Positions 1 through 64,000 of a stretch of DNA of 64,000 nucleotides are shown here, piece by piece (positions within the stretch are counted from its first letter, which is position 1; each line of letters begins with the position of its first letter). The stretch lies in assembly GCA_019058275.1 (NCBI GenBank), contig JAHLVW010000036.1, positions 32,001-96,000 on the forward strand, in the 5' to 3' direction. Under the pieces are notes generated by a model that worked only from the letters and a program-made list of their open reading frames with translations, was not told the DNA's origin and searched no databases. The translations under genes were made by a program, and so were the position numbers. The DNA is from Candidatus Heimdallarchaeota archaeon (GTDB lineage Archaea > Asgardarchaeota > Heimdallarchaeia > JABLTI01).

Positions 1-304
1 TTACATCTGATTCATTACTCATTAATCCTATATTATAGATTGTAAAGGCTGCATTATTAGTAATTACAATTGTAACTGAAAAACTGTTATTGATATTTGT
101 TTCAAAAAATTCTACGGGAGTTGGACGATCTATATCGGAAATCTTCTTGGTAACATTAATTGCAATATTATTTATACTTGGGCTATCACCAGTTTTAACT
201 GGGGTTGTTACAGCTTGTGTAGTCTCTAAATCATAATTTTGTATTGTTGCAATTAGTACTACTGTGAATATTATGAACAGTGTAGATATTTTTTGTTTAT
301 TCAA
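1..304 (-). CDS. Secreted/surface protein, 5' part only (runs off left edge)
   Basis: Manual translation from TTG at 304 (GAGGA upstream): MNKQKISTLFIIFTVVLIATIQ... has a signal-peptide-like N-terminus, several N-x-S/T sequons, and stays open to base 1. Not in the ORF track. Confidence 0.65.
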   Translation of the reverse strand, partial: MNKQKISTLFIIFTVVLIATIQNYDLETTQAVTTPVKTGDSPSINNIAINVTKKISDIDRPTPVEFFETNINNSFSVTIVITNNAAFTIYNIGLMSNESDV

Positions 305-451
305 TTTTAGTCCTCGTCTAATTGTCTACTTTTCCAAATATTTCCTTTTTACTTGGAATTAAAAAGCTTTCTTTAAACTTCAATTCTATTTTATTTGTTC
401 ACAAATAATTCTCTATAAAATATTTTTCCTTAAATTCCAAATGCCTTATTT

Positions 452-1108
452 CTAATAGGATTTCATGTTTTTTTTGTTTATTAAATAATTATATTCTAAT
501 TTATCTAGCATTGTGACAAGTCTACTTAGTGGTAATCCCATCACATTATAGTAACACCCTTCAATTTTATCGATCAAAGCTGCTCCCTTCCCTTGAATCG
601 CATAAGCACCTGCTTTATCAAGGACGCTCTCTGCATCAATATAAGCAATAATCTTTTCTTCTGACCATTCTATCATGCTGACCAATGTTCTCTCAACTGC
701 AGTTAGTATTTTATCTTTGTGAGAATCATAGATGCATATACCAGTATAAACTTCATGTGTTTTACCTAAGATTTTTTTCAACATATTTATTGCATCAGCT
801 TTATCGGTTGGTTTGCCTATAATTTCATCATCTATAACAACAATTGTATCAGCACCAATAATTAATGAGTTGCTCTTTTTTTCAAGTGGAAGGGACTTTC
901 CAACACATGAAACTTTTTGGTATGCAACTTGTAGAACTTTTTCTTCAATAGTTGTATTTTGTTTATCTCCAAATGTTTCTTTCTTCTTTGCGCTATTGAA
1001 ATTCTTCTCTTCTTCCAAACAGGGAATTACTTCGTGTTTAATACTAAGTAGATCTAATAATTCATGCCTACGAGGTGATGCTGATGCTAGAATAATGTTC
1101 TTCATCAT
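452..1108 (-). CDS. maf: Maf family nucleoside-triphosphate pyrophosphatase (YhdE-like)
   Basis: ILASASPRR, GADTIV, GKP, KAGAYAIQG and NVMGLP motifs. Confidence 0.93.
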   Translation of the reverse strand: MMKNIILASASPRRHELLDLLSIKHEVIPCLEEEKNFNSAKKKETFGDKQNTTIEEKVLQVAYQKVSCVGKSLPLEKKSNSLIIGADTIVVIDDEIIGKPTDKADAINMLKKILGKTHEVYTGICIYDSHKDKILTAVERTLVSMIEWSEEKIIAYIDAESVLDKAGAYAIQGKGAALIDKIEGCYYNVMGLPLSRLVTMLDKLEYNYLINKKNMKSY

Positions 1109-1300
1109 TGAAGTCTCACAAGATCTTTTTACATAGCTTATCCTTTTAATATTATAAATAAAGAATTCTACACTATGAATAATTATATAATCAATTCCGA
1201 ACCTTTTTCTAATATCAGTACATTAATTATTTACTGAGTTAGAATTATATTGAATTAGTAACTAACAAATAACAACTGACTAGGAAGAGGATTTATTCAA

Positions 1301-2890
1301 TTGCCCAAGAATATCAAATATGATAATTTAGATAAAAGGTATCTTGCTGCTCTTATTAGTTCTTTAGAAGAACGAAAGAAGAACAGAGACATTGATATCG
1401 AATTATATGATTCATTGATCAAAAAATATACACATGCCTATGAAATTGCTGAAGATAAATCAACTATAAGAGATGGTTTTGTAACTTTAGAAGCAATAGC
1501 ACCTGATCCAGAAACTATAAGGAATTCAGTTAAGCAATTACTCGAGAGAATACTTGCTCTAGAAAAAGAGCAGAGAAAAATTAGAGGAAGATTTTCAAAA
1601 CTAGATGAATTGTTAGCTAAAGGAAATGTTTCTGAGAATGTATATCTAACTAAGAAGAAAGAATATGAAATTTTAGTTATGAAGCTTGAAGATCAAAAAC
1701 AAATCTTTCTAAAGGGCATTCCTGATTCTCTAAGTATTATACAAGAAATGAATATTGGACTCGTTGAGAGAATTGAAGAGGTAAAAGTAGATGCAGCAGT
1801 AACAAAATCGAAAACAATAACTGATGAGTTGAAAAAACTTGAGAAAAATAAAAAAGATATTACTTATGTGGCAAAGGAAATGTCCAAGTTAGTTGATGTT
1901 GACTTTGATAAAGATGTTTGGGTAAGACCTACTGATGCTGACCTGCTACTACCTCCACCAGTTGTTAAAGCTGAGATTAAACCTCTAAGCAAAGAAGTTC
2001 CACAAAAAGTAAAACCTGAACCCTCTGCTTCTGGAGTTATACCACCTCCTGATAGAACTATTTGGGTAAAATGGAAAAGAATCAAAATTGGTAAATTAAT
2101 GGGAGAAATTAGTTTAGTTGGTGGTAATTTTGCTGTTATTGCTACAGATAGACCCTCTTTAGCAATCATTCGAGATATAGCAGTAACAGGTCCTTCTCGA
2201 TTGAGATCATCAACGAATCCAAAGGTAATTGAAGACCGTCTTAAGAAACTAATAAAGGACAAATACAATGTTTCTGATGTTGATTCTCTACTCCCACAAC
2301 ATCTGATAAGATTCGCTGTTGACAATAAAGTTGGGGTTGATCTTTTCAAGTTAATAAATTCCTATTTTGCTTCTGTTGGAAGTGGAGCAGTAACTGTAAA
2401 AACAAGTGAAGCATTAGTTAATGATAATGCTCAAATTTTAACTTTAGCTGAAAATGTTAATTTATTAGGAAGAAGAGTTCTTACTCCTGATAGACAATTA
2501 ATTGGTGTTATTCACGAATTATATTATGATCCAACTACATCCCATTTGTATACTTTTGCTTTCAAGGGTGTACCTCCAGCAGTCATTCGTAGAATATATA
2601 GAGATTCACATAATAGAACGATGACAGATGGGACCTTTAGTGAATTCAGAAATGAAATTTCTAAAAAGCTATCAATACCAATCTATGAGGCGCTCACACC
2701 TTCAAGTATTTTAAGATACTCTTTGATGAGCGGTTTAGTTCACAATCTAAATCAATTGGCAACACTTGTTGAAAGCATGAATCCAAGAGTTTCCAAAGTA
2801 GTAGATATTTCTTCTATAAGTTCGCAAGGAGTAATGCTTTCTCGATATCCTCAAAACTCTCTCCCAAGAATTCAATACGTTGAATACTAA
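1301..2890 (+). CDS. Coiled-coil protein with CdvA-like helical motif, Pro-rich linker and duplicated PRC-barrel-like C-terminal region
   Basis: 529 aa with GAGGA RBS. Contains RFSKLDELLAKGNVSENVY in the coiled coil, a PPPVV...PPP linker, and LLGRRVLTPDRQLIGVIHELYYD (PRC-barrel-like). Confidence 0.55.
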   Translation: MPKNIKYDNLDKRYLAALISSLEERKKNRDIDIELYDSLIKKYTHAYEIAEDKSTIRDGFVTLEAIAPDPETIRNSVKQLLERILALEKEQRKIRGRFSKLDELLAKGNVSENVYLTKKKEYEILVMKLEDQKQIFLKGIPDSLSIIQEMNIGLVERIEEVKVDAAVTKSKTITDELKKLEKNKKDITYVAKEMSKLVDVDFDKDVWVRPTDADLLLPPPVVKAEIKPLSKEVPQKVKPEPSASGVIPPPDRTIWVKWKRIKIGKLMGEISLVGGNFAVIATDRPSLAIIRDIAVTGPSRLRSSTNPKVIEDRLKKLIKDKYNVSDVDSLLPQHLIRFAVDNKVGVDLFKLINSYFASVGSGAVTVKTSEALVNDNAQILTLAENVNLLGRRVLTPDRQLIGVIHELYYDPTTSHLYTFAFKGVPPAVIRRIYRDSHNRTMTDGTFSEFRNEISKKLSIPIYEALTPSSILRYSLMSGLVHNLNQLATLVESMNPRVSKVVDISSISSQGVMLSRYPQNSLPRIQYVEY

Positions 2891-2904
2891 ATTTCTGATA
2901 AAAA

Positions 2905-2985
2905 ACCTCGAAAAATAGGGGGAGGGAGGCCCCTCGACCATGAGAGAAAAAAAGAGATTTCTTTTTTCGGTCAAGAGGCAAGTGA
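2905..2985 (-). ncRNA. Candidate structured small RNA or terminator element
   Basis: GC-rich intergenic stem-loop (cctc-gacc...ggtc-aa-gagg) followed on the - strand by CCCTCCCCC and a T-tract; TATA-like TTTATATT at 3003-3010 on the - strand. Confidence 0.3.
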
Positions 2986-3115
2986 GTATTTTACAAATGT
3001 GAAATATAAAGCTTACTACTGTTGCAAAAAAAGTGGTCTTTGCTTAACTCGGGTTCACTTCCAATAGAAAAACGTCTATTTATATAGAAAGATGTGTTAA
3101 TTAGACAAAAAATAG

Positions 3116-4294
3116 CTAAATTTTTTCTCTTTTTATCCTAAGAAATTTATCTTTTGAACCACAAACAGGACAACCCATTTCTTTTAATTCTTCAATGGTT
3201 TTGATTTTCTCATTTTTACCAATTTGTATTTCATGATTTTTTGAGCATTTGTAAATTCGCAAAGTGGGTGAGAATTCACCTGTATATATTTTCTCATAAA
3301 ATTCATCTATAATTTGAGCTTTAGATAAATCAGTAGTCAATAATTTTGCGATGAATGTAGTATTTCCATGCATTTCAGCCCCCTCGTACAAATTGAATCC
3401 TGGTAGCATTTGTTGAATCACTAACCCATGTTCTTGAATCACTTTTTGAACATCTAATAAATCGTTAGGAGCTCTGTGTGCATAAGCAAGGTATACTTTA
3501 CGACCTAATTCTGGCTTTAATGCTTGCAAACATCTTGAGAGGAACAATTTCAAACCTGAAATTGTGTATGGTGGATCTGTTAATACAGTATCGAACTTAC
3601 CTACAAGCTTGTTTGAAATTGGTTTTCGTAAATCAGCATGGATACAAACAATATCAAAATTATTTTCCTTAGCGATTTGGCTTATAACATCTAATAACCG
3701 CTTATCGATATCTATTACTGTAATTTTAGTTAAGGTTCCAAGTAATGCTATAGCTAAAGATGTAAAATCATCATCACCTAACAATAGAACCTCTCTACCT
3801 TCCAAATCATCATTTTGAAGCATTAATAATGCTCGACATAAAGCTGTAATAGGTTTTCCAAAAGCTTGATCAATTTCTGTTTGTGGAGTAGGACGTAAAT
3901 CAGTAAAATCTCTTAACTTGGGAATGATACTGTCTGCATCATCTGGTAACTCAATAGTAGTTCCATCACATTCTTTACAAAGCAAGTTTTGAAAATAGTT
4001 TATTTGTAATTCTAAATTTACAAAATCTACTCCAAGCTCAGTTAGAATTGCTCCCTTTTTTAAGCGTTCAATGAAACCAATCTTTTCCAATTCTTTTCTA
4101 ATTGCTGCAACAGTTGGAATTGGTAGAAATAGCTTTCGAGCTAAGCTTTTAGTTCCAATTGTTCCAAAGCGATAAATCTCTCTTAAAACACCTCTAACAG
4201 CATCTTTACCTTCTTTTAGCTGGGATTTCGAAGCAACTTCTTGAAGAATTGTATTTCCATCTTTTTTAAATCCTGATTTTCTATAGATTGACAT
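3116..4294 (-). CDS. bpsA: Branched-chain polyamine (N4-bis(aminopropyl)spermidine) synthase family, with N-terminal wHTH and C-terminal Zn-ribbon-like extension
   Basis: EIDQA, LLLGDDDFTSLA, IDID and DPPYT motifs of the BpsA/DUF43 family; directly downstream of speD. Confidence 0.85.
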   Translation of the reverse strand: MSIYRKSGFKKDGNTILQEVASKSQLKEGKDAVRGVLREIYRFGTIGTKSLARKLFLPIPTVAAIRKELEKIGFIERLKKGAILTELGVDFVNLELQINYFQNLLCKECDGTTIELPDDADSIIPKLRDFTDLRPTPQTEIDQAFGKPITALCRALLMLQNDDLEGREVLLLGDDDFTSLAIALLGTLTKITVIDIDKRLLDVISQIAKENNFDIVCIHADLRKPISNKLVGKFDTVLTDPPYTISGLKLFLSRCLQALKPELGRKVYLAYAHRAPNDLLDVQKVIQEHGLVIQQMLPGFNLYEGAEMHGNTTFIAKLLTTDLSKAQIIDEFYEKIYTGEFSPTLRIYKCSKNHEIQIGKNEKIKTIEELKEMGCPVCGSKDKFLRIKREKI

Positions 4295-4308
4295 TTTATT
4301 ACCAACTA

Positions 4309-4689
4309 TTATTTAATCACTCGAGGTAATTCTTTTAGTTCAAAAGACTCGGGCTGTAAATATTCTTTAATGTGTTCCCAAGCAACAAATGGATCTAATG
4401 ATTCTCCACAAAGGAAGATATCTAAAGCAGCAAATCCAAATTCAGGCCAGGTATGAATTGAGATGTGTGTTTCTTTTAATATTACTACAACACTGCAACC
4501 CAATGGAGAAAACCTATGAACTGATGCTTGCAAGACATGTGCACCAGCTTTTTTTGCAGCTTCCGTTACTAGAGTTAGCAAAGCAGTTTCATCATTGATA
4601 TCTGCTTTACACTTGTAAAGATCAACTAACACTTGTTTTACAGTTAGTGGTCTTTTTAATTGGTATTTTTTAATTTCTTCCTTAGGCAT
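4309..4689 (-). CDS. speD: S-adenosylmethionine decarboxylase proenzyme (class 1B SpeD/SpeH family), ETH variant
   Basis: HRFSPLG, E-T-HISIHTWPE, ALDIFLCG; canonical motif is ESH. Confidence 0.85.
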   Translation of the reverse strand: MPKEEIKKYQLKRPLTVKQVLVDLYKCKADINDETALLTLVTEAAKKAGAHVLQASVHRFSPLGCSVVVILKETHISIHTWPEFGFAALDIFLCGESLDPFVAWEHIKEYLQPESFELKELPRVIK

Positions 4690-4880
4690 TACTTATCTTC
4701 TCCAAGTTTGCTCGAAACACTTACTAATTTAACGACGCTGATTTGATGTTAATTAATTTTTGATATTAGGAGATGTTTTAGGGACTCAATAATAAATTTA
4801 CTCATCTTTTCACTATCGGAATAGATATAATTTGTTATAGTATAAGCAAAAACTAGGAATTAGCCTTTAAGGTGCACATA

Positions 4881-5633
4881 ATGAAAACCTCACGATCTAG
4901 AATCACAAAATTTCAAGACATAGAATCAACTCAGAAACAAGCTCATTTATACATTAAAGAAGGTAAAGCAACAGATGGAATGATTCTAATTTCAGAAACA
5001 CAGACTGGAGGAATTGGAAGACTGGATAGAGATTGGTCATCACCCAAAGGAGGATTGTGGATGTCTATAATCACACATAGGTCTATTCCTTTAGAATTCT
5101 TTCAAGGATTTTCAGTTAGAATTGGTTTAGCTCTAAGTAAGGTTTTGGAAGAATTTATCCAGATTCCAATCAAAGTAAAATGGCCAAATGATTTAATACT
5201 CAATGGTAAAAAAGTGGGCGGAATACTTGTTGATATAAGTTCCCAAGATGAATTTCTGCACTATTTAGTTTTAGGAATTGGGATAAATGTTAATGTCAAA
5301 TTAGACTGTCTACCAGATGAAGTAAGAAAGATAGCTACATCAATTAATTGTGAAACACAGAAAGAGCATCCAATTGAGAAAATTTTAGATTTACTTATCA
5401 GTGTATATGATCAAATCATTGATGATTTAGAAATCGGAGTAACCCTAGATCTATCAGATAATTGGGTAAAAAGATCCCATACATATAATTCAAATATAAC
5501 AGTCAAAACTGCTAATCAAATAATTGAGGGGATTGAAGTAGGCTTAACATCTAATGGTGAACTGATAATTAAAACCACAGACGGAGAGCACAAAATCTCA
5601 ATTGGTGAAATTGAACAGATAAGAAAAGCATGA
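4881..5633 (+). CDS. birA: Biotin--[acetyl-CoA carboxylase] ligase, monofunctional (no HTH)
   Basis: QTGGIGRLDRDWSSP, KWPND, KKVGGIL and GIGIN motifs. ATG 4881 follows AGGTG (the track starts at GTG 4872). Confidence 0.92.
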   Translation: MKTSRSRITKFQDIESTQKQAHLYIKEGKATDGMILISETQTGGIGRLDRDWSSPKGGLWMSIITHRSIPLEFFQGFSVRIGLALSKVLEEFIQIPIKVKWPNDLILNGKKVGGILVDISSQDEFLHYLVLGIGINVNVKLDCLPDEVRKIATSINCETQKEHPIEKILDLLISVYDQIIDDLEIGVTLDLSDNWVKRSHTYNSNITVKTANQIIEGIEVGLTSNGELIIKTTDGEHKISIGEIEQIRKA

Positions 5634-5634
5634 A

Positions 5635-6438
5635 CTAAATCACGCTTACTTTATCTGGAATTAAGTTAACATATAATGCTTCTTTTAGTAAATGCTCAAC
5701 AAAGAATCTTCTAATCAAGCTAAAAGTTTCATAACGTGCTAGGCAATTCGTTAAATTATGGTCAGCATTTCCAATGATTTCGAATCTTTTTGGTAATTGT
5801 GCTTTCTGGTAGAGTTTTCTTATACCATTGATTGGCATGAAATCATCTTTAGCACCAGCAAGTATCATTAAAGGTCTTGGTGCGATTTTGCTTATACAAT
5901 TAAGTGGGTTGTTTCCCTTAATATCATTGACCAATTTTTCTTTAATACCTGTTGTTGGCAAACGAACTAAACCAGTTAGAGCTAATCCCTCCCACATCGC
6001 ATCAAATTCTGGGTAATTGACCATAAATTCAAAATCAAAAAGTGGAGCAAGTAAAGCTAAAGCAGAAACTCTTTGATCTCTAGAAACATGACAAGCTGCA
6101 ATTGCGCCACCTAAGCTTACTCCAAGAATACCAATTCTTAGTGGATTAACTTTGGTATGATTTGTCAAATAATTAATTACAATATCTAGATTCGCGAGTG
6201 AAGTTTGTATTGAATTTACTCCTGTGCTATCATAGAAACCAGTGAAATGAAATGCAAAATATGCAATTCCTTCATCTGTTAACATAGTTGCTATTTCTTC
6301 TTCCTTTTCAAATTTGTTTGAAACTAACCCATGAGCTTTACAAACTGCGGGATATCTATCCATACCATTGTTTGGGAAAAAAAACATGCCACTTATGGTA
6401 CTATTATAATATTGAATTGTCACTTTTTCCTTTATCAT
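5635..6438 (-). CDS. Alpha/beta hydrolase (Ser-Asp-His), candidate thioesterase/esterase
   Basis: HG oxyanion motif, GVSLGG nucleophile, GAKDD acid, ADHNL His; third gene of the accC-accB run. Confidence 0.82.
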   Translation of the reverse strand: MIKEKVTIQYYNSTISGMFFFPNNGMDRYPAVCKAHGLVSNKFEKEEEIATMLTDEGIAYFAFHFTGFYDSTGVNSIQTSLANLDIVINYLTNHTKVNPLRIGILGVSLGGAIAACHVSRDQRVSALALLAPLFDFEFMVNYPEFDAMWEGLALTGLVRLPTTGIKEKLVNDIKGNNPLNCISKIAPRPLMILAGAKDDFMPINGIRKLYQKAQLPKRFEIIGNADHNLTNCLARYETFSLIRRFFVEHLLKEALYVNLIPDKVSVI

Positions 6439-6471
6439 TAATTGACTATATCTCCTGTTATAATATACAAT

Positions 6472-6948
6472 TTAACCAATCTTAATCTTCATGAGCAATT
6501 GTTTGGAAGAAACTTGATCACCTATACCTACTGCTATTCTTTCTATAATTCCATCAATTGGTGATAAAATCTCATTTCTCATTTTCATCGATTCTAATAC
6601 TAGAAGACATTGTTGATCTTTGACTTTCTCTCCAGCTTGAACCTTTATTTCCACGATTTTTCCTGCTATCGCTGCTTTGATATCTGTTCCTTTTTTGTGC
6701 TTGATATTTTTTCGACTCATTATTTGAGGAGCTGGTTTGAAATCAAAATCAATTTCTTTTCCATTTAGAAAAACAGTATTTTCCTTAAATTCAATCCTTA
6801 GCACTCTACCATTTACTAATACTCTGTAAAATCTGCCATTATAGAATACTTCGGGCTTGAATTGATAATCATTAATCTTGATGCCATTTGGAGATTGTTC
6901 TAAATCAAATTCAGAACCATGAATGCGAATCTTGTACTTTTTCTCCAT
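6472..6948 (-). CDS. accB: Biotin carboxyl carrier protein with N-terminal BT-like beta domain
   Basis: LESMKMRNEI biotinylation motif, AAIAGKIV, GDQV. Confidence 0.9.
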   Translation of the reverse strand: MEKKYKIRIHGSEFDLEQSPNGIKINDYQFKPEVFYNGRFYRVLVNGRVLRIEFKENTVFLNGKEIDFDFKPAPQIMSRKNIKHKKGTDIKAAIAGKIVEIKVQAGEKVKDQQCLLVLESMKMRNEILSPIDGIIERIAVGIGDQVSSKQLLMKIKIG

Positions 6949-6951
6949 GAT

Positions 6952-8424
6952 TTAGTCCCTCCCTATAGCATCCATCTTACTTTTCATTCGCCAATTATCT
7001 GATGTAGATGGAAGACTGAGTTTGCTTTTCTTTAATCCAACAGCAAATAGTGCTGATGCAATTGTGCAAACGTTTTTCTCAAGTTTCTCGAGTATTTTTC
7101 TATCTTGAATGAAATTTATACTAATATCACCCATTTGGAAATTAGCATCTTCAAATAATTGCTCGAAGAAAGAGATATTTGTAGGAAACCCAATAATAAC
7201 TAATTCTTTCAAAGCATTTTGTGCTCGTCGAATAGCTTCTTCTCTAGATTCATCTGCTACTATTAATTTTCCAATTAGTGAATCATAGCAATCTGGTATT
7301 GTGAATCCTTCATAGATTGAAGTATCAAATCGTACTTGAGGACCACCTGGTGCAACAAATCTGGAAACCATACCGGGTGTTGGTTGAAAATTCATAAGAG
7401 GATCTTCTGCATTGATTCGTAATTCTATTGCATGTCCCCTAAATTTAATATCAGACTGTTTAAACGACAATTCAGCACCTTGAGCAATCTTAATTTGCTC
7501 TTTAACAATATCCTTTCCAGTTAACATTTCAGTTACAGGGTGCTCAACTTGAATTCTTGGATTTATTTCATTAAACATAACCTGATTATTTTTGTAGAGG
7601 AATTCTATTGTACCAGCATTTTTGTAACCAAGAGTTTTTGCTAGTTTACAAACTAATGCACCAATTTCCTTTCTCTCTGCATTTGTAATAGCTGTTGATG
7701 GTGATTCTTCTAACAATTTCTGATTTCTACGTTGTATTGAGCACTCTCTTTCACCTAAATGAACAACATTTCCAAAATTATCAGCTAAGATTTGAAACTC
7801 AATATGCCTTGGTTGCTCAATAAATTTCTCTAGGAAAACACTACTGCGTCCAAATGCTAATTTAGCTTGAGCACTAGCATTTCTAAGTGCGTTTTTCAAA
7901 TCCTTTTTATTAAGAGCAACCTGAATTCCCATACCTCCTCCACCAAAAACAGCCTTAACTAATACTGGATAACCGATTTTTTCAGCTTCTCTAATTCCTT
8001 CTTTATAATTTGAGATAATATCAGAACCAGGTGGAACGGATAATCCAACTTCTATTGCCTTTTCCCTTGACTTGACTTTATTTCCAAGAAGTTCAATAAC
8101 TTCAGGTGCGGGTCCAATAAATGTAATTCCTTCATCTAACAATCTTTGAGCAAAAATCTCACTTTCAGACAGAAATCCATATCCTGGGTGAACACTTTCT
8201 ACTTCTTCGCGCTTGCAAATAGCTGCAATCTGATCAATATCTAGATATCCTGGAGTTTCCCCATCTTCAACTAGCTCAAAAGATTCATCAGCGAGCTTCA
8301 CGTGAAGTGCATTTCGATCAACAGGGGAATAAATTGCGAAGGTTTTGATAACGAGCTCACGAGCTGCTCGGATGATTCTTACTGCAATTTCACCTCTGTT
8401 TGCTACTAACAGAGTATTGAACAT
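6952..8424 (-). CDS. accC: Biotin carboxylase subunit of acyl-CoA carboxylase
   Basis: ANRGEIA, HPGYGFLSE, GGGGMG, ERECSIQRRNQK, RIQVEHPVTE, RINAEDP, YDSLIGK. Confidence 0.96.
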   Translation of the reverse strand: MFNTLLVANRGEIAVRIIRAARELVIKTFAIYSPVDRNALHVKLADESFELVEDGETPGYLDIDQIAAICKREEVESVHPGYGFLSESEIFAQRLLDEGITFIGPAPEVIELLGNKVKSREKAIEVGLSVPPGSDIISNYKEGIREAEKIGYPVLVKAVFGGGGMGIQVALNKKDLKNALRNASAQAKLAFGRSSVFLEKFIEQPRHIEFQILADNFGNVVHLGERECSIQRRNQKLLEESPSTAITNAERKEIGALVCKLAKTLGYKNAGTIEFLYKNNQVMFNEINPRIQVEHPVTEMLTGKDIVKEQIKIAQGAELSFKQSDIKFRGHAIELRINAEDPLMNFQPTPGMVSRFVAPGGPQVRFDTSIYEGFTIPDCYDSLIGKLIVADESREEAIRRAQNALKELVIIGFPTNISFFEQLFEDANFQMGDISINFIQDRKILEKLEKNVCTIASALFAVGLKKSKLSLPSTSDNWRMKSKMDAIGRD

Positions 8425-8438
8425 GATAACAATGCAAC

Positions 8439-8525
8439 TTTTACAGTCTTATATATCACTAACGCCTTTTTACTGTAAAACCATTTCAAAGGAGGAATTT
8501 TGCTGTAGAGACTTTTACAGTAAAA
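8439..8525. promoter_or_regulatory. Repeated palindromic operator-like motif TTTTACWGTAAAA in the divergent accC / carboxyltransferase-PKS promoter
   Basis: Perfect copies at 8468-8480 (TTTTACTGTAAAA) and 8513-8525 (TTTTACAGTAAAA); degenerate copies at 8439-8451 and 8498-8510. Confidence 0.65.
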
Positions 8526-8605
8526 AAAAGATACATATATGATTATCATAGTTCCGTTTCTAAATGCGGCTTGGCAACCGTTTACTGAAACAGGAGATTT
8601 ATGAA

Positions 8606-10207
8606 ATGAATATGAACTCAGAGCTTACTGAAAATAGAGAACTTTTACTCAAAAAAGGCAAAACTCAGCAGAAGGCTGAGGAATTATTGGAGAAAAGAGA
8701 AGTAGCTCTACAAAGTGGTGGAGAAAAAGCAATTCAAAAGCAGTTAGAGAAGGGCAAATTAACTGCACGTCAAAGAATTGAACTTCTACTAGATCCAGGC
8801 TCATTTGTTGAAACCAATATGTTTGTTAGACATAAAAACAGCAATTTTGGATTGGACAAGAAGAAATTCTACACTGATGGTGTTATTACTGGTTTCGGTC
8901 AAGTAAATGGCAAATTAGTTTATGTTTACAGTCAAGATTTCACAATTCTAGGTGGAAGTCTTGGTGAGGCTCATGCTAAGAAAATAACTCAATTAATGGA
9001 TCAAGCAGTGCAAAATGGTGCCCCAATAATCGGGTTTAATGATTCTGGTGGTGCAAGAATTCAAGAAGGTGCAAGTTCACTAGCAGGTTATGGTGATATT
9101 TTCATTCGAAATGTTCGTGCTTCTGGTATTGTTCCTCAAATTTCTTGCATTGTAGGTCCTTCTGCTGGAGGAGCTGTTTATTCACCTGCGCTTACAGATT
9201 TTATTGTTATGACAGAAGATACTTCTTATATGTTTGTCACTGGTCCCGTAGTCGTAAAAGCTGTTACAGGAGAGGAGACATCATTTGAAGAGCTTGGTGG
9301 TGCTTCCACACACAGCACTAATTCTGGAATTTCTCACCTGGTTGGCTCTGATGAAATTGAATCTATTGAGCTCATAAAAGTGCTCCTCTCCTATCTTCCT
9401 TCTAATAATTTGGAAGATCCTCCATTAAAGGACACTTCAACCATTAATGGATACGAATTTAAAATGTTAAATGATATCATACCAGATGACCCCCAAGAAC
9501 CCTATGATATGAGAGAAGTAATTCTACGCATTGTAGATAAAGGAAACTTCCTAGAGCTTCAAAAGAAATGGGCTCAAAATATCATAATTGGTTTTGGAAG
9601 ACTAAATGGTCATCCAATTGGCATTGTAGCCAACCAACCAAGTATACTTGCAGGAGCTTTAGACATTAATGCTTCAATCAAAGCAGCAAGATTCATACGC
9701 TTCTGTGATTCATTTAATATTCCAATTATCACTTTCGTAGATGTTCCAGGATTCTTACCTGGATTAGATCAAGAACATAATGGCATAATCAAACATGGAG
9801 CAAAGCTCATATTTGCATATGCTGAAGCTACTGTACCAAAATTAACAGTTATTACAAGAAAAGCTTATGGAGGAGCCTATATTGTAATGGGATCCAAACA
9901 TCTTGCAAATGACATTAATTTTGCATGGCCAACAGCTGAAATTGCAGTTATGGGTTCAGAAGGTGCAGTTCAAATCATTTACAGAAGAGATTTAGCAGCT
10001 GCTGAAGACAAAGAAGAAATGTTATTGAATCTGAAAAATGACTTTGCTAAAGAATTCAATAATCCTTACTTAGCAGCAGAAAGAGGTTACATTGATGACG
10101 TTATTCTTCCTAGTGAAACACGTCAAAAATTAATTGCTTCTCTCTGGCCTTTACTCAGAAAAAGAGAAAGAAGATTGAACAAAAAGCACGGAAATATACC
10201 CCTTTAA
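8606..10207 (+). CDS. pccB: Acyl-CoA carboxylase carboxyltransferase subunit (PccB/AccD-like)
   Basis: GKLTARQRI, DSGGARIQEG, AGGAVYSPALTD, DVPGFLPG, RKAYGGAY, KKHGNIPL. The likely start is ATG 8606 after CAGGAG (track start 8564). Confidence 0.93.
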   Translation: MNMNSELTENRELLLKKGKTQQKAEELLEKREVALQSGGEKAIQKQLEKGKLTARQRIELLLDPGSFVETNMFVRHKNSNFGLDKKKFYTDGVITGFGQVNGKLVYVYSQDFTILGGSLGEAHAKKITQLMDQAVQNGAPIIGFNDSGGARIQEGASSLAGYGDIFIRNVRASGIVPQISCIVGPSAGGAVYSPALTDFIVMTEDTSYMFVTGPVVVKAVTGEETSFEELGGASTHSTNSGISHLVGSDEIESIELIKVLLSYLPSNNLEDPPLKDTSTINGYEFKMLNDIIPDDPQEPYDMREVILRIVDKGNFLELQKKWAQNIIIGFGRLNGHPIGIVANQPSILAGALDINASIKAARFIRFCDSFNIPIITFVDVPGFLPGLDQEHNGIIKHGAKLIFAYAEATVPKLTVITRKAYGGAYIVMGSKHLANDINFAWPTAEIAVMGSEGAVQIIYRRDLAAAEDKEEMLLNLKNDFAKEFNNPYLAAERGYIDDVILPSETRQKLIASLWPLLRKRERRLNKKHGNIPL

Positions 10208-10254
10208 GCTCATCGTATATTAGTATATACTATCAATAAACAGGAGATAAAAAA

Positions 10255-13200
10255 ATGGTTTCTAGATATGATTTTGAAAATATCATAAGCAAACATAAAC
10301 CAATATTAGCTTACAATCCACAAGGAATTTCTGATGTCACTTTGATTAAGTCTGTAGTTGAATCTGGTGGTATTGGTCTTGTTGATTTAGAACGATTGCA
10401 AGATGATACGATTCAAGAATTATTACAAAATTGCTCCCAAAACATAAACGACTCATGGGGAATTAGAATTTCTTCTAAAGAACAATTGAAGCTTGTTCTT
10501 ACTCAACACGAAGATTCTTTTCCTTTGATTCTAGTTATTGGGGATTTCAAGCTTACTTCAACTGATTTACAAAAGATTAAAGCTAAATCTATTGTTCTTT
10601 TAGCTGAAGTGATTTCTTTAGAAGAAGCTTATGATAAGAAATGGGCTGAAGTATTTATTGTTAAAGGTAATGAGGCTGCTGGAAGAGTTGGTGATCAAAC
10701 ATCTTTCATACTCGCACAACAATTTGCAGATGCTGGATTGCCTTTTATAGTCCAAGGTGGTATTGGTCTTTATACTACCCCTGCTGTTTTTGCTGTTGGA
10801 GCTAAAGCTATTGTTTTGGACACTCAACTATTTCTTACACCTGAAAGTCCTCTTTCAAATCAAGTCAAAGAGTTCTTATCCAAATTAGATGCGACTGATA
10901 CAAAGGTATTGGGTGAATCCACTTCTAAGAAATATCGAGTTTATGCACGTTTAGGAACAAAAATAGTTCGTGAAATTGTCCAAAAGGAGAAGGAATTATT
11001 AGAGCTTACTAAAAAAGAGCGAACAAAGGTTTTCCAAGAAATTCTTCTTTCTAAAAGAGATATGTTTGATAAGGATGATATATCTAACTGTTTGATTCCA
11101 ATAGGTCAGGATATACCCTTTGCAGGAATTTTGACTGCAAAATTCAAAGATGTTAATGGTATAATTAATGGTCTGCTTAAGCAAGCAAAGAAGCAAATCA
11201 AAGAAGCCATAATGAATTATCCATTTAGAGAAAATACTGAGATTGCAAAAACCCTTGGAGTAAAATATCCCCTTATCCAAGGACCAATGGCTAATGTTTC
11301 TGAAAGTCCGAAATTTGCTAAAGTGACATCAAATGCAGGAGCATTACCATTTTTAGCTTTAGGTTCACTCTTTCCTAATCAAACCAGAACTTTAATTAGC
11401 GAAACCAAAAAGGCATTAGGTGAAAAACCATTTGGATGTGGATTAATTGGTCTTGAAGCTAATAAAACTGCTCGAGATGAACATCTGAAAATAATTAAAG
11501 AGCTAAAGCCACCTTTTGTCGTTGTTGCTGCCGGAACCATTGATCAAGCTAAAGAAATAATGAATTATGATATTGAAACATTCCTACATACACCATCACC
11601 ATTGATCTTCGCTGAAGCTATAGAATCAAACGTTTATTCCTTGATTTTAGAAGGAATGGAATGTGGTGGTCATATAGGTGTTTTAACAAGTTTTGTTTTA
11701 TGGGAATTATCTTTACACCAATTAGCAAAGTTAGAAGATAGCATAAAGAATAGCAATAAAAAAGTAACAGTTGCATTTGCAGGAGGAATTGGTGATAGAT
11801 TTTCTGCTGCAATAGCTGGTGTTGTTAGTTCTTCATTACCTGAATTAATGAATGGTGTCATGTGGGTTGGTTCTGCATATATTTTAGTAAAAGAAATTGT
11901 TGAAACAGGTGCAATTCAACCACTATACCAACAATTAGCATTAAATGCTAAAGAGACTATGGTCATGGGTGAAACAGTAAATACTCGAGCAAGATCTATC
12001 CCAACACCATTTGCAAGAGAAATCATCAAAAGAGAATTAGATAGAATTCATGAAGGTATCAGCTTAAAGGAACGCAAGCATCAGTATGAACGAGACAATT
12101 TAGGAGCAACTCGAGTAGCTGCATTAGGTGAAATCTGGAATCCAGATGGTGAAGACGACAAACCAAATAGGTTCATGTTTGTAGATGAAAAAGTGCAACA
12201 CAAGAAAGGGAATTATCTAATTGGTCAAATTGTCACAAGTCTTCGTTGTATACGATCGATTGATAATTTGCATGATGAGCTTATTATGAATTCCCAAAAA
12301 GTAGTTACTAAGAAGGGAATGGAATTAGCTGAAAAGCTGAGACAAATAAGTGAACAAGTGCTAAAAATCCCAGAAAAGAAAATAGATCCAGTATCAACAG
12401 ATATATCTTATCAAGAAGTTAATACTGATATATTTGAAAGTGAAGGAATAGCTGTTATTGGTTTAGGTTGCGTTTTTCCTGATGCACCAAATATCAAAAC
12501 ATATTGGAAAAATATACTCAAAAAAGTTTATTCCATAAAAGAAATCTCAAAGAAGAGATGGCATGGTGATATCAATCTATTCTATAGTGAAGATAGAAAT
12601 ATGCCAAACAAAACCTATGCAAAAATTGCTGCTGAAATTGAAGATCTTAAGTTCAATTCAATAGAATTCAAAATTCCACCAAAAGTTACAATAACAATGG
12701 GTAAAACCCAGAAACTAGCTTTAATGGCTGCAAAAGAAGCGTTAAGTGATTCTGGATTACTTGAAAAAGGTGTGGATAATAATAGAACTGCAGTTATCAT
12801 AGGTAATTCGATGGGTGATGAGATAAGAGGAGATCGTACTCGAAAGATCTATGTACCTGAATTCTTGGCTTCAATAGAAAAGACTTCCTCATTCAAGGAT
12901 ATTGACAAGAAATCTTGGGAAAATATCAGAAAAGAAGTATTCGATGATTATGAATCTAAACTATCACCAATTAATGAAGATGCTATGCCAGGGGAATTAT
13001 CGAACATCATCGCAGGGAGAATCGCTAATGTTTTCAATCTTCGCGGTAAAAGTATGACTACTGATGCAGCATGTGCATCAAGCTTAGCAGCATTGAATGT
13101 AGCAGTAAAAGGACTTCTTGATAAAGAATATAATGTAGCCCTTTGTGGAGGTGTAGATTGCTCTTTAGACCCAACGACATTTGTAAAGTTTGCAAAAATA

Positions 13201-16200
13201 GGTGCTATATCTGCAGAAGGATCTTTTCCATTTGATGCTAGAGCAAACGGATTTGTTATGGGCGAAGGAGCAGGTTTCTGTGTTCTAAAACGTTTATCAG
13301 AAGCTGTTAAAGATGGCAATAAAATTTACGCTGTATTTAGAGGATTTGGAGCTGCTTCTGACGGGAAAGGAAAAGGAATTACTGCCCCTAATCCTATCGG
13401 ACAAAAACTTGCAATAGAAAGAGCACTAGACCAAGCTGGTCTTACATTCTCTGATATACAATATGTTGAAGCACACGGTACAAGTACAACTGTAGGTGAT
13501 GTCATTGAAATGCAAGTACTGAACGAAATGGCTCAAGACATAAAACCAGCATCAATTGCTATAGGTTCTATTAAAAGTCAAATTGGTCACTTGAAGAGTG
13601 CCGGAGGTATTGCTTCAATAATAAAAACAGCTCTTGCACTGCACCATAAAATTCTACCACCTTCTATCAATTTTAAGACACCTAATCCAAAAATAGATTG
13701 GGCGACTTCACCATTTTACGTTAATATTAATAAACAAGATTGGAAGCTACCCTCAACTGGTTTTAGAGCTGCAGGGATTTCTTCTTTTGGTTTTGGTGGT
13801 ACAAACTACCATGCAATTATAGAGGAATACATTCCTGGTAAAACTAGAGGTCATTTACCAACCCTAATTAGTTCTAAGGAATTACAGAACATTCTTGCAG
13901 GAGCTCATATTGCTCAAGGATTAAGCACCTCAGCTGAATTTGAGAAGGTTCTAGATACCTCAAAATGGCAAGATTACATTGGTAAGAACATTTCACTAGA
14001 GATTGAACCAATCTTCTTTGGAGGTAATTCCGAACAAGAATTAATTGATTCCATAAATGACTATAAAGGTGCAATCCCTCAGAGCACATTTAAAACAGAT
14101 GGTACAGGATTTCGTGTAAGGAACTTAACTGTACAATCACTAGATAATCTATCTAAGAAAATTAAAGCAAGTATAACTTGTTCATCACTAGAAGATTTAC
14201 CAAAAACCTTAGATACTTTAGTTGAAGGTATAAAAGAGAAAAGAAAACGAAAATTGCTTATGAATAAGGGGATGTTCTTCAGTGATGATCATTCTCTTGG
14301 TAAAATAGCTTTTCTTTTCCCTGGACAAGGAAGTCAATATCTTCGCATGGGTAAAGAGCTATTTGAAAAATACACAATAGTTCAAGAGACTTTCAATGAA
14401 GCAGATGAAATTACAAAAGAACTTATCGGTTTTCCAATATCAGATGTAATTTTCACAAATGGAAAATCTGATGAAGAAGCAGTAGCGCAACTAAAAGAAA
14501 CAGAAATCACTCAACCAGCAATCTTTACTTTGAATATTGCTATTTTCAGATTACTGAAGTCCTTTGGTATAGAACCTGATTTTGTTGCAGGTCATAGCAT
14601 GGGTGAATATGCTGCTTTAGTTGCTTCAGGGATCCTTAGTCTTAGAGATGGATTCCTTGCTATTGTTCCTCGTGGACAAACTATGTCTAAATTCAAATCT
14701 AAGGATAAAGGAACGATGGCTTCAATAGGAGCTGGATATGAAGTTGTTGATGAAGTTCTCAAAACAATTGATGAATATGTTATTGCTGCTAATAAGAACT
14801 CACCAAAACAAACGGTAATATCTGGTTCTACTGTAGGTGTTAAAGCAGCTGTAAAAGCTTTTACAGATAAAGGTATTCCTGCTATTCCATTGCCTGTTTC
14901 AGCTGCATTCCATTCTAAAATAGTTGAAATAGCAGTTGTTGAATTCAGAAAAGCACTAAAGAAATTAAAATACAAAAAACCACTAATACTAATCTCCAGT
15001 AATGTTACTGGAGAATTGTATCCAACAACAAGAAAAGAAATAATCGATTTATTATGTGCTCAAGTATGCTCTCCTGTTGAATGGATAAAACAAATAACTG
15101 ACATGTATGAGAAACATGGAGCTAGAACATTCATAGAAATAGGTCCAAAATACGTTCTAACGAGTTTCAATCGAGGAATACTTGAGGAAAAAACTGATGT
15201 TTTATCACTTGCATCAAATCATCCTAAGAGAGGAGCTATTCAACATTTCTCTGAAGTGATTGGTGCATTAGGAACTTATTGCTATCCTATAAAGTATCCA
15301 GCATTAGAAAGTACAATATATACACCTGAATTCAGAAATCCACTCGAGAGATTTTATACGAAGAGAGTAATTAGTAGAGAATCAGTAAGACAAACTATCG
15401 TAAAGAAATCTCCTTTTGACATTCTAATAAATTCAAAACTCAAATCATTAGTCAAAGAGGACTCATTTAGTGACTATCTTAAATTACAAGCACCAGCAAT
15501 AAGTGCCTTTTTAGAAGTTGGCTATGAAACCTATAAAACAACGATTGCTGAAGCAATGAAAGAAAAGGAGAGGTTCGATAAACTCCAAATTAATACTGAA
15601 GCAATTGGAATAACTGGCGTATCCATAGGACTACCTGGCAGAGATAGGAAGGTATTTGATGAATCAAACTTTGATGCGATTCTTGCAGGAGAAAATTTCA
15701 TTGATCTTATACCAATGGAATATCGTAAAAAAATGGTTGATAAGAATATTGTACGTCTTGTCAAAGATGCTATTAAAGGTGCACAATTCCAGACAATCTC
15801 GGATGTTAGCGAAGTAATTAAATTAGCTGCACAGAAAGGCCAATTCAATCTTTCTGAAGAATATGGTGTAGATGTTGGTTTTACTGAGATTTTAGATATT
15901 ACATTTCAATTAGCTTTTGCAGCTGGTATTGAAGCTATGAGAGATGCAGGTATCCCACTGATGCCATTAAAAGTTAAAACCTCTGTAGGTAAGGAAATTA
16001 CAAAGGGATGGGCATTACCCGAGTCATTAAGAAATGAAACTGGAATAATTTTTGCATCAGCATTTCCTGCTTATAGTAATTTAATCTCAGTTGTATCTGA
16101 ATATCTAGCAGATAAATATGCAAATAAAAATCGAGAGGAAATAAATCTCCTTTTTGATGAGTTAATTGACCAAATTTCTAATAAAACCTCAAAAGAGAGG

Positions 16201-19200
16201 ATTCAACAGTGGTTCCTCAACAATAAGTCACAAATTGCTACTGATAAAGAGTCACAATTCCAATTCAGTAGGAAGTTCTTGTTTGAAATACTTTCAATGG
16301 GTCATTCACAATTTGCACAATTCATTAGAGCTAGAGGACCTAACACTCAAGTAAATGCTGCATGTTCATCTACAACCCAAGCTGTTGCTATAGCAGAAGA
16401 TTGGATAAGAACCAGTAGATGTAAAAGAGTAATAGTGATTGCTGCAGATGATGTAACCAATGAGGTCATGCTTGAATGGATTGGGTCTGGCTTTTTAGCA
16501 GTAGGTGCAGCAACAACACTTGAGAAAGTAGAAGAAGCAGCTTTACCTTTTGATAAAAGAAGGCATGGCATGATAATCGGAATGGGCGCTGTAGGAATAG
16601 TAATAGAAGCAGAATCAGCAATTCAAAAAAGAGGAGTAAAACCCATTGTTGACTTGCTGGGAACTCACATAGTGAATTCCGCTTTCCATGGAACAAGATT
16701 GGACAGAGATCATATCTCTTCACAAGTGGATGAATTTATTACAAATATTGAACGAAGACATGGAATCACTCGAGAGGAAATTGCCAGAGAACTGGTATTT
16801 GTTAGCCATGAAACATATACTCCAGCAAGAGGAGGAAGTGCTTCTGCTGAAGTAGATGCTTTAAGAAAAACATTTGGTAGCATGATTGACAAGATCGTTA
16901 TTGCCAATACAAAAGGATTTACAGGACATGCTATGGGTGCTGGTATTGAAGATGTCGTTGCTGTTAAGATTCTTGAAAAAGGAATTGTACCTCCTGTTGC
17001 TAATTGGAAAGAGCTTGATCCAGAACTTGGACACTTGAATCTGTCAAAAGGTGGAAAATATAACGTTAAATACGCTCTTAGATTTGCAGCTGGTTTTGGA
17101 TCTCAACTTACTCTAGTTTTGTACAGATTAAACACTTCCCTAAATCGTCTTGAAGGTGTTGGCTATGAACAATGGTTGAACTCTCTAGGTGGTACTAAAT
17201 CAACTATGGAAGTTGTAAAGAAAACCCTGCGTTTGAAGGAAGATCCAACTTTAATTAAACCTCAGCAAATTATTCCAAAAATTACTGCCCAAACTGGTAG
17301 TATGCAAGATGAGGGGATAGTTAAAGCTGTTGTTGATTTAATTTCCGAAAAAACTGGTTATCCAATAGATATGATTGAGCCAAATATGCATTTAGAGGAA
17401 GACTTGGGGATTGACACAGTAAAGCAAGCTGAATTATTTGGTGTCATAAGAACTAAATACAGTTTACCTCGAGAGGAAGGCGTAAGAATCCAAGAATACT
17501 TCTCAGTAAATAAAATCGCTGAATATATTACTTCTAGAATTTCAGGAGAAATTCAACCTTCGAGTGTAGACTCAGGTGTTCAAATACAACAGAGTACTTC
17601 CTCATCTCATAAAGAGATAGCAAAGGAAATTACTCTTCTAATTTCTGAGAAAACTGGTTATCCAACAGATATGATAGAAGCTGATATGGAATTAGAAGAA
17701 GATCTTGGTATAGACACAGTTAAGCAAGCAGAAATGTTTGGAATCATCAGAACAAAATGGAATCTACCAAGAGAGGAAGGTATTCGTATACAAGAGTATT
17801 CAACTGTCAATAAAATTGCTGAATATATTCTGAAAAGAGTTAGTGATGCTTCACAAACTTCAACTGAAGTAGTAGCTGAAACAACAACCTCAACAGAAGA
17901 TATCTATGTACCTGCTAAACGATTGGTCTTACAATTAATTGAATCACCTATGCCCAAAGCTGAAAAAATCAAATTAAAGGATAAAAAATTCATTATCGCT
18001 GGTGAAACAGGACCATTCACTACTAAACTAATTTCACTACTAGGAGACAAGAAAGCTAATCTAATAAAACATCTTGATTTGAAAACTCTTAACTCGAGAG
18101 AGAAAATACTCAAAGAAATACCTGAAGATGTTATAGATGGCTTGATTTACATTGAACCAAAAACTAGTCAGAAAAATAAGCACAACTTAACAGCTAGAAT
18201 CTTCTTCACTCTTTGTCGTGATATCAACTATTCTGATTCACCTTTAGTATTAACCATAAGCGAAAACATAACCTCTTTTGGTTGGAATGGTAAGCATAAA
18301 CCAATTTCTGGTTCACTTACTGGATTAACTAAAGCCATTGCTCGTGAATTTACAAATAGTAGAGTTAAATGTGTTGCGTGTAATGATCCTAAATATGCTA
18401 TCGATGAAATCTGTGCAGGAGATGGATCTATCGAAGTTTCCTATACAGAGGATGGTAAAAGAAAAGTTTTCGTTACAGTGGAAACTCCTGTTGAAGTTAC
18501 TGATCAACCGTTTACAATCTCAAAGGATGAATTGGTAATTATTACTGGTGGAGCTCTAGGAATTACTCATCAAATTTCTAAAGAATTAGCGAAAAGATAT
18601 CAACCCAAATTAGCTTTGGTTGGCATTGAAACTCTCCCAGATAATATTGATGAAATAGCCAATTATAGTGAAGAAAGGTTAGCTCAATTAAAAGATCAAT
18701 TGATTAGTGATTTAAAACAAAGAGAAGAAAGAGTTACTCCGGTTCTAATAGAAAAGGAATGGTCAAAAATCAGCAAAGCAATTGATGTTAAAAAAGGGAT
18801 CGAAGAGCTAACTGCACTAGGTAGTGTTGTAAAATATTACTCAACTAATGTCGTAAATACCGAACAAATGAAATCTACCATTGAACAAATTGGTGCTGAT
18901 TTTGGTCAAGAAATTATTGGTATAATTCATGGTGCAGGTTTAGAAATTTCTAGATTAATTAAAGATAAAAAACCAGAGGAATTTGATCTTGTTTACAATG
19001 TAAAAGCCATTGGCTTAGATAACCTAATTCAAAACATAAACATGAAGAAGGTAAAATTCGTCAAATGCTTTTCATCAGTTGCTGGTAGATATGGTAATGG
19101 TGGCCAAGTCGACTATTCAGCTGCTAATGATTATCTCTCCAAGAATTGTTGGCAATTAAGGTCAAAAGGAATTCGTGCAACTTCTATTTGTTGGTCTGCT

Positions 19201-25419: not shown

Positions 25420-26556
25420 CTAATTATCTGCCCAGACTGAGTATAATTGAGCAAGTTGATCAGTAATAGTATCATTGAATAACAAAACTTGTCCTGCGAA
25501 TCTAGAGGGAGGACCAGTTCCTACTTTCATCATTATAAGGTTTAATCCATGATTTAAGGTAACAGAATTCTTTGTATACCATATTTCCTTTCTATTGCCT
25601 TGAAGAATGTATTCACCATTGAACCATACTTTGAAATTTTTCTCACCATTAGCTCCAACATTAACTGTGAGTGAATCACTACTTGGATTATAAATGTAAG
25701 ACCACATGTAGACTAATCCCCTTTCACCCCATTCTAAATCATCATGAGTATCCCAATTCCCAGCTTTTGTAAATGCTATTAAACCAGGTCTAGCACCACT
25801 GTCATTATAAGGCATTATTTTATGATTACTTTGTAGGCCAATGTTACCTTGTGTGAATGTATTAGTGTCAAGAAGATTTGGAAGATAATCTTGTTCACTA
25901 CCATAACCACATAGATCTATGTAATCAATAGAGATATCAGGTGTCCTAGTATTATCTTCGAATTCACCTAGTAAAAACCAAAGGTTGGGTGAAAATCCTA
26001 CAGTTGTTGGGAAATTACTCTTACCATAAGCATCATCTGATGATGTTCTTCTTACCAAATAGTCATGATAATAATATGGTATGCCATCAGAATAATTGCC
26101 AGAATTTGCTGATGGAAGTGTTGCAACAAAACCAGAGGAGATAAAATCATCATCTTCAAATCTAACTTGAACTCTAAAAACAACAAATGGTTGAATTTCT
26201 TCAGAACTACCAAGTGCAAATAAATTTATATCATCAATTTCACTTATACCGACTTTTCTGTCAAGTGTATACCAAAGTAATGTTTCATTATTTTGCAGAA
26301 TCGCAACACTTTCGATATCTGCGTCATTCATACCTTTATTCATCAAAGGTATAGAAACAGTGTCAAACAAACCATTTCTATCAAAATCTTCAACTTCAAT
26401 TTCTCCAGCTTGATAAATATCTGACTTTAATCTAAGATAACTCATTGTAATGCCAACAACAATTCCTGCAGCAATAACAGTTATACCAATCAAAAATACA
26501 GTAGCTATAACATTAGATACTGCTTTTTTATTTGGTAAAATGGATCTAAAATTCAT
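25420..26556 (-). CDS. Archaeal type IV pilin-like protein (class III signal peptide) with large C-terminal beta-rich domain
   Basis: KKA|VSNVIATVFLIGITVIAAG prepilin motif; C-terminal KVWFNG...LNHGLNLIMMKV resembles a PA14/sugar-binding fold. Confidence 0.75.
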   Translation of the reverse strand: MNFRSILPNKKAVSNVIATVFLIGITVIAAGIVVGITMSYLRLKSDIYQAGEIEVEDFDRNGLFDTVSIPLMNKGMNDADIESVAILQNNETLLWYTLDRKVGISEIDDINLFALGSSEEIQPFVVFRVQVRFEDDDFISSGFVATLPSANSGNYSDGIPYYYHDYLVRRTSSDDAYGKSNFPTTVGFSPNLWFLLGEFEDNTRTPDISIDYIDLCGYGSEQDYLPNLLDTNTFTQGNIGLQSNHKIMPYNDSGARPGLIAFTKAGNWDTHDDLEWGERGLVYMWSYIYNPSSDSLTVNVGANGEKNFKVWFNGEYILQGNRKEIWYTKNSVTLNHGLNLIMMKVGTGPPSRFAGQVLLFNDTITDQLAQLYSVWADN

Positions 26557-26793
26557 TATATCTAACCACCACTATAGTTCAATTATGTAAACTTTAGATT
26601 TATAATTTATCGGAAATTTATCCGCAGATATAGTAAATTTCTCATTATATGATAATGAAAAGAATAGAATTTTTGTATAAATAGAATGTAATAAGTTATT
26701 AAGAATGACGTCTTTTTCATATAAAGCTAACTAATTTCTAGACTATAATTAATTCTTTTATTATAGTAATTCAGCTTTTTATTTGTGGTTTAA

Positions 26794-27642
26794 ATGATAT
26801 TTGAAAAATTGAATGAAAATATCTATCTATTTATAGATGAATCATTTTATGATACAATAGCTGGAGCAATTGTTTTACCTAACAAGCTCATAATGATAGA
26901 TTCAGGTATGCATGTACCAAAGATGCAGCAATTTAGAGAGTGGGTTGAGAAGGATACAGGAAAGAAATTCGAATATCTAGTTCTTACACATTATCATGGC
27001 GACCACCTGATAGGTAATCAAATATTTTCAGATTGTAAGATTATTGCTGATGAATTCATCCATGAATATATGAAGGGAATGAAAGAACGATGGACACTAG
27101 AGGAAATTGAAAAAGCAAAAGAACGTTCTACAGATCCAACATCTCTTGATGGTTTGGTTATTACATTACCAAATGTTAAATTGAATGATTATATGGAAAT
27201 TACTGATGATAATGTCAAGGTTATAATCAAAAAAACTGGTGGCCATACAGAAGATTCAACCTATGTTTACTGTCCTAATTATAAAGTTCTTTTTGCTGGA
27301 GACAACCTATTTGCTGGGCAATATCCATATGGTGGAGCTGATACATGCAATCCAGATATTTGGATGAAAACCTACAAAGAATTTCTATCGTTGGATGTTG
27401 AATGGTTTATCCCTGGACACAGCAGAGATTGGTCTAATAAAGCTGTAAAAGAAACACTTGATTTCATGAAAGATATGAAAGAACAAGTACTAGAATTACA
27501 CGATAAAGGAAAAACTGAGGAAGAAATCCTAAACAAAATTGATAAAATTAAATTCTACTATTACGATAAAGACAATCAACATGATTTAAACCTAAAAGCT
27601 TCCACTCTAAAAAGATGGTATGATGTGTGGATAAAAAAGTAG
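26794..27642 (+). CDS. Metallo-beta-lactamase-fold hydrolase
   Basis: IDSG, THYHGDH, GGHT, AGDN, PGH. Confidence 0.9.
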   Translation: MIFEKLNENIYLFIDESFYDTIAGAIVLPNKLIMIDSGMHVPKMQQFREWVEKDTGKKFEYLVLTHYHGDHLIGNQIFSDCKIIADEFIHEYMKGMKERWTLEEIEKAKERSTDPTSLDGLVITLPNVKLNDYMEITDDNVKVIIKKTGGHTEDSTYVYCPNYKVLFAGDNLFAGQYPYGGADTCNPDIWMKTYKEFLSLDVEWFIPGHSRDWSNKAVKETLDFMKDMKEQVLELHDKGKTEEEILNKIDKIKFYYYDKDNQHDLNLKASTLKRWYDVWIKK

Positions 27643-27782
27643 TGAACAATGAAACTAATTCTATGAAACAAGACAATAGAAGTAGTTTTTCTTAGGAAAT
27701 TATTAAATTTGAATCACCTTAATTGATGTGTATTATTTGATGGAATATAGATTTTATATATTAGAGAATGTGAGGTAAGAAC

Positions 27783-28613
27783 ATGTCTTATGAAAAAGTT
27801 GCTGAAAATGTTTATGCGATAACAGATGGAAGTACTAGAGGTAATATTGCTGCATTTGTCCTTCCGTCACAAATTGTCTTTATTGATTCTGGAATGTATC
27901 TACCATTAATAAAGGAATTTAGAGAAAAGTTAGAAGAAGAAATTGGTAGGAAAACATCTGCTTTAGTTATAACCCACCCTCATGGGGATCACATCTATGG
28001 TACCAAGGTTTTTTCTGATTGTCGAATCATCTCATCAAAGGAAACTTCAGATAGGATTCGTCAAAGTAGAAAAGATTTAACACCTGAAAAAATTGAAGAA
28101 ATGAAGAAAAATGCTGAAGATCCAAGCCTTTTTGATGGTCTTGAGATTCTTATCCCAACAGAGACTTTTGAACACAGACTAGTAATCGAGGATTTTGATG
28201 AACAATTGATTATTAAAAGAACTGGTGGTCACACAGAGGGTTCATCTTATATCTACTATCCAAAGGCTAAAGCATTAATGGCTGGTGATAATTTATTTAT
28301 TAATAGTTTTCCTTGGGCAGGTGATCCAACTGCAAATCCTCAAAAATGGATAGATACTTTCAAAGAATATCTCTCTTTAGATGTTGATTTCTTTATTCCA
28401 GGTCATGGTCCTGTAAGTGGAAAAAAAAAAGTTCAGGAATATTTAGATTATTTTGAAAAAGTAATCGTTCTAATGCGTAAGTTAATCACTGAGGGTTACT
28501 CTGAGGTAAAAGTCATTGAAAGAGCCAATGAACTTGAATTTTATCCACCTCGACAAGAACAATGGAAGGATCTTTCCTTAAAGAAATGGTATCAATTTCT
28601 TACTACAAAATAA
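27783..28613 (+). CDS. Metallo-beta-lactamase-fold hydrolase (tandem paralog)
   Basis: IDSG, THPHGDH, GGHT, AGDN, PGHG; colinear with the upstream paralog. Confidence 0.9.
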   Translation: MSYEKVAENVYAITDGSTRGNIAAFVLPSQIVFIDSGMYLPLIKEFREKLEEEIGRKTSALVITHPHGDHIYGTKVFSDCRIISSKETSDRIRQSRKDLTPEKIEEMKKNAEDPSLFDGLEILIPTETFEHRLVIEDFDEQLIIKRTGGHTEGSSYIYYPKAKALMAGDNLFINSFPWAGDPTANPQKWIDTFKEYLSLDVDFFIPGHGPVSGKKKVQEYLDYFEKVIVLMRKLITEGYSEVKVIERANELEFYPPRQEQWKDLSLKKWYQFLTTK

Positions 28614-28649
28614 TCTTTTCATTTTCCTTTTCTCTTTATCATTTCACAT

Positions 28650-28823
28650 TTTTATCCGAAGGTATATGAAATAGTCAAAAGGAATCTTGATAAATACCAG
28701 AAATATTTAAGTCACTCAAAGGTAGTAGTGATTGAAGGTTCTGTTCATGCATATACTTGCTTACTAAAACCAAAAGAATTTAGTGAGACTGTTTTAGAAT
28801 TCATAAAAGATGTAAAGGGATGA
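28650..28823 (+). pseudogene. C-terminal remnant of an alpha/beta hydrolase gene
   Basis: Reads ...KYLSHSKVVVIEGSVHAYTCLLKPKEFSETVLEFIKDVKG*, resembling a hydrolase His-loop and terminal helix; no start or N-terminal part. Confidence 0.45.
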
Positions 28824-28835
28824 TAAACAATCCTT

Positions 28836-30440
28836 TTATTCAACAAATTTTCCATTAAGAGGAACTTTATCGACCATTGAAATTTGTAATTCAGTATTGT
28901 AAAGCGAATCAGATTTTTTAGTATGGTCTATGGAATAATGAACTCCTCTACTTTCTCTTCTACCTCTAGCACATCTAATAATCAGTTCAGCTACTTGTGC
29001 TAAGTTTCTCAAATCTAGTAAGTGAGGATGTATTTTGAAATCCCAGTAAAATTGATTGATTTCTTTCATAACTACTTCTAATCTGTTAGCTGCCCGAATT
29101 AAACGGTTGTCTGATCTCACAATTCCAACGTAATTCCACATAAATCGACGAATCTCATCCCAGTTTTGTTTAACGATAACCATTTCATCAGGATCTTCTG
29201 CCATTCCTGGATCCCAATAGGGGAAAGGTTGTTTTGTAGGTGCACCAGTATTCATACAAAGAATAGCTCCAAATTTAGCTGCCTTGTTAGCACATACAAG
29301 AGCTTCCAGCAAGGAATTACTAGCTAAACGATTTGCTCCATGGAAGCCTGTGCAAGAAACCTCGCCAATAGCAAGTAGATTCTTGACATTGGTTTGACCT
29401 GTAGTTGTAGCTTTAACTCCACCTATTAAGTAATGTGCTGCTGGAACAACGGGAATAGGCTGAACAGTGATATCTATACCGTAAGTTAAACATCTTTCAT
29501 ATATCGTTGGAAATCTGTCTTTTACAAAACTAGGATTTTTATGAGTTATATCGAGAAAAACACAATCTTCACCAGTTGTTTTTAGCTCAGCATCAATAGA
29601 TCTACTTACAATATCTCGAGGTGCTAGTTCTTTCTTTGGATGATACTTTGACATAAAACGTTTACCATTTTTATCGATTAGCTTTGCTCCCTCTCCTCTC
29701 ATTGCTTCAGTGATAAGGAAAGCTTTTGCATGTGGATGATATAAACTCGTTGGATGAAATTGCGTGAACTCCATGTTGATTATTTTAGCTCCAGCACGAT
29801 AAGCCATGGCAATACCATCACCAGTACAAACATCAGGATTACTAGTGACCAGAAAAACTTTCCCAGCTCCACCTGTTGCTAGAGTAGTTATAGTTGCTTG
29901 AAAATTATTTATCTGATTGGATTTTTTATCAAGTGCGTATGCTCCTATGCAAACATTGTTGTCCACAAATAAGTTGATTGCTACATGATTTTCGAAAATA
30001 TTGATATTAGACTCTTTTTTAACAGCATCAACTAGTTTAGTTTCAATTTCGTAACCAGTTCTATCTTCTGCATGCAGCACTCTTCTTTTTGTATGTCCAC
30101 CTTCTAATCCTAAATCTATTTCACCATTATTTCTTGAGAAATTTACACCATAATTATTAATAAGCTCACGAACTAATCGAGGTCCTTCTGAGCAAATTTC
30201 TTCAGCAACATCCTTACGACATAAACCAGCTCCTGCATTTACAGTATCTTTTACATGATCCTTAATTGAATCCTTTTCATCTAATACTGCTGCAATTCCT
30301 CCTTGAGCATAAAACGTTGCTCCTTCTGTTATTTCATCCTTGCTCAGTAATGAAACAGTTCCATACTCCGAAGCTTTCAAAGCGAAAATAAGACCACTTA
30401 ATCCGCTGCCAATAACCAAGAAATCTGTTGAAATCCTCAA
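28836..30440 (-). CDS. nadB: L-aspartate oxidase
   Basis: IGSGLSG FAD motif, AQGGIAA, EGGH..RRVLH, QFHPT, LITEAMRGEG, ELAPRDIVSR, HGANRLASNSLLE, ESRGVHY. Confidence 0.95.
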   Translation of the reverse strand: MRISTDFLVIGSGLSGLIFALKASEYGTVSLLSKDEITEGATFYAQGGIAAVLDEKDSIKDHVKDTVNAGAGLCRKDVAEEICSEGPRLVRELINNYGVNFSRNNGEIDLGLEGGHTKRRVLHAEDRTGYEIETKLVDAVKKESNINIFENHVAINLFVDNNVCIGAYALDKKSNQINNFQATITTLATGGAGKVFLVTSNPDVCTGDGIAMAYRAGAKIINMEFTQFHPTSLYHPHAKAFLITEAMRGEGAKLIDKNGKRFMSKYHPKKELAPRDIVSRSIDAELKTTGEDCVFLDITHKNPSFVKDRFPTIYERCLTYGIDITVQPIPVVPAAHYLIGGVKATTTGQTNVKNLLAIGEVSCTGFHGANRLASNSLLEALVCANKAAKFGAILCMNTGAPTKQPFPYWDPGMAEDPDEMVIVKQNWDEIRRFMWNYVGIVRSDNRLIRAANRLEVVMKEINQFYWDFKIHPHLLDLRNLAQVAELIIRCARGRRESRGVHYSIDHTKKSDSLYNTELQISMVDKVPLNGKFVE

Positions 30441-30567
30441 TTAGAGACCTCTTTTTGATAATCTTCTACGACTTTATGATTTCCTTCTTTAAATGTTTGT
30501 ATGAATAGCTTACGTTTAAATGAATGTCCTTTCCTTCTTTAAATCTTCCATTACGAATACAAGATGA

Positions 30568-31302
30568 TTAATCAATTACCGGTGATTGATCTTGATCTAT
30601 TGGATCTGCCATTCTTGATAGCATACGATATGAACCAAAAGCCTGTATGCCAAAAATAATGATTTCTGTATAAACAATTACTTTCTGACCTAAAACCTGA
30701 ATTAATCGACCTGTAGGTGTGCCTGAAGCTGGACCAGCATAAAGTATTATCAAATATCCCAATAATATCAATGTAAAGATAGCATAAATCCAACCGAAGA
30801 AGTTTCTATAATCTTTGTCATGAAATATAGCAATCATATACAAAATTGTTGAAACAATAGAACCAGTGAAGGCTGTATATACAAAATTCGTATGCCAAGT
30901 AAGATATGTGGAGTTTATGTCGTATGACAAATAACCAATTCCCATATAGGCAATTGCACAAATTACTCCATTTATCGTACCAATAATCGATAACCACTTT
31001 GATATCTTATTATTCTCAAAGAATGTAGCAAAGATAATGAAATAAGAAACTAGCATTACACCAACCAATGTTAATGCAGTAGTAAGCAAACTTCTCGAGA
31101 CAATATTGGTTTCACCTAAGAATGTATTTATTCTTCCTAAATCACTAAAATAGTTATCAATGAAGCTATAGCCAATTGTGTTGGGATCATTATACGTTCC
31201 ACCAGGATAAAATACCATAGCTAGAACTGTTAAAATTAAGAATAATACACAGCTAATCAAAGTTACTAAGACAAACCCTTTTTTGGTTTTAAGCCAGTAC
31301 AA
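30568..31302 (-). CDS. Multi-pass membrane protein (DUF998-like)
   Basis: About 6 TM helices; YPGG...YSFIDNYFSDLG motif. Confidence 0.6.
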   Translation of the reverse strand: MYWLKTKKGFVLVTLISCVLFLILTVLAMVFYPGGTYNDPNTIGYSFIDNYFSDLGRINTFLGETNIVSRSLLTTALTLVGVMLVSYFIIFATFFENNKISKWLSIIGTINGVICAIAYMGIGYLSYDINSTYLTWHTNFVYTAFTGSIVSTILYMIAIFHDKDYRNFFGWIYAIFTLILLGYLIILYAGPASGTPTGRLIQVLGQKVIVYTEIIIFGIQAFGSYRMLSRMADPIDQDQSPVID

Positions 31303-31373
31303 ATAATTACCTCAATAAATGCATATAATAAATTATGATAGTTTACACTTATAGCAGATAATTTATGATTTAT

Positions 31374-32063
31374 TTATAATTTCCTTATCATTTTTGTGAA
31401 AATCGTTTGCACGGACTCAAGATGTTGTTTGTTTCTCCAGAGAGGTAAAGATATGAAGAAAAGATTAGTATCGGATAATTTCAAAGGTTCCTCAATTGAT
31501 AATTTCATAAGTTCATTAATCTTACTAGATTTAATTTTATTTTTAAATTGCTTGCAATTTTTCAAACAATATAATGCTTGTTCACCCATTATGACGATAG
31601 TATTTGGTTTAGTATTTTCAATTTCCTTCTCGAGAAAATAAGCACAGTTTTTGACAGTTTTATTACGAATTATTTTGTTATTGAATCTTTCCACACGACA
31701 TTTGATTGCAGTTGTGTAATAGTAGGATTTATTCTTGAACAATGTCAATTTATCTTTCTTAGCTATTTTGTTATTAATATTTAACAACCAAAAAAGATTC
31801 CATGATAAAGTTCCTAAAAGTGGTGATGGCGCTCCAAAAATTTTTTGAGACTCACACCAATTATAGAAATAACTGTCATTGATTATATTGCTTTTTTTGT
31901 TATGAAAAGGCGGAGATTCGCTTACAAATAAAACACTGGTTTTTTCAGGAATCCATGAAGTAGAATCATACACTACACTTGGCTTTGAATTTGTATGAAT
32001 AATTGCACTTGAAGAGTATTTGTCGGAATGATTAATACATTTCTGGCATTCATACAATTCCAT
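31374..32063 (-). CDS. Uracil-DNA glycosylase superfamily protein
   Basis: N-terminal CxxC, LFVSESPP, TAIKCR...NCAYFLEKEI...P..IVIMGEQA. Confidence 0.7.
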   Translation of the reverse strand: MELYECQKCINHSDKYSSSAIIHTNSKPSVVYDSTSWIPEKTSVLFVSESPPFHNKKSNIINDSYFYNWCESQKIFGAPSPLLGTLSWNLFWLLNINNKIAKKDKLTLFKNKSYYYTTAIKCRVERFNNKIIRNKTVKNCAYFLEKEIENTKPNTIVIMGEQALYCLKNCKQFKNKIKSSKINELMKLSIEEPLKLSDTNLFFISLPLWRNKQHLESVQTIFTKMIRKL

Positions 32064-32130
32064 CTTTAACTCCCATAAATAAAAGCTGTATACCTAATAA
32101 GAGTAATGACCTTAAAATAGTGAAAATTAG

Positions 32131-32219
32131 ATGCGTGGAAGTCATCCCAATGAGATGCCCCACGCAAAACAGGAGATAGTCTGTTTCTAAAAGGCGTGTT
32201 AATGGCAACAACACGCTAC
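32131..32219 (-). ncRNA. Candidate three-hairpin small RNA with its own TATA box
   Basis: Stems GCGTGG/CCACGC (inner CATC/GATG), AAACAG/CTGTTT and GCGTGTT/AACACGC. TATATAAA at 32246-32239 on the - strand with purine-rich upstream sequence; T-rich tail. Confidence 0.45.
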
Positions 32220-32294
32220 ATAATCTTTGTATTCATCCTTTATATATGTCTTGTTTCTATGAAAACGTAAAAAATGAAAAATAGGCGCGAATTG

Positions 32295-32623
32295 TTATTT
32301 GATTTTTAACAATTCAACTTCGAAAATTAATGTTGATTTTGGTGGAATTAATCCATTACCACATTACGATTACCATAAGCTAAATCTGGTGGGATAGTAA
32401 GTTTCATCTTACCACCTACTTTCATGGTAATTACTCCTTGATCCCAACCTTTGATAACCTGACCAACTCCGATCTTAAATTCTAAAGGTTGCTTACGGTC
32501 ATGAGAGCTATCAAATTTCTTTCCGTTTGTTAACCAGCCAGTGTAATGAACAGAAATTGTATCTCCTTTATTTAGTGATTTTCCAGTTCCTTTTATTATA
32601 TCTTCGATAATAAGTTCGCCCAT
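32295..32623 (-). CDS. FKBP-type peptidyl-prolyl isomerase, frameshifted near 32360
   Basis: [23 protein letters not shown]; the canonical tail [21 protein letters not shown] follows in another frame, ending at 32295. Confidence 0.88.
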
Positions 32624-32705
32624 AGTAAAACTTCCAAATATATGATATTAATGGATTTAATCGAAATTAAAATATTAATGTTTAGATTATCCAAGAAAAA
32701 CTGTT

Positions 32706-34121
32706 TTATTTAGTATTCATATCAGAATCTAAACCTATTGGGTAATCCTTAGTGAATGGTTTCTCTTCTTCAGTTTTTTCTAACTCAAACTTGTCTTCTC
32801 TTCTACTTCTTAATCTTTTTTTAACTAGTTTACTTTGAATTAAAGGTAATAAACCTGCAATGGGATATGCTGTCATTGCAATTGGAAATAGTGTAGGACC
32901 AAAAGCTGCAAATGCAAGACCACCTAACAGAGTACCTGTTGCTCTCATTCCTCTTTGACCTGTTTGTAGTAAACCTAAAGTCTTTCCTCTGTGCTTTGGA
33001 GGGATCCACTCATACATGAAACTATTCCAAGCTGCTCCAGGAGACATAGCAAAGAATGATCTCATAATAAAGAAAGCAGTAGCCATGTAGATTCCACTTG
33101 CAAGCATTATCCCAACAGCAGATGGAATTACTAATGTCCAGGAAACTACAACAATAAATTCCTTGCCTATTTTTTCTACAAACGAACCAATGAATAGATA
33201 TCCAAGAGTTAAAACCGCCCAATGAATACTATTGATCCAACCCCAAATCTCTTCTGCATTATTATATTTGCCTGAAATAAAATCACCGTAGATGTACCAT
33301 CCAACAAATGGTATTGCAACACCACTAGTAAATCCCATTAACATTCTACCTAAACCAAAGCTCATCTGCACACCTAAAACTGATTTTTTGCCATCTTTAT
33401 CCTCTGAGAATTTTGTAAATTCATCACAGCTATCTTCAGATAATTTCTCTGCATAGTTAATTTCATCTTTGGGAGTATCTTCAACAACCAATTTTAAAGT
33501 AAAAACCAGAACAAGTGACACTAAAGCAAATCCAGCCATAATTGTAAATACCCAATTAACCCATTCCACATATTCAATGTTGGGTAAATCTATTGTTAAT
33601 AGATACATAGAGATTAATGGAGCAGCTACATTAGCTATACCTCTTGTTACTTGATTTCCAGTAAAACCAAAGGTTCTGTGTTCTCCTCTTTTCGTTTCAT
33701 TTGCGATAAATGTATTTGTAGAGATCATCATTAATTGTTGACCAACAGCAAAAAATGAATAAAATAAAATAGATAGAGCAAATATCTTCATCCTTGTAAA
33801 TATTACAGCTGATACAATAGTGCAAACTAATCCTACGATCATTGTTGTTCTTTTAAATTGAATATCAACAATAATGCCTAAGAGGAATACAATAGCCATA
33901 GATGCATACCCCCCTACAGAAAGAATTAATCCAAACTCATAATCTGACCATTGCATAACATCTTCAGCATATGGGATAAGGAGAACTCGAAAGCCTTCGC
34001 CAAAGATTCGGTAGAAGAAATTAACTACAAAGATATTGATTAATATGCCTTCATGAGAGCCACTACCTTTTAACCTAGAATAAAAGCTCTCTCTCTGTGG
34101 TTTGGGGCTTTCCTCAGACAT
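32706..34121 (-). CDS. MFS transporter
   Basis: About 12 TM in two halves; motif-A-like GIIVDIQFKR and GSFVEKIGKE; PPKHRGK. Confidence 0.85.
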   Translation of the reverse strand: MSEESPKPQRESFYSRLKGSGSHEGILINIFVVNFFYRIFGEGFRVLLIPYAEDVMQWSDYEFGLILSVGGYASMAIVFLLGIIVDIQFKRTTMIVGLVCTIVSAVIFTRMKIFALSILFYSFFAVGQQLMMISTNTFIANETKRGEHRTFGFTGNQVTRGIANVAAPLISMYLLTIDLPNIEYVEWVNWVFTIMAGFALVSLVLVFTLKLVVEDTPKDEINYAEKLSEDSCDEFTKFSEDKDGKKSVLGVQMSFGLGRMLMGFTSGVAIPFVGWYIYGDFISGKYNNAEEIWGWINSIHWAVLTLGYLFIGSFVEKIGKEFIVVVSWTLVIPSAVGIMLASGIYMATAFFIMRSFFAMSPGAAWNSFMYEWIPPKHRGKTLGLLQTGQRGMRATGTLLGGLAFAAFGPTLFPIAMTAYPIAGLLPLIQSKLVKKRLRSRREDKFELEKTEEEKPFTKDYPIGLDSDMNTK

Positions 34122-34180
34122 GAGAATGTAAAATATTCAATGAGATTTTAATGTTTTGGTTTTATTAAATACAAAGTAAA

Positions 34181-34210
34181 AAGAAAAGAAAAAGATGACA
34201 AAAGTCATCT
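34181..34210 (-). terminator. Hairpin + T-tract downstream of the M42 peptidase gene
   Basis: AGATGAC-aaaa-GTCATCT (34193-34210) followed by a T-rich run on the - strand. Confidence 0.45.
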
Positions 34211-34228
34211 CAAATTTATCAGCTGGAT

Positions 34229-35356
34229 TTAGATTTTAATAAAACTATCAACTGTTTTTTGATCCAAACGCTTTAGTACTTCTATTAGTAACTCAACGCA
34301 TTTTTCGATATCAGCAATGTCTAGTATGCCATAGTGAGAATGGATGTGTCTAGTTGGTATGCCTAACACTAAGCTTGGACAACCACTTCCAGCAACATGT
34401 ATTGCTCCTGCGTCAGTTCCACCACGAAACATAATTGATAATTGAATATCAATGCCCATTTCTTTTGCAACATCAATTACAAAATGCTTCAAATAAGGAT
34501 TAGCTAGCATTGAACCATCTGCAGCAAGCACGGAGGGTCCTTTGGACATTTTTGCCGGTGAAGTTGTTTCAGTTACACCAGGAACATCACCTGAAATGTC
34601 TACTTCTAAAGCAAAACCAATATCAGGCTGAATCATGTGTGCTGAAGTTCTAGCTCCCCTTAAACCAACTTCTTCTTGAACTGTAGCAACACCAAAGATT
34701 TGATTTGGATGTTCAATTTTTTCTTCCTTTATTATCCTCAATACTTCAGAAATAATGAAAGCTCCAAGACGATCATCAAAAGCCTTCCCAACAGCAAGAA
34801 TAGCATCTTTTTCAGTTGTTTTGTTTGATTCTTCATCTTTAATGAATTGTTTTCGTTTTATAAGTTCAAAAGTAGCGTCTGGAATTATCGGATCACCTAT
34901 TTTGATTCCTAAAAATTCTACTTCTTTCTTACTTTTACAACCAACATCTATGAACATTTTATCTTTAGTAACTACTTTATTTCGTTCTTCTGCTCCGAGA
35001 ATGTGAGGAGGTTTGGAAGTAATAATTCCTTTAATCTTAGTTTCATCTCGGATCTTTATCACAACTCTTTGACTCAGAAGAACCTGATCCCACCATCCAC
35101 CAAGTTGGTTAAAGGTAATAAAACCATCTTTACTTATTCCAGATACAATGAAACCAACTTCATCAATATGTCCTGCTAACATAATTTTTGGTCCTTTGTT
35201 TCCTTTTTTGAAGATTAAAGAACCTGTTTTATCATGCAATACCTCATCAGTGAAAGGTGTTGTATAATCTTTGACCATTTTTGCAACTTCCCGTTCAAAA
35301 CCGGAAGGTCCAAAAGCATCAGTCCATTTGCCAAATTCATCAATGTTTAGTTTCAA
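34229..35356 (-). CDS. M42 family aminopeptidase (TET/FrvX-like)
   Basis: PSGFE, AGHIDEVG, KAFDDRLG, QEEVGLRGA, GGTDAG, RHIHS. Confidence 0.93.
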   Translation of the reverse strand: MKLNIDEFGKWTDAFGPSGFEREVAKMVKDYTTPFTDEVLHDKTGSLIFKKGNKGPKIMLAGHIDEVGFIVSGISKDGFITFNQLGGWWDQVLLSQRVVIKIRDETKIKGIITSKPPHILGAEERNKVVTKDKMFIDVGCKSKKEVEFLGIKIGDPIIPDATFELIKRKQFIKDEESNKTTEKDAILAVGKAFDDRLGAFIISEVLRIIKEEKIEHPNQIFGVATVQEEVGLRGARTSAHMIQPDIGFALEVDISGDVPGVTETTSPAKMSKGPSVLAADGSMLANPYLKHFVIDVAKEMGIDIQLSIMFRGGTDAGAIHVAGSGCPSLVLGIPTRHIHSHYGILDIADIEKCVELLIEVLKRLDQKTVDSFIKI

Positions 35357-35498
35357 TAATTAAATCACCATTAAGATTTTTTTGTAAGATTTCAAATCTT
35401 ATTAAAGATTCAATTCATTTTAAACTTTTTTAATGATTAAATAATCTTTTTTGTCACTTAAATAATTCTTATATTCCACTAAAGTAAGACATAATGCT

Positions 35499-37622
35499 AT
35501 GCAATTACTCTTCGATTACTTTTTAGAAAGACTTCCTATAGAGACTAGAGACTGTTTAATTTCAGCTACTTCTCATCAAACTGATCTCAATCCTAATACT
35601 AGATTGTTTAATGGTGTTTGTTTAGTTCTTGAGGAAGTGTTAGATGATATTAAAGAGCTAAAAAAACATCAAAATATGAAAATTAAAATTATCTCTGAAG
35701 GCTTCTTTTCAAAAACGAAAGAGAAAAGGAAGATAAGAACAAAGAGAAATCTAATTAAATCAAAAAGTCTAAATAAGGAAATTGCTTTTGAGTTAGCGTC
35801 ATTAAGCTGTTACCTCATACCAAAGATGAAAACAACAGGTGACTATTTATCTTTACTCAAAAGAATTAATCATCCATATATTGATTTGTATATTGCTTAT
35901 TTTGAGGAAGATCCAAGTAACTATCAAGCAACCAGATTGAAAGTGGAAGAAATTTCTAAGAAACTAAAAGAAAATAGGCAATTCAATAAAGAAATGAAAG
36001 CCCACCAAATTTCCATATGTTCATGGTTATATGGACAGCAAGGTGATGTTGTCATCTTAAAAGAAGTTTACAAATATGTACACAAACGTTTACCAAAAAC
36101 TGACAATATCGTTGAGATTCGTGCATTACAAGATGCTGCTTCAAATGCTATATGGTGGTTACTTCATTCAGGAGTAGAAGCTAATATAGAAGAAATGATT
36201 GACTTTATTGAACCATTTATTCAGAAATATAAGTTATATATGTCTTATACAGACTTTTTGAATCTGAAAGGAGCTGCTCTAAGTTATTTCGGAGAAAATA
36301 TTCATGCTATTCAAAGTTTTGAGAAACTTATGACTGAACATGAAAAATACAACGACGATTACAGATTGTCAATAGCAATAGGAAATCTCTCTTCATCATA
36401 TTTCGTTGAAGGCCGGATTTTGCAAGCAAAGGAAATGATGGAAAAAGCAATCAAGCTCTACAAAGAATCTACAGGTAAATGGCCATATCTCTATCTTACA
36501 GAAATAGGTAATATGTATTACTTAACAGGTGATCCTAGAGCTGAGGAGTCCTTTCTGCATGCATATGAAATCCAGAAAAAAGAAACATCCCTGTTTAAGG
36601 CTTTTATTTTATTTGAGCTGATACATTTCTATTTAAGAACTGAAGAAATAGAGAAAGCTAAGACTTATCTAAATAAGTTAAGTTCATTAGCAAAAGAGCT
36701 CCAAGCAATTTCTGTTAATGCTCAAGTAACCTACCTCCTTGGTTATTCCGAAATGCTAGATTTAAATTTCTCAAATGCAATAAAGTACATGCAAAATTCA
36801 CTAGAGTTAGGACGACAATCAAAGGATTTTGATTTAATATTGTCAAGCAATATTCTACTTGCTGCTATTTATTTACAAAGATATCGATTAAGTGGGCAAC
36901 AAGCAACATTGAATACTGCCCTCAATTATATTGATACCTCTATTCAATTAGCTGTTGAAAATCAACACAGACAGATTTTATCATTAGGCCTAATAATTCG
37001 CTCTCTATTACGTGCAAGCAAAGGTGAGTATGAGAAATCATTTGCTGACATTGAAAATGCAAAAGTAATCGTTAATGATATTGATTATGATAAATGGAAA
37101 GAGGATTTACTCAAAATCGAAGAAAAAATTCAGAACTCGCAACGCCAAGGTAAAATGGTTCTTGATCGAGAAGACGTCTTCAAATATATTCTTCCACAAT
37201 TTAAGACAATGCTGTCTTTCAAATTAGCTGAAAGAAAACCCATTGAATCAGAAGTTATAGGTTTGCTTATTATCACACAAAGCGGTGTGCCAGTTTATAC
37301 TAAATTAGGTGCTAATCTAAAAACAGACAAGATGATTCTCTCAGGTTTACTTACAGCAATTAACCATCTTTCTGAAAGCATTGGTGCTGGAAAAGATAAA
37401 GGTAGATTACAAGAAGTTCTATATGATAAATTCTGGATAACTGTTCAACCAATTAAAAATGGATTCGTAGCAGTTATAGCTTCAGAAGCAACTGCAGAAA
37501 TAAGAATGTTAGCAAATGGTATTGCAGATAGGATCAAAGAAGTTCCAATAGTAATTTCGGAATTAACCACTAATTTAGAAGATAAGATTCAAGATATCTT
37601 AGATCAGATGGTTATCAAATAA
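35499..37622 (+). CDS. TPR-repeat protein with C-terminal roadblock/longin-like domain
   Basis: Multiple TPR helices; C-terminal GLLIITQSGVPVY...ILSGLLTAINHLSESI...LQEVLY. Confidence 0.7.
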   Translation: MQLLFDYFLERLPIETRDCLISATSHQTDLNPNTRLFNGVCLVLEEVLDDIKELKKHQNMKIKIISEGFFSKTKEKRKIRTKRNLIKSKSLNKEIAFELASLSCYLIPKMKTTGDYLSLLKRINHPYIDLYIAYFEEDPSNYQATRLKVEEISKKLKENRQFNKEMKAHQISICSWLYGQQGDVVILKEVYKYVHKRLPKTDNIVEIRALQDAASNAIWWLLHSGVEANIEEMIDFIEPFIQKYKLYMSYTDFLNLKGAALSYFGENIHAIQSFEKLMTEHEKYNDDYRLSIAIGNLSSSYFVEGRILQAKEMMEKAIKLYKESTGKWPYLYLTEIGNMYYLTGDPRAEESFLHAYEIQKKETSLFKAFILFELIHFYLRTEEIEKAKTYLNKLSSLAKELQAISVNAQVTYLLGYSEMLDLNFSNAIKYMQNSLELGRQSKDFDLILSSNILLAAIYLQRYRLSGQQATLNTALNYIDTSIQLAVENQHRQILSLGLIIRSLLRASKGEYEKSFADIENAKVIVNDIDYDKWKEDLLKIEEKIQNSQRQGKMVLDREDVFKYILPQFKTMLSFKLAERKPIESEVIGLLIITQSGVPVYTKLGANLKTDKMILSGLLTAINHLSESIGAGKDKGRLQEVLYDKFWITVQPIKNGFVAVIASEATAEIRMLANGIADRIKEVPIVISELTTNLEDKIQDILDQMVIK

Positions 37623-37662
37623 CCTCTATTTTTTTAAACTATTAGTCTTTTAAGTTTAGAAC

Positions 37663-38091
37663 ATGAAGATTCGTAAAGCGACGAGTGAAGATATCTTAGA
37701 GGTACTAGAGGTTTGGAAATCATCAGGATTATCAATTCGTCCAAAAGGTCGTGATAAACCTGATAGTTTGGTTGAACAACTAACTCAACCAAATCTCTGG
37801 ATAATTGTTGCAGAAGAAGAAAGTGTAATTGTTGGTGTTGTATTAGTAACACATGATACTAGAAAAGGATGGATTAATCGTTTGGCTGTCCGATCTACAA
37901 AAATGAAACAAGGAATTGCAACAAAGTTACTGAAAGCTGCAGAAGAATCGTTATATAATATTGGGATAGAAGTGATTGCACTTCTTATTTCTGAAGATAA
38001 CTTACCTTCGCGATTGTTTTTTGAAAAAGAAAACTATCAATATCACAAGGAAATTACTTATTACTCTAAAAGAATTTCTCCAGATTCTTAA
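37663..38091 (+). CDS. GNAT acetyltransferase (YpeA-like)
   Basis: KGWINRLAV...KQGIATKLL, N.PSRLFFEK. Confidence 0.85.
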   Translation: MKIRKATSEDILEVLEVWKSSGLSIRPKGRDKPDSLVEQLTQPNLWIIVAEEESVIVGVVLVTHDTRKGWINRLAVRSTKMKQGIATKLLKAAEESLYNIGIEVIALLISEDNLPSRLFFEKENYQYHKEITYYSKRISPDS

Positions 38092-38104
38092 AAAGAAAAA
38101 GAAA

Positions 38105-38128
38105 ATTCTACCATAAAAATGGTAGAAT
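38105..38128. terminator. Perfect 10-bp hairpin between convergent genes
   Basis: ATTCTACCAT-aaaa-ATGGTAGAAT. Confidence 0.5.
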
Positions 38129-38136
38129 ATTCGCTA

Positions 38137-39300
38137 TTAATCTAATCTTGGAAGACCTTTTACTTTCTTTGGTTCTGAAGTTAGATGAACACCTTTTTCA
38201 ACCGTTACATCATCAGTATATTGAACTTCTCCTGATATCCTAGAATCTTCTTCAATATAGACTGATTCGCCATAGACATTCTTTGCTCTACTGCGTTCTT
38301 CCAAAATAATTTCTCCACCGTATAGATCTTCTACAGAAGCTTTTGTGGATATAACAATCTTTTCTGCTTGTATAGGACCGATAACTCTACCTCTTCTACC
38401 AATTTTGAAATAGGTTGCTTTGATTTTTTCAGCTTGAACTTCTCCGCCAACTGAGATTTCATCAGCACTTAGTACACCATCTAGTTTAGCAGTACCACCA
38501 ACAGATAACTTGCCTGAGAGACTCATGTTAGAATCACAAGAGAGTGTACCACCAACAGAAATAGAATCGCCTCTTCCTTCACCATTAACTTTTATTGTTC
38601 CGCCAACACTTATTTTTCCAAATTCCAAATTGCCATCTGCTTTTAGTGTACCACCAACACTTACTTGTTGAATTGCTGCATTTGATCCAAGTTTAACAGT
38701 TCCACCAACATCGATAGTTTCAATTGAAATTTCACCTTCTGATTTAAAGGAGCCACCAATCTTAACAGTACCTATTTTTCCACTTCCAACTTTGCCTGTT
38801 CCACCTACTCTTAAAGAATCCAGATCAACTTCTCCTCTAAGAGAGACTGAACCTCCAACAGAGATTGTGCCAATATTGCTTTCACCTTCAATTTTTAAGG
38901 TACCACCAACTTGAACTGTTTCGATTGCTGCGTTGCCACGGATTTTGATACTACCGCCAACTTTTACTTCATCACATTGAATGTCTTGATGAACTTCAAG
39001 GGTTCCACCAACACCAACTTCAGGTGAGACAAATGTTCCTTCAACAATTAGCCTTTTGTCGATTTTAGCATATTTTGTTAGTTTCAAATCACCTTCTACT
39101 TCAAGAGCACCACGTTTGCACCGAATACTAACAGCTTCTAAATTGCCTTCAACTACAAAACTACCTTTACTGATAATTGAACCTTTGACAACTATTGTTT
39201 TGTTTTTTGCAACAAGGGTTACATCATCACCAATCTCAAGGTTTCCTTGAACCTCAGATAACTCAACTGTTTTTCTAGGGGGTATTTTTTCTACGGACAT
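38137..39300 (-). CDS. Bactofilin-like beta-helix repeat protein
   Basis: About a dozen consecutive ~17-aa repeats containing (I/V)-x-V-G-G-(T/S), flanked by bactofilin-like VxG motifs. Confidence 0.7.
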   Translation of the reverse strand: MSVEKIPPRKTVELSEVQGNLEIGDDVTLVAKNKTIVVKGSIISKGSFVVEGNLEAVSIRCKRGALEVEGDLKLTKYAKIDKRLIVEGTFVSPEVGVGGTLEVHQDIQCDEVKVGGSIKIRGNAAIETVQVGGTLKIEGESNIGTISVGGSVSLRGEVDLDSLRVGGTGKVGSGKIGTVKIGGSFKSEGEISIETIDVGGTVKLGSNAAIQQVSVGGTLKADGNLEFGKISVGGTIKVNGEGRGDSISVGGTLSCDSNMSLSGKLSVGGTAKLDGVLSADEISVGGEVQAEKIKATYFKIGRRGRVIGPIQAEKIVISTKASVEDLYGGEIILEERSRAKNVYGESVYIEEDSRISGEVQYTDDVTVEKGVHLTSEPKKVKGLPRLD

Positions 39301-39326
39301 TTTTTTATCACCATTTTTCTTTTGTT

Positions 39327-39422
39327 TTATCTACCAGTTAATAGCATCATTTTCATTCTAGTTTTTTCATAATCTTTTTTGATTAATTCCTTCAAATTTT
39401 GTTTTGTTTTATTATTTGTCAT
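39327..39422 (-). CDS. Possible 31-aa leader ORF
   Basis: MTNNKTKQNLKELIKKDYEKTRMKMMLLTGR*, preceded by GGAG. Confidence 0.3.
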   Translation of the reverse strand: MTNNKTKQNLKELIKKDYEKTRMKMMLLTGR

Positions 39423-39512
39423 TTTTTTTCATTCTCCATAATTGTTTTCTTAATTATACTACCCCATTTTTCATTTAAAAAGCAGATTCACTTTTTAGAG
39501 ACTCAAATCGAG

Positions 39513-39527
39513 GTCACAAGTTGTGAC
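39513..39527. promoter_or_regulatory. Palindromic operator candidate between divergent genes
   Basis: GTCACAA-G-TTGTGAC perfect 7-bp inverted repeat. Confidence 0.45.
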
Positions 39528-39627
39528 TATGTTTTGCTAAAAACAACATTATTTCAAGGATATTAGTGCAACTAGAATGAAATTTTTCACCAAATCCCTT
39601 TTATTAAAATGAGTAGTGTCTTAAATC

Positions 39628-40167
39628 ATGCATGGTTTAGTTTCCCTTATAGAAGAGGAGTATTATCAAAGAGTTGAAGATATTTGGGGAAGATTAAAGA
39701 AATCGTTTAATTTAGAGGGAATTCTGATTACACCTTTTCCACATTTCTCTTGGCAAGTTGCTGAAGATTATGATTTTGATCTATTAGAACAAAAAATGGA
39801 AGAGATTTCACTAACCATAAAACCTTTTGTTTTATACACAGCTGGCTTAGGAATTTTCACAGGTGAAAAACCAGTAATTTTTATTGCAATTAATAAGAAT
39901 AATCAACTTATAGAAATTCATAAGAAAATCTGGGAAATGTTTAATGAAATAGCTTTTAATTCTCTCGAGCATTATAAATCTGAAAACTGGATTCCTCATA
40001 TCTCAATAGCTTACGAAGATGTATCAAAAAATAATATTGGGGAAGTAATGAGATATCTAGCATTTGAGAACTTCTATTGGAAAATGAAAATAGACAATTT
40101 AGCTTTCATCTTTGAACCTACAGGTGAAATTGGGAAGCTGAAATATAGGTTTAAACTTCAAGGATAA
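39628..40167 (+). CDS. 2H phosphoesterase (2'-5' RNA ligase superfamily)
   Basis: Two HxS motifs: PHFS and PHIS. Confidence 0.82.
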   Translation: MHGLVSLIEEEYYQRVEDIWGRLKKSFNLEGILITPFPHFSWQVAEDYDFDLLEQKMEEISLTIKPFVLYTAGLGIFTGEKPVIFIAINKNNQLIEIHKKIWEMFNEIAFNSLEHYKSENWIPHISIAYEDVSKNNIGEVMRYLAFENFYWKMKIDNLAFIFEPTGEIGKLKYRFKLQG

Positions 40168-40175
40168 TGTGCGTT

Positions 40176-40973
40176 CTAAAGTTGATTTAAATACTCATTA
40201 GCAATTGCAATATATTTATCATCAATTTCAAAACCAACAAAATAGCAATCAAGTTTTTTAGCAGCAATTGCTGTTGTTCCTACTCCCATAAATGGATCTA
40301 GTATTGTAAGAGGACTGTTTTTGTCTAATCCATGTAGTTTAATACACATTTCTGGCAATTGTATAGGAAACATAGCTGGATGAATTTTCTTTTGATGAAC
40401 TGTTTCATAAGGAATAAACCATTGATTACCTCTTCCACGAATATCTTGTTTGGCATGTTTCCATCGACCAATGTTGCTTTTATCTGCATATGGTACTCCA
40501 ATAGATAATTTGTCAAGTTCTACATCCCCCTTCTTTGAGAAGTGAAATAAATATTCATGTGAATTGTTCAAGAATCTGCTTGAATTTACTGGCTTATAAT
40601 GACCTATGTTAACATCCTTTTCAGGAGCTGCAATAGACTTTACCCAATGAATAGTGTTTTGCAGTTTGAATTGTTCTGTAATTTTTTGTGCAACAGTAAG
40701 AGATCGAAGCTCATCTGAGGGTTTATCACCGATATTAAAAAAGAAAGAGCCATTTTCTTTCAGAACTCTGAAACATTCCTTGCTAACTTCACCTATCCAA
40801 TCTAGATATTCATTAAACGGTTTCTTATCATTGTAGCTATTATAATCAATACCAATATTATAAGGTGGAGAGGTAACTATAACATCTATAGAATTGGATG
40901 GTAATATTTCTTTCATTCCTTGTATGCAATCCATACAAAAAATCTCGTTCTTCCACTCTTTCATCTTCGTCAT
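40176..40973 (-). CDS. Amino-DNA methyltransferase (N4-C/N6-A, beta class), orphan
   Basis: VTSPPYN catalytic motif precedes the LDPFMGVGTT SAM motif; HPAMFP. Confidence 0.9.
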   Translation of the reverse strand: MTKMKEWKNEIFCMDCIQGMKEILPSNSIDVIVTSPPYNIGIDYNSYNDKKPFNEYLDWIGEVSKECFRVLKENGSFFFNIGDKPSDELRSLTVAQKITEQFKLQNTIHWVKSIAAPEKDVNIGHYKPVNSSRFLNNSHEYLFHFSKKGDVELDKLSIGVPYADKSNIGRWKHAKQDIRGRGNQWFIPYETVHQKKIHPAMFPIQLPEMCIKLHGLDKNSPLTILDPFMGVGTTAIAAKKLDCYFVGFEIDDKYIAIANEYLNQL

Positions 40974-41206
40974 TCTATTTTAGAGATATGGTTTAAAATT
41001 TCTTTTTGTTTTTTACATGAAAAAGGATGAATTATAGCAAAAAAACAGGTAAATTCAACATAGGGTTAATTTACCCATTTAATAAGATTTATTTTGAACA
41101 AAAATGCTTCAGATATTAATCAAGATAAGATTATCTGAAAATTATTAATCTTATTAAACGAGCTAAGTGTTAAAATGATATAGAAAACGTAGGAAGGACA
41201 TGCTTA

Positions 41207-41737
41207 ATGGAAGAAATCTATCTAAACTGTGATTCCACATGTTTTAGTTGTCCAGCTTATGATAGAATGATAAAAATAAGTGATTTTAGTCAAAGAAAAC
41301 TTCCTGGATCCTATTATTGTGATCATTGTGATATCTATTCTTTATGTAAAATGGGTTTAACTTATCGTAGATTTAGGGATGGAAACCTAAAACCAGTATG
41401 CAGTAAATGTGGTCGTTTTGTAGAAAAGATTGTATTGAGTTACCAAGAAGGTCAAAACGAAAAACCATTTAGCAGCAGTAGTTTACTTATTATTAGAAGA
41501 CCTAATGGAGTAAAATATGACATCCTACAAACTGTGAAGGGTTCTTATTTCAAAGATCTAGCAGAGGTTCTACTGTATATATTATACAATTTGGGAACAG
41601 AGAAGTATGACATAATCAACTATGATACAATGACCAAGAAATATAATCAAATCTTTACTGGAGAAATTTTGCCCCAGAAAGTCGCTGTTAAAAATGATAA
41701 ACCAACTACTATATCCCCAAAAATAGCTTTTGATTGA
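41207..41737 (+). CDS. Cys-rich hypothetical protein
   Basis: CDSTCFSC, CDHC, CSKC clusters; GGAAGGA RBS. Confidence 0.55.
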   Translation: MEEIYLNCDSTCFSCPAYDRMIKISDFSQRKLPGSYYCDHCDIYSLCKMGLTYRRFRDGNLKPVCSKCGRFVEKIVLSYQEGQNEKPFSSSSLLIIRRPNGVKYDILQTVKGSYFKDLAEVLLYILYNLGTEKYDIINYDTMTKKYNQIFTGEILPQKVAVKNDKPTTISPKIAFD

Positions 41738-41765
41738 AATTCTGTATGTTATGATCTTCTATTAG

Positions 41766-41930
41766 TTATTTTTCCCACTCATGTTTACATTCTCTACATC
41801 TAAATTTCCTAAGAACTTTGAAACTAGTTGAACCACTGCTTCTACTACTGCAAGTAACAACATTGTAAGGACTTTTTTGAGCAACCATAACTAAGATATT
41901 AGATGTTGTGCATTTGGGGCAGTTCATCAT
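41766..41930 (-). CDS. Small Zn-finger protein
   Basis: MMNCPKC...FRCRECKHEW; ATG 41930 preferred over the track's TTG 41960. Confidence 0.6.
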   Translation of the reverse strand: MMNCPKCTTSNILVMVAQKSPYNVVTCSSRSSGSTSFKVLRKFRCRECKHEWEK

Positions 41931-42050
41931 AACCACTTGTGTTTTTTTACTCTCACACAAATAAAATATTTGTGATTATTATGTTAATACGATATATTGG
42001 TCAAAATACAAGATAACTATAGCTATTTTATAAAGACGAGATGAGAGAAG

Positions 42051-42461
42051 TTAATCATCAATCTCTAAACCACAATTTGAGCAATATTGTGAGTTCTCTT
42101 CTTTAGCTTCACCACAAAATTTACAGAATTTTGCGTTATTGGAAGCATTAGGAGTTGGGACTTGTGGTTTATGTGTTGGATCACTTTCGATAATATAATC
42201 AGATGTATCCAAATCTGTTGAATAATGTCTAACTTCTGCTTCTTGTGGAACTGAGGAGAATCCATATGCAACATATCTCAATGTTGAGCTGACAGCACCT
42301 ATTAGTGAGAAACCTATAATCATCCAAACCCACCATGCATTATGCCACCAACCTACAAGTAAATCTCCAATAATATAGAAGAAGAAGAAAACAAATGCAA
42401 AAGATGCCCAGGCACTAATTAAAGCATTATAACGTCGTTTTCTAAATCTTGAATCATTCAC
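42051..42461 (-). CDS. Two-TM membrane protein with C-terminal Zn ribbon
   Basis: Two hydrophobic helices, then FCKFCG...YCSNCG. Confidence 0.7.
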   Translation of the reverse strand: MNDSRFRKRRYNALISAWASFAFVFFFFYIIGDLLVGWWHNAWWVWMIIGFSLIGAVSSTLRYVAYGFSSVPQEAEVRHYSTDLDTSDYIIESDPTHKPQVPTPNASNNAKFCKFCGEAKEENSQYCSNCGLEIDD

Positions 42462-42624
42462 TTATTTTCACCATTACTGAGTATAATTATAATCTTCTAA
42501 GATTTAAACAATACCAATTACTAAACAAAATTTCTCTCTAGTTTGAACTTGTCTTATTAGATGTAAAAAGTATGATAGACAAAAATCTAAGAAATAAAGG
42601 AAAAAAATGAGAATAGCTAAAAAT

Positions 42625-43448
42625 TAGTCTCATTTTTTTAATTTTCTATAATAGAAGACAGCAATAATACTCACACTAAAAAGACAGAAAATAGTTAGTA
42701 TTATTGACAAATTATTTGTTGTTAGTGTTGTTGTTGGTGCACCTATATTTAGAATTGTAATAATCATAGTCGTCGTCAGTTTCTCTTAATTGTGAGTAAA
42801 GTGAGTCAGAAGTGTCGTTCTTATATGTGAAAAAGAGTTCAAATCTATCACCAACTGTAATTAAAGGATCATTCGCCAATTCTATGTCTGATGAATCAAA
42901 AAGCATAGATAATTCTACTGAAATATGGGAATTAGCTGTGTATTAACATCTACCAAAGATATCATTAGTTCCTCCATCATCAAAATCACATTATCCAAGA
43001 CCATCATCTTCCATATGACCATCAATGGTTACATTATTGTGCATGATAATTGATTTCACATCATGACCGCCTAAGAATCTAAATCCTTGGATCTTGTATC
43101 CATTATTTCTTCAGAGCTAACTCTAAAGATTATACCTAATTCATCATCACCAGTTGTATTATCAATTATCGTTATACAAAAATAGAGAACTTCATTAGTA
43201 CAATACATTGATTTGACAGAGATGTTCATTTCAATCGTTTGATCTAATAAATTATATAATGTAATTTCTTGAGCAATTGCACTATTCCATTCTGTGCTTC
43301 CTAAGACTCCATCAATAGTAGGTGCAGTACTTTCTATCTAATAAATTGTACCTGTCTGTGTTTTTGAATTAATTACCATTAAAGAAAGAAAACTCATTAT
43401 GCTTAACAACAAAATCGAATATAAAATCACTTTATTAATGCTATTCAA
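42625..43448 (-). pseudogene. Decayed secreted, membrane-anchored CBM9/DOMON-like protein
   Basis: Signal peptide from TTG 43448; in-frame TAG at 43338-43340; APTIDGVLGSTEW motif; further stops and frameshifts; Thr-rich linker and C-terminal TM. Track ORF 42712-42906 is a fragment of it. Confidence 0.65.
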
Positions 43449-43578
43449 AAAAATCCCCCCTTATTATTTACAAAGAAATGTTAACTTCTGATTATATTTA
43501 GTTTTCTGCCAAAAGAAATTGCAATTATTATAGAATTAAAATAAATAAAAATAAGAAGAAAAATGGGTTTTTCTTCTA

Positions 43579-44094
43579 TTAGCTTTCATTAATAACAACT
43601 GTTTTTGCTTGTTGGTCTGCAAATTGTTGGTTATTGGGATCATTATTCATAAGATAAATACCAACTAAGAAGAAGAAAAGCGTATCAATAATCGTAAAGA
43701 CTAATCTCATAAGTGTAGTTCCTACGTCTACATGTTCCATTTTTCTTATTTTGCCTGTTTCAAGATCCTCTACAATCATTATACGAATTTTCATGAACTT
43801 CTTGCCTATGGATTGTCCTTCATGTCTTGCTGACCAAAATATCAGATAGTAAATGTTAAAGATTGAACCAGCAAGGACTGATATAACACCTATAATTGTA
43901 TACATAATATAAAATGAGTCATCAGGAACTGTATTATTTATATTAACTGCCCACATAATGAGCCAAACAATTAACATAATAAAACCTCCAATACAAAGAT
44001 AGTCTTGTACTACTAGGAAATCAATCAGATAAGCCATAATCCTATCGCCTATAGATGCTAAAGGCTCTTTAATAGTAGTTTTACTTTCACTCAT
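43579..44094 (-). CDS. RDD family membrane protein
   Basis: ASIGDRIMAYLID, GQSIGKKFMKIRI, QQFAD...TVV. Confidence 0.85.
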   Translation of the reverse strand: MSESKTTIKEPLASIGDRIMAYLIDFLVVQDYLCIGGFIMLIVWLIMWAVNINNTVPDDSFYIMYTIIGVISVLAGSIFNIYYLIFWSARHEGQSIGKKFMKIRIMIVEDLETGKIRKMEHVDVGTTLMRLVFTIIDTLFFFLVGIYLMNNDPNNQQFADQQAKTVVINES

Positions 44095-44190
44095 GGAGTA
44101 TCCTCCAATATATCTAAATTAGTTTAATTTATCAGATTATAGAATTTTAGCAAGTCAAAAAACAAAGTAAAAATCCAGATATAAAGAATA

Positions 44191-44217
44191 AAAAAGCTCA
44201 AAACAAGTATTTTGAGC
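44191..44217 (-). terminator. Hairpin + T-tract after the DUF302 gene
   Basis: GCTCAAAA-caagta-TTTTGAGC then a T-run on the - strand. Confidence 0.45.
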
Positions 44218-44225
44218 ATCTAAAA

Positions 44226-44621
44226 TCAAAGCTTCTTCCATATCATTTCTACTAGTTTTCCTATTTTCTCAACAACAGGTACCATTGCTTCTGCTGAAGC
44301 TAAACCAACATCTCGAGCGATTTTCATTAATGAAGTGTGAGAATCAATTACTTTGTCTCCTTCCTCATAAACTACGAAACTACATGGAAATAGTAAACCC
44401 ACGTTATAGTGTGCTTCCAATGACATCTTTGTTAATTCTGAACCACATGCAAGAATTGTAGTGTATTTTGGTTGATCAATTATACCAAGTTTCTTCTTAA
44501 ATATTTCATCTATCGATTTAACAAGCAAAACTGAAAAGCCTTCTTCTTGAACTGTTTTATTGACGTGTTCTGCAGCTTCATCAAAACTCATTAACATATC
44601 TTTTTTTAGAACTTCAACCAT
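44226..44621 (-). CDS. DUF302 domain protein
   Basis: EEGFSVL, YTTILAC, VGLLFPCSFVVYE. Confidence 0.85.
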   Translation of the reverse strand: MVEVLKKDMLMSFDEAAEHVNKTVQEEGFSVLLVKSIDEIFKKKLGIIDQPKYTTILACGSELTKMSLEAHYNVGLLFPCSFVVYEEGDKVIDSHTSLMKIARDVGLASAEAMVPVVEKIGKLVEMIWKKL

Positions 44622-44826
44622 TTTTTATCACCTATTCAATAGGTAATCTTCCTTGTTAAAAAGCTCCATGACTTTATTTCTAAGGTATAACATGGCAGAA
44701 ATTACTAAAAAAAATAAAAAATATTGTATCCATCATTTCAGATAGATTTAATTACTTGAGAATAATTGTCACTAATAATTCTTCCATAATTTAAAGATGA
44801 TAGCAAATAAGTAGGGAAAGTAAAAA

Positions 44827-45249
44827 ATGTCTGCTGGTAGAATTGTGAGACTTTTTATTAGTCATTCATGGGATCATGATGATGATTATATTAATCTTAT
44901 TAAACTACTCCGAAAAATAGACATGTTTGAATTTTACAATTATAGCGTTCCTGAATATGATCCTCTTGTAGCTGATGGTGATAAAGAATTAATGCAGGAA
45001 CTTTGTGATCAACTGCGAGGATGTCAAGTACTAATAGTTATTGCTAGTGTGTATCCTTCCTATAGTGAATGGATACAAAAGGAAGTATTAATAGCACGTG
45101 TCTATGGTAAACCAATTCTTGGAGTTATTCCAAGAGGACAAAAACGAATTTCTACTTTTGTTAGAACATATTCTGACAAACTAGTTGGATGGAATTCTAT
45201 ATCAATTGCTAAAGCGATTATTAAATTACTAGAAGAGGATAAACGCTGA
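44827..45249 (+). CDS. TIR-like domain protein (ThsB/MTH538-like)
   Basis: RLFISHSW, NYSVP..DPL, SEWIQKE (catalytic Glu), KPILGV, VGWN. Confidence 0.85.
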   Translation: MSAGRIVRLFISHSWDHDDDYINLIKLLRKIDMFEFYNYSVPEYDPLVADGDKELMQELCDQLRGCQVLIVIASVYPSYSEWIQKEVLIARVYGKPILGVIPRGQKRISTFVRTYSDKLVGWNSISIAKAIIKLLEEDKR

Positions 45250-45251
45250 TT

Positions 45252-45815
45252 TTATACAAATGGATTTGGGATTACCTCTTTAGCAACTAGTATCAAAATT
45301 ACTGATATTGTAACTAGAGCTATTGAATACAGACTAAGTAAGCTAATTGGTATCCATTGTTCTATAAAGGTTAATTCATGATGCTTCTTCAATGGTTTCT
45401 CTTGTAATTTGCTGATTTGCCATTCAGCAAGTAACCCCTTAACCGGTAATTTTTTCTCAATCTCATTAATAACTTTGTATTTGCAACTGTTAAGATTCTT
45501 ATAATAGATAATAAGCAACCACCAACTAATAGAAACAAAAATACCTACGATTAAAATCATTGGAACAACTACAACTAAATCATTACTCATTAAAATGCCC
45601 AAAGCAACAAAAAGGAAACTATTAGCTGTGAGATAGAAACTGTTTGTTGTTGCTCTACGAGCACTGATTCTGTCAGCCATTTCAACATAAAGCTTGTACT
45701 GATCAAAAATAAGACTAGTATTATCTTGAAGACTATCTTTTGTGTTAAACATCTCTTCCAGAGGATTCTTATCATTCGATTTTGTTGACTGTTTTATTGC
45801 TTTTTTGTCAGGCAT
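45252..45815 (-). CDS. Small 3-TM membrane protein, candidate pore-forming effector
   Basis: QYKLYVEMADRISARR..TNSFY, TM1-TM2, YKNLNSCKYKVINEIEKKLP...EW, LTFIEQWIP, TM3. Confidence 0.65.
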   Translation of the reverse strand: MPDKKAIKQSTKSNDKNPLEEMFNTKDSLQDNTSLIFDQYKLYVEMADRISARRATTNSFYLTANSFLFVALGILMSNDLVVVVPMILIVGIFVSISWWLLIIYYKNLNSCKYKVINEIEKKLPVKGLLAEWQISKLQEKPLKKHHELTFIEQWIPISLLSLYSIALVTISVILILVAKEVIPNPFV

Positions 45816-46010
45816 AAAATCACAAACTAGTTCTTGAACTTTTCACTTATACAATATCCAAATCAGTGCTACCTTAAAAATTTTTGTTGTAAACCTCAAA
45901 TAGCAATCTGAACTAATTTTTTTATTAAATATTCGATACATTTTAAACTGCAATGTATGATGAAAATTATAACTGGTAAATTCGATTCTTAAAATGAAGG
46001 ATGATATTGT

Positions 46011-46565
46011 ATGTTTGAAGGAAAAATGGTAAGGCTACGGTCATTTGAATTAGAAGATTTAGATAGCATCATGCAACAATGGAATAAGATTAATTTGCGA
46101 AGAGAACTAGGTCCAATTGTTCCACATTCACGTAAAGAAAGGGAAGATTGGATTAGAAAAACGTGGGTTGATAGAAGAAATGGAAAAGCTTATGCCTTTG
46201 CAATAGATGATCTCAAAACTGGTGAATTCTTAGGCCATTGCATTCTAAATAATGTCAGATCAATAAACAGAACTGCATCAATTAGTGTAGCAATCTATGA
46301 TGAGAATAATCGTAGTAAGGGATATGGTACTGATGCAGTTAGAGTCTTACTAAAATTTGGTTTTGATTATCTAAATCTGCACCGAATTGGCTTAAATGTC
46401 TTCGATACAAATCCTAGAGCAATTCATGTTTATGAAAAAGTAGGTTTCAAGAAAGTAGGTATAATGAGACATACTGATTTCGTTGGGGGCGTATATGTAA
46501 ACGATGTAGCAATGGACATTCTTGAGGATGAATGGAGAGAATTGTATAAAAAAGAAAAGAAATAG
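46011..46565 (+). CDS. GNAT acetyltransferase (RimJ/RimL-like)
   Basis: RSKGYGTDA, LNLHRIGL, NPRAIHVYEKVGF. Confidence 0.88.
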   Translation: MFEGKMVRLRSFELEDLDSIMQQWNKINLRRELGPIVPHSRKEREDWIRKTWVDRRNGKAYAFAIDDLKTGEFLGHCILNNVRSINRTASISVAIYDENNRSKGYGTDAVRVLLKFGFDYLNLHRIGLNVFDTNPRAIHVYEKVGFKKVGIMRHTDFVGGVYVNDVAMDILEDEWRELYKKEKK

Positions 46566-46582
46566 GAAGAATAGTTACATTC

Positions 46583-48012
46583 CTATAAACATATCCAAAA
46601 CCATTTAGCATATTCAGGCGAATTTAATACTCAAGTGTCCGAAGGGATATGTATGTGGTTATCAAATCCGAACCTTTCAGCAACAGTTTCATAAACGAAA
46701 CCACATGTTCCAAATGATACATCATCGTCTATTGAATTAATAAAATAGTTTCTAACAATATCCACACTGCTTATTTCATCATACCATTGCAATGTATAAC
46801 TGATTACTCCTAAATCACCTAAGGTCATAATGACATCTATTGCAGTAATAACATCTTCATGGAATAAATCATTGCGAAGATTATGGGGAGTTACAGTAAT
46901 ATCATTAAATACCATAGTTTCTTCAGTTTTTATAATTCTGACTTCAAGAATGATAACTGCACCATTGTTTTCTTCGTATCTGAAGGTTTCCTCTCGATAG
47001 TACTCATAGATATCTGATATGAAATCTTCTGAAGTAGTGTATACCACAAAGGTTGTTCCTTCTTTCCAAGGATAATGATCCATGTGAAATACATTGTTCT
47101 CTCGCCATCCACCACTATAGTATGCATAGTACCACCAGTTACTTTTACCATCTGGTGAATCTATGACATCTGTGTTAAGTAAAGGATTGAAATGATAGGT
47201 CATATTTAACTTCCCCTGTTTTTCCAAGTGAACTAAAATATCAAACAAGGAAAAAGCTCCATCTGAAAAATATCCGGTCGAACTGTTTCAACTAGTGATG
47301 AATTGAAATCAAAAGAATCAGTTCCTATTCTTAATGATGAATTGATACCTCGATCATTATCTGGCAGAAAGAAAATTGTACCTTTTGGGATTGCTGCGAT
47401 TATAATTATTGTAATGAGTGCTGATGTTGCAATGGTTGTTGCAGTATTTGGAGTTATACTCTTTACTTTGTTACGAATAAAGACAAACTTTACTCCAATA
47501 GCAACATGGATAATTATGAAGATAGTTAGCAGTGAATCAAAGATTCTATGCCATTCAAATGTTATGACTTTACATATTGAACTAGCATACCACTCGTATC
47601 CGTTAAGACCTGAAAGAACAACGAATATTGCTGTAATAATTATTAGCCAGCTTGAAACCCTTGATGTGATTTTTAGAACATATAAGAAGGTTGCTCTTCT
47701 ATTTTTAACATTCGATATCATTCTGGACCATTTAGCTCGCATAAAGATTGCTGTGTAGATAATATGAGTAATTAAAATTGGTAGAAATATCCATTCAATA
47801 ACCCTATGAATTGTAGCCATTCGATAATAATTATCAAACCAGCCATGAGTAAGACTATAACCAGTATAGATAGTTGCAGTTGCTAGAGGTACAAGCAACT
47901 AAGAAATAATTCTATGAATAATTACTTTTATATTGGGTATATTCTAACAAGGTTATACACGCTACGGTGAAATAATAAAATACTCGATTATTTCTTGAGA
48001 AGAAAATTCCAT
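46583..48012 (-). pseudogene. Disrupted gene: N-terminal cytochrome-b-like membrane domain fused to a conserved soluble domain
   Basis: HRIIS*(TAG)LLVPL upstream of track ORF 47233-47898; frameshift in a T-run at ~47265 (RPDIF/SDGAFSLFDIL) joins ORF 46631-47248; in-frame TGA at 46631 followed by VLNSPEYAKWFWICL*; several TM His residues. Confidence 0.65.
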
Positions 48013-48063
48013 TTTGTTTTAGGATATATACTGTTTATAGTAAATCTTTATTAGATTCTAAAT

Positions 48064-48252
48064 TCACTCGTCATATTTTCGACCTACAATCTTCATATAC
48101 TTAGCTAATTTGTCATGTAATCTGTCAACTTGTTGAATAACACTCTCTATTTCTATCCGCTCCATTCCCTCAACGATATTTGCTTCATTAAACTCAGATA
48201 TTTTATTATTTAGTTGTTCAAAAGCTTGCAATAAGTCTCTGCTTTTCTTCAT
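48064..48252 (-). CDS. Small helical hypothetical protein
   Basis: 62-aa amphipathic ORF with ATG start and GAGGG upstream. Confidence 0.45.
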   Translation of the reverse strand: MKKSRDLLQAFEQLNNKISEFNEANIVEGMERIEIESVIQQVDRLHDKLAKYMKIVGRKYDE

Positions 48253-48363
48253 CTACAGCCCTCTGGAAAATGTGCAAAGAAATACACATTGTTAACATGT
48301 AAAAATAATGGATAGTTTGATATAATTTCTATGGTCCAATTGAGCTTAAAAGAGAGTGGGTTT

Positions 48364-48405
48364 GAGATGGACTGAAGAAGGAAAGGAAATGTATCAGTCC
48401 ATCTC
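48364..48405. repeat. 12-bp perfect inverted repeat
   Basis: GAGATGGACTGA (48364-48375) ... TCAGTCCATCTC (48394-48405). Confidence 0.7.
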
Positions 48406-48984
48406 GGTTCTTTAGCCGGAGAATTATTGCTAAAGCATGACATAATGGATTATTAATCCTGTTCACTTCATTAGGGGGGCTATTTGGTTTGTCTAGTTTT
48501 TCTGGAGGATAGATTAACTAGTTTTCTCCGGCATATGGAAAGTGTTTTTGGGATTCTTATGTTCTAAAAGTTCTTGGCTTTTCTCCAGCTTTGTTTTGAT
48601 TTATAATCAGGATTCTTTTTGGTTCTTTGTTACCAAGTTAATTGTTTCGTTGTGATTAGATTGTTATTATGAATTGTTATTTTGTAATCATTGACTGTTA
48701 GTTATTTTATGGAGAGTTTGTTTTTCTTTGTAAGGTGATCGTTTTAGCAACCAGTTTTGTCGTTGTTTTTAGTTTTCTAGTTGTTTGCCAAGGTTTTGAG
48801 GTGAATAATTGTGGTTTGTTATCCAATTAATACATCATCTTGAAACTATTAAAGCGTTTTAGAAAAAACGCTATGTGCTTGTAGGCAAAGGATACGGGGA
48901 TTCTAATAAAAACATCCGCTCTTTTTTTGTGATAGTGACAAAAAGAAAAAGTAGATTTTCACAAAATAATTGCTGTTAATCTGA

Positions 48985-49668
48985 CTAGTCGTATAATGAA
49001 TTTAATTTAAAAACAAATTCTTTTGCTTCAGTAATAGATAAATCATACCAATTTTTGTATGCACTAGCTACTGCAAATGAAAATCCCTCACGAATATTCA
49101 AACAATATATTTTAGTAACAAAAGGCAAAATATTTTCAACAGATCTAAGTGGAGCTGTTGGAACAGCCAAGGTAATTTCAGATGCTCCCAATTTTTTTAT
49201 CCATTGGGAACCTGCTTTCATTGAAAATCCAGAAGCAATTCCATCATCAACAATTAAAATTTTTTTATTTTCAAGAGAGGGTATATCTGGAAGGCCAAAC
49301 TCAGCTCGAAGCTTAGTTATTCTCTCTATTGCTTGTTTAATCTGAACTTTTGTTTGCGAATTTGAAATGGTATAATGTGAGATTAACTGATCATTAAGAA
49401 TCACTTGCCCATCTGGTGTAACTGCTCCCATGCCTGCTTCTGTCGACCATGGAACTTGTACTTTACGAACTATCAATAAGTTATAAGGAATAATATCAAA
49501 ATCCTTAGCTGATAGTAAACCAAAACCTACTGGTAAACCACCACTAGGAATTATGAGCAAAATATCAAACTCACTCTTTTGAATTAACTTTGCAAGCATC
49601 TCCCCAGCTTGAACTCGAGTATCAAAAATGTATTCCTTATTGTGTAAGCTTTTATCCTCTACTATCAC
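48985..49668 (-). CDS. Phosphoribosyltransferase-family protein
   Basis: FDTRVQAG, IPSGGLPVG, VRKV, LIVDDGIASG PRPP motif, AVPTAP. Confidence 0.88.
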   Translation of the reverse strand: MIVEDKSLHNKEYIFDTRVQAGEMLAKLIQKSEFDILLIIPSGGLPVGFGLLSAKDFDIIPYNLLIVRKVQVPWSTEAGMGAVTPDGQVILNDQLISHYTISNSQTKVQIKQAIERITKLRAEFGLPDIPSLENKKILIVDDGIASGFSMKAGSQWIKKLGASEITLAVPTAPLRSVENILPFVTKIYCLNIREGFSFAVASAYKNWYDLSITEAKEFVFKLNSLYD

Positions 49669-49745
49669 AACACATCAAATATACTATTCAAACTTGATTA
49701 AAATAAATTGTTAACAGAGAATCGAATAAAGTTTGAATCCTATCA

Positions 49746-50135
49746 TTAATTTTGACCATGACATGCTTCTATGGTCCAATCGATGAGAGGTAATAGAGCT
49801 GAAGCAAGATTTTCTCCTTTCTTAGTTAAAAAATATTCAACTTTTGGGGGCAATTCAGGAAAGACTTCTCTTTGAAGCAATCCTTCTTTAGTGAATTCAT
49901 TCAATCTTGTAGATAGTGTTGCATCACTAATTCGATCTTTTTTCCATCCTTTTTGGAGCATATCTCTGAGTTTATGATATCGAATTCTTTTACCATCTTT
50001 CAGTAGATAAATTAATCTAATTCCCCATTTTTTACTAATTAGTTTAAGCATTCTTTGAGCTGGAATAAAACAAGGGAAACTTTTGTTATCTTTCAAACAA
50101 TCATCTTTTTTGGGGGTTTCTATAACGTCTTTCAT
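49746..50135 (-). CDS. HxlR/DUF24-family winged-HTH regulator
   Basis: LISKKWG, ISDATLSTRL, FPELPPKVEYFLT; N-terminal Cys residues. Confidence 0.88.
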   Translation of the reverse strand: MKDVIETPKKDDCLKDNKSFPCFIPAQRMLKLISKKWGIRLIYLLKDGKRIRYHKLRDMLQKGWKKDRISDATLSTRLNEFTKEGLLQREVFPELPPKVEYFLTKKGENLASALLPLIDWTIEACHGQN

Positions 50136-50138
50136 ATT

Positions 50139-50234
50139 ACTTCACATTCTTGAAGTTACTCAAAAGTAATTTAGCGAGACTTTAAATATAAATACTTTCA
50201 TAACTAAAGTAATAATACTTTAAAAATTAAAGTG
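50139..50234. promoter_or_regulatory. Cluster of TACT...AGTA inverted repeats, probable HxlR operator
   Basis: ACTTCA-N6-TGAAGT (50139-50156), TTACT-N4-AGTAA (50156-50169), TACTTT-N7-AAAGTA (50193-50211), TACTTT-N7-AAAGTG (50216-50234). Confidence 0.55.
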
Positions 50235-50244
50235 TGGTGAAGAA

Positions 50245-50403
50245 ATGAATAATGATTGCAAAGGAAAACCTAAACACAAATGTGGAGAATTCAAAGGAAA
50301 TGAAGATAAAGAAGCAAAACTCAAGCATCTAAAGGAATGTAGAGAAGATTTGTTAGAAAAAGTCGATGAAATAGATCAAGCAATTAAAAAGCTAGAAGAG
50401 TAA
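50245..50403 (+). CDS. Small coiled-coil protein (52 aa), not in ORF track
   Basis: GGTGA RBS; MNNDCKGKPKHKCGEFKGNEDKEAKLKHLKECREDLLEKVDEIDQAIKKLEE*. Confidence 0.7.
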   Translation: MNNDCKGKPKHKCGEFKGNEDKEAKLKHLKECREDLLEKVDEIDQAIKKLEE

Positions 50404-50412
50404 ATAAATTAC

Positions 50413-53616
<3,204 letters not shown>

Positions 53617-53777
53617 TTATTCAATAAATTCTTAAAATATTATTGGAATGTAGGAATATTCGTTAAAAGTAATTTTTTATCTAAAAACATTATTTGAAGT
53701 GCACAAAATGAATACAAATTCTAAAAAATCAGCAAAACCACAAATAACATTTAAACAATAAAAACTAAAGATTATGT

Positions 53778-54233
53778 ATGATAGCTAATTTTCTAAAAAC
53801 AGCAATTGATAGGCATTTTGATGAAACAAAATCAATAATAATGCAATTATCAGATGATATATTTGACAGTAAAGCAACACAAAAAACACGAAAAACTGCA
53901 GAAATTATACTACATATGATTAGATCTTTCGAATTTTACTCTCGAGGTTTAAGTGAAGGTGAATGGATTCCCGCACCTTACAGTTTATCAAAATATAATG
54001 ATTCTCAGAAAGTATTAGCTCTTTATGATGAAGTTGTATCAATTACTAAATCATATTTAGAGAAATTAACAGATGAATCATTAGAAGAAATACTAAACCA
54101 ATTTAATCGTACTGCAACAAAAGGTGAACTCTTATTGGAAATGCTTGAACATAGCGTACATCATAGAGGGCAACTTACTGTTTATTATAGATTATATGAA
54201 AAAAAGCCAGCAGAAATTAAATACATAATATAA
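53778..54233 (+). CDS. DinB family protein
   Basis: EIILHM...EHSVHHRGQL. Confidence 0.85.
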   Translation: MIANFLKTAIDRHFDETKSIIMQLSDDIFDSKATQKTRKTAEIILHMIRSFEFYSRGLSEGEWIPAPYSLSKYNDSQKVLALYDEVVSITKSYLEKLTDESLEEILNQFNRTATKGELLLEMLEHSVHHRGQLTVYYRLYEKKPAEIKYII

Positions 54234-54333
54234 AAAAAAGAGATGGTACTTTCAATTGTAAACATTTTTATCGAGAAATAAATATGATAACATAAAAGAA
54301 TTACAATCTAAATTATTGTAATAAAGAATCAAG

Positions 54334-54777
54334 GTGAAATTTTTGAACCCAAGATGGAGAATACCTGGAAGAATAATTCGTAATGCTGTTAGAAGAAATG
54401 TACGACGTAATGTCAGAAGACAAATAAGAAGATCATTTATGCGTCGTAGAGCTAGAAGATGGATAGTTGGTGGAGCAGTCCTTTTGGCAATTGCAGGAAC
54501 TCATAGAGCAGTAAAATTACGTGATGAAGATGCAAAACAACTGGAACAGCATTATGGTCGACCAGTTGAAGAATTGTCTGAAGATGAAATTAATCAAGGA
54601 ATGAACTATTACAATATGCAACCACTAACAATCGAAGAAGATGATAGACAGAAGATTTATGATGACGATGATCAAGCAGAAGGATTCAAAGCTCAAGGTC
54701 AAAAGTATTGTATTCAATGTGGATATTTACTTCTCAGAGATGCAAGCTTTTGCAAAAGCTGTGGAGCTCAAGTTTAA
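54334..54777 (+). CDS. Arg-rich N-terminus / acidic middle / Zn-ribbon protein
   Basis: RRNVRRNVRRQIRRSFMRRRARRW, then a hydrophobic stretch and C-terminal CIQCG...CKSCG. Confidence 0.65.
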   Translation: MKFLNPRWRIPGRIIRNAVRRNVRRNVRRQIRRSFMRRRARRWIVGGAVLLAIAGTHRAVKLRDEDAKQLEQHYGRPVEELSEDEINQGMNYYNMQPLTIEEDDRQKIYDDDDQAEGFKAQGQKYCIQCGYLLLRDASFCKSCGAQV

Positions 54778-54860
54778 TTGTTCATACAATTAAGCTACCT
54801 CATTTTTCTTTCTATTATGACTAATTCATAGTTAAATATCACTATATAGAATATCACTAT

Positions 54861-55649
54861 ATGATTAATTGGTTGATATCTTTGAAGAAAAAAGAAATTT
54901 TCTCACTAATAATAAATCCAATACGAAATAAAATCATTCAACGATTAAATAAATACGAAAAAGCTTCTTATTCAGGTCTATTTGATTCAGCAAATGAACA
55001 TATACATCCTTTAAGTAGCACTGGGAATTTCAATTATCATCTCAATTTTCTAATTAATAATGATATAATTAGAAAAGAAGGAATCGTTTACAAATTAAGT
55101 GATAAAGGAAAGGAAATTGCTAGATTCGTTAAATATGTCGATCAAAAATGGTTTAAATTAGAAAGAATCATAAGAGGTGGAAATTTGAGCTTGTATGCTT
55201 TAGCTGAAAGTTTTGAAGAAGAAACTGGATTAAAAATGAATAAAGAGGTAATTGATTTCAAAGGTTCAGAAATGATAATGGATGATAAGCAAATTATAGG
55301 AATTTTTCAAGAAGGAATAGAAAATAAATTTTTTTCAGATTATAAGGAATTAGATATTGAAAAATTCTCTATACAAAAAATCTCAGATGAATCAATACTA
55401 AATGAAACAAAAACAGTAATTCTGCTAAAACATCCGGAATTAGATTATTATCTCTCGCCTAAATACTATGGAATAGTTGAAGATTATTTAGAAAGATATT
55501 TTGGTAAAACAGTTGTTTATGCAAATGTATTAAATCCATCACCATTTCTATTTATCGCAACTACTAAAAATAAAAGATGTTCGTTTGTAATTGCCCCTTC
55601 ATTTTTCGATAAAAATCAAATTAAGATGATCGAAAAGAAAGAGAAGTAA
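54861..55649 (+). CDS. ArsR-like winged-HTH protein with uncharacterised C-terminal domain
   Basis: NPIRNKII, SSTGNFNYHLNFL, YKLSDKG. Confidence 0.7.
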   Translation: MINWLISLKKKEIFSLIINPIRNKIIQRLNKYEKASYSGLFDSANEHIHPLSSTGNFNYHLNFLINNDIIRKEGIVYKLSDKGKEIARFVKYVDQKWFKLERIIRGGNLSLYALAESFEEETGLKMNKEVIDFKGSEMIMDDKQIIGIFQEGIENKFFSDYKELDIEKFSIQKISDESILNETKTVILLKHPELDYYLSPKYYGIVEDYLERYFGKTVVYANVLNPSPFLFIATTKNKRCSFVIAPSFFDKNQIKMIEKKEK

Positions 55650-55683
55650 ATATATCTCTTTCTACTTTTTTTGTTGTGCACAA

Positions 55684-56670
55684 CTATTTTTTATGATTCT
55701 TCCTTGCTAGATATGTATCAAATAGCGAAACTTTTTCATCGAAAGGCTGAGGCCAAGTGTAACAAGAAGATCTCACAATTAGGATATTTAATTTCATAGG
55801 TAGGATTCCTATGCCTAAAACAGTAACAAACATGAGGAATAACCAAACATTAACATTACTGGCAGAAGTTACAAGAGTAGAGAAACCGTCTACCAAGTAA
55901 TGAACAATAATACAAGGTATAAGGCTATTTGCTTTTATAAACAAATATGCTAGAAATATTCCAAAGAATGTTGTATAAATAACTTGAAAGAGTACCTGAA
56001 ATATCATTTCATTATTAAATTCTGTTCCAAAGACGATGAGTCCTAAAAACGCTCCAAAAATATTTACAAGATGAAATGCTCCAAATAAAATACCATTAAT
56101 AAAAATTGAAGTTCTTTCACTGTAGATTTTTAGTAACAGAACAAGTATAATACCACGAAAAGCGACTTCTTCCCAAATACCTGGTCTTAAAGAAGTGTAA
56201 ATGTTTATCGTACTAGGATTAATCAACAAATTTGGATCAAAGATAACTTGTCCAGTTGTGCTTGTAAGTGTAGTCAAATAGGTAGCAAACAGCATACAAG
56301 CTAAAGTAACAATTGCAGTAATAAAACCTAAGACGACTGTACGGAAAGCTGGTTTGATATTAACAACTCTTATACCCTTTGTATATCCAACAAATTTCCT
56401 TCCATTTGGTAATCCTAAAGCAAAAGGTACGATGATGATAAATAAAATCGCAACACCAAAAAAGTCTATTAAATGAGCTACATAAAGATGTGTATTATAA
56501 AATGTTTGATTAACAAATATTGCATAGAGTAATCCTGGTAGGAGTAAAAAAATAACATATAAGAATAATAATATAAATATCCCCATCCAAGGATGTTCAC
56601 TTAACCAAGTAGATTCTTGTTTTTTACTGCTTTTTCTTGTTTTATTTGAAACCATAAAATTCAAATCCAC
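55684..56670 (-). CDS. CPBP (CAAX protease-like) intramembrane metalloprotease
   Basis: WEEVAFRG, FGAFH, IIVHYLVD; multiple TM helices. Confidence 0.88.
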   Translation of the reverse strand: MDLNFMVSNKTRKSSKKQESTWLSEHPWMGIFILLFLYVIFLLLPGLLYAIFVNQTFYNTHLYVAHLIDFFGVAILFIIIVPFALGLPNGRKFVGYTKGIRVVNIKPAFRTVVLGFITAIVTLACMLFATYLTTLTSTTGQVIFDPNLLINPSTINIYTSLRPGIWEEVAFRGIILVLLLKIYSERTSIFINGILFGAFHLVNIFGAFLGLIVFGTEFNNEMIFQVLFQVIYTTFFGIFLAYLFIKANSLIPCIIVHYLVDGFSTLVTSASNVNVWLFLMFVTVLGIGILPMKLNILIVRSSCYTWPQPFDEKVSLFDTYLARKNHKK

Positions 56671-56771
56671 AATGTTTTAACAAAAAAATTTCCCACAAAG
56701 CTGGGATTTTAAGTTAGTTAATCTATGACCTATCTTGTATTAAATAATTATGAAGAAAAAGAAAAAAAGAA

Positions 56772-57245
56772 TCATTTGAGATTCTTACTAATTTCTTTAA
56801 CCCAGTCTTCTATATGCTCTTTTTTCCAGTTGTCAACCATTGGTTTGCCAAACATAATCAAGCGACCACCAAAGGCTGTAGTAGCAACTGGTTTGATTTT
56901 TGGATATTTGACTAATTTGTCATCAATATACTTCTTGATAGCAACATGCAATTTTTCTTCACTATTCTCTGCTCTAGCTTCTCCAGAGCAAACGTAAAAA
57001 CAAACTTTCTTATCTTTCAGGTTATTTTTCAAGAATTTCTTTACATGTCTTGTCCATTGTCCAATAGCTATACCAGTTCCAATTATAACATTCTTGTAAT
57101 CATCTAAGTTTACTTTTCCACTCTTCTTCAAGTTTACAACATCAACAGTATGTTTGTGTTTACTCGAGAGAACTTCAGCAATGACATCTGCTGTTTTAGC
57201 TGCCATTCCCATCCTTGTGCCATATACTATTAGTGTTTTTGTCAT
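56772..57245 (-). CDS. Flavodoxin-domain protein (HemG-like)
   Basis: LIVYGTRMGMAAKTA, VIIGTGI, AFGG. Confidence 0.8.
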   Translation of the reverse strand: MTKTLIVYGTRMGMAAKTADVIAEVLSSKHKHTVDVVNLKKSGKVNLDDYKNVIIGTGIAIGQWTRHVKKFLKNNLKDKKVCFYVCSGEARAENSEEKLHVAIKKYIDDKLVKYPKIKPVATTAFGGRLIMFGKPMVDNWKKEHIEDWVKEISKNLK

Positions 57246-57332
57246 AGTATCACCAATAATACATATTTGAATTAATGCTTATAATATTTTCAAATAAAAA
57301 ACTTGATAAAAGACACTATTCTTCATCAAGTC

Positions 57333-57788
57333 TTATGGAAATAAATCTATTACAATTTTAACTGCATCAACAACAAATTTTGGGCAGATTGTACTAAAAA
57401 TTCCTTCATCGTTTCCCTTCTGGCGAGCATCAGGATTTGTCATATCGAATCCAACAAGTTCATTACAAATTGGCGTATCATGAATTTCACTGAATTTCTC
57501 AATTAACTCAGCAGTTGATTTGTATGTTGCAGCTTTAAGTTCTGATCTGTCATCAATTGTTTGTTCATGTATAACTCCTATAGCCATAATTGCTCCAGTT
57601 AAGGTCCCACATATTTCACCTCTACGACTAATACCTCCACCAAATCCTGCAGCAACCATAGGAGCTTCGTTAAAATATAATCCCTTGTGCTCAAGTACTG
57701 TTCTTAAAACTGCTTGTGCACAATTATATCCAGTAGCGAAGTAATCTTTAGCTATTTTTTCAATATCATCTGTCATCTTGTAACTCAA
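57333..57788 (-). CDS. C_GCAxxG_C_C family putative redox protein
   Basis: GYNCAQAV, GFGGG, ICGTLTGA, PICNEL, ICPKFV. Confidence 0.88.
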   Translation of the reverse strand: MSYKMTDDIEKIAKDYFATGYNCAQAVLRTVLEHKGLYFNEAPMVAAGFGGGISRRGEICGTLTGAIMAIGVIHEQTIDDRSELKAATYKSTAELIEKFSEIHDTPICNELVGFDMTNPDARQKGNDEGIFSTICPKFVVDAVKIVIDLFP

Positions 57789-57835
57789 ACCATAAATCTG
57801 TTGATAGTTTTATCACAAAAATGGTTATAAGTATT

Positions 57836-58687
57836 TCACTCAAGTGGATTATTTTCTTCCTTTTCAACTTTTTTTGGTTTGAGATACATGTAGTAATAGA
57901 GAATAGCAAATGCTAATAATCCCATGCCTGTTGAAAAGAGAACATCTGAAGCAAAATGGGCTCCCACAACAACTCGAGAGCAAGCAACAAAAAAGCCCCA
58001 AAGGAAAACAAAACCAACAGTAATTATTTTCATAGGATCCTTAGTTTCTTTTTCTCTGACAAGTACAAGTAATGGCAGTACCATCCATCCCATTGCAGTA
58101 TGCCCTGATGGAAAACTCATATGACGTATAGTTGGTTCGGGTGGTAAATACCAAGGAGTATAAAATTCAAATCCCATGTCTACTAAATCTCTAAAACGAA
58201 CACGCCCACAAAGCAATTTGGTAATTTGAACAAAGCCTAATGGATTTATTATCGATAGTAGTAAAACTAACCATGCGAATTTTTTGTAATTATTCAAGTC
58301 TCTATTTAACTCTAAAAATGAAAAAATTAAAACTGAACCAGCAATAGATCCACAAATAGTGGCTGCTTTGGGAGTATAATCAAATAAGAAGTAAATCATC
58401 AAGGTAATTCCAATTGCACTTATAACAAAAGCTGGTATTTTTTGCATTTTAGTTTTCTTAATAAAGCTACCAAAAAGCACTGCAATTGATATGCCAATTA
58501 ATCCAAATCCTGGTGTTTCTCCATAATCCGCTCCAAAATTTCCCCACCATGATTCAAAATTAACAACTGCATTAGAAATTTGAAGATCATATATACCAAA
58601 AACAATAGCAAGAATAATCCAAGGAATGAATATTGCCAATAAGGCAATTAAAAGAAATTGCTGTCGCTTATTTTCCAAAACATTCAT
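57836..58687 (-). CDS. PAP2 family membrane phosphatase
   Basis: KLLCGRVR, SFPSGH, SRVVVGAHFASDV. Confidence 0.9.
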   Translation of the reverse strand: MNVLENKRQQFLLIALLAIFIPWIILAIVFGIYDLQISNAVVNFESWWGNFGADYGETPGFGLIGISIAVLFGSFIKKTKMQKIPAFVISAIGITLMIYFLFDYTPKAATICGSIAGSVLIFSFLELNRDLNNYKKFAWLVLLLSIINPLGFVQITKLLCGRVRFRDLVDMGFEFYTPWYLPPEPTIRHMSFPSGHTAMGWMVLPLLVLVREKETKDPMKIITVGFVFLWGFFVACSRVVVGAHFASDVLFSTGMGLLAFAILYYYMYLKPKKVEKEENNPLE

Positions 58688-58886
58688 TCTTATAATTCAG
58701 TAATATCTGACATATTTAGGTTTTGAAACAAGAAAAAAACTAGTAAATCTTAATCGTCTGATAAGTCAACAGCAATTCTAAGTTTAGCATGTTGTCAATT
58801 TTTTGGGAAATTCCCAAAGCAAATCAAGAGATAAATAAATATAGTGCACTGCTTTTTCATAAGACAGAAATTGCTGTACAAAGTGT

Positions 58887-59816
58887 GTGAACTCAGTGGG
58901 TAAGAAACAGGAAGAAAAACTCGAAGCTTTAAAGTCTAATTTTGAACGTAGTGCAACAGAACAATATATTCAGGTTAATGATGGAAATCAATTGAGGGTA
59001 CTTTCCTTTATTAGGGAAGAACAAACTGTAAATGAAATTGAAGTTATGTTTATACCAGGTTTATTAACGATTTTTCCTCGCTGGGAAAAGGTGGTCAAAG
59101 AGTTAAACAAACACTATACAGTTCATTATATTGAGAGCCGAGAGAAAATCTCTAGTAAACTCCTAAAAAGAGCATCTCTTGATCTGCGAAAAATTTGGAA
59201 GGATCTTTCAAACATCGAAAAAACTCTTGGTTTGGACAAGAAAAGATATATTACAATCTCAAGCTCAATGGGTGGATCTATGATTATTGAGAATTTAGCA
59301 ACAAATGAGTTATCACCCATAGGTTCAATACTAATTGGTCCTGGTGTTAAGGTTCACTTTCCTAAATGGGTTCCCATATTTCTCCATGTCTTTCCAGCAT
59401 TTGGCATGCGAATGTTAAAACCACTCATTCGATGGTATCTTAGAACTTTTACAGTTGATGCTAAGAAAGAACCTAAACAAGCTAAACAATATACACGTTC
59501 TGTGAATGAAGCAGACATGCCTAAACTCAGAAAATGGATAATTAAGAATGCTAACAAATACAATGGATGGCATCTTTTACCTAAAATCGAAGATAGGATA
59601 ATACTAATAGCTGCTTCAACTGATAAAGTTCACAAAAGTGACTTCTCAGCTAAAGTATCTGAAGCATTGTCTAATTGCACCTATGTTGATCTCGGAACCA
59701 ATGAAGCAGCTCATGACACTCCTCTCGTTGAATTAGCAATAGAATTTACTAATGAACTTCAGGGTATAGGTCCAAAAGTTGTAGAACGTGATTTATTAAG
59801 TAGAGATAAGTATTAG
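58887..59816 (+). CDS. Alpha/beta hydrolase
   Basis: FIPG, SSSMGG nucleophile, TDKVH, EAAH. Confidence 0.7.
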   Translation: MNSVGKKQEEKLEALKSNFERSATEQYIQVNDGNQLRVLSFIREEQTVNEIEVMFIPGLLTIFPRWEKVVKELNKHYTVHYIESREKISSKLLKRASLDLRKIWKDLSNIEKTLGLDKKRYITISSSMGGSMIIENLATNELSPIGSILIGPGVKVHFPKWVPIFLHVFPAFGMRMLKPLIRWYLRTFTVDAKKEPKQAKQYTRSVNEADMPKLRKWIIKNANKYNGWHLLPKIEDRIILIAASTDKVHKSDFSAKVSEALSNCTYVDLGTNEAAHDTPLVELAIEFTNELQGIGPKVVERDLLSRDKY

Positions 59817-59844
59817 GGTGCAGAAGATACAAAGTAAACGAAAT

Positions 59845-59952
59845 TTAAAAATCATATACACCAAAATCAATTGCCAGAACAATCCAAGGAATAAATATTG
59901 CCAATAAGCTAATCAATAGAAACAGTTGTTGCTTATTTTCCAAAACATTCAT
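59845..59952 (-). pseudogene. Truncated duplicate of the PAP2 gene 5' end
   Basis: MNVLENKQQLFLLISLLAIFIPWIVLAIDFGVYDF*; 59851-59985 is a diverged direct copy of 58586-58720. Confidence 0.8.
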
Positions 59953-60014
59953 TCTTATAATTCAGCAATATCTTGCATATTTAGGATTTTTATTAAAAAA
60001 ATGATTAATGTATC

Positions 60015-60245
60015 TTAATCTTCTGAAAGGTCAATAGGAACTCTAGGTTTAGCTGGACCAAACAAACGTAAAGCGTAACTAACTAGAATTAATAAAATCA
60101 ATATACTAAGTGTTAAGTAAATGTAGTTGTAGAGTTCTGAAGGATTAGCAAAAATTCGTATAATGCTGATAATTAAACCTGGAACGGTTACTACTGCGAT
60201 TAATAACATCATGAGTAATATTGATTTTAGTGTTGCTTGTACCAA
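60015..60245 (-). CDS. Small two-TM membrane protein
   Basis: Two hydrophobic helices; GAGG RBS before TTG. Confidence 0.6.
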   Translation of the reverse strand: MVQATLKSILLMMLLIAVVTVPGLIISIIRIFANPSELYNYIYLTLSILILLILVSYALRLFGPAKPRVPIDLSED

Positions 60246-60300
60246 GTACTTCCTCTCAAATATATAATAAAGAAAACTTATCTTTAATATTATTGCCTAA

Positions 60301-60608
60301 TCAATCACTTGTTTTCTTATCCAGAATTTCTTGTAGCATAACAGCTAATTCTTGAGTGCAAGAGCTTGCTCTTCTGCAACCAGCTTCTTTTAGCTCATCA
60401 ATAGGAATATCTTCTGCTTTCTTGTCTCTAATCAATATAGACATTGATTTATTATGACCTATACAACCTTTCTTACCTTCAATTGTAAGATTTCTTATGA
60501 TAGTTTTTCCTACATCTTCTTCTATTTCAAAAATAAATTCTGTTTTACAGGTATCTGTTCCTTCTGCTGGTTTGAAGTATGAGTATAGATTTTACCCAAT
60601 ACATTCAT
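60301..60608 (-). CDS. TSCPD-domain-like 4-Cys protein, frameshifted near 60577, not in ORF track
   Basis: MNVLGKIYTHT/FKPAEGTDTCK...KGCIGHNK...AGCRRASSCTQELA...*; restoring one T joins the frames. Confidence 0.55.
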
Positions 60609-60895
60609 CTCTTTAATTTCTAGTTCTTTCAAATGATTTAATCTTTAAATAAATGGTTACTTAGATTGTAAAAGTGGTGATAAGTTTACATCAACTCTTA
60701 CATGATTTTTTTCAATAATTTAGGGATTGTAATCTATCATTAAATGGTATGTGTTTGGCATTCTTGCTCCAATATTGATCAATGTTACCAATTTGAAATT
60801 AAGTGAAGGGTATATTTGTTCAGTAAAATTAGTACTATTATTCAACAAAACATTTAATAATGTTCAGCTTAAATAGGTATTTGTGAGATGAAATA

Positions 60896-61762
60896 ATGAT
60901 GGAAAATTTCGATGATAGAAATGATATCGAACTAACAAAAGTTCCATTGGATGATTTAGCAAATATCTTAAGTGCTATTGCAAACAAAAGCAGACTGCAA
61001 TTAATCGAAGCGTTATTTGAAGGTCCTAAGGAATTTAGTGAGTTGAAAGAAGTTGTCAAGCTGAGTAAAACAGCACTAGCTCATCATCTGGAGAAATTGG
61101 TTCAATTTGGGATAATCAAGAATGTTGGTAGAGGGAAGTATAAGATAAATGATGATGGAAAAGAGCTTTTCATAACTGTGAAAGATGTTTACTTTAATTT
61201 AGAAGTAAGGAAAAAAATGAATGCTAAAAGAAAAGCAGATCATATACAGCAAATGTATTCTTCACGTCATAAAGATGAATTGAAATTTGAATTCATACGT
61301 CTTTTACCTATGAGAGTCATTAGTTTTCATGCTGTAAGTGATACACCAGAAAATGATGCTTGGATAAAGCTTCGCTCTTGGGCTGAACCAAGGGGTTATT
61401 TTGAAGATTTAGATAATCATCCCATATATGGTTTTAATAATCCTAATCCACGACTAGGAGAAAAGGTATACGGTTATGAGTTCTGGCTTGTTGTAGAACC
61501 TGATTATGAAACAGATGATGTTACTGTTAAGGATGTTCCAGAATCATTTAACGTTGTGACTAGATGCCATGTAGAAGATCCAATGAAAGATATTCCAAAA
61601 GCATGGGGAAAATTGCTTGATTGGATAAAAACCAATAATGTAAAATTTGCTGGAAAATGTGGTTTGGAGAAGGTCATCGATTCAAGTCATTCTAGTGGGG
61701 AGTTTATTCTTGATATCTATATCCCTATTGTTGAGAGCAGTATCCCAAGAAATTTGAAGTGA
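60896..61762 (+). CDS. ArsR-type HTH fused to a GyrI-like small-molecule-binding domain
   Basis: AIANKSRLQLI...LSKTALAHHLEKL; PENDAW...YGFNNP...YGYEFW; DIPKAWGKL; LDIYIPI. Confidence 0.85.
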   Translation: MMENFDDRNDIELTKVPLDDLANILSAIANKSRLQLIEALFEGPKEFSELKEVVKLSKTALAHHLEKLVQFGIIKNVGRGKYKINDDGKELFITVKDVYFNLEVRKKMNAKRKADHIQQMYSSRHKDELKFEFIRLLPMRVISFHAVSDTPENDAWIKLRSWAEPRGYFEDLDNHPIYGFNNPNPRLGEKVYGYEFWLVVEPDYETDDVTVKDVPESFNVVTRCHVEDPMKDIPKAWGKLLDWIKTNNVKFAGKCGLEKVIDSSHSSGEFILDIYIPIVESSIPRNLK

Positions 61763-62706
61763 TTATTATGCCAGAAGATATTGTTGTTAGGAAACAATTC
61801 GAAGAAGCTCTTGAAGCTTTTATTGAACAAGTAAAACAAGATGAGAGTATAACTGCTGCTTTATTATTCGGTAGTTTAGTAAAGGGTACAGTATGGAAGA
61901 AATCAGATATTGATTTAGTTTTAATAACTAAAGATCAGAAAACACCACTTCGAGATTTTTGGTTGATGGATGAAGACATAAACATTCAAGTTACAGTTTT
62001 TACAAGGAATTCATTCATTAGACACCAGCAAAGGTCTTTACAGGGTTCTGGTACACACCATGTATTAACTACTAGCAAAGTCTTGTTTTCTAATGATGAA
62101 ACCTTAGATGAGTTTATTGAGAGTATGAAGCAAGTAGGAAGGCGTGATTTTGAGATTGAGATACTTAGGATAATAAATATGGTAATTGGTGATTTAGAAA
62201 AAGCAGAAAAATATCTTACCGTTAATGATGATGTCCTCCAAAGCTACTTGTTTATCACTCGATTACTTGATAGATTTGCTTCAGTTATTGTTATGCTAAA
62301 TGATGAAATACCTGGAAGAGAATCTGTAGAACAAGCTATGAAATTTGAACCGGATTTGTTCAATGAAATATATTCACAAGTGATTATCTGTAAAACAGAC
62401 AAAAAGACCATGTCTAAAATTATTTCTAGAATAAGAAAGTATCTTGAAGATAAAACTCCCATCATTTTCAAGCCTATTATCGATTATATGAAAAAGGAAA
62501 GCACTTTTCGAAGTGTAACTGATATTGCTAATTTTCTTGATGATAAAGTAAAAACATCTTGGTGGCAGATTGCTGCTATGGCACTAGGTAATTGGTTAGT
62601 CGAACTAGGTTACTTAGAGAGATCTCCATGTCCTACTAGGTTAACATTAAGAAGTCATCATGAAGTAAACGAAATTGGTTATTATTTTATTGGAGATGAA
62701 ATATAA
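61759..62706 (+). CDS. Pol-beta-superfamily nucleotidyltransferase with helical C-terminal domain
   Basis: LFGSLVKG...SDIDL; overlaps the upstream gene; likely start ATG 61768. Confidence 0.8.
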   Translation: MIIMPEDIVVRKQFEEALEAFIEQVKQDESITAALLFGSLVKGTVWKKSDIDLVLITKDQKTPLRDFWLMDEDINIQVTVFTRNSFIRHQQRSLQGSGTHHVLTTSKVLFSNDETLDEFIESMKQVGRRDFEIEILRIINMVIGDLEKAEKYLTVNDDVLQSYLFITRLLDRFASVIVMLNDEIPGRESVEQAMKFEPDLFNEIYSQVIICKTDKKTMSKIISRIRKYLEDKTPIIFKPIIDYMKKESTFRSVTDIANFLDDKVKTSWWQIAAMALGNWLVELGYLERSPCPTRLTLRSHHEVNEIGYYFIGDEI

Positions 62707-64000
62707 TGAAAAATTACATAGAAATTATTGGTGCAAAAGAAAATAATCTAAAGAATGTCACTGTAAAGATTCCTCGAGATAAATTTACTGTGGTAACTGG
62801 TGTATCCAGATCTGGGAAATCCTCACTAGCATTTGATGTATTATATGCTGAAGGACAAAGAAGATTCTTAGAGACTCTTTCAGCTTATGCTAGATCTCGA
62901 GTTCCACAAATGAAAAGACCTGATGTTCAATTTATCAAAGGATTATCTCCAATTGTAAGTATAGATCAAAAACGAGGTATAAGTAATCCTAGATCAACAG
63001 TTGGTAGTTTAACAGATGTGGGAAGCTATGTTAGGTTACTATATTCAGTTATAGGAGATGCGTATTGTCCTTATTGCGATCATCAGATTAGTATCAAAAC
63101 AGCTGGTCAATTAGCTGATGAAATTGGATCTTTACCAGAAGGAGCTATTATAGAGGTTCGTTCTATTCTCTTCAAAGTTTATGGAGAAGATTATCAGTAT
63201 TTACTCGATCAAATAAGAAATCATGGTTATAGACGCTTTAGGATTAATAATGAAGTATTTGACATAGGAAAAGAGATTGAATTAGATGCAGATAATGACT
63301 ATCAAATAGAAGCGATTATTGACAAATTTACTGTTAAGGGAGATATCTATAAGCAAATTATCGAAACAATCGAAAATGCATTTTTCATTGGTCAGAAATT
63401 AATTATTATAGAGGTATTAAATTCAAAAGAGATTAAGGTTGATTTGAAGGATTTCTTTAGTTTCATGTGTCCGGAACATCATACTGTTTGTGGTGAATTA
63501 TTACCTTGGTTTTTCACATCAAATGATCCTGAAAGTGCTTGTGTGACATGTGCTGGATTAGGCACTCAATTTAGAGCTTCTCCATTCTTAATTGTGAATG
63601 ATGAAAATAAAACTATAAGAGATGGAGCATTAGATACCAGAATCTTTAATTTTAGTCAGAAAACATACAAGCGATTCAATAATATGGATGGAGTTATGAT
63701 GCATAGTTTAGCAGAACATTATAACTTCAGCTGGGATGATACATTCAAGGATTTACCTGAAAAAATACGAAATATTCTTTTTTATGGTTCAGAAGGTGAG
63801 AAGATAGAAATAATCATTCCTCCTGATGCCCCTATTCAAGATGATAAAAATAAAGGTAAGCTAGTTGCTTGGGAAGGCTATATTTCTAGAATTGATCGTT
63901 GGTACAAAAGAGTCACTAATCAAAGAACTCCGAAGTCATACGAAGAGGATATGTACAAACGAGTAATGGTAGAACAAACATGCCCTGATTGTAAAGGGTT
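62706..64000 (+). CDS. uvrA: UvrA-family ABC ATPase, 5' part (runs off right edge), not in ORF track
   Basis: GAKENNLKNV, Walker A GVSRSGKSSLAFD, AEGQRR, GLSP, NPRSTVG, CPYC, CPEH, CVTC, CPDC; TAATG coupling with the upstream gene. Confidence 0.9.
   Translation, partial: MKNYIEIIGAKENNLKNVTVKIPRDKFTVVTGVSRSGKSSLAFDVLYAEGQRRFLETLSAYARSRVPQMKRPDVQFIKGLSPIVSIDQKRGISNPRSTVGSLTDVGSYVRLLYSVIGDAYCPYCDHQISIKTAGQLADEIGSLPEGAIIEVRSILFKVYGEDYQYLLDQIRNHGYRRFRINNEVFDIGKEIELDADNDYQIEAIIDKFTVKGDIYKQIIETIENAFFIGQKLIIIEVLNSKEIKVDLKDFFSFMCPEHHTVCGELLPWFFTSNDPESACVTCAGLGTQFRASPFLIVNDENKTIRDGALDTRIFNFSQKTYKRFNNMDGVMMHSLAEHYNFSWDDTFKDLPEKIRNILFYGSEGEKIEIIIPPDAPIQDDKNKGKLVAWEGYISRIDRWYKRVTNQRTPKSYEEDMYKRVMVEQTCPDCKG

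Follow-up and report, generated by a model that had tools for sequence, protein, structure and literature searches.

Does an archaeon from the lineage that gave rise to eukaryotes make fatty-acyl chains with a carrier-protein-dependent synthase of its own, and if so, where do those chains go? Eukaryotes arose within the Asgard archaea and use fatty-acid ester lipids. Archaea are said to lack FAS I, FAS II, ACP, and ACP synthase (bioRxiv 10.1101/2024.07.05.601840), and earlier Asgard genomics, which found PlsY and PlsC genes, judged a membrane role for them unlikely because no acyl-chain source was found (PMC6431249). The question is raised anew by a locus within a 64,000-nucleotide stretch of a Heimdallarchaeota contig (the window), in which a giant synthase gene adjoins a complete set of carboxylase genes. 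For the Asgard cluster, the only published mention that we found is a remark from 2020 on a "potentially novel PKS cluster". On balance, we lean toward reading the locus as a fatty-acid synthase system that depends on carrier proteins, is self-contained, and belongs natively to an Asgard archaeon of the Heimdall group.

Gene Content of the Cluster

Gene and domain identities were assigned from Pfam and NCBIfam profile searches. The original prediction of six contiguous ORFs (birA, hydrolase, BCCP, biotin carboxylase, carboxyltransferase, and synthase) holds for both their integrity and their positions. The first encodes a BirA-type biotin-protein ligase (4872–5633, + strand; PF03099, PF02237; TIGR00121 birA_ligase, 166 bits against a cut-off of 83) that lacks the repressor HTH and is predicted to biotinylate the BCCP. 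It is followed by an alpha/beta hydrolase of the Hydrolase_4 type (5635–6438, − strand; Pfam profile), a candidate chain-release thioesterase that aligns with the esterase 7q4h; the Ser-Asp-His triad ascribed to it earlier is indeed present as Ser108 (in GxSxG), Asp198, and His227, invariant across 8 orthologues. The biotin carboxyl carrier protein (BCCP; 6472–6948, − strand; PF00364) carries the biotinyl-lysine motif ESMKM, and the biotin carboxylase subunit (BC; 6952–8424, − strand; PF00289, PF02786, PF02785) matches acetyl-CoA carboxylase BC models at ~600 bits. With an acyl-CoA carboxyltransferase of the 12S/PccB type (CT; 8606–10207, + strand; PF01039 Carboxyl_trans, 650 bits; TIGR01117 family), the acyl-CoA carboxylase set, including its biotin ligase, is complete.

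BC and CT diverge from a promoter region (8425–8605) that contains a 14-nt perfect inverted repeat and two copies of the palindrome TTTACWGTAAA (8469–8479 and 8514–8524), where 0.08 matches are expected in the whole window. All 7 same-genus loci have the motif in the corresponding intergenic region and all 250 other loci lack it; the pair is best described as an operator-like site. The CT ORF is open from 8564; the ribosome-binding site AAACAGGAGAT at 8588–8598 ends 7 nt ahead of an in-frame ATG at 8606, and since this shared site falls within the longer ORF, CT probably starts at 8606 rather than 8564. The same word (10238–10248, + strand) ends 6 nt ahead of the synthase ATG, so that CT and synthase do share a ribosome-binding site as had been claimed; there are 3 copies in the window against 0.04 expected. 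Directly downstream of the synthase lies a gene for a 617-aa TPR protein (21165–23018, + strand; profile match). Two same-genus genomes have it at the corresponding place, with 70–72% identity. It is kept there within the genus only, which makes it an uncertain member of the system.

Domain Architecture of the Synthase

The synthase (10255–21000, + strand, as are all of its domains) is a 3,581-aa protein encoded by a single open frame of 10.7 kb, present in one copy in the assembly (tblastn). Its length and the predicted order ER-ER-KS-AT-KS-ACP-ACP-KR-DH-PPTase are correct, except that the two enoyl reductases (ERs) are not both working ones. The first FabK/NMO-like domain (residues 1–320; 10255–11214; NMO match) reads AGR where FabK structures have GGH; the position of the catalytic His is an Arg here and R, K, L, I, V, F, or E in relatives. 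Lacking this residue, at a position that is not conserved, the first domain is degenerate and probably structural. The second domain (residues 328–600; 11236–12054; TIGR03151 FabK) is an FMN enoyl reductase of the FabK type, with GGH retained in 20 of 20 Asgard sequences.

The catalytic residues of the remaining domains are intact. The first ketosynthase (KS1; residues 730–1140; 12442–13674; Pfam profile) has a Cys940/His1074/His1112 triad that is retained in 24/24 Asgard and 78/78 other sequences. The acyltransferase (AT; residues 1353–1649; 14311–15201; PF00698) is of the malonyl type, its best single-enzyme model being FabD; the GHSxG Ser and the AFH motif, retained in 24/24 plus 77/77 sequences, favor malonyl over methylmalonyl units, and methylmalonyl extender units are accordingly not favored. 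KS2 (residues about 1990–2300; 16222–17154), delimited by alignment to FabF structures, sits at the position named CLF in the bacterial "Type R" systems discussed below. A chain-length factor was considered for this domain and rejected, as its Cys2037/His2185/His2225 triad is complete and is retained in all 24 Asgard sequences and in the 63 of 63 others that cover the region. Two carrier domains follow (ACP1, 17326–17544; ACP2, 17626–17844; PP-binding profile), each with the motif LGIDTVK, in which Thr occupies the attachment site.

The ketoreductase (KR; residues 2761–2984; 18535–19206; PF08659) retains its catalytic Tyr and Asn in 12/12 sequences, and the PKS-type (double hotdog) dehydratase (DH; residues 3052–3321; 19408–20217; PF21089, PF14765) has His3082, Pro3091, Glu3247, and Gln3251 invariant among 12 Asgard sequences. 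The chain ends in an Sfp-type phosphopantetheinyl transferase (PPTase; residues 3371–3536; 20365–20862; PF01648), which aligns with Sfp and AASDHPPT and keeps the GIDLE and WTAKEA residues in 12/12. A PKS-type DH together with two complete KS domains would fit a specialised lipid; PUFA and glycolipid synthases likewise carry more than one KS-type domain.

Searching the assembly with the synthase's own domains (tblastn) revealed no further KS, AT, ACP, or PPTase, and one stand-alone DH paralogue. There is no FabA/FabZ match (PF07977) in the synthase or in five genomes including that of the window.

Distribution and Conservation

A single-protein search returned distant bacterial matches only; named Asgard relatives and those of "Type R" were reached with an alignment as the query. 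Among the relatives sampled first, the synthase is present in 27/41 genomes (families f1, 11/11; f2, 10/10; f4, 3/3; also f5 and f6; f3, 0/14), and in a phylum-wide sample it is present in 49/251 Asgard genomes, being patchy outside the class (f13, 5/54; f10, 0/59), although few independent lineages underlie these counts. A KS tree had been proposed as a check on the locus. In our tree, built by a quick search and supported by SH-aLRT values alone, the class sequences (20/20) form one clade with an SH-aLRT of 97, and its sub-clades match the genome families. More distant Pfa-like and PKS sequences fall outside the group that holds this clade. As the tree gives no resolved branching among the Asgard clade, Elusimicrobia, and a large bacterial clade, we name no donor.

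Synteny of the synthase with the carboxylase genes and birA, anticipated for archaeal genomes, is conserved: the six genes are clustered in three arrangements. Families f1, f2, f13, and f26 keep birA in one cluster with the synthase, and in all four a hydrolase orthologue adjoins the synthase; strong hydrolase orthologues are confined to synthase-bearing families. In family f4, the fused ER is missing and a separate FabI-type ER gene lies directly behind the synthase, a replacement which indicates that enoyl reduction is needed.

Origin and Coherence of the Cluster

The host is an Asgard archaeon, as originally proposed. An alignment-based search identified a same-genus relative (NCBI record "Candidatus Heimdallarchaeota archaeon HM7_B34", contig JABCTZ010000036.1); its class is also represented by two complete chromosomes, those of Ca. 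Heimdallarchaeum aukensis and endolithica (CP084166.1 and CP084167.1). The archaeal character of the flanking genes was also foreseen, and profile matches agree with it: BpsA_C, AdoMet decarboxylase, THUMP/ThiI, a small winged helix, and an RPB9/RpoM zinc ribbon (26.3 bits; cut-off, 25.2); the match to an archaeal-type pilin N-terminus is weak.

Three explanations would each deprive the cluster of its apparent meaning. One is that the island is bacterial DNA misbinned or misassembled into an archaeal contig, or a very recent transfer. The relatives of every part are mainly bacterial, the GC content of the island is 2 points over the genome mean (0.345 vs 0.325), and the source assembly is a metagenome-assembled genome with an estimated contamination of 6.8%. 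However, the contig bearing the cluster is 153 kb long with archaeal genes on both sides, and the tetranucleotide distance of the island falls at the 89th percentile among the genome's own 16-kb chunks, with no composition break around it. Moreover, the flanks from BpsA-SpeD to the TPR gene are maintained throughout the genus, the class sequences form a single KS clade, and the cluster is found in three closed Asgard genomes (Ca. Heimdallarchaeum aukensis, Ca. Heimdallarchaeum endolithica, and Ca. Harpocratesius repetitus). This explanation is already contradicted, and we give it practically no credence; the cluster is evidently native to a Heimdall-group Asgard archaeon and vertically inherited, not a chimera. 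It is also very unlikely that the carboxylase serves central carbon metabolism (propionate/methylmalonyl-CoA or CO2 fixation) and merely adjoins the synthase. The mmdA/PccB family to which CT belongs (TIGR01117) does cover propionyl-CoA carboxylases and decarboxylases, and a further CT copy lies elsewhere in the genomes of some relatives. Nevertheless, every Asgard arrangement and 5/6 Thermoplasmatota loci place CT immediately upstream of the synthase, the two genes share their ribosome-binding word, and BC, BCCP, and BirA stay within the cluster after rearrangement. CT orthologues with at least 56% identity occur in every synthase-bearing relative and, co-occurring exactly with the synthase, are absent from the synthase-less family f3, which has only 33–35% paralogues. 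The gene neighborhoods thus indicate that the six genes are functionally linked. The last of these explanations holds that the system is a relic without a product, because Thr in place of the carrier serine at both attachment sites would block ACP priming. Thr at this site is not known to accept the phosphopantetheine arm, a point that also counts against our main reading, and no studied carrier protein is known to use it. Yet Thr is the rule in this family, found in 191/199 ACP domains (Ser in 5/199) across archaea and many bacterial phyla, and the catalytic residues and the 10.7-kb open frame are preserved over a divergence of 45–75% identity; an inactive relic is therefore extremely improbable.

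Comparison with Known Systems

Among known systems, the one nearest to the Asgard cluster is the "Type R" Pfa-like secondary lipid synthase of bacteria, described by Shulse & Allen 2011 in Koribacter, Solibacter, Elusimicrobium, and Roseiflexus (PMC3098273). These bacteria also have FAS II, and the product has not been identified in any organism (PMC3098273). Both systems have a KS, a malonyl-AT, a second KS-like domain, tandem ACPs, and a KR in this order, plus a PPTase; Thr-type ACPs and a complete second KS are common to the whole group. The Asgard KS clade falls inside a group with Roseiflexus sp., Korobacteraceae, and Elusimicrobia (the type strains were left out of the tree), and the Koribacter cluster also holds an ACC gene (PMC3098273). 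Unlike the original "Type R" description, in which the PPTase is a separate downstream gene, the PPTase is fused C-terminally here, the FabK-type ER and its degenerate copy are fused into the same chain, and the DH is of the PKS type. The Asgard cluster further differs in holding a full biotin carboxylase set, BirA, and the hydrolase; among about 70 bacterial loci, none has a CT gene within 3 kb of the synthase. As no FAS II was detected in the archaeal host, the system there cannot be "secondary" to another fatty-acid synthase.

The PfaABCDE systems of Shewanella, Moritella, and Schizochytrium are similar in being iterative type I synthases with a KS-AT-ACPn-KR-DH order (PfaA-like), an NMO/FabK-fold ER (PfaD-like), and an Sfp-type PPTase (PfaE-like). 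Of the NCBIfam models, PfaA (TIGR02813) fits the synthase best, with 868 bits, below the cut-off of 1010. In contrast to Pfa, with its five or more ACPs, the synthase has two; the KS2 cysteine is retained, and neither synthase nor genome has the FabA-type DH/isomerase characteristic of PfaC, so the cis-double-bond step is missing.

The type I FASs of animals, fungi, and mycobacteria also place all elongation-cycle activities on one polypeptide, and the fungal FAS alpha chain has a fused PPTase. However, their domain order and families are different; the Asgard ER is of the FabK type rather than MDR or the fungal TIM barrel in its context, and the chain has no thioesterase or MPT domain and two KS domains. 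The searches made returned no specific sequence relationship to any of the three.

An ACP-independent archaeal fatty-acid route has been proposed for the thiolase/DUF35 complex of Sulfolobus acidocaldarius, and many thiolase/DUF35 pairs occur in Asgard genomes (bioRxiv 10.1101/2024.07.05.601840). That route uses CoA esters, without malonyl-CoA, ACP, or PPTase, and the Asgard synthase is of the opposite kind. For these lineages, the predicted activities of the locus contradict the claim that archaea lack FAS I, FAS II, and ACP.

Proposed Pathway and Fate of the Acyl Chain

Judged by its intact domains, the six-gene set has all the activities needed for fatty-acyl chain synthesis. The full complement originally proposed (biotinylation, carboxylation, priming, elongation, reduction, and release) stands, each step being represented by intact catalytic residues, and only the methylmalonyl option is not favored. 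We infer the chemical steps, chain length, and final lipid from the gene content, intact motifs, and conservation described above. BirA would biotinylate the BCCP, and BC, BCCP, and CT would together form malonyl-CoA. The fused Sfp-type PPTase would prime both carrier domains, and the AT would load them with malonyl units. The two ketosynthases, with KR, DH, and the FabK-type ER, would carry out repeated rounds of elongation and full reduction, yielding a largely saturated acyl chain. Comparative genomics suggests that the Ser-Asp-His hydrolase may then free the chain as a fatty acid, which DegV (FakB-like) proteins could bind and a FakA-like kinase could convert to acyl-phosphate for esterification onto glycerol phosphate by PlsY-type acyltransferases.

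The later steps resemble the FakA/FakB-PlsY route of Firmicutes. An operon elsewhere in the window's assembly (G000:C69:78076-80769) encodes a FakA-like protein (Dak2 plus FakA-like_M), a DegV, and a PlsY above its equivalog cut-off (TIGR00023, 156 vs 137 bits). In contrast to Firmicutes, the kinase matches only the first 300 of about 530–550 FakA positions and so lacks the C-terminal third, and the genome has 22–24 DegV and 13 PlsY matches, several as adjacent pairs. Neither PlsX nor PlsC was found in this genome; the absence of PlsX is expected, because acyl-phosphate would come from the kinase. The DegV gene of the operon contains an in-frame TAA. GpsA was not found either, the only weak match, rejected as a source of glycerol 3-phosphate, being a ketopantoate reductase. 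With PlsX, PlsC, and GpsA not found, a shortened FakA-like protein, and a stop codon in the operon DegV, the bacterial route is incomplete, which speaks against our main reading. In Ca. H. aukensis, a PlsY gene lies immediately beside the birA-CT-synthase cluster. Families with a hydrolase orthologue (f1, f2, f5) have 5–22 DegV matches and no PlsC that we could find, and those without one (f4, f6) have PlsC and 2 DegV matches; in the latter, the chain may pass to PlsC-type acyltransferases.

For G1PDH (EgsA) of the canonical archaeal phospholipid pathway, searched with an in-class protein and the NF002022 model, all 12 genomes of the window's family give only partial matches of at most 32 bits, to ordinary Fe-ADHs; the same search finds full-length genes in 29/29 genomes of other families. 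This negative result falls short of demonstrating loss. The weak Fe-ADH_2 matches in the window's genome were rejected as G1PDH candidates, being ordinary Fe-ADHs. A lack of G1PDH has been published for "Gerdarchaeota" (10.1101/858530), with which family f1 might be identical. GGGPS (PF01884, TIGR01768, and two in-class proteins) has no match in the same 12 genomes, although existing Heimdall GGGPS score low in this search and a more divergent form may escape it. A true CarS equivalog is present (NF003114, 163 bits vs a cut-off of 148; G000:C30:6397-6900).

The synthase may instead make a specialised secondary lipid for the envelope or for signaling (for example, a hydroxy- or very-long-chain acid, a diol, a glycolipid aglycone, or a hydrocarbon precursor), the bulk membrane being isoprenoid and DegV and PlsY serving the salvage of outside fatty acids. 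Such an outcome is possible, if doubtful. It would agree with the closest family being a "secondary" lipid synthase of FAS II-bearing bacteria (PMC3098273), with the PKS-type DH, its stand-alone paralogue, and the two complete KS domains, and with the patchy occurrence of the cluster outside the class. It would also agree with FakA-DegV-PlsY being found in family f3, which has no synthase, and with the retention of CarS, given which the membrane may still be mainly isoprenoid. Against it, however, the genome yielded no fatty-acid machinery besides this one, ER function is preserved through non-orthologous replacement in f4, the DegV expansion goes together with the presence of the release hydrolase, and G1PDH and GGGPS were found in 0/12 genomes of the window's family.

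Implications for the Lipid Divide

The locus is a candidate for the acyl-chain source that the Asgard acyltransferases have seemed to lack. In the window's genome it stands alongside a candidate release hydrolase, a FakA-like kinase, and numerous PlsY copies, and searches of the family to which that genome belongs did not find the archaeal backbone enzyme. A bolder form of the fatty-acid reading is that the megasynthase is the main source of membrane chains, with a membrane largely of fatty-acyl ester glycerolipids made via the hydrolase, the fatty-acid kinase, and the multiplied PlsY. It is prompted by G1PDH, GGGPS, and PlsC not being found in the window's Heimdall family, and we consider it rather unlikely. 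Bacterial PlsY takes both glycerol-phosphate forms (PMC13400652). The sole lipid analysis of a cultured Asgard archaeon, as cited in PMC13400652, reported archaeal lipids only. If the bolder reading were true, a living archaeal lineage near eukaryotes would already lie across the lipid divide, having taken its own route there. For the lipid divide, the locus permits a fair inference but does not provide a result.

The genes are few and can be cloned, and there are Ca. Heimdallarchaeum enrichments (Wu et al. 2022, PMC8813620) whose closed genomes carry the cluster, so the presence of fatty-acid lipids in the archaeal kin of eukaryotes is directly testable, and with it the broader idea of bacterial or eukaryote-style lipids in these close relatives. 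The synthase is also of enzymological interest in two respects: its carrier domains have Thr at the site of the arm, and it appears to be a wholly fused FAS-like chain that carries two active-type ketosynthases.

A carboxylase-linked megasynthase locus

The locus comprises six genes, all lying where the original prediction had placed them and each assigned by both Pfam and NCBIfam: BirA (4872-5633, forward strand), an alpha/beta hydrolase (5635-6438, reverse), a biotin carboxyl carrier protein (BCCP) with the biotinyl-lysine motif ESMKM (6472-6948, reverse), biotin carboxylase (BC; 6952-8424, reverse), a carboxyltransferase (CT; open ORF 8564-10207, forward), and a 3,581-aa synthase in a single uninterrupted frame (10255-21000, forward). 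The hydrolase is similar to solved Hydrolase_4-type esterases, and its Ser108, Asp198 and His227 are present in 8/8 aligned orthologues. A ribosome-binding site common to CT and synthase was likewise found as predicted: AAACAGGAGAT, of which the window holds three copies versus 0.04 expected, ends 6 nt upstream of the synthase ATG, and a second copy ends 7 nt upstream of an in-frame ATG at 8606, which makes 8606 a likelier CT start than 8564. The divergent promoter region between BC and CT contains the palindrome TTTACWGTAAA twice (8469-8479 and 8514-8524). Because all seven loci of the genus have the motif in this intergenic region and the 250 other loci lack it there, the pair looks like a candidate operator of some regulator.

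The flanking genes are archaeal, as had been proposed, and include BpsA, AdoMet decarboxylase, a THUMP/ThiI protein, an RPB9/RpoM-type zinc ribbon, and a small winged-helix protein. Throughout the genus (family f1, the window's own), the row BpsA, SpeD, BirA, hydrolase, BCCP, BC, CT, synthase, TPR protein is kept. This last gene, directly behind the synthase, encodes a MalT-like TPR protein of 617 aa (21165-23018), and a second such protein of 707 aa is encoded at 35499-37622. Some 37 kb away from the synthase is a PAP2-family lipid phosphate phosphatase gene (57836-58687) that may bear on lipid metabolism, but nothing in this analysis ties it to the synthase.

The search that had been suggested for synteny of archaeal synthases with carboxylase genes and birA gave a positive result. 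Families f2, f13, and f26 contain BirA, CT, synthase, and hydrolase followed by convergent BCCP and BC genes, while family f4 has BC, BCCP, CT, synthase, and a FabI-type enoyl-ACP reductase (ER). CT orthologues at least 56% identical occur in every synthase-bearing relative, and family f3, which lacks the synthase, has only a paralogue of 33-35% identity. In Thermoplasmatota MAGs, a CT 61-64% identical to that of the window immediately precedes the synthase at five of six loci (L080, L089, L094, L109, L119), but no CT was found within 3 kb of the synthase in any of about 70 bacterial loci. Archaeal synthases thus travel with their own malonyl-CoA supply, and the two genes may have been transferred together from one archaeal lineage to another, given that none of these bacterial loci shows the linkage.

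Domain content of the synthase

The synthase contains, in order, a FabK/NMO-like domain, a FabK-type ER, KS, AT, KS, two ACPs, KR, a PKS-type DH, and an Sfp-type PPTase. Catalytic residues were judged against solved structures and across relatives. Cys-His-His is present in both KS domains in 24/24 Asgard sequences and wherever a bacterial relative covers the sites, so the second is a real KS and a chain-length factor is ruled out. The AT shows the malonyl-type signature (GHSxG plus AFH) in 24/24 and 77/77 sequences; the KR retains Tyr and Asn, the DH His, Pro, and ExxxQ, and the PPTase Asp, Glu, Lys, and Glu. Two ERs had been predicted, and one of these stands: the second FabK-like domain has GGH in 20/20 sequences, whereas the first, with Arg at the FabK catalytic His position and R/K/L/I/V/F/E in relatives, is degenerate. 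The motif of both ACPs is LGIDTVK, which places Thr at the arm site; since 191 of 199 domains across the synthase family carry Thr (Ser in 5), this is a family trait rather than an error.

In f4, the synthase begins at KS without a fused ER, and a stand-alone FabI-type gene lies behind it (L161:11923-12714, L157:1428-2261), which we read as a non-orthologous replacement of the fused FabK-type ER. That the same activity comes here from an unrelated enzyme shows that enoyl reduction matters, and with it the saturation of the chain.

The closest described system is 'Type R', a bacterial Pfa-like secondary lipid synthase cluster with the order KS-MAT-CLF-ACP(3-6)-KR plus a PPTase, found in Koribacter, Solibacter, Elusimicrobium, and Roseiflexus (PMC3098273). 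The window's protein shares its defining features, but its single chain includes the ER and PPTase, and it has a PKS-type DH and a complete second KS; the carboxylase set, BirA, and hydrolase lie alongside, and no further fatty-acid synthase is seen in the host. A PUFA synthase was ruled out, as there is no FabA-type DH and the PfaA score falls below the cut-off.

Host and distribution

The window is carried by a 153-kb contig, and the composition check that had been suggested revealed no break: ranked among 16-kb pieces of the same genome, the island is at the 89th percentile for tetranucleotide distance from the genome mean, and its GC content is 0.345 vs 0.325 for the genome. Among a first set of 41 relatives, the synthase is present in all genomes of f1 (11/11), f2 (10/10), f4 (3/3), f5 (1/1), and f6 (1/1) and in none of f3 (0/14). 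One genome of the same genus is the NCBI record 'Candidatus Heimdallarchaeota archaeon HM7_B34', and two of the same class, Ca. Heimdallarchaeum aukensis PM71 and Ca. H. endolithica PR6, are complete chromosomes. A phylum-wide sample has it in 49 of 251 Asgard genomes, including 5/54 and 3/5 genomes of two out-of-class families; one of these genomes, Ca. Harpocratesius repetitus FW102, is closed. In the KS tree, all 20 class sequences form one clade (SH-aLRT 97) with sub-clades matching the genome families. It borders on Elusimicrobia and on a large clade of bacteria (Chloroflexota, Actinomycetota, Acidobacteriota), with Thermoplasmatota deeper; the branching order is uncertain and we name no donor. 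Composition, closed genomes, and the single KS clade put contamination or chimerism out for practical purposes.

The aukensis PM71 locus (L154; CP084166.1, about 482.9-499 kb) has its synthase as two overlapping ORFs (1510 aa and 2729 aa), in which the KS region is matched two times, and two identical hydrolase copies at 495573 and 498270; this doubling is a local duplication or the assembly of a repeat.

Possible fate of the acyl chain

The genome also encodes an operon of a 313-aa FakA-like kinase (Dak2 plus FakA middle domain), a DegV protein, which we take to be a FakB-type fatty-acid binder, and a PlsY exceeding the NCBI equivalog cut-off (contig C69:78076-80769; L173:2076-4769). The operon recurs in a same-genus genome and in f3 (G010:C6, G033:C6); in the window's own genome, its DegV gene contains an in-frame TAA. 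The assembly has 13 PlsY and 22-24 DegV matches, several as adjacent pairs (e.g., C8:15919-19462), and in Ca. H. aukensis a PlsY adjoins the birA-CT-synthase cluster. No PlsX was found in five genomes, which fits acyl-phosphate supplied by a kinase and not from acyl-ACP.

Families f1, f2, and f5 have the hydrolase orthologue, 5-22 DegV, and 2-13 PlsY matches, and PlsC was not found (0/12, 0/10, and 0/1 genomes); f4 and f6 have PlsC, no hydrolase orthologue, two DegV, and 1-2 PlsY, while f3 has PlsC, no hydrolase orthologue, 0-1 DegV, and 0-2 PlsY. This pattern, drawn from few lineages, fits two ways of unloading: the chain would be released hydrolytically and passed through the kinase to PlsY, or taken directly by PlsC-type enzymes.

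As far as genomics reaches, the original interpretation of a native, self-contained ACP-dependent system is supported; a tblastn search of the 4.12-Mb assembly with the synthase's own domains turned up no further KS, AT, ACP, or PPTase, nor was FabA/FabZ found. We lean toward a working fatty-acid synthase that draws on a carboxylase of its own, in which the hydrolase would free the chain and the fatty-acid kinase would pass it to PlsY. The main rival, a specialized secondary lipid made alongside an isoprenoid membrane, is appreciable though less probable. It agrees with the secondary-lipid role of 'Type R' (PMC3098273) and with the occurrence of the kinase operon in f3, where there is no synthase, but sits less easily with the host's lack of other synthase components and with the enoyl reduction kept in f4.

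Enzymes of the archaeal lipid backbone bear on both. With an in-class G1PDH (416 bits vs the NF002022 cut-off of 413) and the NF002022 model as queries, full-length G1PDH was found in 29/29 genomes of other families and in 0/12 of f1 (completeness 64-93%), where partial matches of at most 32 bits are ordinary Fe-ADHs. GGGPS was not found in f1 with two models and two in-class proteins; these absences speak against the secondary lipid. CarS, however, is retained at equivalog level (C30:6397-6900), which favors it and counts against a simple absence of archaeal lipids. GpsA was not found; bacterial PlsY accepts both G1P and G3P (PMC13400652). A 2019 preprint described 'Gerdarchaeota' MAGs without G1PDH (10.1101/858530), and f1 may be this group.

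A study of closed Heimdallarchaeum genomes remarks that PlsC is lacking and makes no mention of the synthase (PMC8813620), and a 2024 preprint describes archaea as without FAS I, FAS II, and ACP (10.1101/2024.07.05.601840); literature searches pairing Heimdallarchaeia with malonyl-CoA, or DegV with Asgard, returned nothing relevant. Elsewhere in the genome, adjoining a cupin and an amidase, is a stand-alone PKS-type dehydratase of 421 aa (C96:61320-62586; L262:7321-8586), 40% identical over 294 residues to the synthase DH domain; this enzyme may work with the synthase in trans.

What the first reader, a model, noticed from the sequence alone, without database searches (positions are those of the whole stretch)
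17317..17841. Both ACP domains have Thr (LGIDT) instead of the phosphopantetheinylated Ser
Seen: D-T-V-K at 17413-17424 and 17713-17724 (Thr codons ACA at 17416 and 17716). The two repeats differ elsewhere, so Thr was kept in both. Established: carrier proteins are modified on the Ser of GxDS. Inference: either the cis-fused Sfp-type PPTase attaches the cofactor to Thr (non-canonical holo-ACP chemistry), or these ACPs are inactive and another carrier is used. No other ACP is visible in the window, and intact catalytic domains argue against decay.
Basis: partly seen in the sequence, partly recalled or inferred. Interest (0 to 1): 0.82.

Follow-up and report, generated by a model that had tools for sequence, protein, structure and literature searches.

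The report
Threonine-type carrier domains, archaeal megasynthase
Both acyl-carrier domains of a giant fatty-acid/polyketide-type synthase in this archaeon have threonine where every studied carrier protein has the serine that holds the phosphopantetheine arm. The swap is the conserved norm of a very large uncharacterised enzyme family, which points to an undescribed threonine-linked form of a textbook cofactor attachment.

Summary
Thr2388 (ACA, 17416-17418) and Thr2488 (ACA, 17716-17718) sit where carrier proteins have the phosphopantetheine serine: they align on that serine in solved ACPs and open helix II in a confident model.

It is neither decay nor a sequencing error.
- In an index-free search, 423 of 650 related ACP domains have Thr (DLG[I/V]DTVKQ), 212 have Ser, and the 9 others have lost the rest of the motif.
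- All four Thr codons are used.
- A diverged strain from an independent sediment study has synonymous changes on both sides of each Thr codon.

The family matches the uncharacterised 'Type R' secondary lipid synthase of Shulse & Allen 2011, who did not mention the Thr. In 65 of 66 informative loci an Sfp-type PPTase is fused or encoded next door. In this genome, and in two other archaeal genomes, the synthase holds the only carrier domains and the only PPTase.

Best reading (about 0.7): Thr is the real attachment site, loaded by the fused PPTase. No chemistry was tested. E. coli ACP S36T cannot be modified, so this would be new.

Earlier follow-ups of this scan reached the same reading on other genomes.

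The parts
10255..21000 (+). 3581-aa single-chain synthase (P0001): ER-ER-KS-AT-KS2-ACP-ACP-KR-DH-PPTase
   Evidence: ORF. Pfam domains. Best NCBIfam match is TIGR02813 PfaA, 868 bits, below its cut-off of 1010.
10255..12354 (+). Two FabK/NMO-type enoyl-reductase barrels (about residues 1-700)
   Evidence: PF03060 with two stretches; TIGR03151 FabK match at residues 328-595.
12442..13851 (+). KS1 (residues 730-1199), with DAACASS, EAHGTS and GHLKSAGG
   Evidence: PF00109, PF02801 and PF16197; motifs read from the translation.
14311..15201 (+). Acyltransferase (residues 1353-1649), with GHSMGE and AFHS
   Evidence: PF00698 and TIGR00128 FabD.
15601..17124 (+). Second KS-like domain (about residues 1783-2290), which keeps Cys (NAACSSTT). 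Shulse & Allen call this position CLF in Type R clusters.
   Evidence: Second stretch of PF00109/PF02801 and PF08545 at 2033-2069; motif read.
17302..17565 (+). ACP1 (residues 2350-2437), motif EDLGIDTVKQAELF, Thr2388 codon ACA at 17416-17418
   Evidence: AlphaFold2 model has pLDDT 88.3 with Thr as the first residue of helix II. The top Foldseek hits are almost all acyl carrier proteins.
17602..17865 (+). ACP2 (residues 2450-2537), motif EDLGIDTVKQAEMF, Thr2488 codon ACA at 17716-17718
18535..19206 (+). Ketoreductase (residues 2761-2984)
   Evidence: PF08659.
19408..20217 (+). PKS-type dehydratase (residues 3052-3321)
   Evidence: PF21089 and PF14765.
20272..20997 (+). C-terminal Sfp-type (W/KEA) PPTase domain (residues 3340-3581), with GKP, LSITHS, GIDLE and WTAKEAASK. 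It is the only PPTase in the genome.
   Evidence: PF01648. Alignments to Sfp (1QR0, 4MRT) and human AASDHPPT (2CG5) show all catalytic motifs. Whole-genome search.
8564..10207 (+). Acetyl-CoA carboxylase carboxyltransferase, just upstream of the synthase (malonyl-CoA supply)
   Evidence: PF01039, E 3e-195. The same gene class lies beside Thr-type synthases in Elusimicrobiota (L006) and Planobispora (L050).
6472..8424 (-). Biotin carboxyl carrier protein (6472-6948) and biotin carboxylase (6952-8424)
   Evidence: PF00364, and PF02786/PF00289/PF02785.

Best explanation
The two domains are working acyl carrier domains of an iterative type I fatty-acid/polyketide-type synthase. Their 4'-phosphopantetheine arm is attached to the side-chain oxygen of Thr2388 and Thr2488 instead of a serine. 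The arm is transferred from CoA by the Sfp-type PPTase domain fused to the C-terminus of the same protein. The holo-ACPs then shuttle malonyl and growing acyl thioesters between AT, KS1/KS2, KR, DH and the N-terminal ER, with malonyl-CoA supplied by the adjacent acetyl-CoA carboxylase genes. Thr is the ancestral, selected state of this whole enzyme family, which matches the 'Type R' secondary lipid synthases. Shown here: the position of the Thr, its conservation, the purifying selection on it, the linkage to a PPTase, and the absence of any other carrier or PPTase. Inferred: the Thr-O-phosphopantetheine linkage itself, and the product (probably a saturated or lightly modified fatty acyl chain).
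For: 1) Thr is at the canonical site. It aligns on the Ppant Ser of solved ACPs and is the first residue of helix II in a pLDDT-88 ACP fold.
2) Conservation. An index-free HMMER search of 1.84 billion representatives gave 4870 hits. Among the best 150 proteins there are 650 ACP domains: 423 Thr, 212 Ser, and only 9 with another residue. Those 9 are edge domains that have lost the rest of the DLGxD motif. A real decayed ACP therefore looks different.
3) Selection. All four Thr codons occur at the site (ACG 129, ACC 98, ACA 14, ACT 12), and 31 of 80 loci use more than one among their repeats. In a roughly 95%-identical strain from another study, the Asp and Val codons on both sides of each Thr changed synonymously while ACA did not (22 synonymous and 10 nonsynonymous codons).
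4) Ser and Thr interchange in the same context. Thermoplasmatota homologues have GIDSVKQVELF in the first ACP and GIDTVKQVELF in the next five. P0143 has all Ser inside the Thr clade. This suggests that it is the hydroxyl that is kept.
5) A dedicated PPTase. In 65 of 66 informative loci, across about ten phyla, a homologous PPTase is fused (11) or adjacent (54, of which 50 are on the same strand).
6) No alternative partners. In this genome (92.8% complete) the only PP-binding matches are these two ACPs and the only PPTase is the fused one. The same holds for a Thermoplasmata and a Heimdallarchaeota genome.
7) The PPTase catalytic motifs are intact, as are the KS, AT and KR motifs.
Against: No chemical evidence exists: I found no report of a Thr-linked phosphopantetheine. 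The one experimental precedent points the other way. E. coli ACP S36T cannot be modified and is non-functional (PMC3340395), although that concerns AcpS, not an Sfp-type enzyme. No member of the Thr clade has a known product or a demonstrated activity. The genome is a MAG (118 contigs, 6.8% contamination), so a missing second carrier or PPTase cannot be fully excluded. No RNA data were found.
Confidence: 0.7

Rival explanations
1. The Thr-ACPs are permanently apo. They act as structural or regulatory modules, and the synthase works on CoA-bound or otherwise carried intermediates, as in the proposed ACP-independent fatty-acid synthesis of archaea.
For: E. coli ACP S36T is not modified (PMC3340395). 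Archaea generally lack ACP and AcpS (my own knowledge).
Against: This does not explain the near-universal dedicated PPTase, nor a PPTase with intact catalytic motifs in genomes that have no other carrier. It does not explain tandem arrays of up to 8 Thr-ACPs, nor why only Ser or Thr is ever found at the site.
Confidence: 0.1
2. The Thr carries a different group. This could be a variant prosthetic group transferred by the PPTase homologue (for example a dephospho-CoA-derived arm, as on citrate lyase ACP), a regulatory phosphate, or a directly O-linked acyl chain.
For: Thr, rather than Ser, is selected in 423 of 635 domains although Ser is one mutation away. This hints at a chemical or recognition difference.
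Against: The PPTase has every Sfp-type CoA/Mg and catalytic motif. KS, AT, KR and DH are standard thioester-handling domains. Ser substitutes for Thr in the same context. The window holds no citG/citX-type genes among the ORFs scanned.
Confidence: 0.1
3. The arm is attached to another residue of the domain, and Thr is only a structural replacement.
For: None specific.
Against: The invariant residues of Thr-type ACPs are G, Y, E, D, L, G, D, T, V, K, Q, E and F. There is no invariant Ser or Cys. The other near-invariant Thr residues (in KTGYP and PTL) are also present in Ser-type PfaA ACPs.
Confidence: 0.04
4. It is a sequencing or assembly error, or recent decay of a dying gene.
For: The sequence comes from a metagenome-assembled genome.
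Against: The same codons occur in contigs from several sediment runs, including a diverged strain from a different study. Purifying selection is visible. The ORF is 3581 aa and intact. The residue is conserved in hundreds of species.
Confidence: 0.01

Closest known systems
'Type R' secondary lipid synthase gene cluster (Shulse & Allen 2011, PMC3098273): Ca. Koribacter versatilis, Ca. Solibacter usitatus, Elusimicrobium minutum, Roseiflexus
   Same: One pfaA-like gene with KS-MAT-(CLF/KS2)-ACPn-KR, followed by a PPTase and sometimes joined by an acetyl-CoA carboxylase gene. The PPTase has the P1b' motif hShxH, here LSITH. Elusimicrobium and Acidobacteriota loci were recovered with the Thr-ACP profile.
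   Different: Here everything is in one chain, with two N-terminal FabK-type ER barrels and the PPTase fused at the C-terminus, only two ACPs, and an archaeal host. The paper never mentions the Thr (no occurrence of 'threonine' or 'serine'), and the product is unknown.
Tandem ACP domains of PfaA in PUFA synthases (Shewanella, Moritella, Schizochytrium ORFA; NCBIfam TIGR02813) with PPTase PfaE
   Same: Tandem ACPs with a very similar core (DLGID-x-[IV]K-x-x-E) and the same KTGYP...M preamble. The best NCBIfam match of the ACP region is PfaA positions 1203-1397. Both have a dedicated Sfp-type PPTase.
   Different: PfaA has DLGIDSIKRVEIL with Ser (P0096), whereas this protein has DLGIDTVKQAE with Thr. 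The whole-protein score is below the TIGR02813 cut-off (868 against 1010). There is an extra KS between AT and the ACPs, no FabA-type DH pair was detected, and there are no PfaB/C/D partners.
E. coli AcpP S36T mutant
   Same: The same single substitution, at the same position.
   Different: In E. coli it is an engineered apo-locked, non-functional protein that cannot be modified (PMC3340395). Here Thr is the natural conserved state and is paired with an Sfp-type PPTase, not an AcpS-type one.
Megasynthases with a fused PPTase (fungal FAS alpha chain, enediyne PKSE; a PfaC-PPTase fusion in Pseudoalteromonas sp. DS-12 is noted in PMC3098273)
   Same: Self-priming architecture, with carrier and PPTase in one polypeptide.
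   Different: Those enzymes prime a Ser (my own knowledge). Here the only candidate acceptor is Thr.

Membership tests
Acyl carrier protein / PP-binding domain (PF00550) | Profile match above the curated cut-off | tested here: met
   38.3 bits for the didomain; 22.1 and 20.9 bits singly, against a cut-off of 20.8.
Acyl carrier protein / PP-binding domain (PF00550) | Helical-bundle ACP fold with the attachment residue at the N-terminus of helix II | tested here: met
   AlphaFold2 model with pLDDT 88.3; long helices at 2-18, 39-53 and 69-81, with the Thr at position 39. Foldseek TM-scores of 0.7-0.8 to many ACPs.
Acyl carrier protein / PP-binding domain (PF00550) | Conserved Ser in the (D/E)xGxDS motif as Ppant acceptor | tested here: not met
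   Thr2388 and Thr2488 replace it.
Acyl carrier protein / PP-binding domain (PF00550) | Carries 4'-phosphopantetheine | not testable with these tools
   Needs mass spectrometry.
PfaA, polyketide-type PUFA synthase (TIGR02813) | Whole-protein score above the curated cut-off | tested here: not met
   868.1 bits against 1010.1.
PfaA, polyketide-type PUFA synthase (TIGR02813) | KS-MAT-ACPn-KR order with ACPs reading LGIDSIKRVE, and partner genes pfaB, pfaC (FabA-type DH pair) and pfaD | tested here: not met
   An extra KS precedes the ACPs, the ACPs have Thr, Pfam detects no FabA-type DH, and the neighbours are ACC genes, not pfaB/C/D.
'Type R' secondary lipid synthase cluster (Shulse & Allen 2011) | pfaA homologue with KS-MAT-CLF-ACP(3-6)-KR | tested here: inconclusive
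   The domain order matches. However, there are only 2 ACPs, the 'CLF' keeps its Cys, and ER and PPTase are fused on. Bacterial relatives P0002, L006 and L050 fit the description fully.
'Type R' secondary lipid synthase cluster (Shulse & Allen 2011) | PPTase directly downstream, with P1a x(G/D)xP and P1b' hShxH motifs | tested here: met
   LGKP and LSITH are in the fused domain. The PPTase is linked in 65 of 66 informative loci.
'Type R' secondary lipid synthase cluster (Shulse & Allen 2011) | Groups with the named Type R organisms in a KS phylogeny | not tested
   No KS tree was built. Only the ACP profile recovered Elusimicrobium minutum and Acidobacteriota loci.
Sfp-type (group II) PPTase, W/KEA subfamily | Pseudo-dimeric domain of about 230 aa with GKP, (F/h)SxSH, GxDxE and W(S/T)xKE(A/S)xxK | tested here: met
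   PF01648 at 63.9 bits. Alignments to Sfp and AASDHPPT cover Sfp residues 24-184 with all motifs present.

The most novel reading that the evidence does not exclude
O-(4'-phosphopantetheinyl)-threonine is a natural, widespread post-translational modification. A whole family of type I lipid synthases in bacteria and archaea (hundreds of species) uses Thr-linked carrier domains that only their own Sfp-type PPTases can load. This would give a carrier/PPTase pair that is insulated from housekeeping AcpS and perhaps more resistant to loss of the arm. In Asgard and Thermoplasmatota archaea this self-priming enzyme would be the only ACP-dependent system in the cell, and the source of bacterial-type fatty acyl chains.
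Probability: 0.6. Interest if true: 0.88.

Novelty: new variant of a known kind. Interest (0 to 1): 0.76.

Why it matters
The serine-linked phosphopantetheine arm is one of the most invariant features in biochemistry, and Ser-to-Thr is the standard way to make a dead ACP. A large natural family with Thr at that site would have several consequences.
- It would add a new form of the modification.
- It would call for a revision of the motif rules used to annotate carrier domains (my own knowledge: the PROSITE-type pattern allows Ser only).
- It would provide an orthogonal carrier/PPTase pair for engineering.

In archaea the same protein bears on whether some Asgard lineages make fatty acids by an ACP-dependent route, which is relevant to the lipid-divide question. 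The claim can be tested directly with one co-expression and one mass spectrum.

Tried and rejected
- Literature: searches for the motif DTVKQ, for Thr-linked phosphopantetheine, for tandem ACP plus threonine, and for Asgard PKS found nothing relevant. One search failed on a term that was too long. The E. minutum genome paper is not held.
- Aureispira idea: I thought the Saprospiraceae hits might correspond to the functionally expressed Aureispira marina ARA synthase. I rejected this, because its ACP is 48% identical to the Shewanella ACP, like Schizochytrium at 49%, so it is probably Ser-type (PMC5067506).
- Search bias: the first homologue search is word-seeded and therefore biased toward the motif. 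I did not rely on its proportions and repeated the tally with the index-free search.
- RNA evidence: no RNA holder was listed for this DNA.
- Complex prediction (ACP with PPTase and CoA) was considered and not run. A pass would rest on likeness to the solved Sfp-PCP and AASDHPPT-ACP complexes and could not tell Thr loading from Ser loading.
- A residue-level comparison of Thr-linked and Ser-linked PPTases was not attempted, because only one Ser-linked fused PPTase (P0143) was at hand and phylogeny would confound it.
- G003 (Ca. Avelusimicrobium, 1.5 Mb) shows only the synthase-linked PPTase beside a canonical Ser AcpP. This hints at dual Ser/Thr specificity, but the completeness of that genome is unknown, so I give it no weight.

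Full report
**Observation.** The window encodes one 3581-aa ORF (10255-21000, + strand). Pfam and NCBIfam give the domain order ER-ER (FabK/NMO type), KS, AT, a second KS-like domain, two PP-binding domains, KR, PKS-type DH and a C-terminal ACPS-superfamily PPTase. The two carrier domains read EDLGIDTVKQAELF and EDLGIDTVKQAEMF. In phmmer alignments to solved carrier proteins the Thr lies on the phosphopantetheine serine: PigH DLGVDS/DLGIDS, mitochondrial ACP DLGLDS, Aquifex ACP DLGADS. An AlphaFold2 model of ACP1 (pLDDT 88.3) has long helices at 2-18, 39-53 and 69-81, and the Thr is the first residue of helix II. Its top Foldseek matches are almost all acyl carrier proteins.

**Not an error and not decay.** Contigs from several sediment metagenome runs were laid on 17200-17960.
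- Two runs cover the whole stretch with no difference at either Thr codon. X3 may be this assembly's source, and X5 is near-identical and may be too.
- A roughly 95%-identical strain from a different study (X6) has synonymous changes in the Asp and Val codons on both sides of each Thr (D2387, V2389, D2487, V2489), but keeps ACA.
- Overall that strain differs at 22 synonymous and 10 nonsynonymous codons, and the nonsynonymous ones fall mostly in the inter-domain linker and at domain edges.

The motifs of KS1, AT, KS2 and KR can be read in the translation.

**How general is the Thr?** A word-seeded search gave 2545 homologues, and nearly every tandem ACP in the best 120 reads DLG[IV]DTVKQ[AV]E. 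That search is biased toward the motif, so I repeated it with an index-free HMMER scan of 1.84 billion representatives using ACP1 alone. It gave 4870 hits at E of 1e-3 or better.

An HMM-based tally over the best 150 proteins gives:

| Count | Result |
|---|---|
| ACP domains in total | 650 |
| Thr at the site | 423 |
| Ser at the site | 212 |
| Other residue | 9 (edge domains that have lost the rest of the DLGxD motif) |
| Partial domains (gap at the site) | 6 |
| Proteins with Thr only | 98 |
| Proteins with Ser only | 37 |
| Proteins with both | 2 |

The Ser set is the canonical PfaA type, LGIDSIKRVE (for example Shewanella, P0096).

I built an ACP tree with the site and its neighbouring columns removed. 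All Thr domains fall in one clade (support 86) of 132 tips, and 37 Ser domains lie outside it. Nine Ser tips sit inside the clade, and at least five changes are needed over the whole tree. These inside-clade Ser tips include the first ACP of two Thermoplasmatota enzymes (GIDSVKQVELF, followed by five GIDTVKQVELF) and all five ACPs of P0143.

At the DNA level all four Thr codons are used at the site (ACG 129, ACC 98, ACA 14, ACT 12). In 31 of 80 loci, repeats within one gene use different Thr codons. So Thr is maintained by selection, only Ser ever replaces it, and real decay of an ACP looks different.

**Distribution and gene context.** The hits are in Thermoplasmatota, Heimdallarchaeota, Elusimicrobiota (including E. 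minutum), Acidobacteriota, Chloroflexota, Actinomycetota (including Planobispora takensis), Myxococcota, Spirochaetota, Thermodesulfobacteriota and others.

In 65 of the 79 fetched loci a PPTase homologous to the fused one (E 1e-20 to 1e-54) is present. It is part of the synthase in 11 loci and a separate gene in 54, and 50 of those 54 are on the same strand. Thirteen of the 14 loci without one end within 2.1 kb downstream of the ACP match, so they are uninformative. That leaves 65 of 66 informative loci with a linked PPTase.

Example clusters are:
- Elusimicrobiota (L006): FabI-type ER, KS-AT-(KS2 region)-ACPn-KR-DH, PPTase, ACC carboxyltransferase.
- Planobispora (L050): acyl-CoA-dehydrogenase-like gene, synthase, fused ACC, PPTase.

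The window shows the same logic, with ER and PPTase fused on and the ACC genes adjacent. This matches the 'Type R' secondary lipid synthase cluster of Shulse & Allen 2011 (KS-MAT-CLF-ACP(3-6)-KR plus a downstream PPTase; Koribacter, Solibacter, Elusimicrobium, Roseiflexus). Its product is uncharacterised (PMC3098273). That paper does not mention threonine or serine.

**The PPTase and its possible substrates.** The C-terminal domain aligns with Sfp and human AASDHPPT and keeps GKP, LSITHS, GIDLE and WTAKEAASK. In the whole genome (4.12 Mb, 92.8% complete) the only PP-binding matches are these two ACPs and the only PPTase match is this domain. The same is true of a Thermoplasmata genome and a Heimdallarchaeota genome that carry homologues. 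An intact PPTase kept in genomes whose only carrier domains have Thr is hard to explain unless Thr-ACPs are its substrates. Elusimicrobiota keep a normal AcpP with DLGADSLD beside the Thr-type synthase, so the Thr is specific to this enzyme family.

**Mechanism proposed.** The fused Sfp-type PPTase transfers phosphopantetheine from CoA to the hydroxyl of Thr2388 and Thr2488. The holo-ACPs then serve an iterative KS/AT/KR/DH/ER cycle fed by the neighbouring acetyl-CoA carboxylase. The linkage itself is inferred.

The strongest counter-argument is experimental. E. coli ACP S36T cannot be modified and does not support growth (PMC3340395). That result concerns the AcpS-type enzyme, but it is why the Thr is surprising.

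Why Thr rather than Ser is selected is unknown. Possible reasons are insulation from housekeeping AcpS, or a more stable phosphodiester. Both are speculation.

**Comparison and novelty.** The enzyme works like a PfaA-type or Type R lipid synthase with tandem ACPs and a dedicated PPTase.
- It fails the PfaA family cut-off (868 against 1010 bits) and lacks PfaB/C/D partners.
- It fits the Type R description in domain order and PPTase motifs. It differs in being single-chain, archaeal and two-ACP. No KS tree was made.
- I found no description of Thr-type carrier domains or of Thr-linked phosphopantetheine in the searchable literature.
- Earlier follow-ups in this scan reached the same reading on other genomes, bacterial and archaeal. 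That repeats the inference and is not independent proof.

I rate it a new variant of a known kind: a known carrier/PPTase system with an undescribed acceptor residue. Confidence is about 0.7 that Thr is really loaded.

Noticed in passing
window 17637-17831: In run X3 a 9.4-kb contig (depth 10.7) lies on this stretch twice, with a 'goes back 185' joint. A co-occurring strain probably has one more ACP repeat (three ACPs, as in the Heimdallarchaeota homologue P0054).
   Followed up: no
window 17392-17433: Short contigs in runs X3 and X6 match only the DLGIDTVKQAE core, with unlike flanks. Other Thr-type synthases from other organisms are present in the same sediments.
   Followed up: no
window 15601-17124: The second KS-like domain keeps a Cys (NAACSSTT) and a GH motif, although Shulse & Allen label this position CLF in Type R clusters. 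It may be a second active ketosynthase.
   Followed up: no
window 6472-10207; L006 4446-15364; L050 3333-19185: The cluster logic is conserved across domains of life: an enoyl reductase of varying type (FabK-type fused here, FabI-type gene in Elusimicrobiota, acyl-CoA-dehydrogenase-like in Planobispora), then the synthase, PPTase and acetyl-CoA carboxylase. It looks like a self-contained type I fatty-acid synthase.
   Followed up: partly
G003 (genome of L025, Ca. Avelusimicrobium faecicola): The only PPTase found in this 1.5-Mb genome is the one next to the Thr-type synthase, yet the genome has a canonical Ser AcpP. This hints that the PPTase may load both Ser and Thr. The genome's completeness is unknown.
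   Followed up: partly
window 25420-26556 (-): An ORF has an archaeal type IV pilin N-terminal match (PF07790, just below the cut-off). This is consistent with an archaeal host for the synthase.
   Followed up: no
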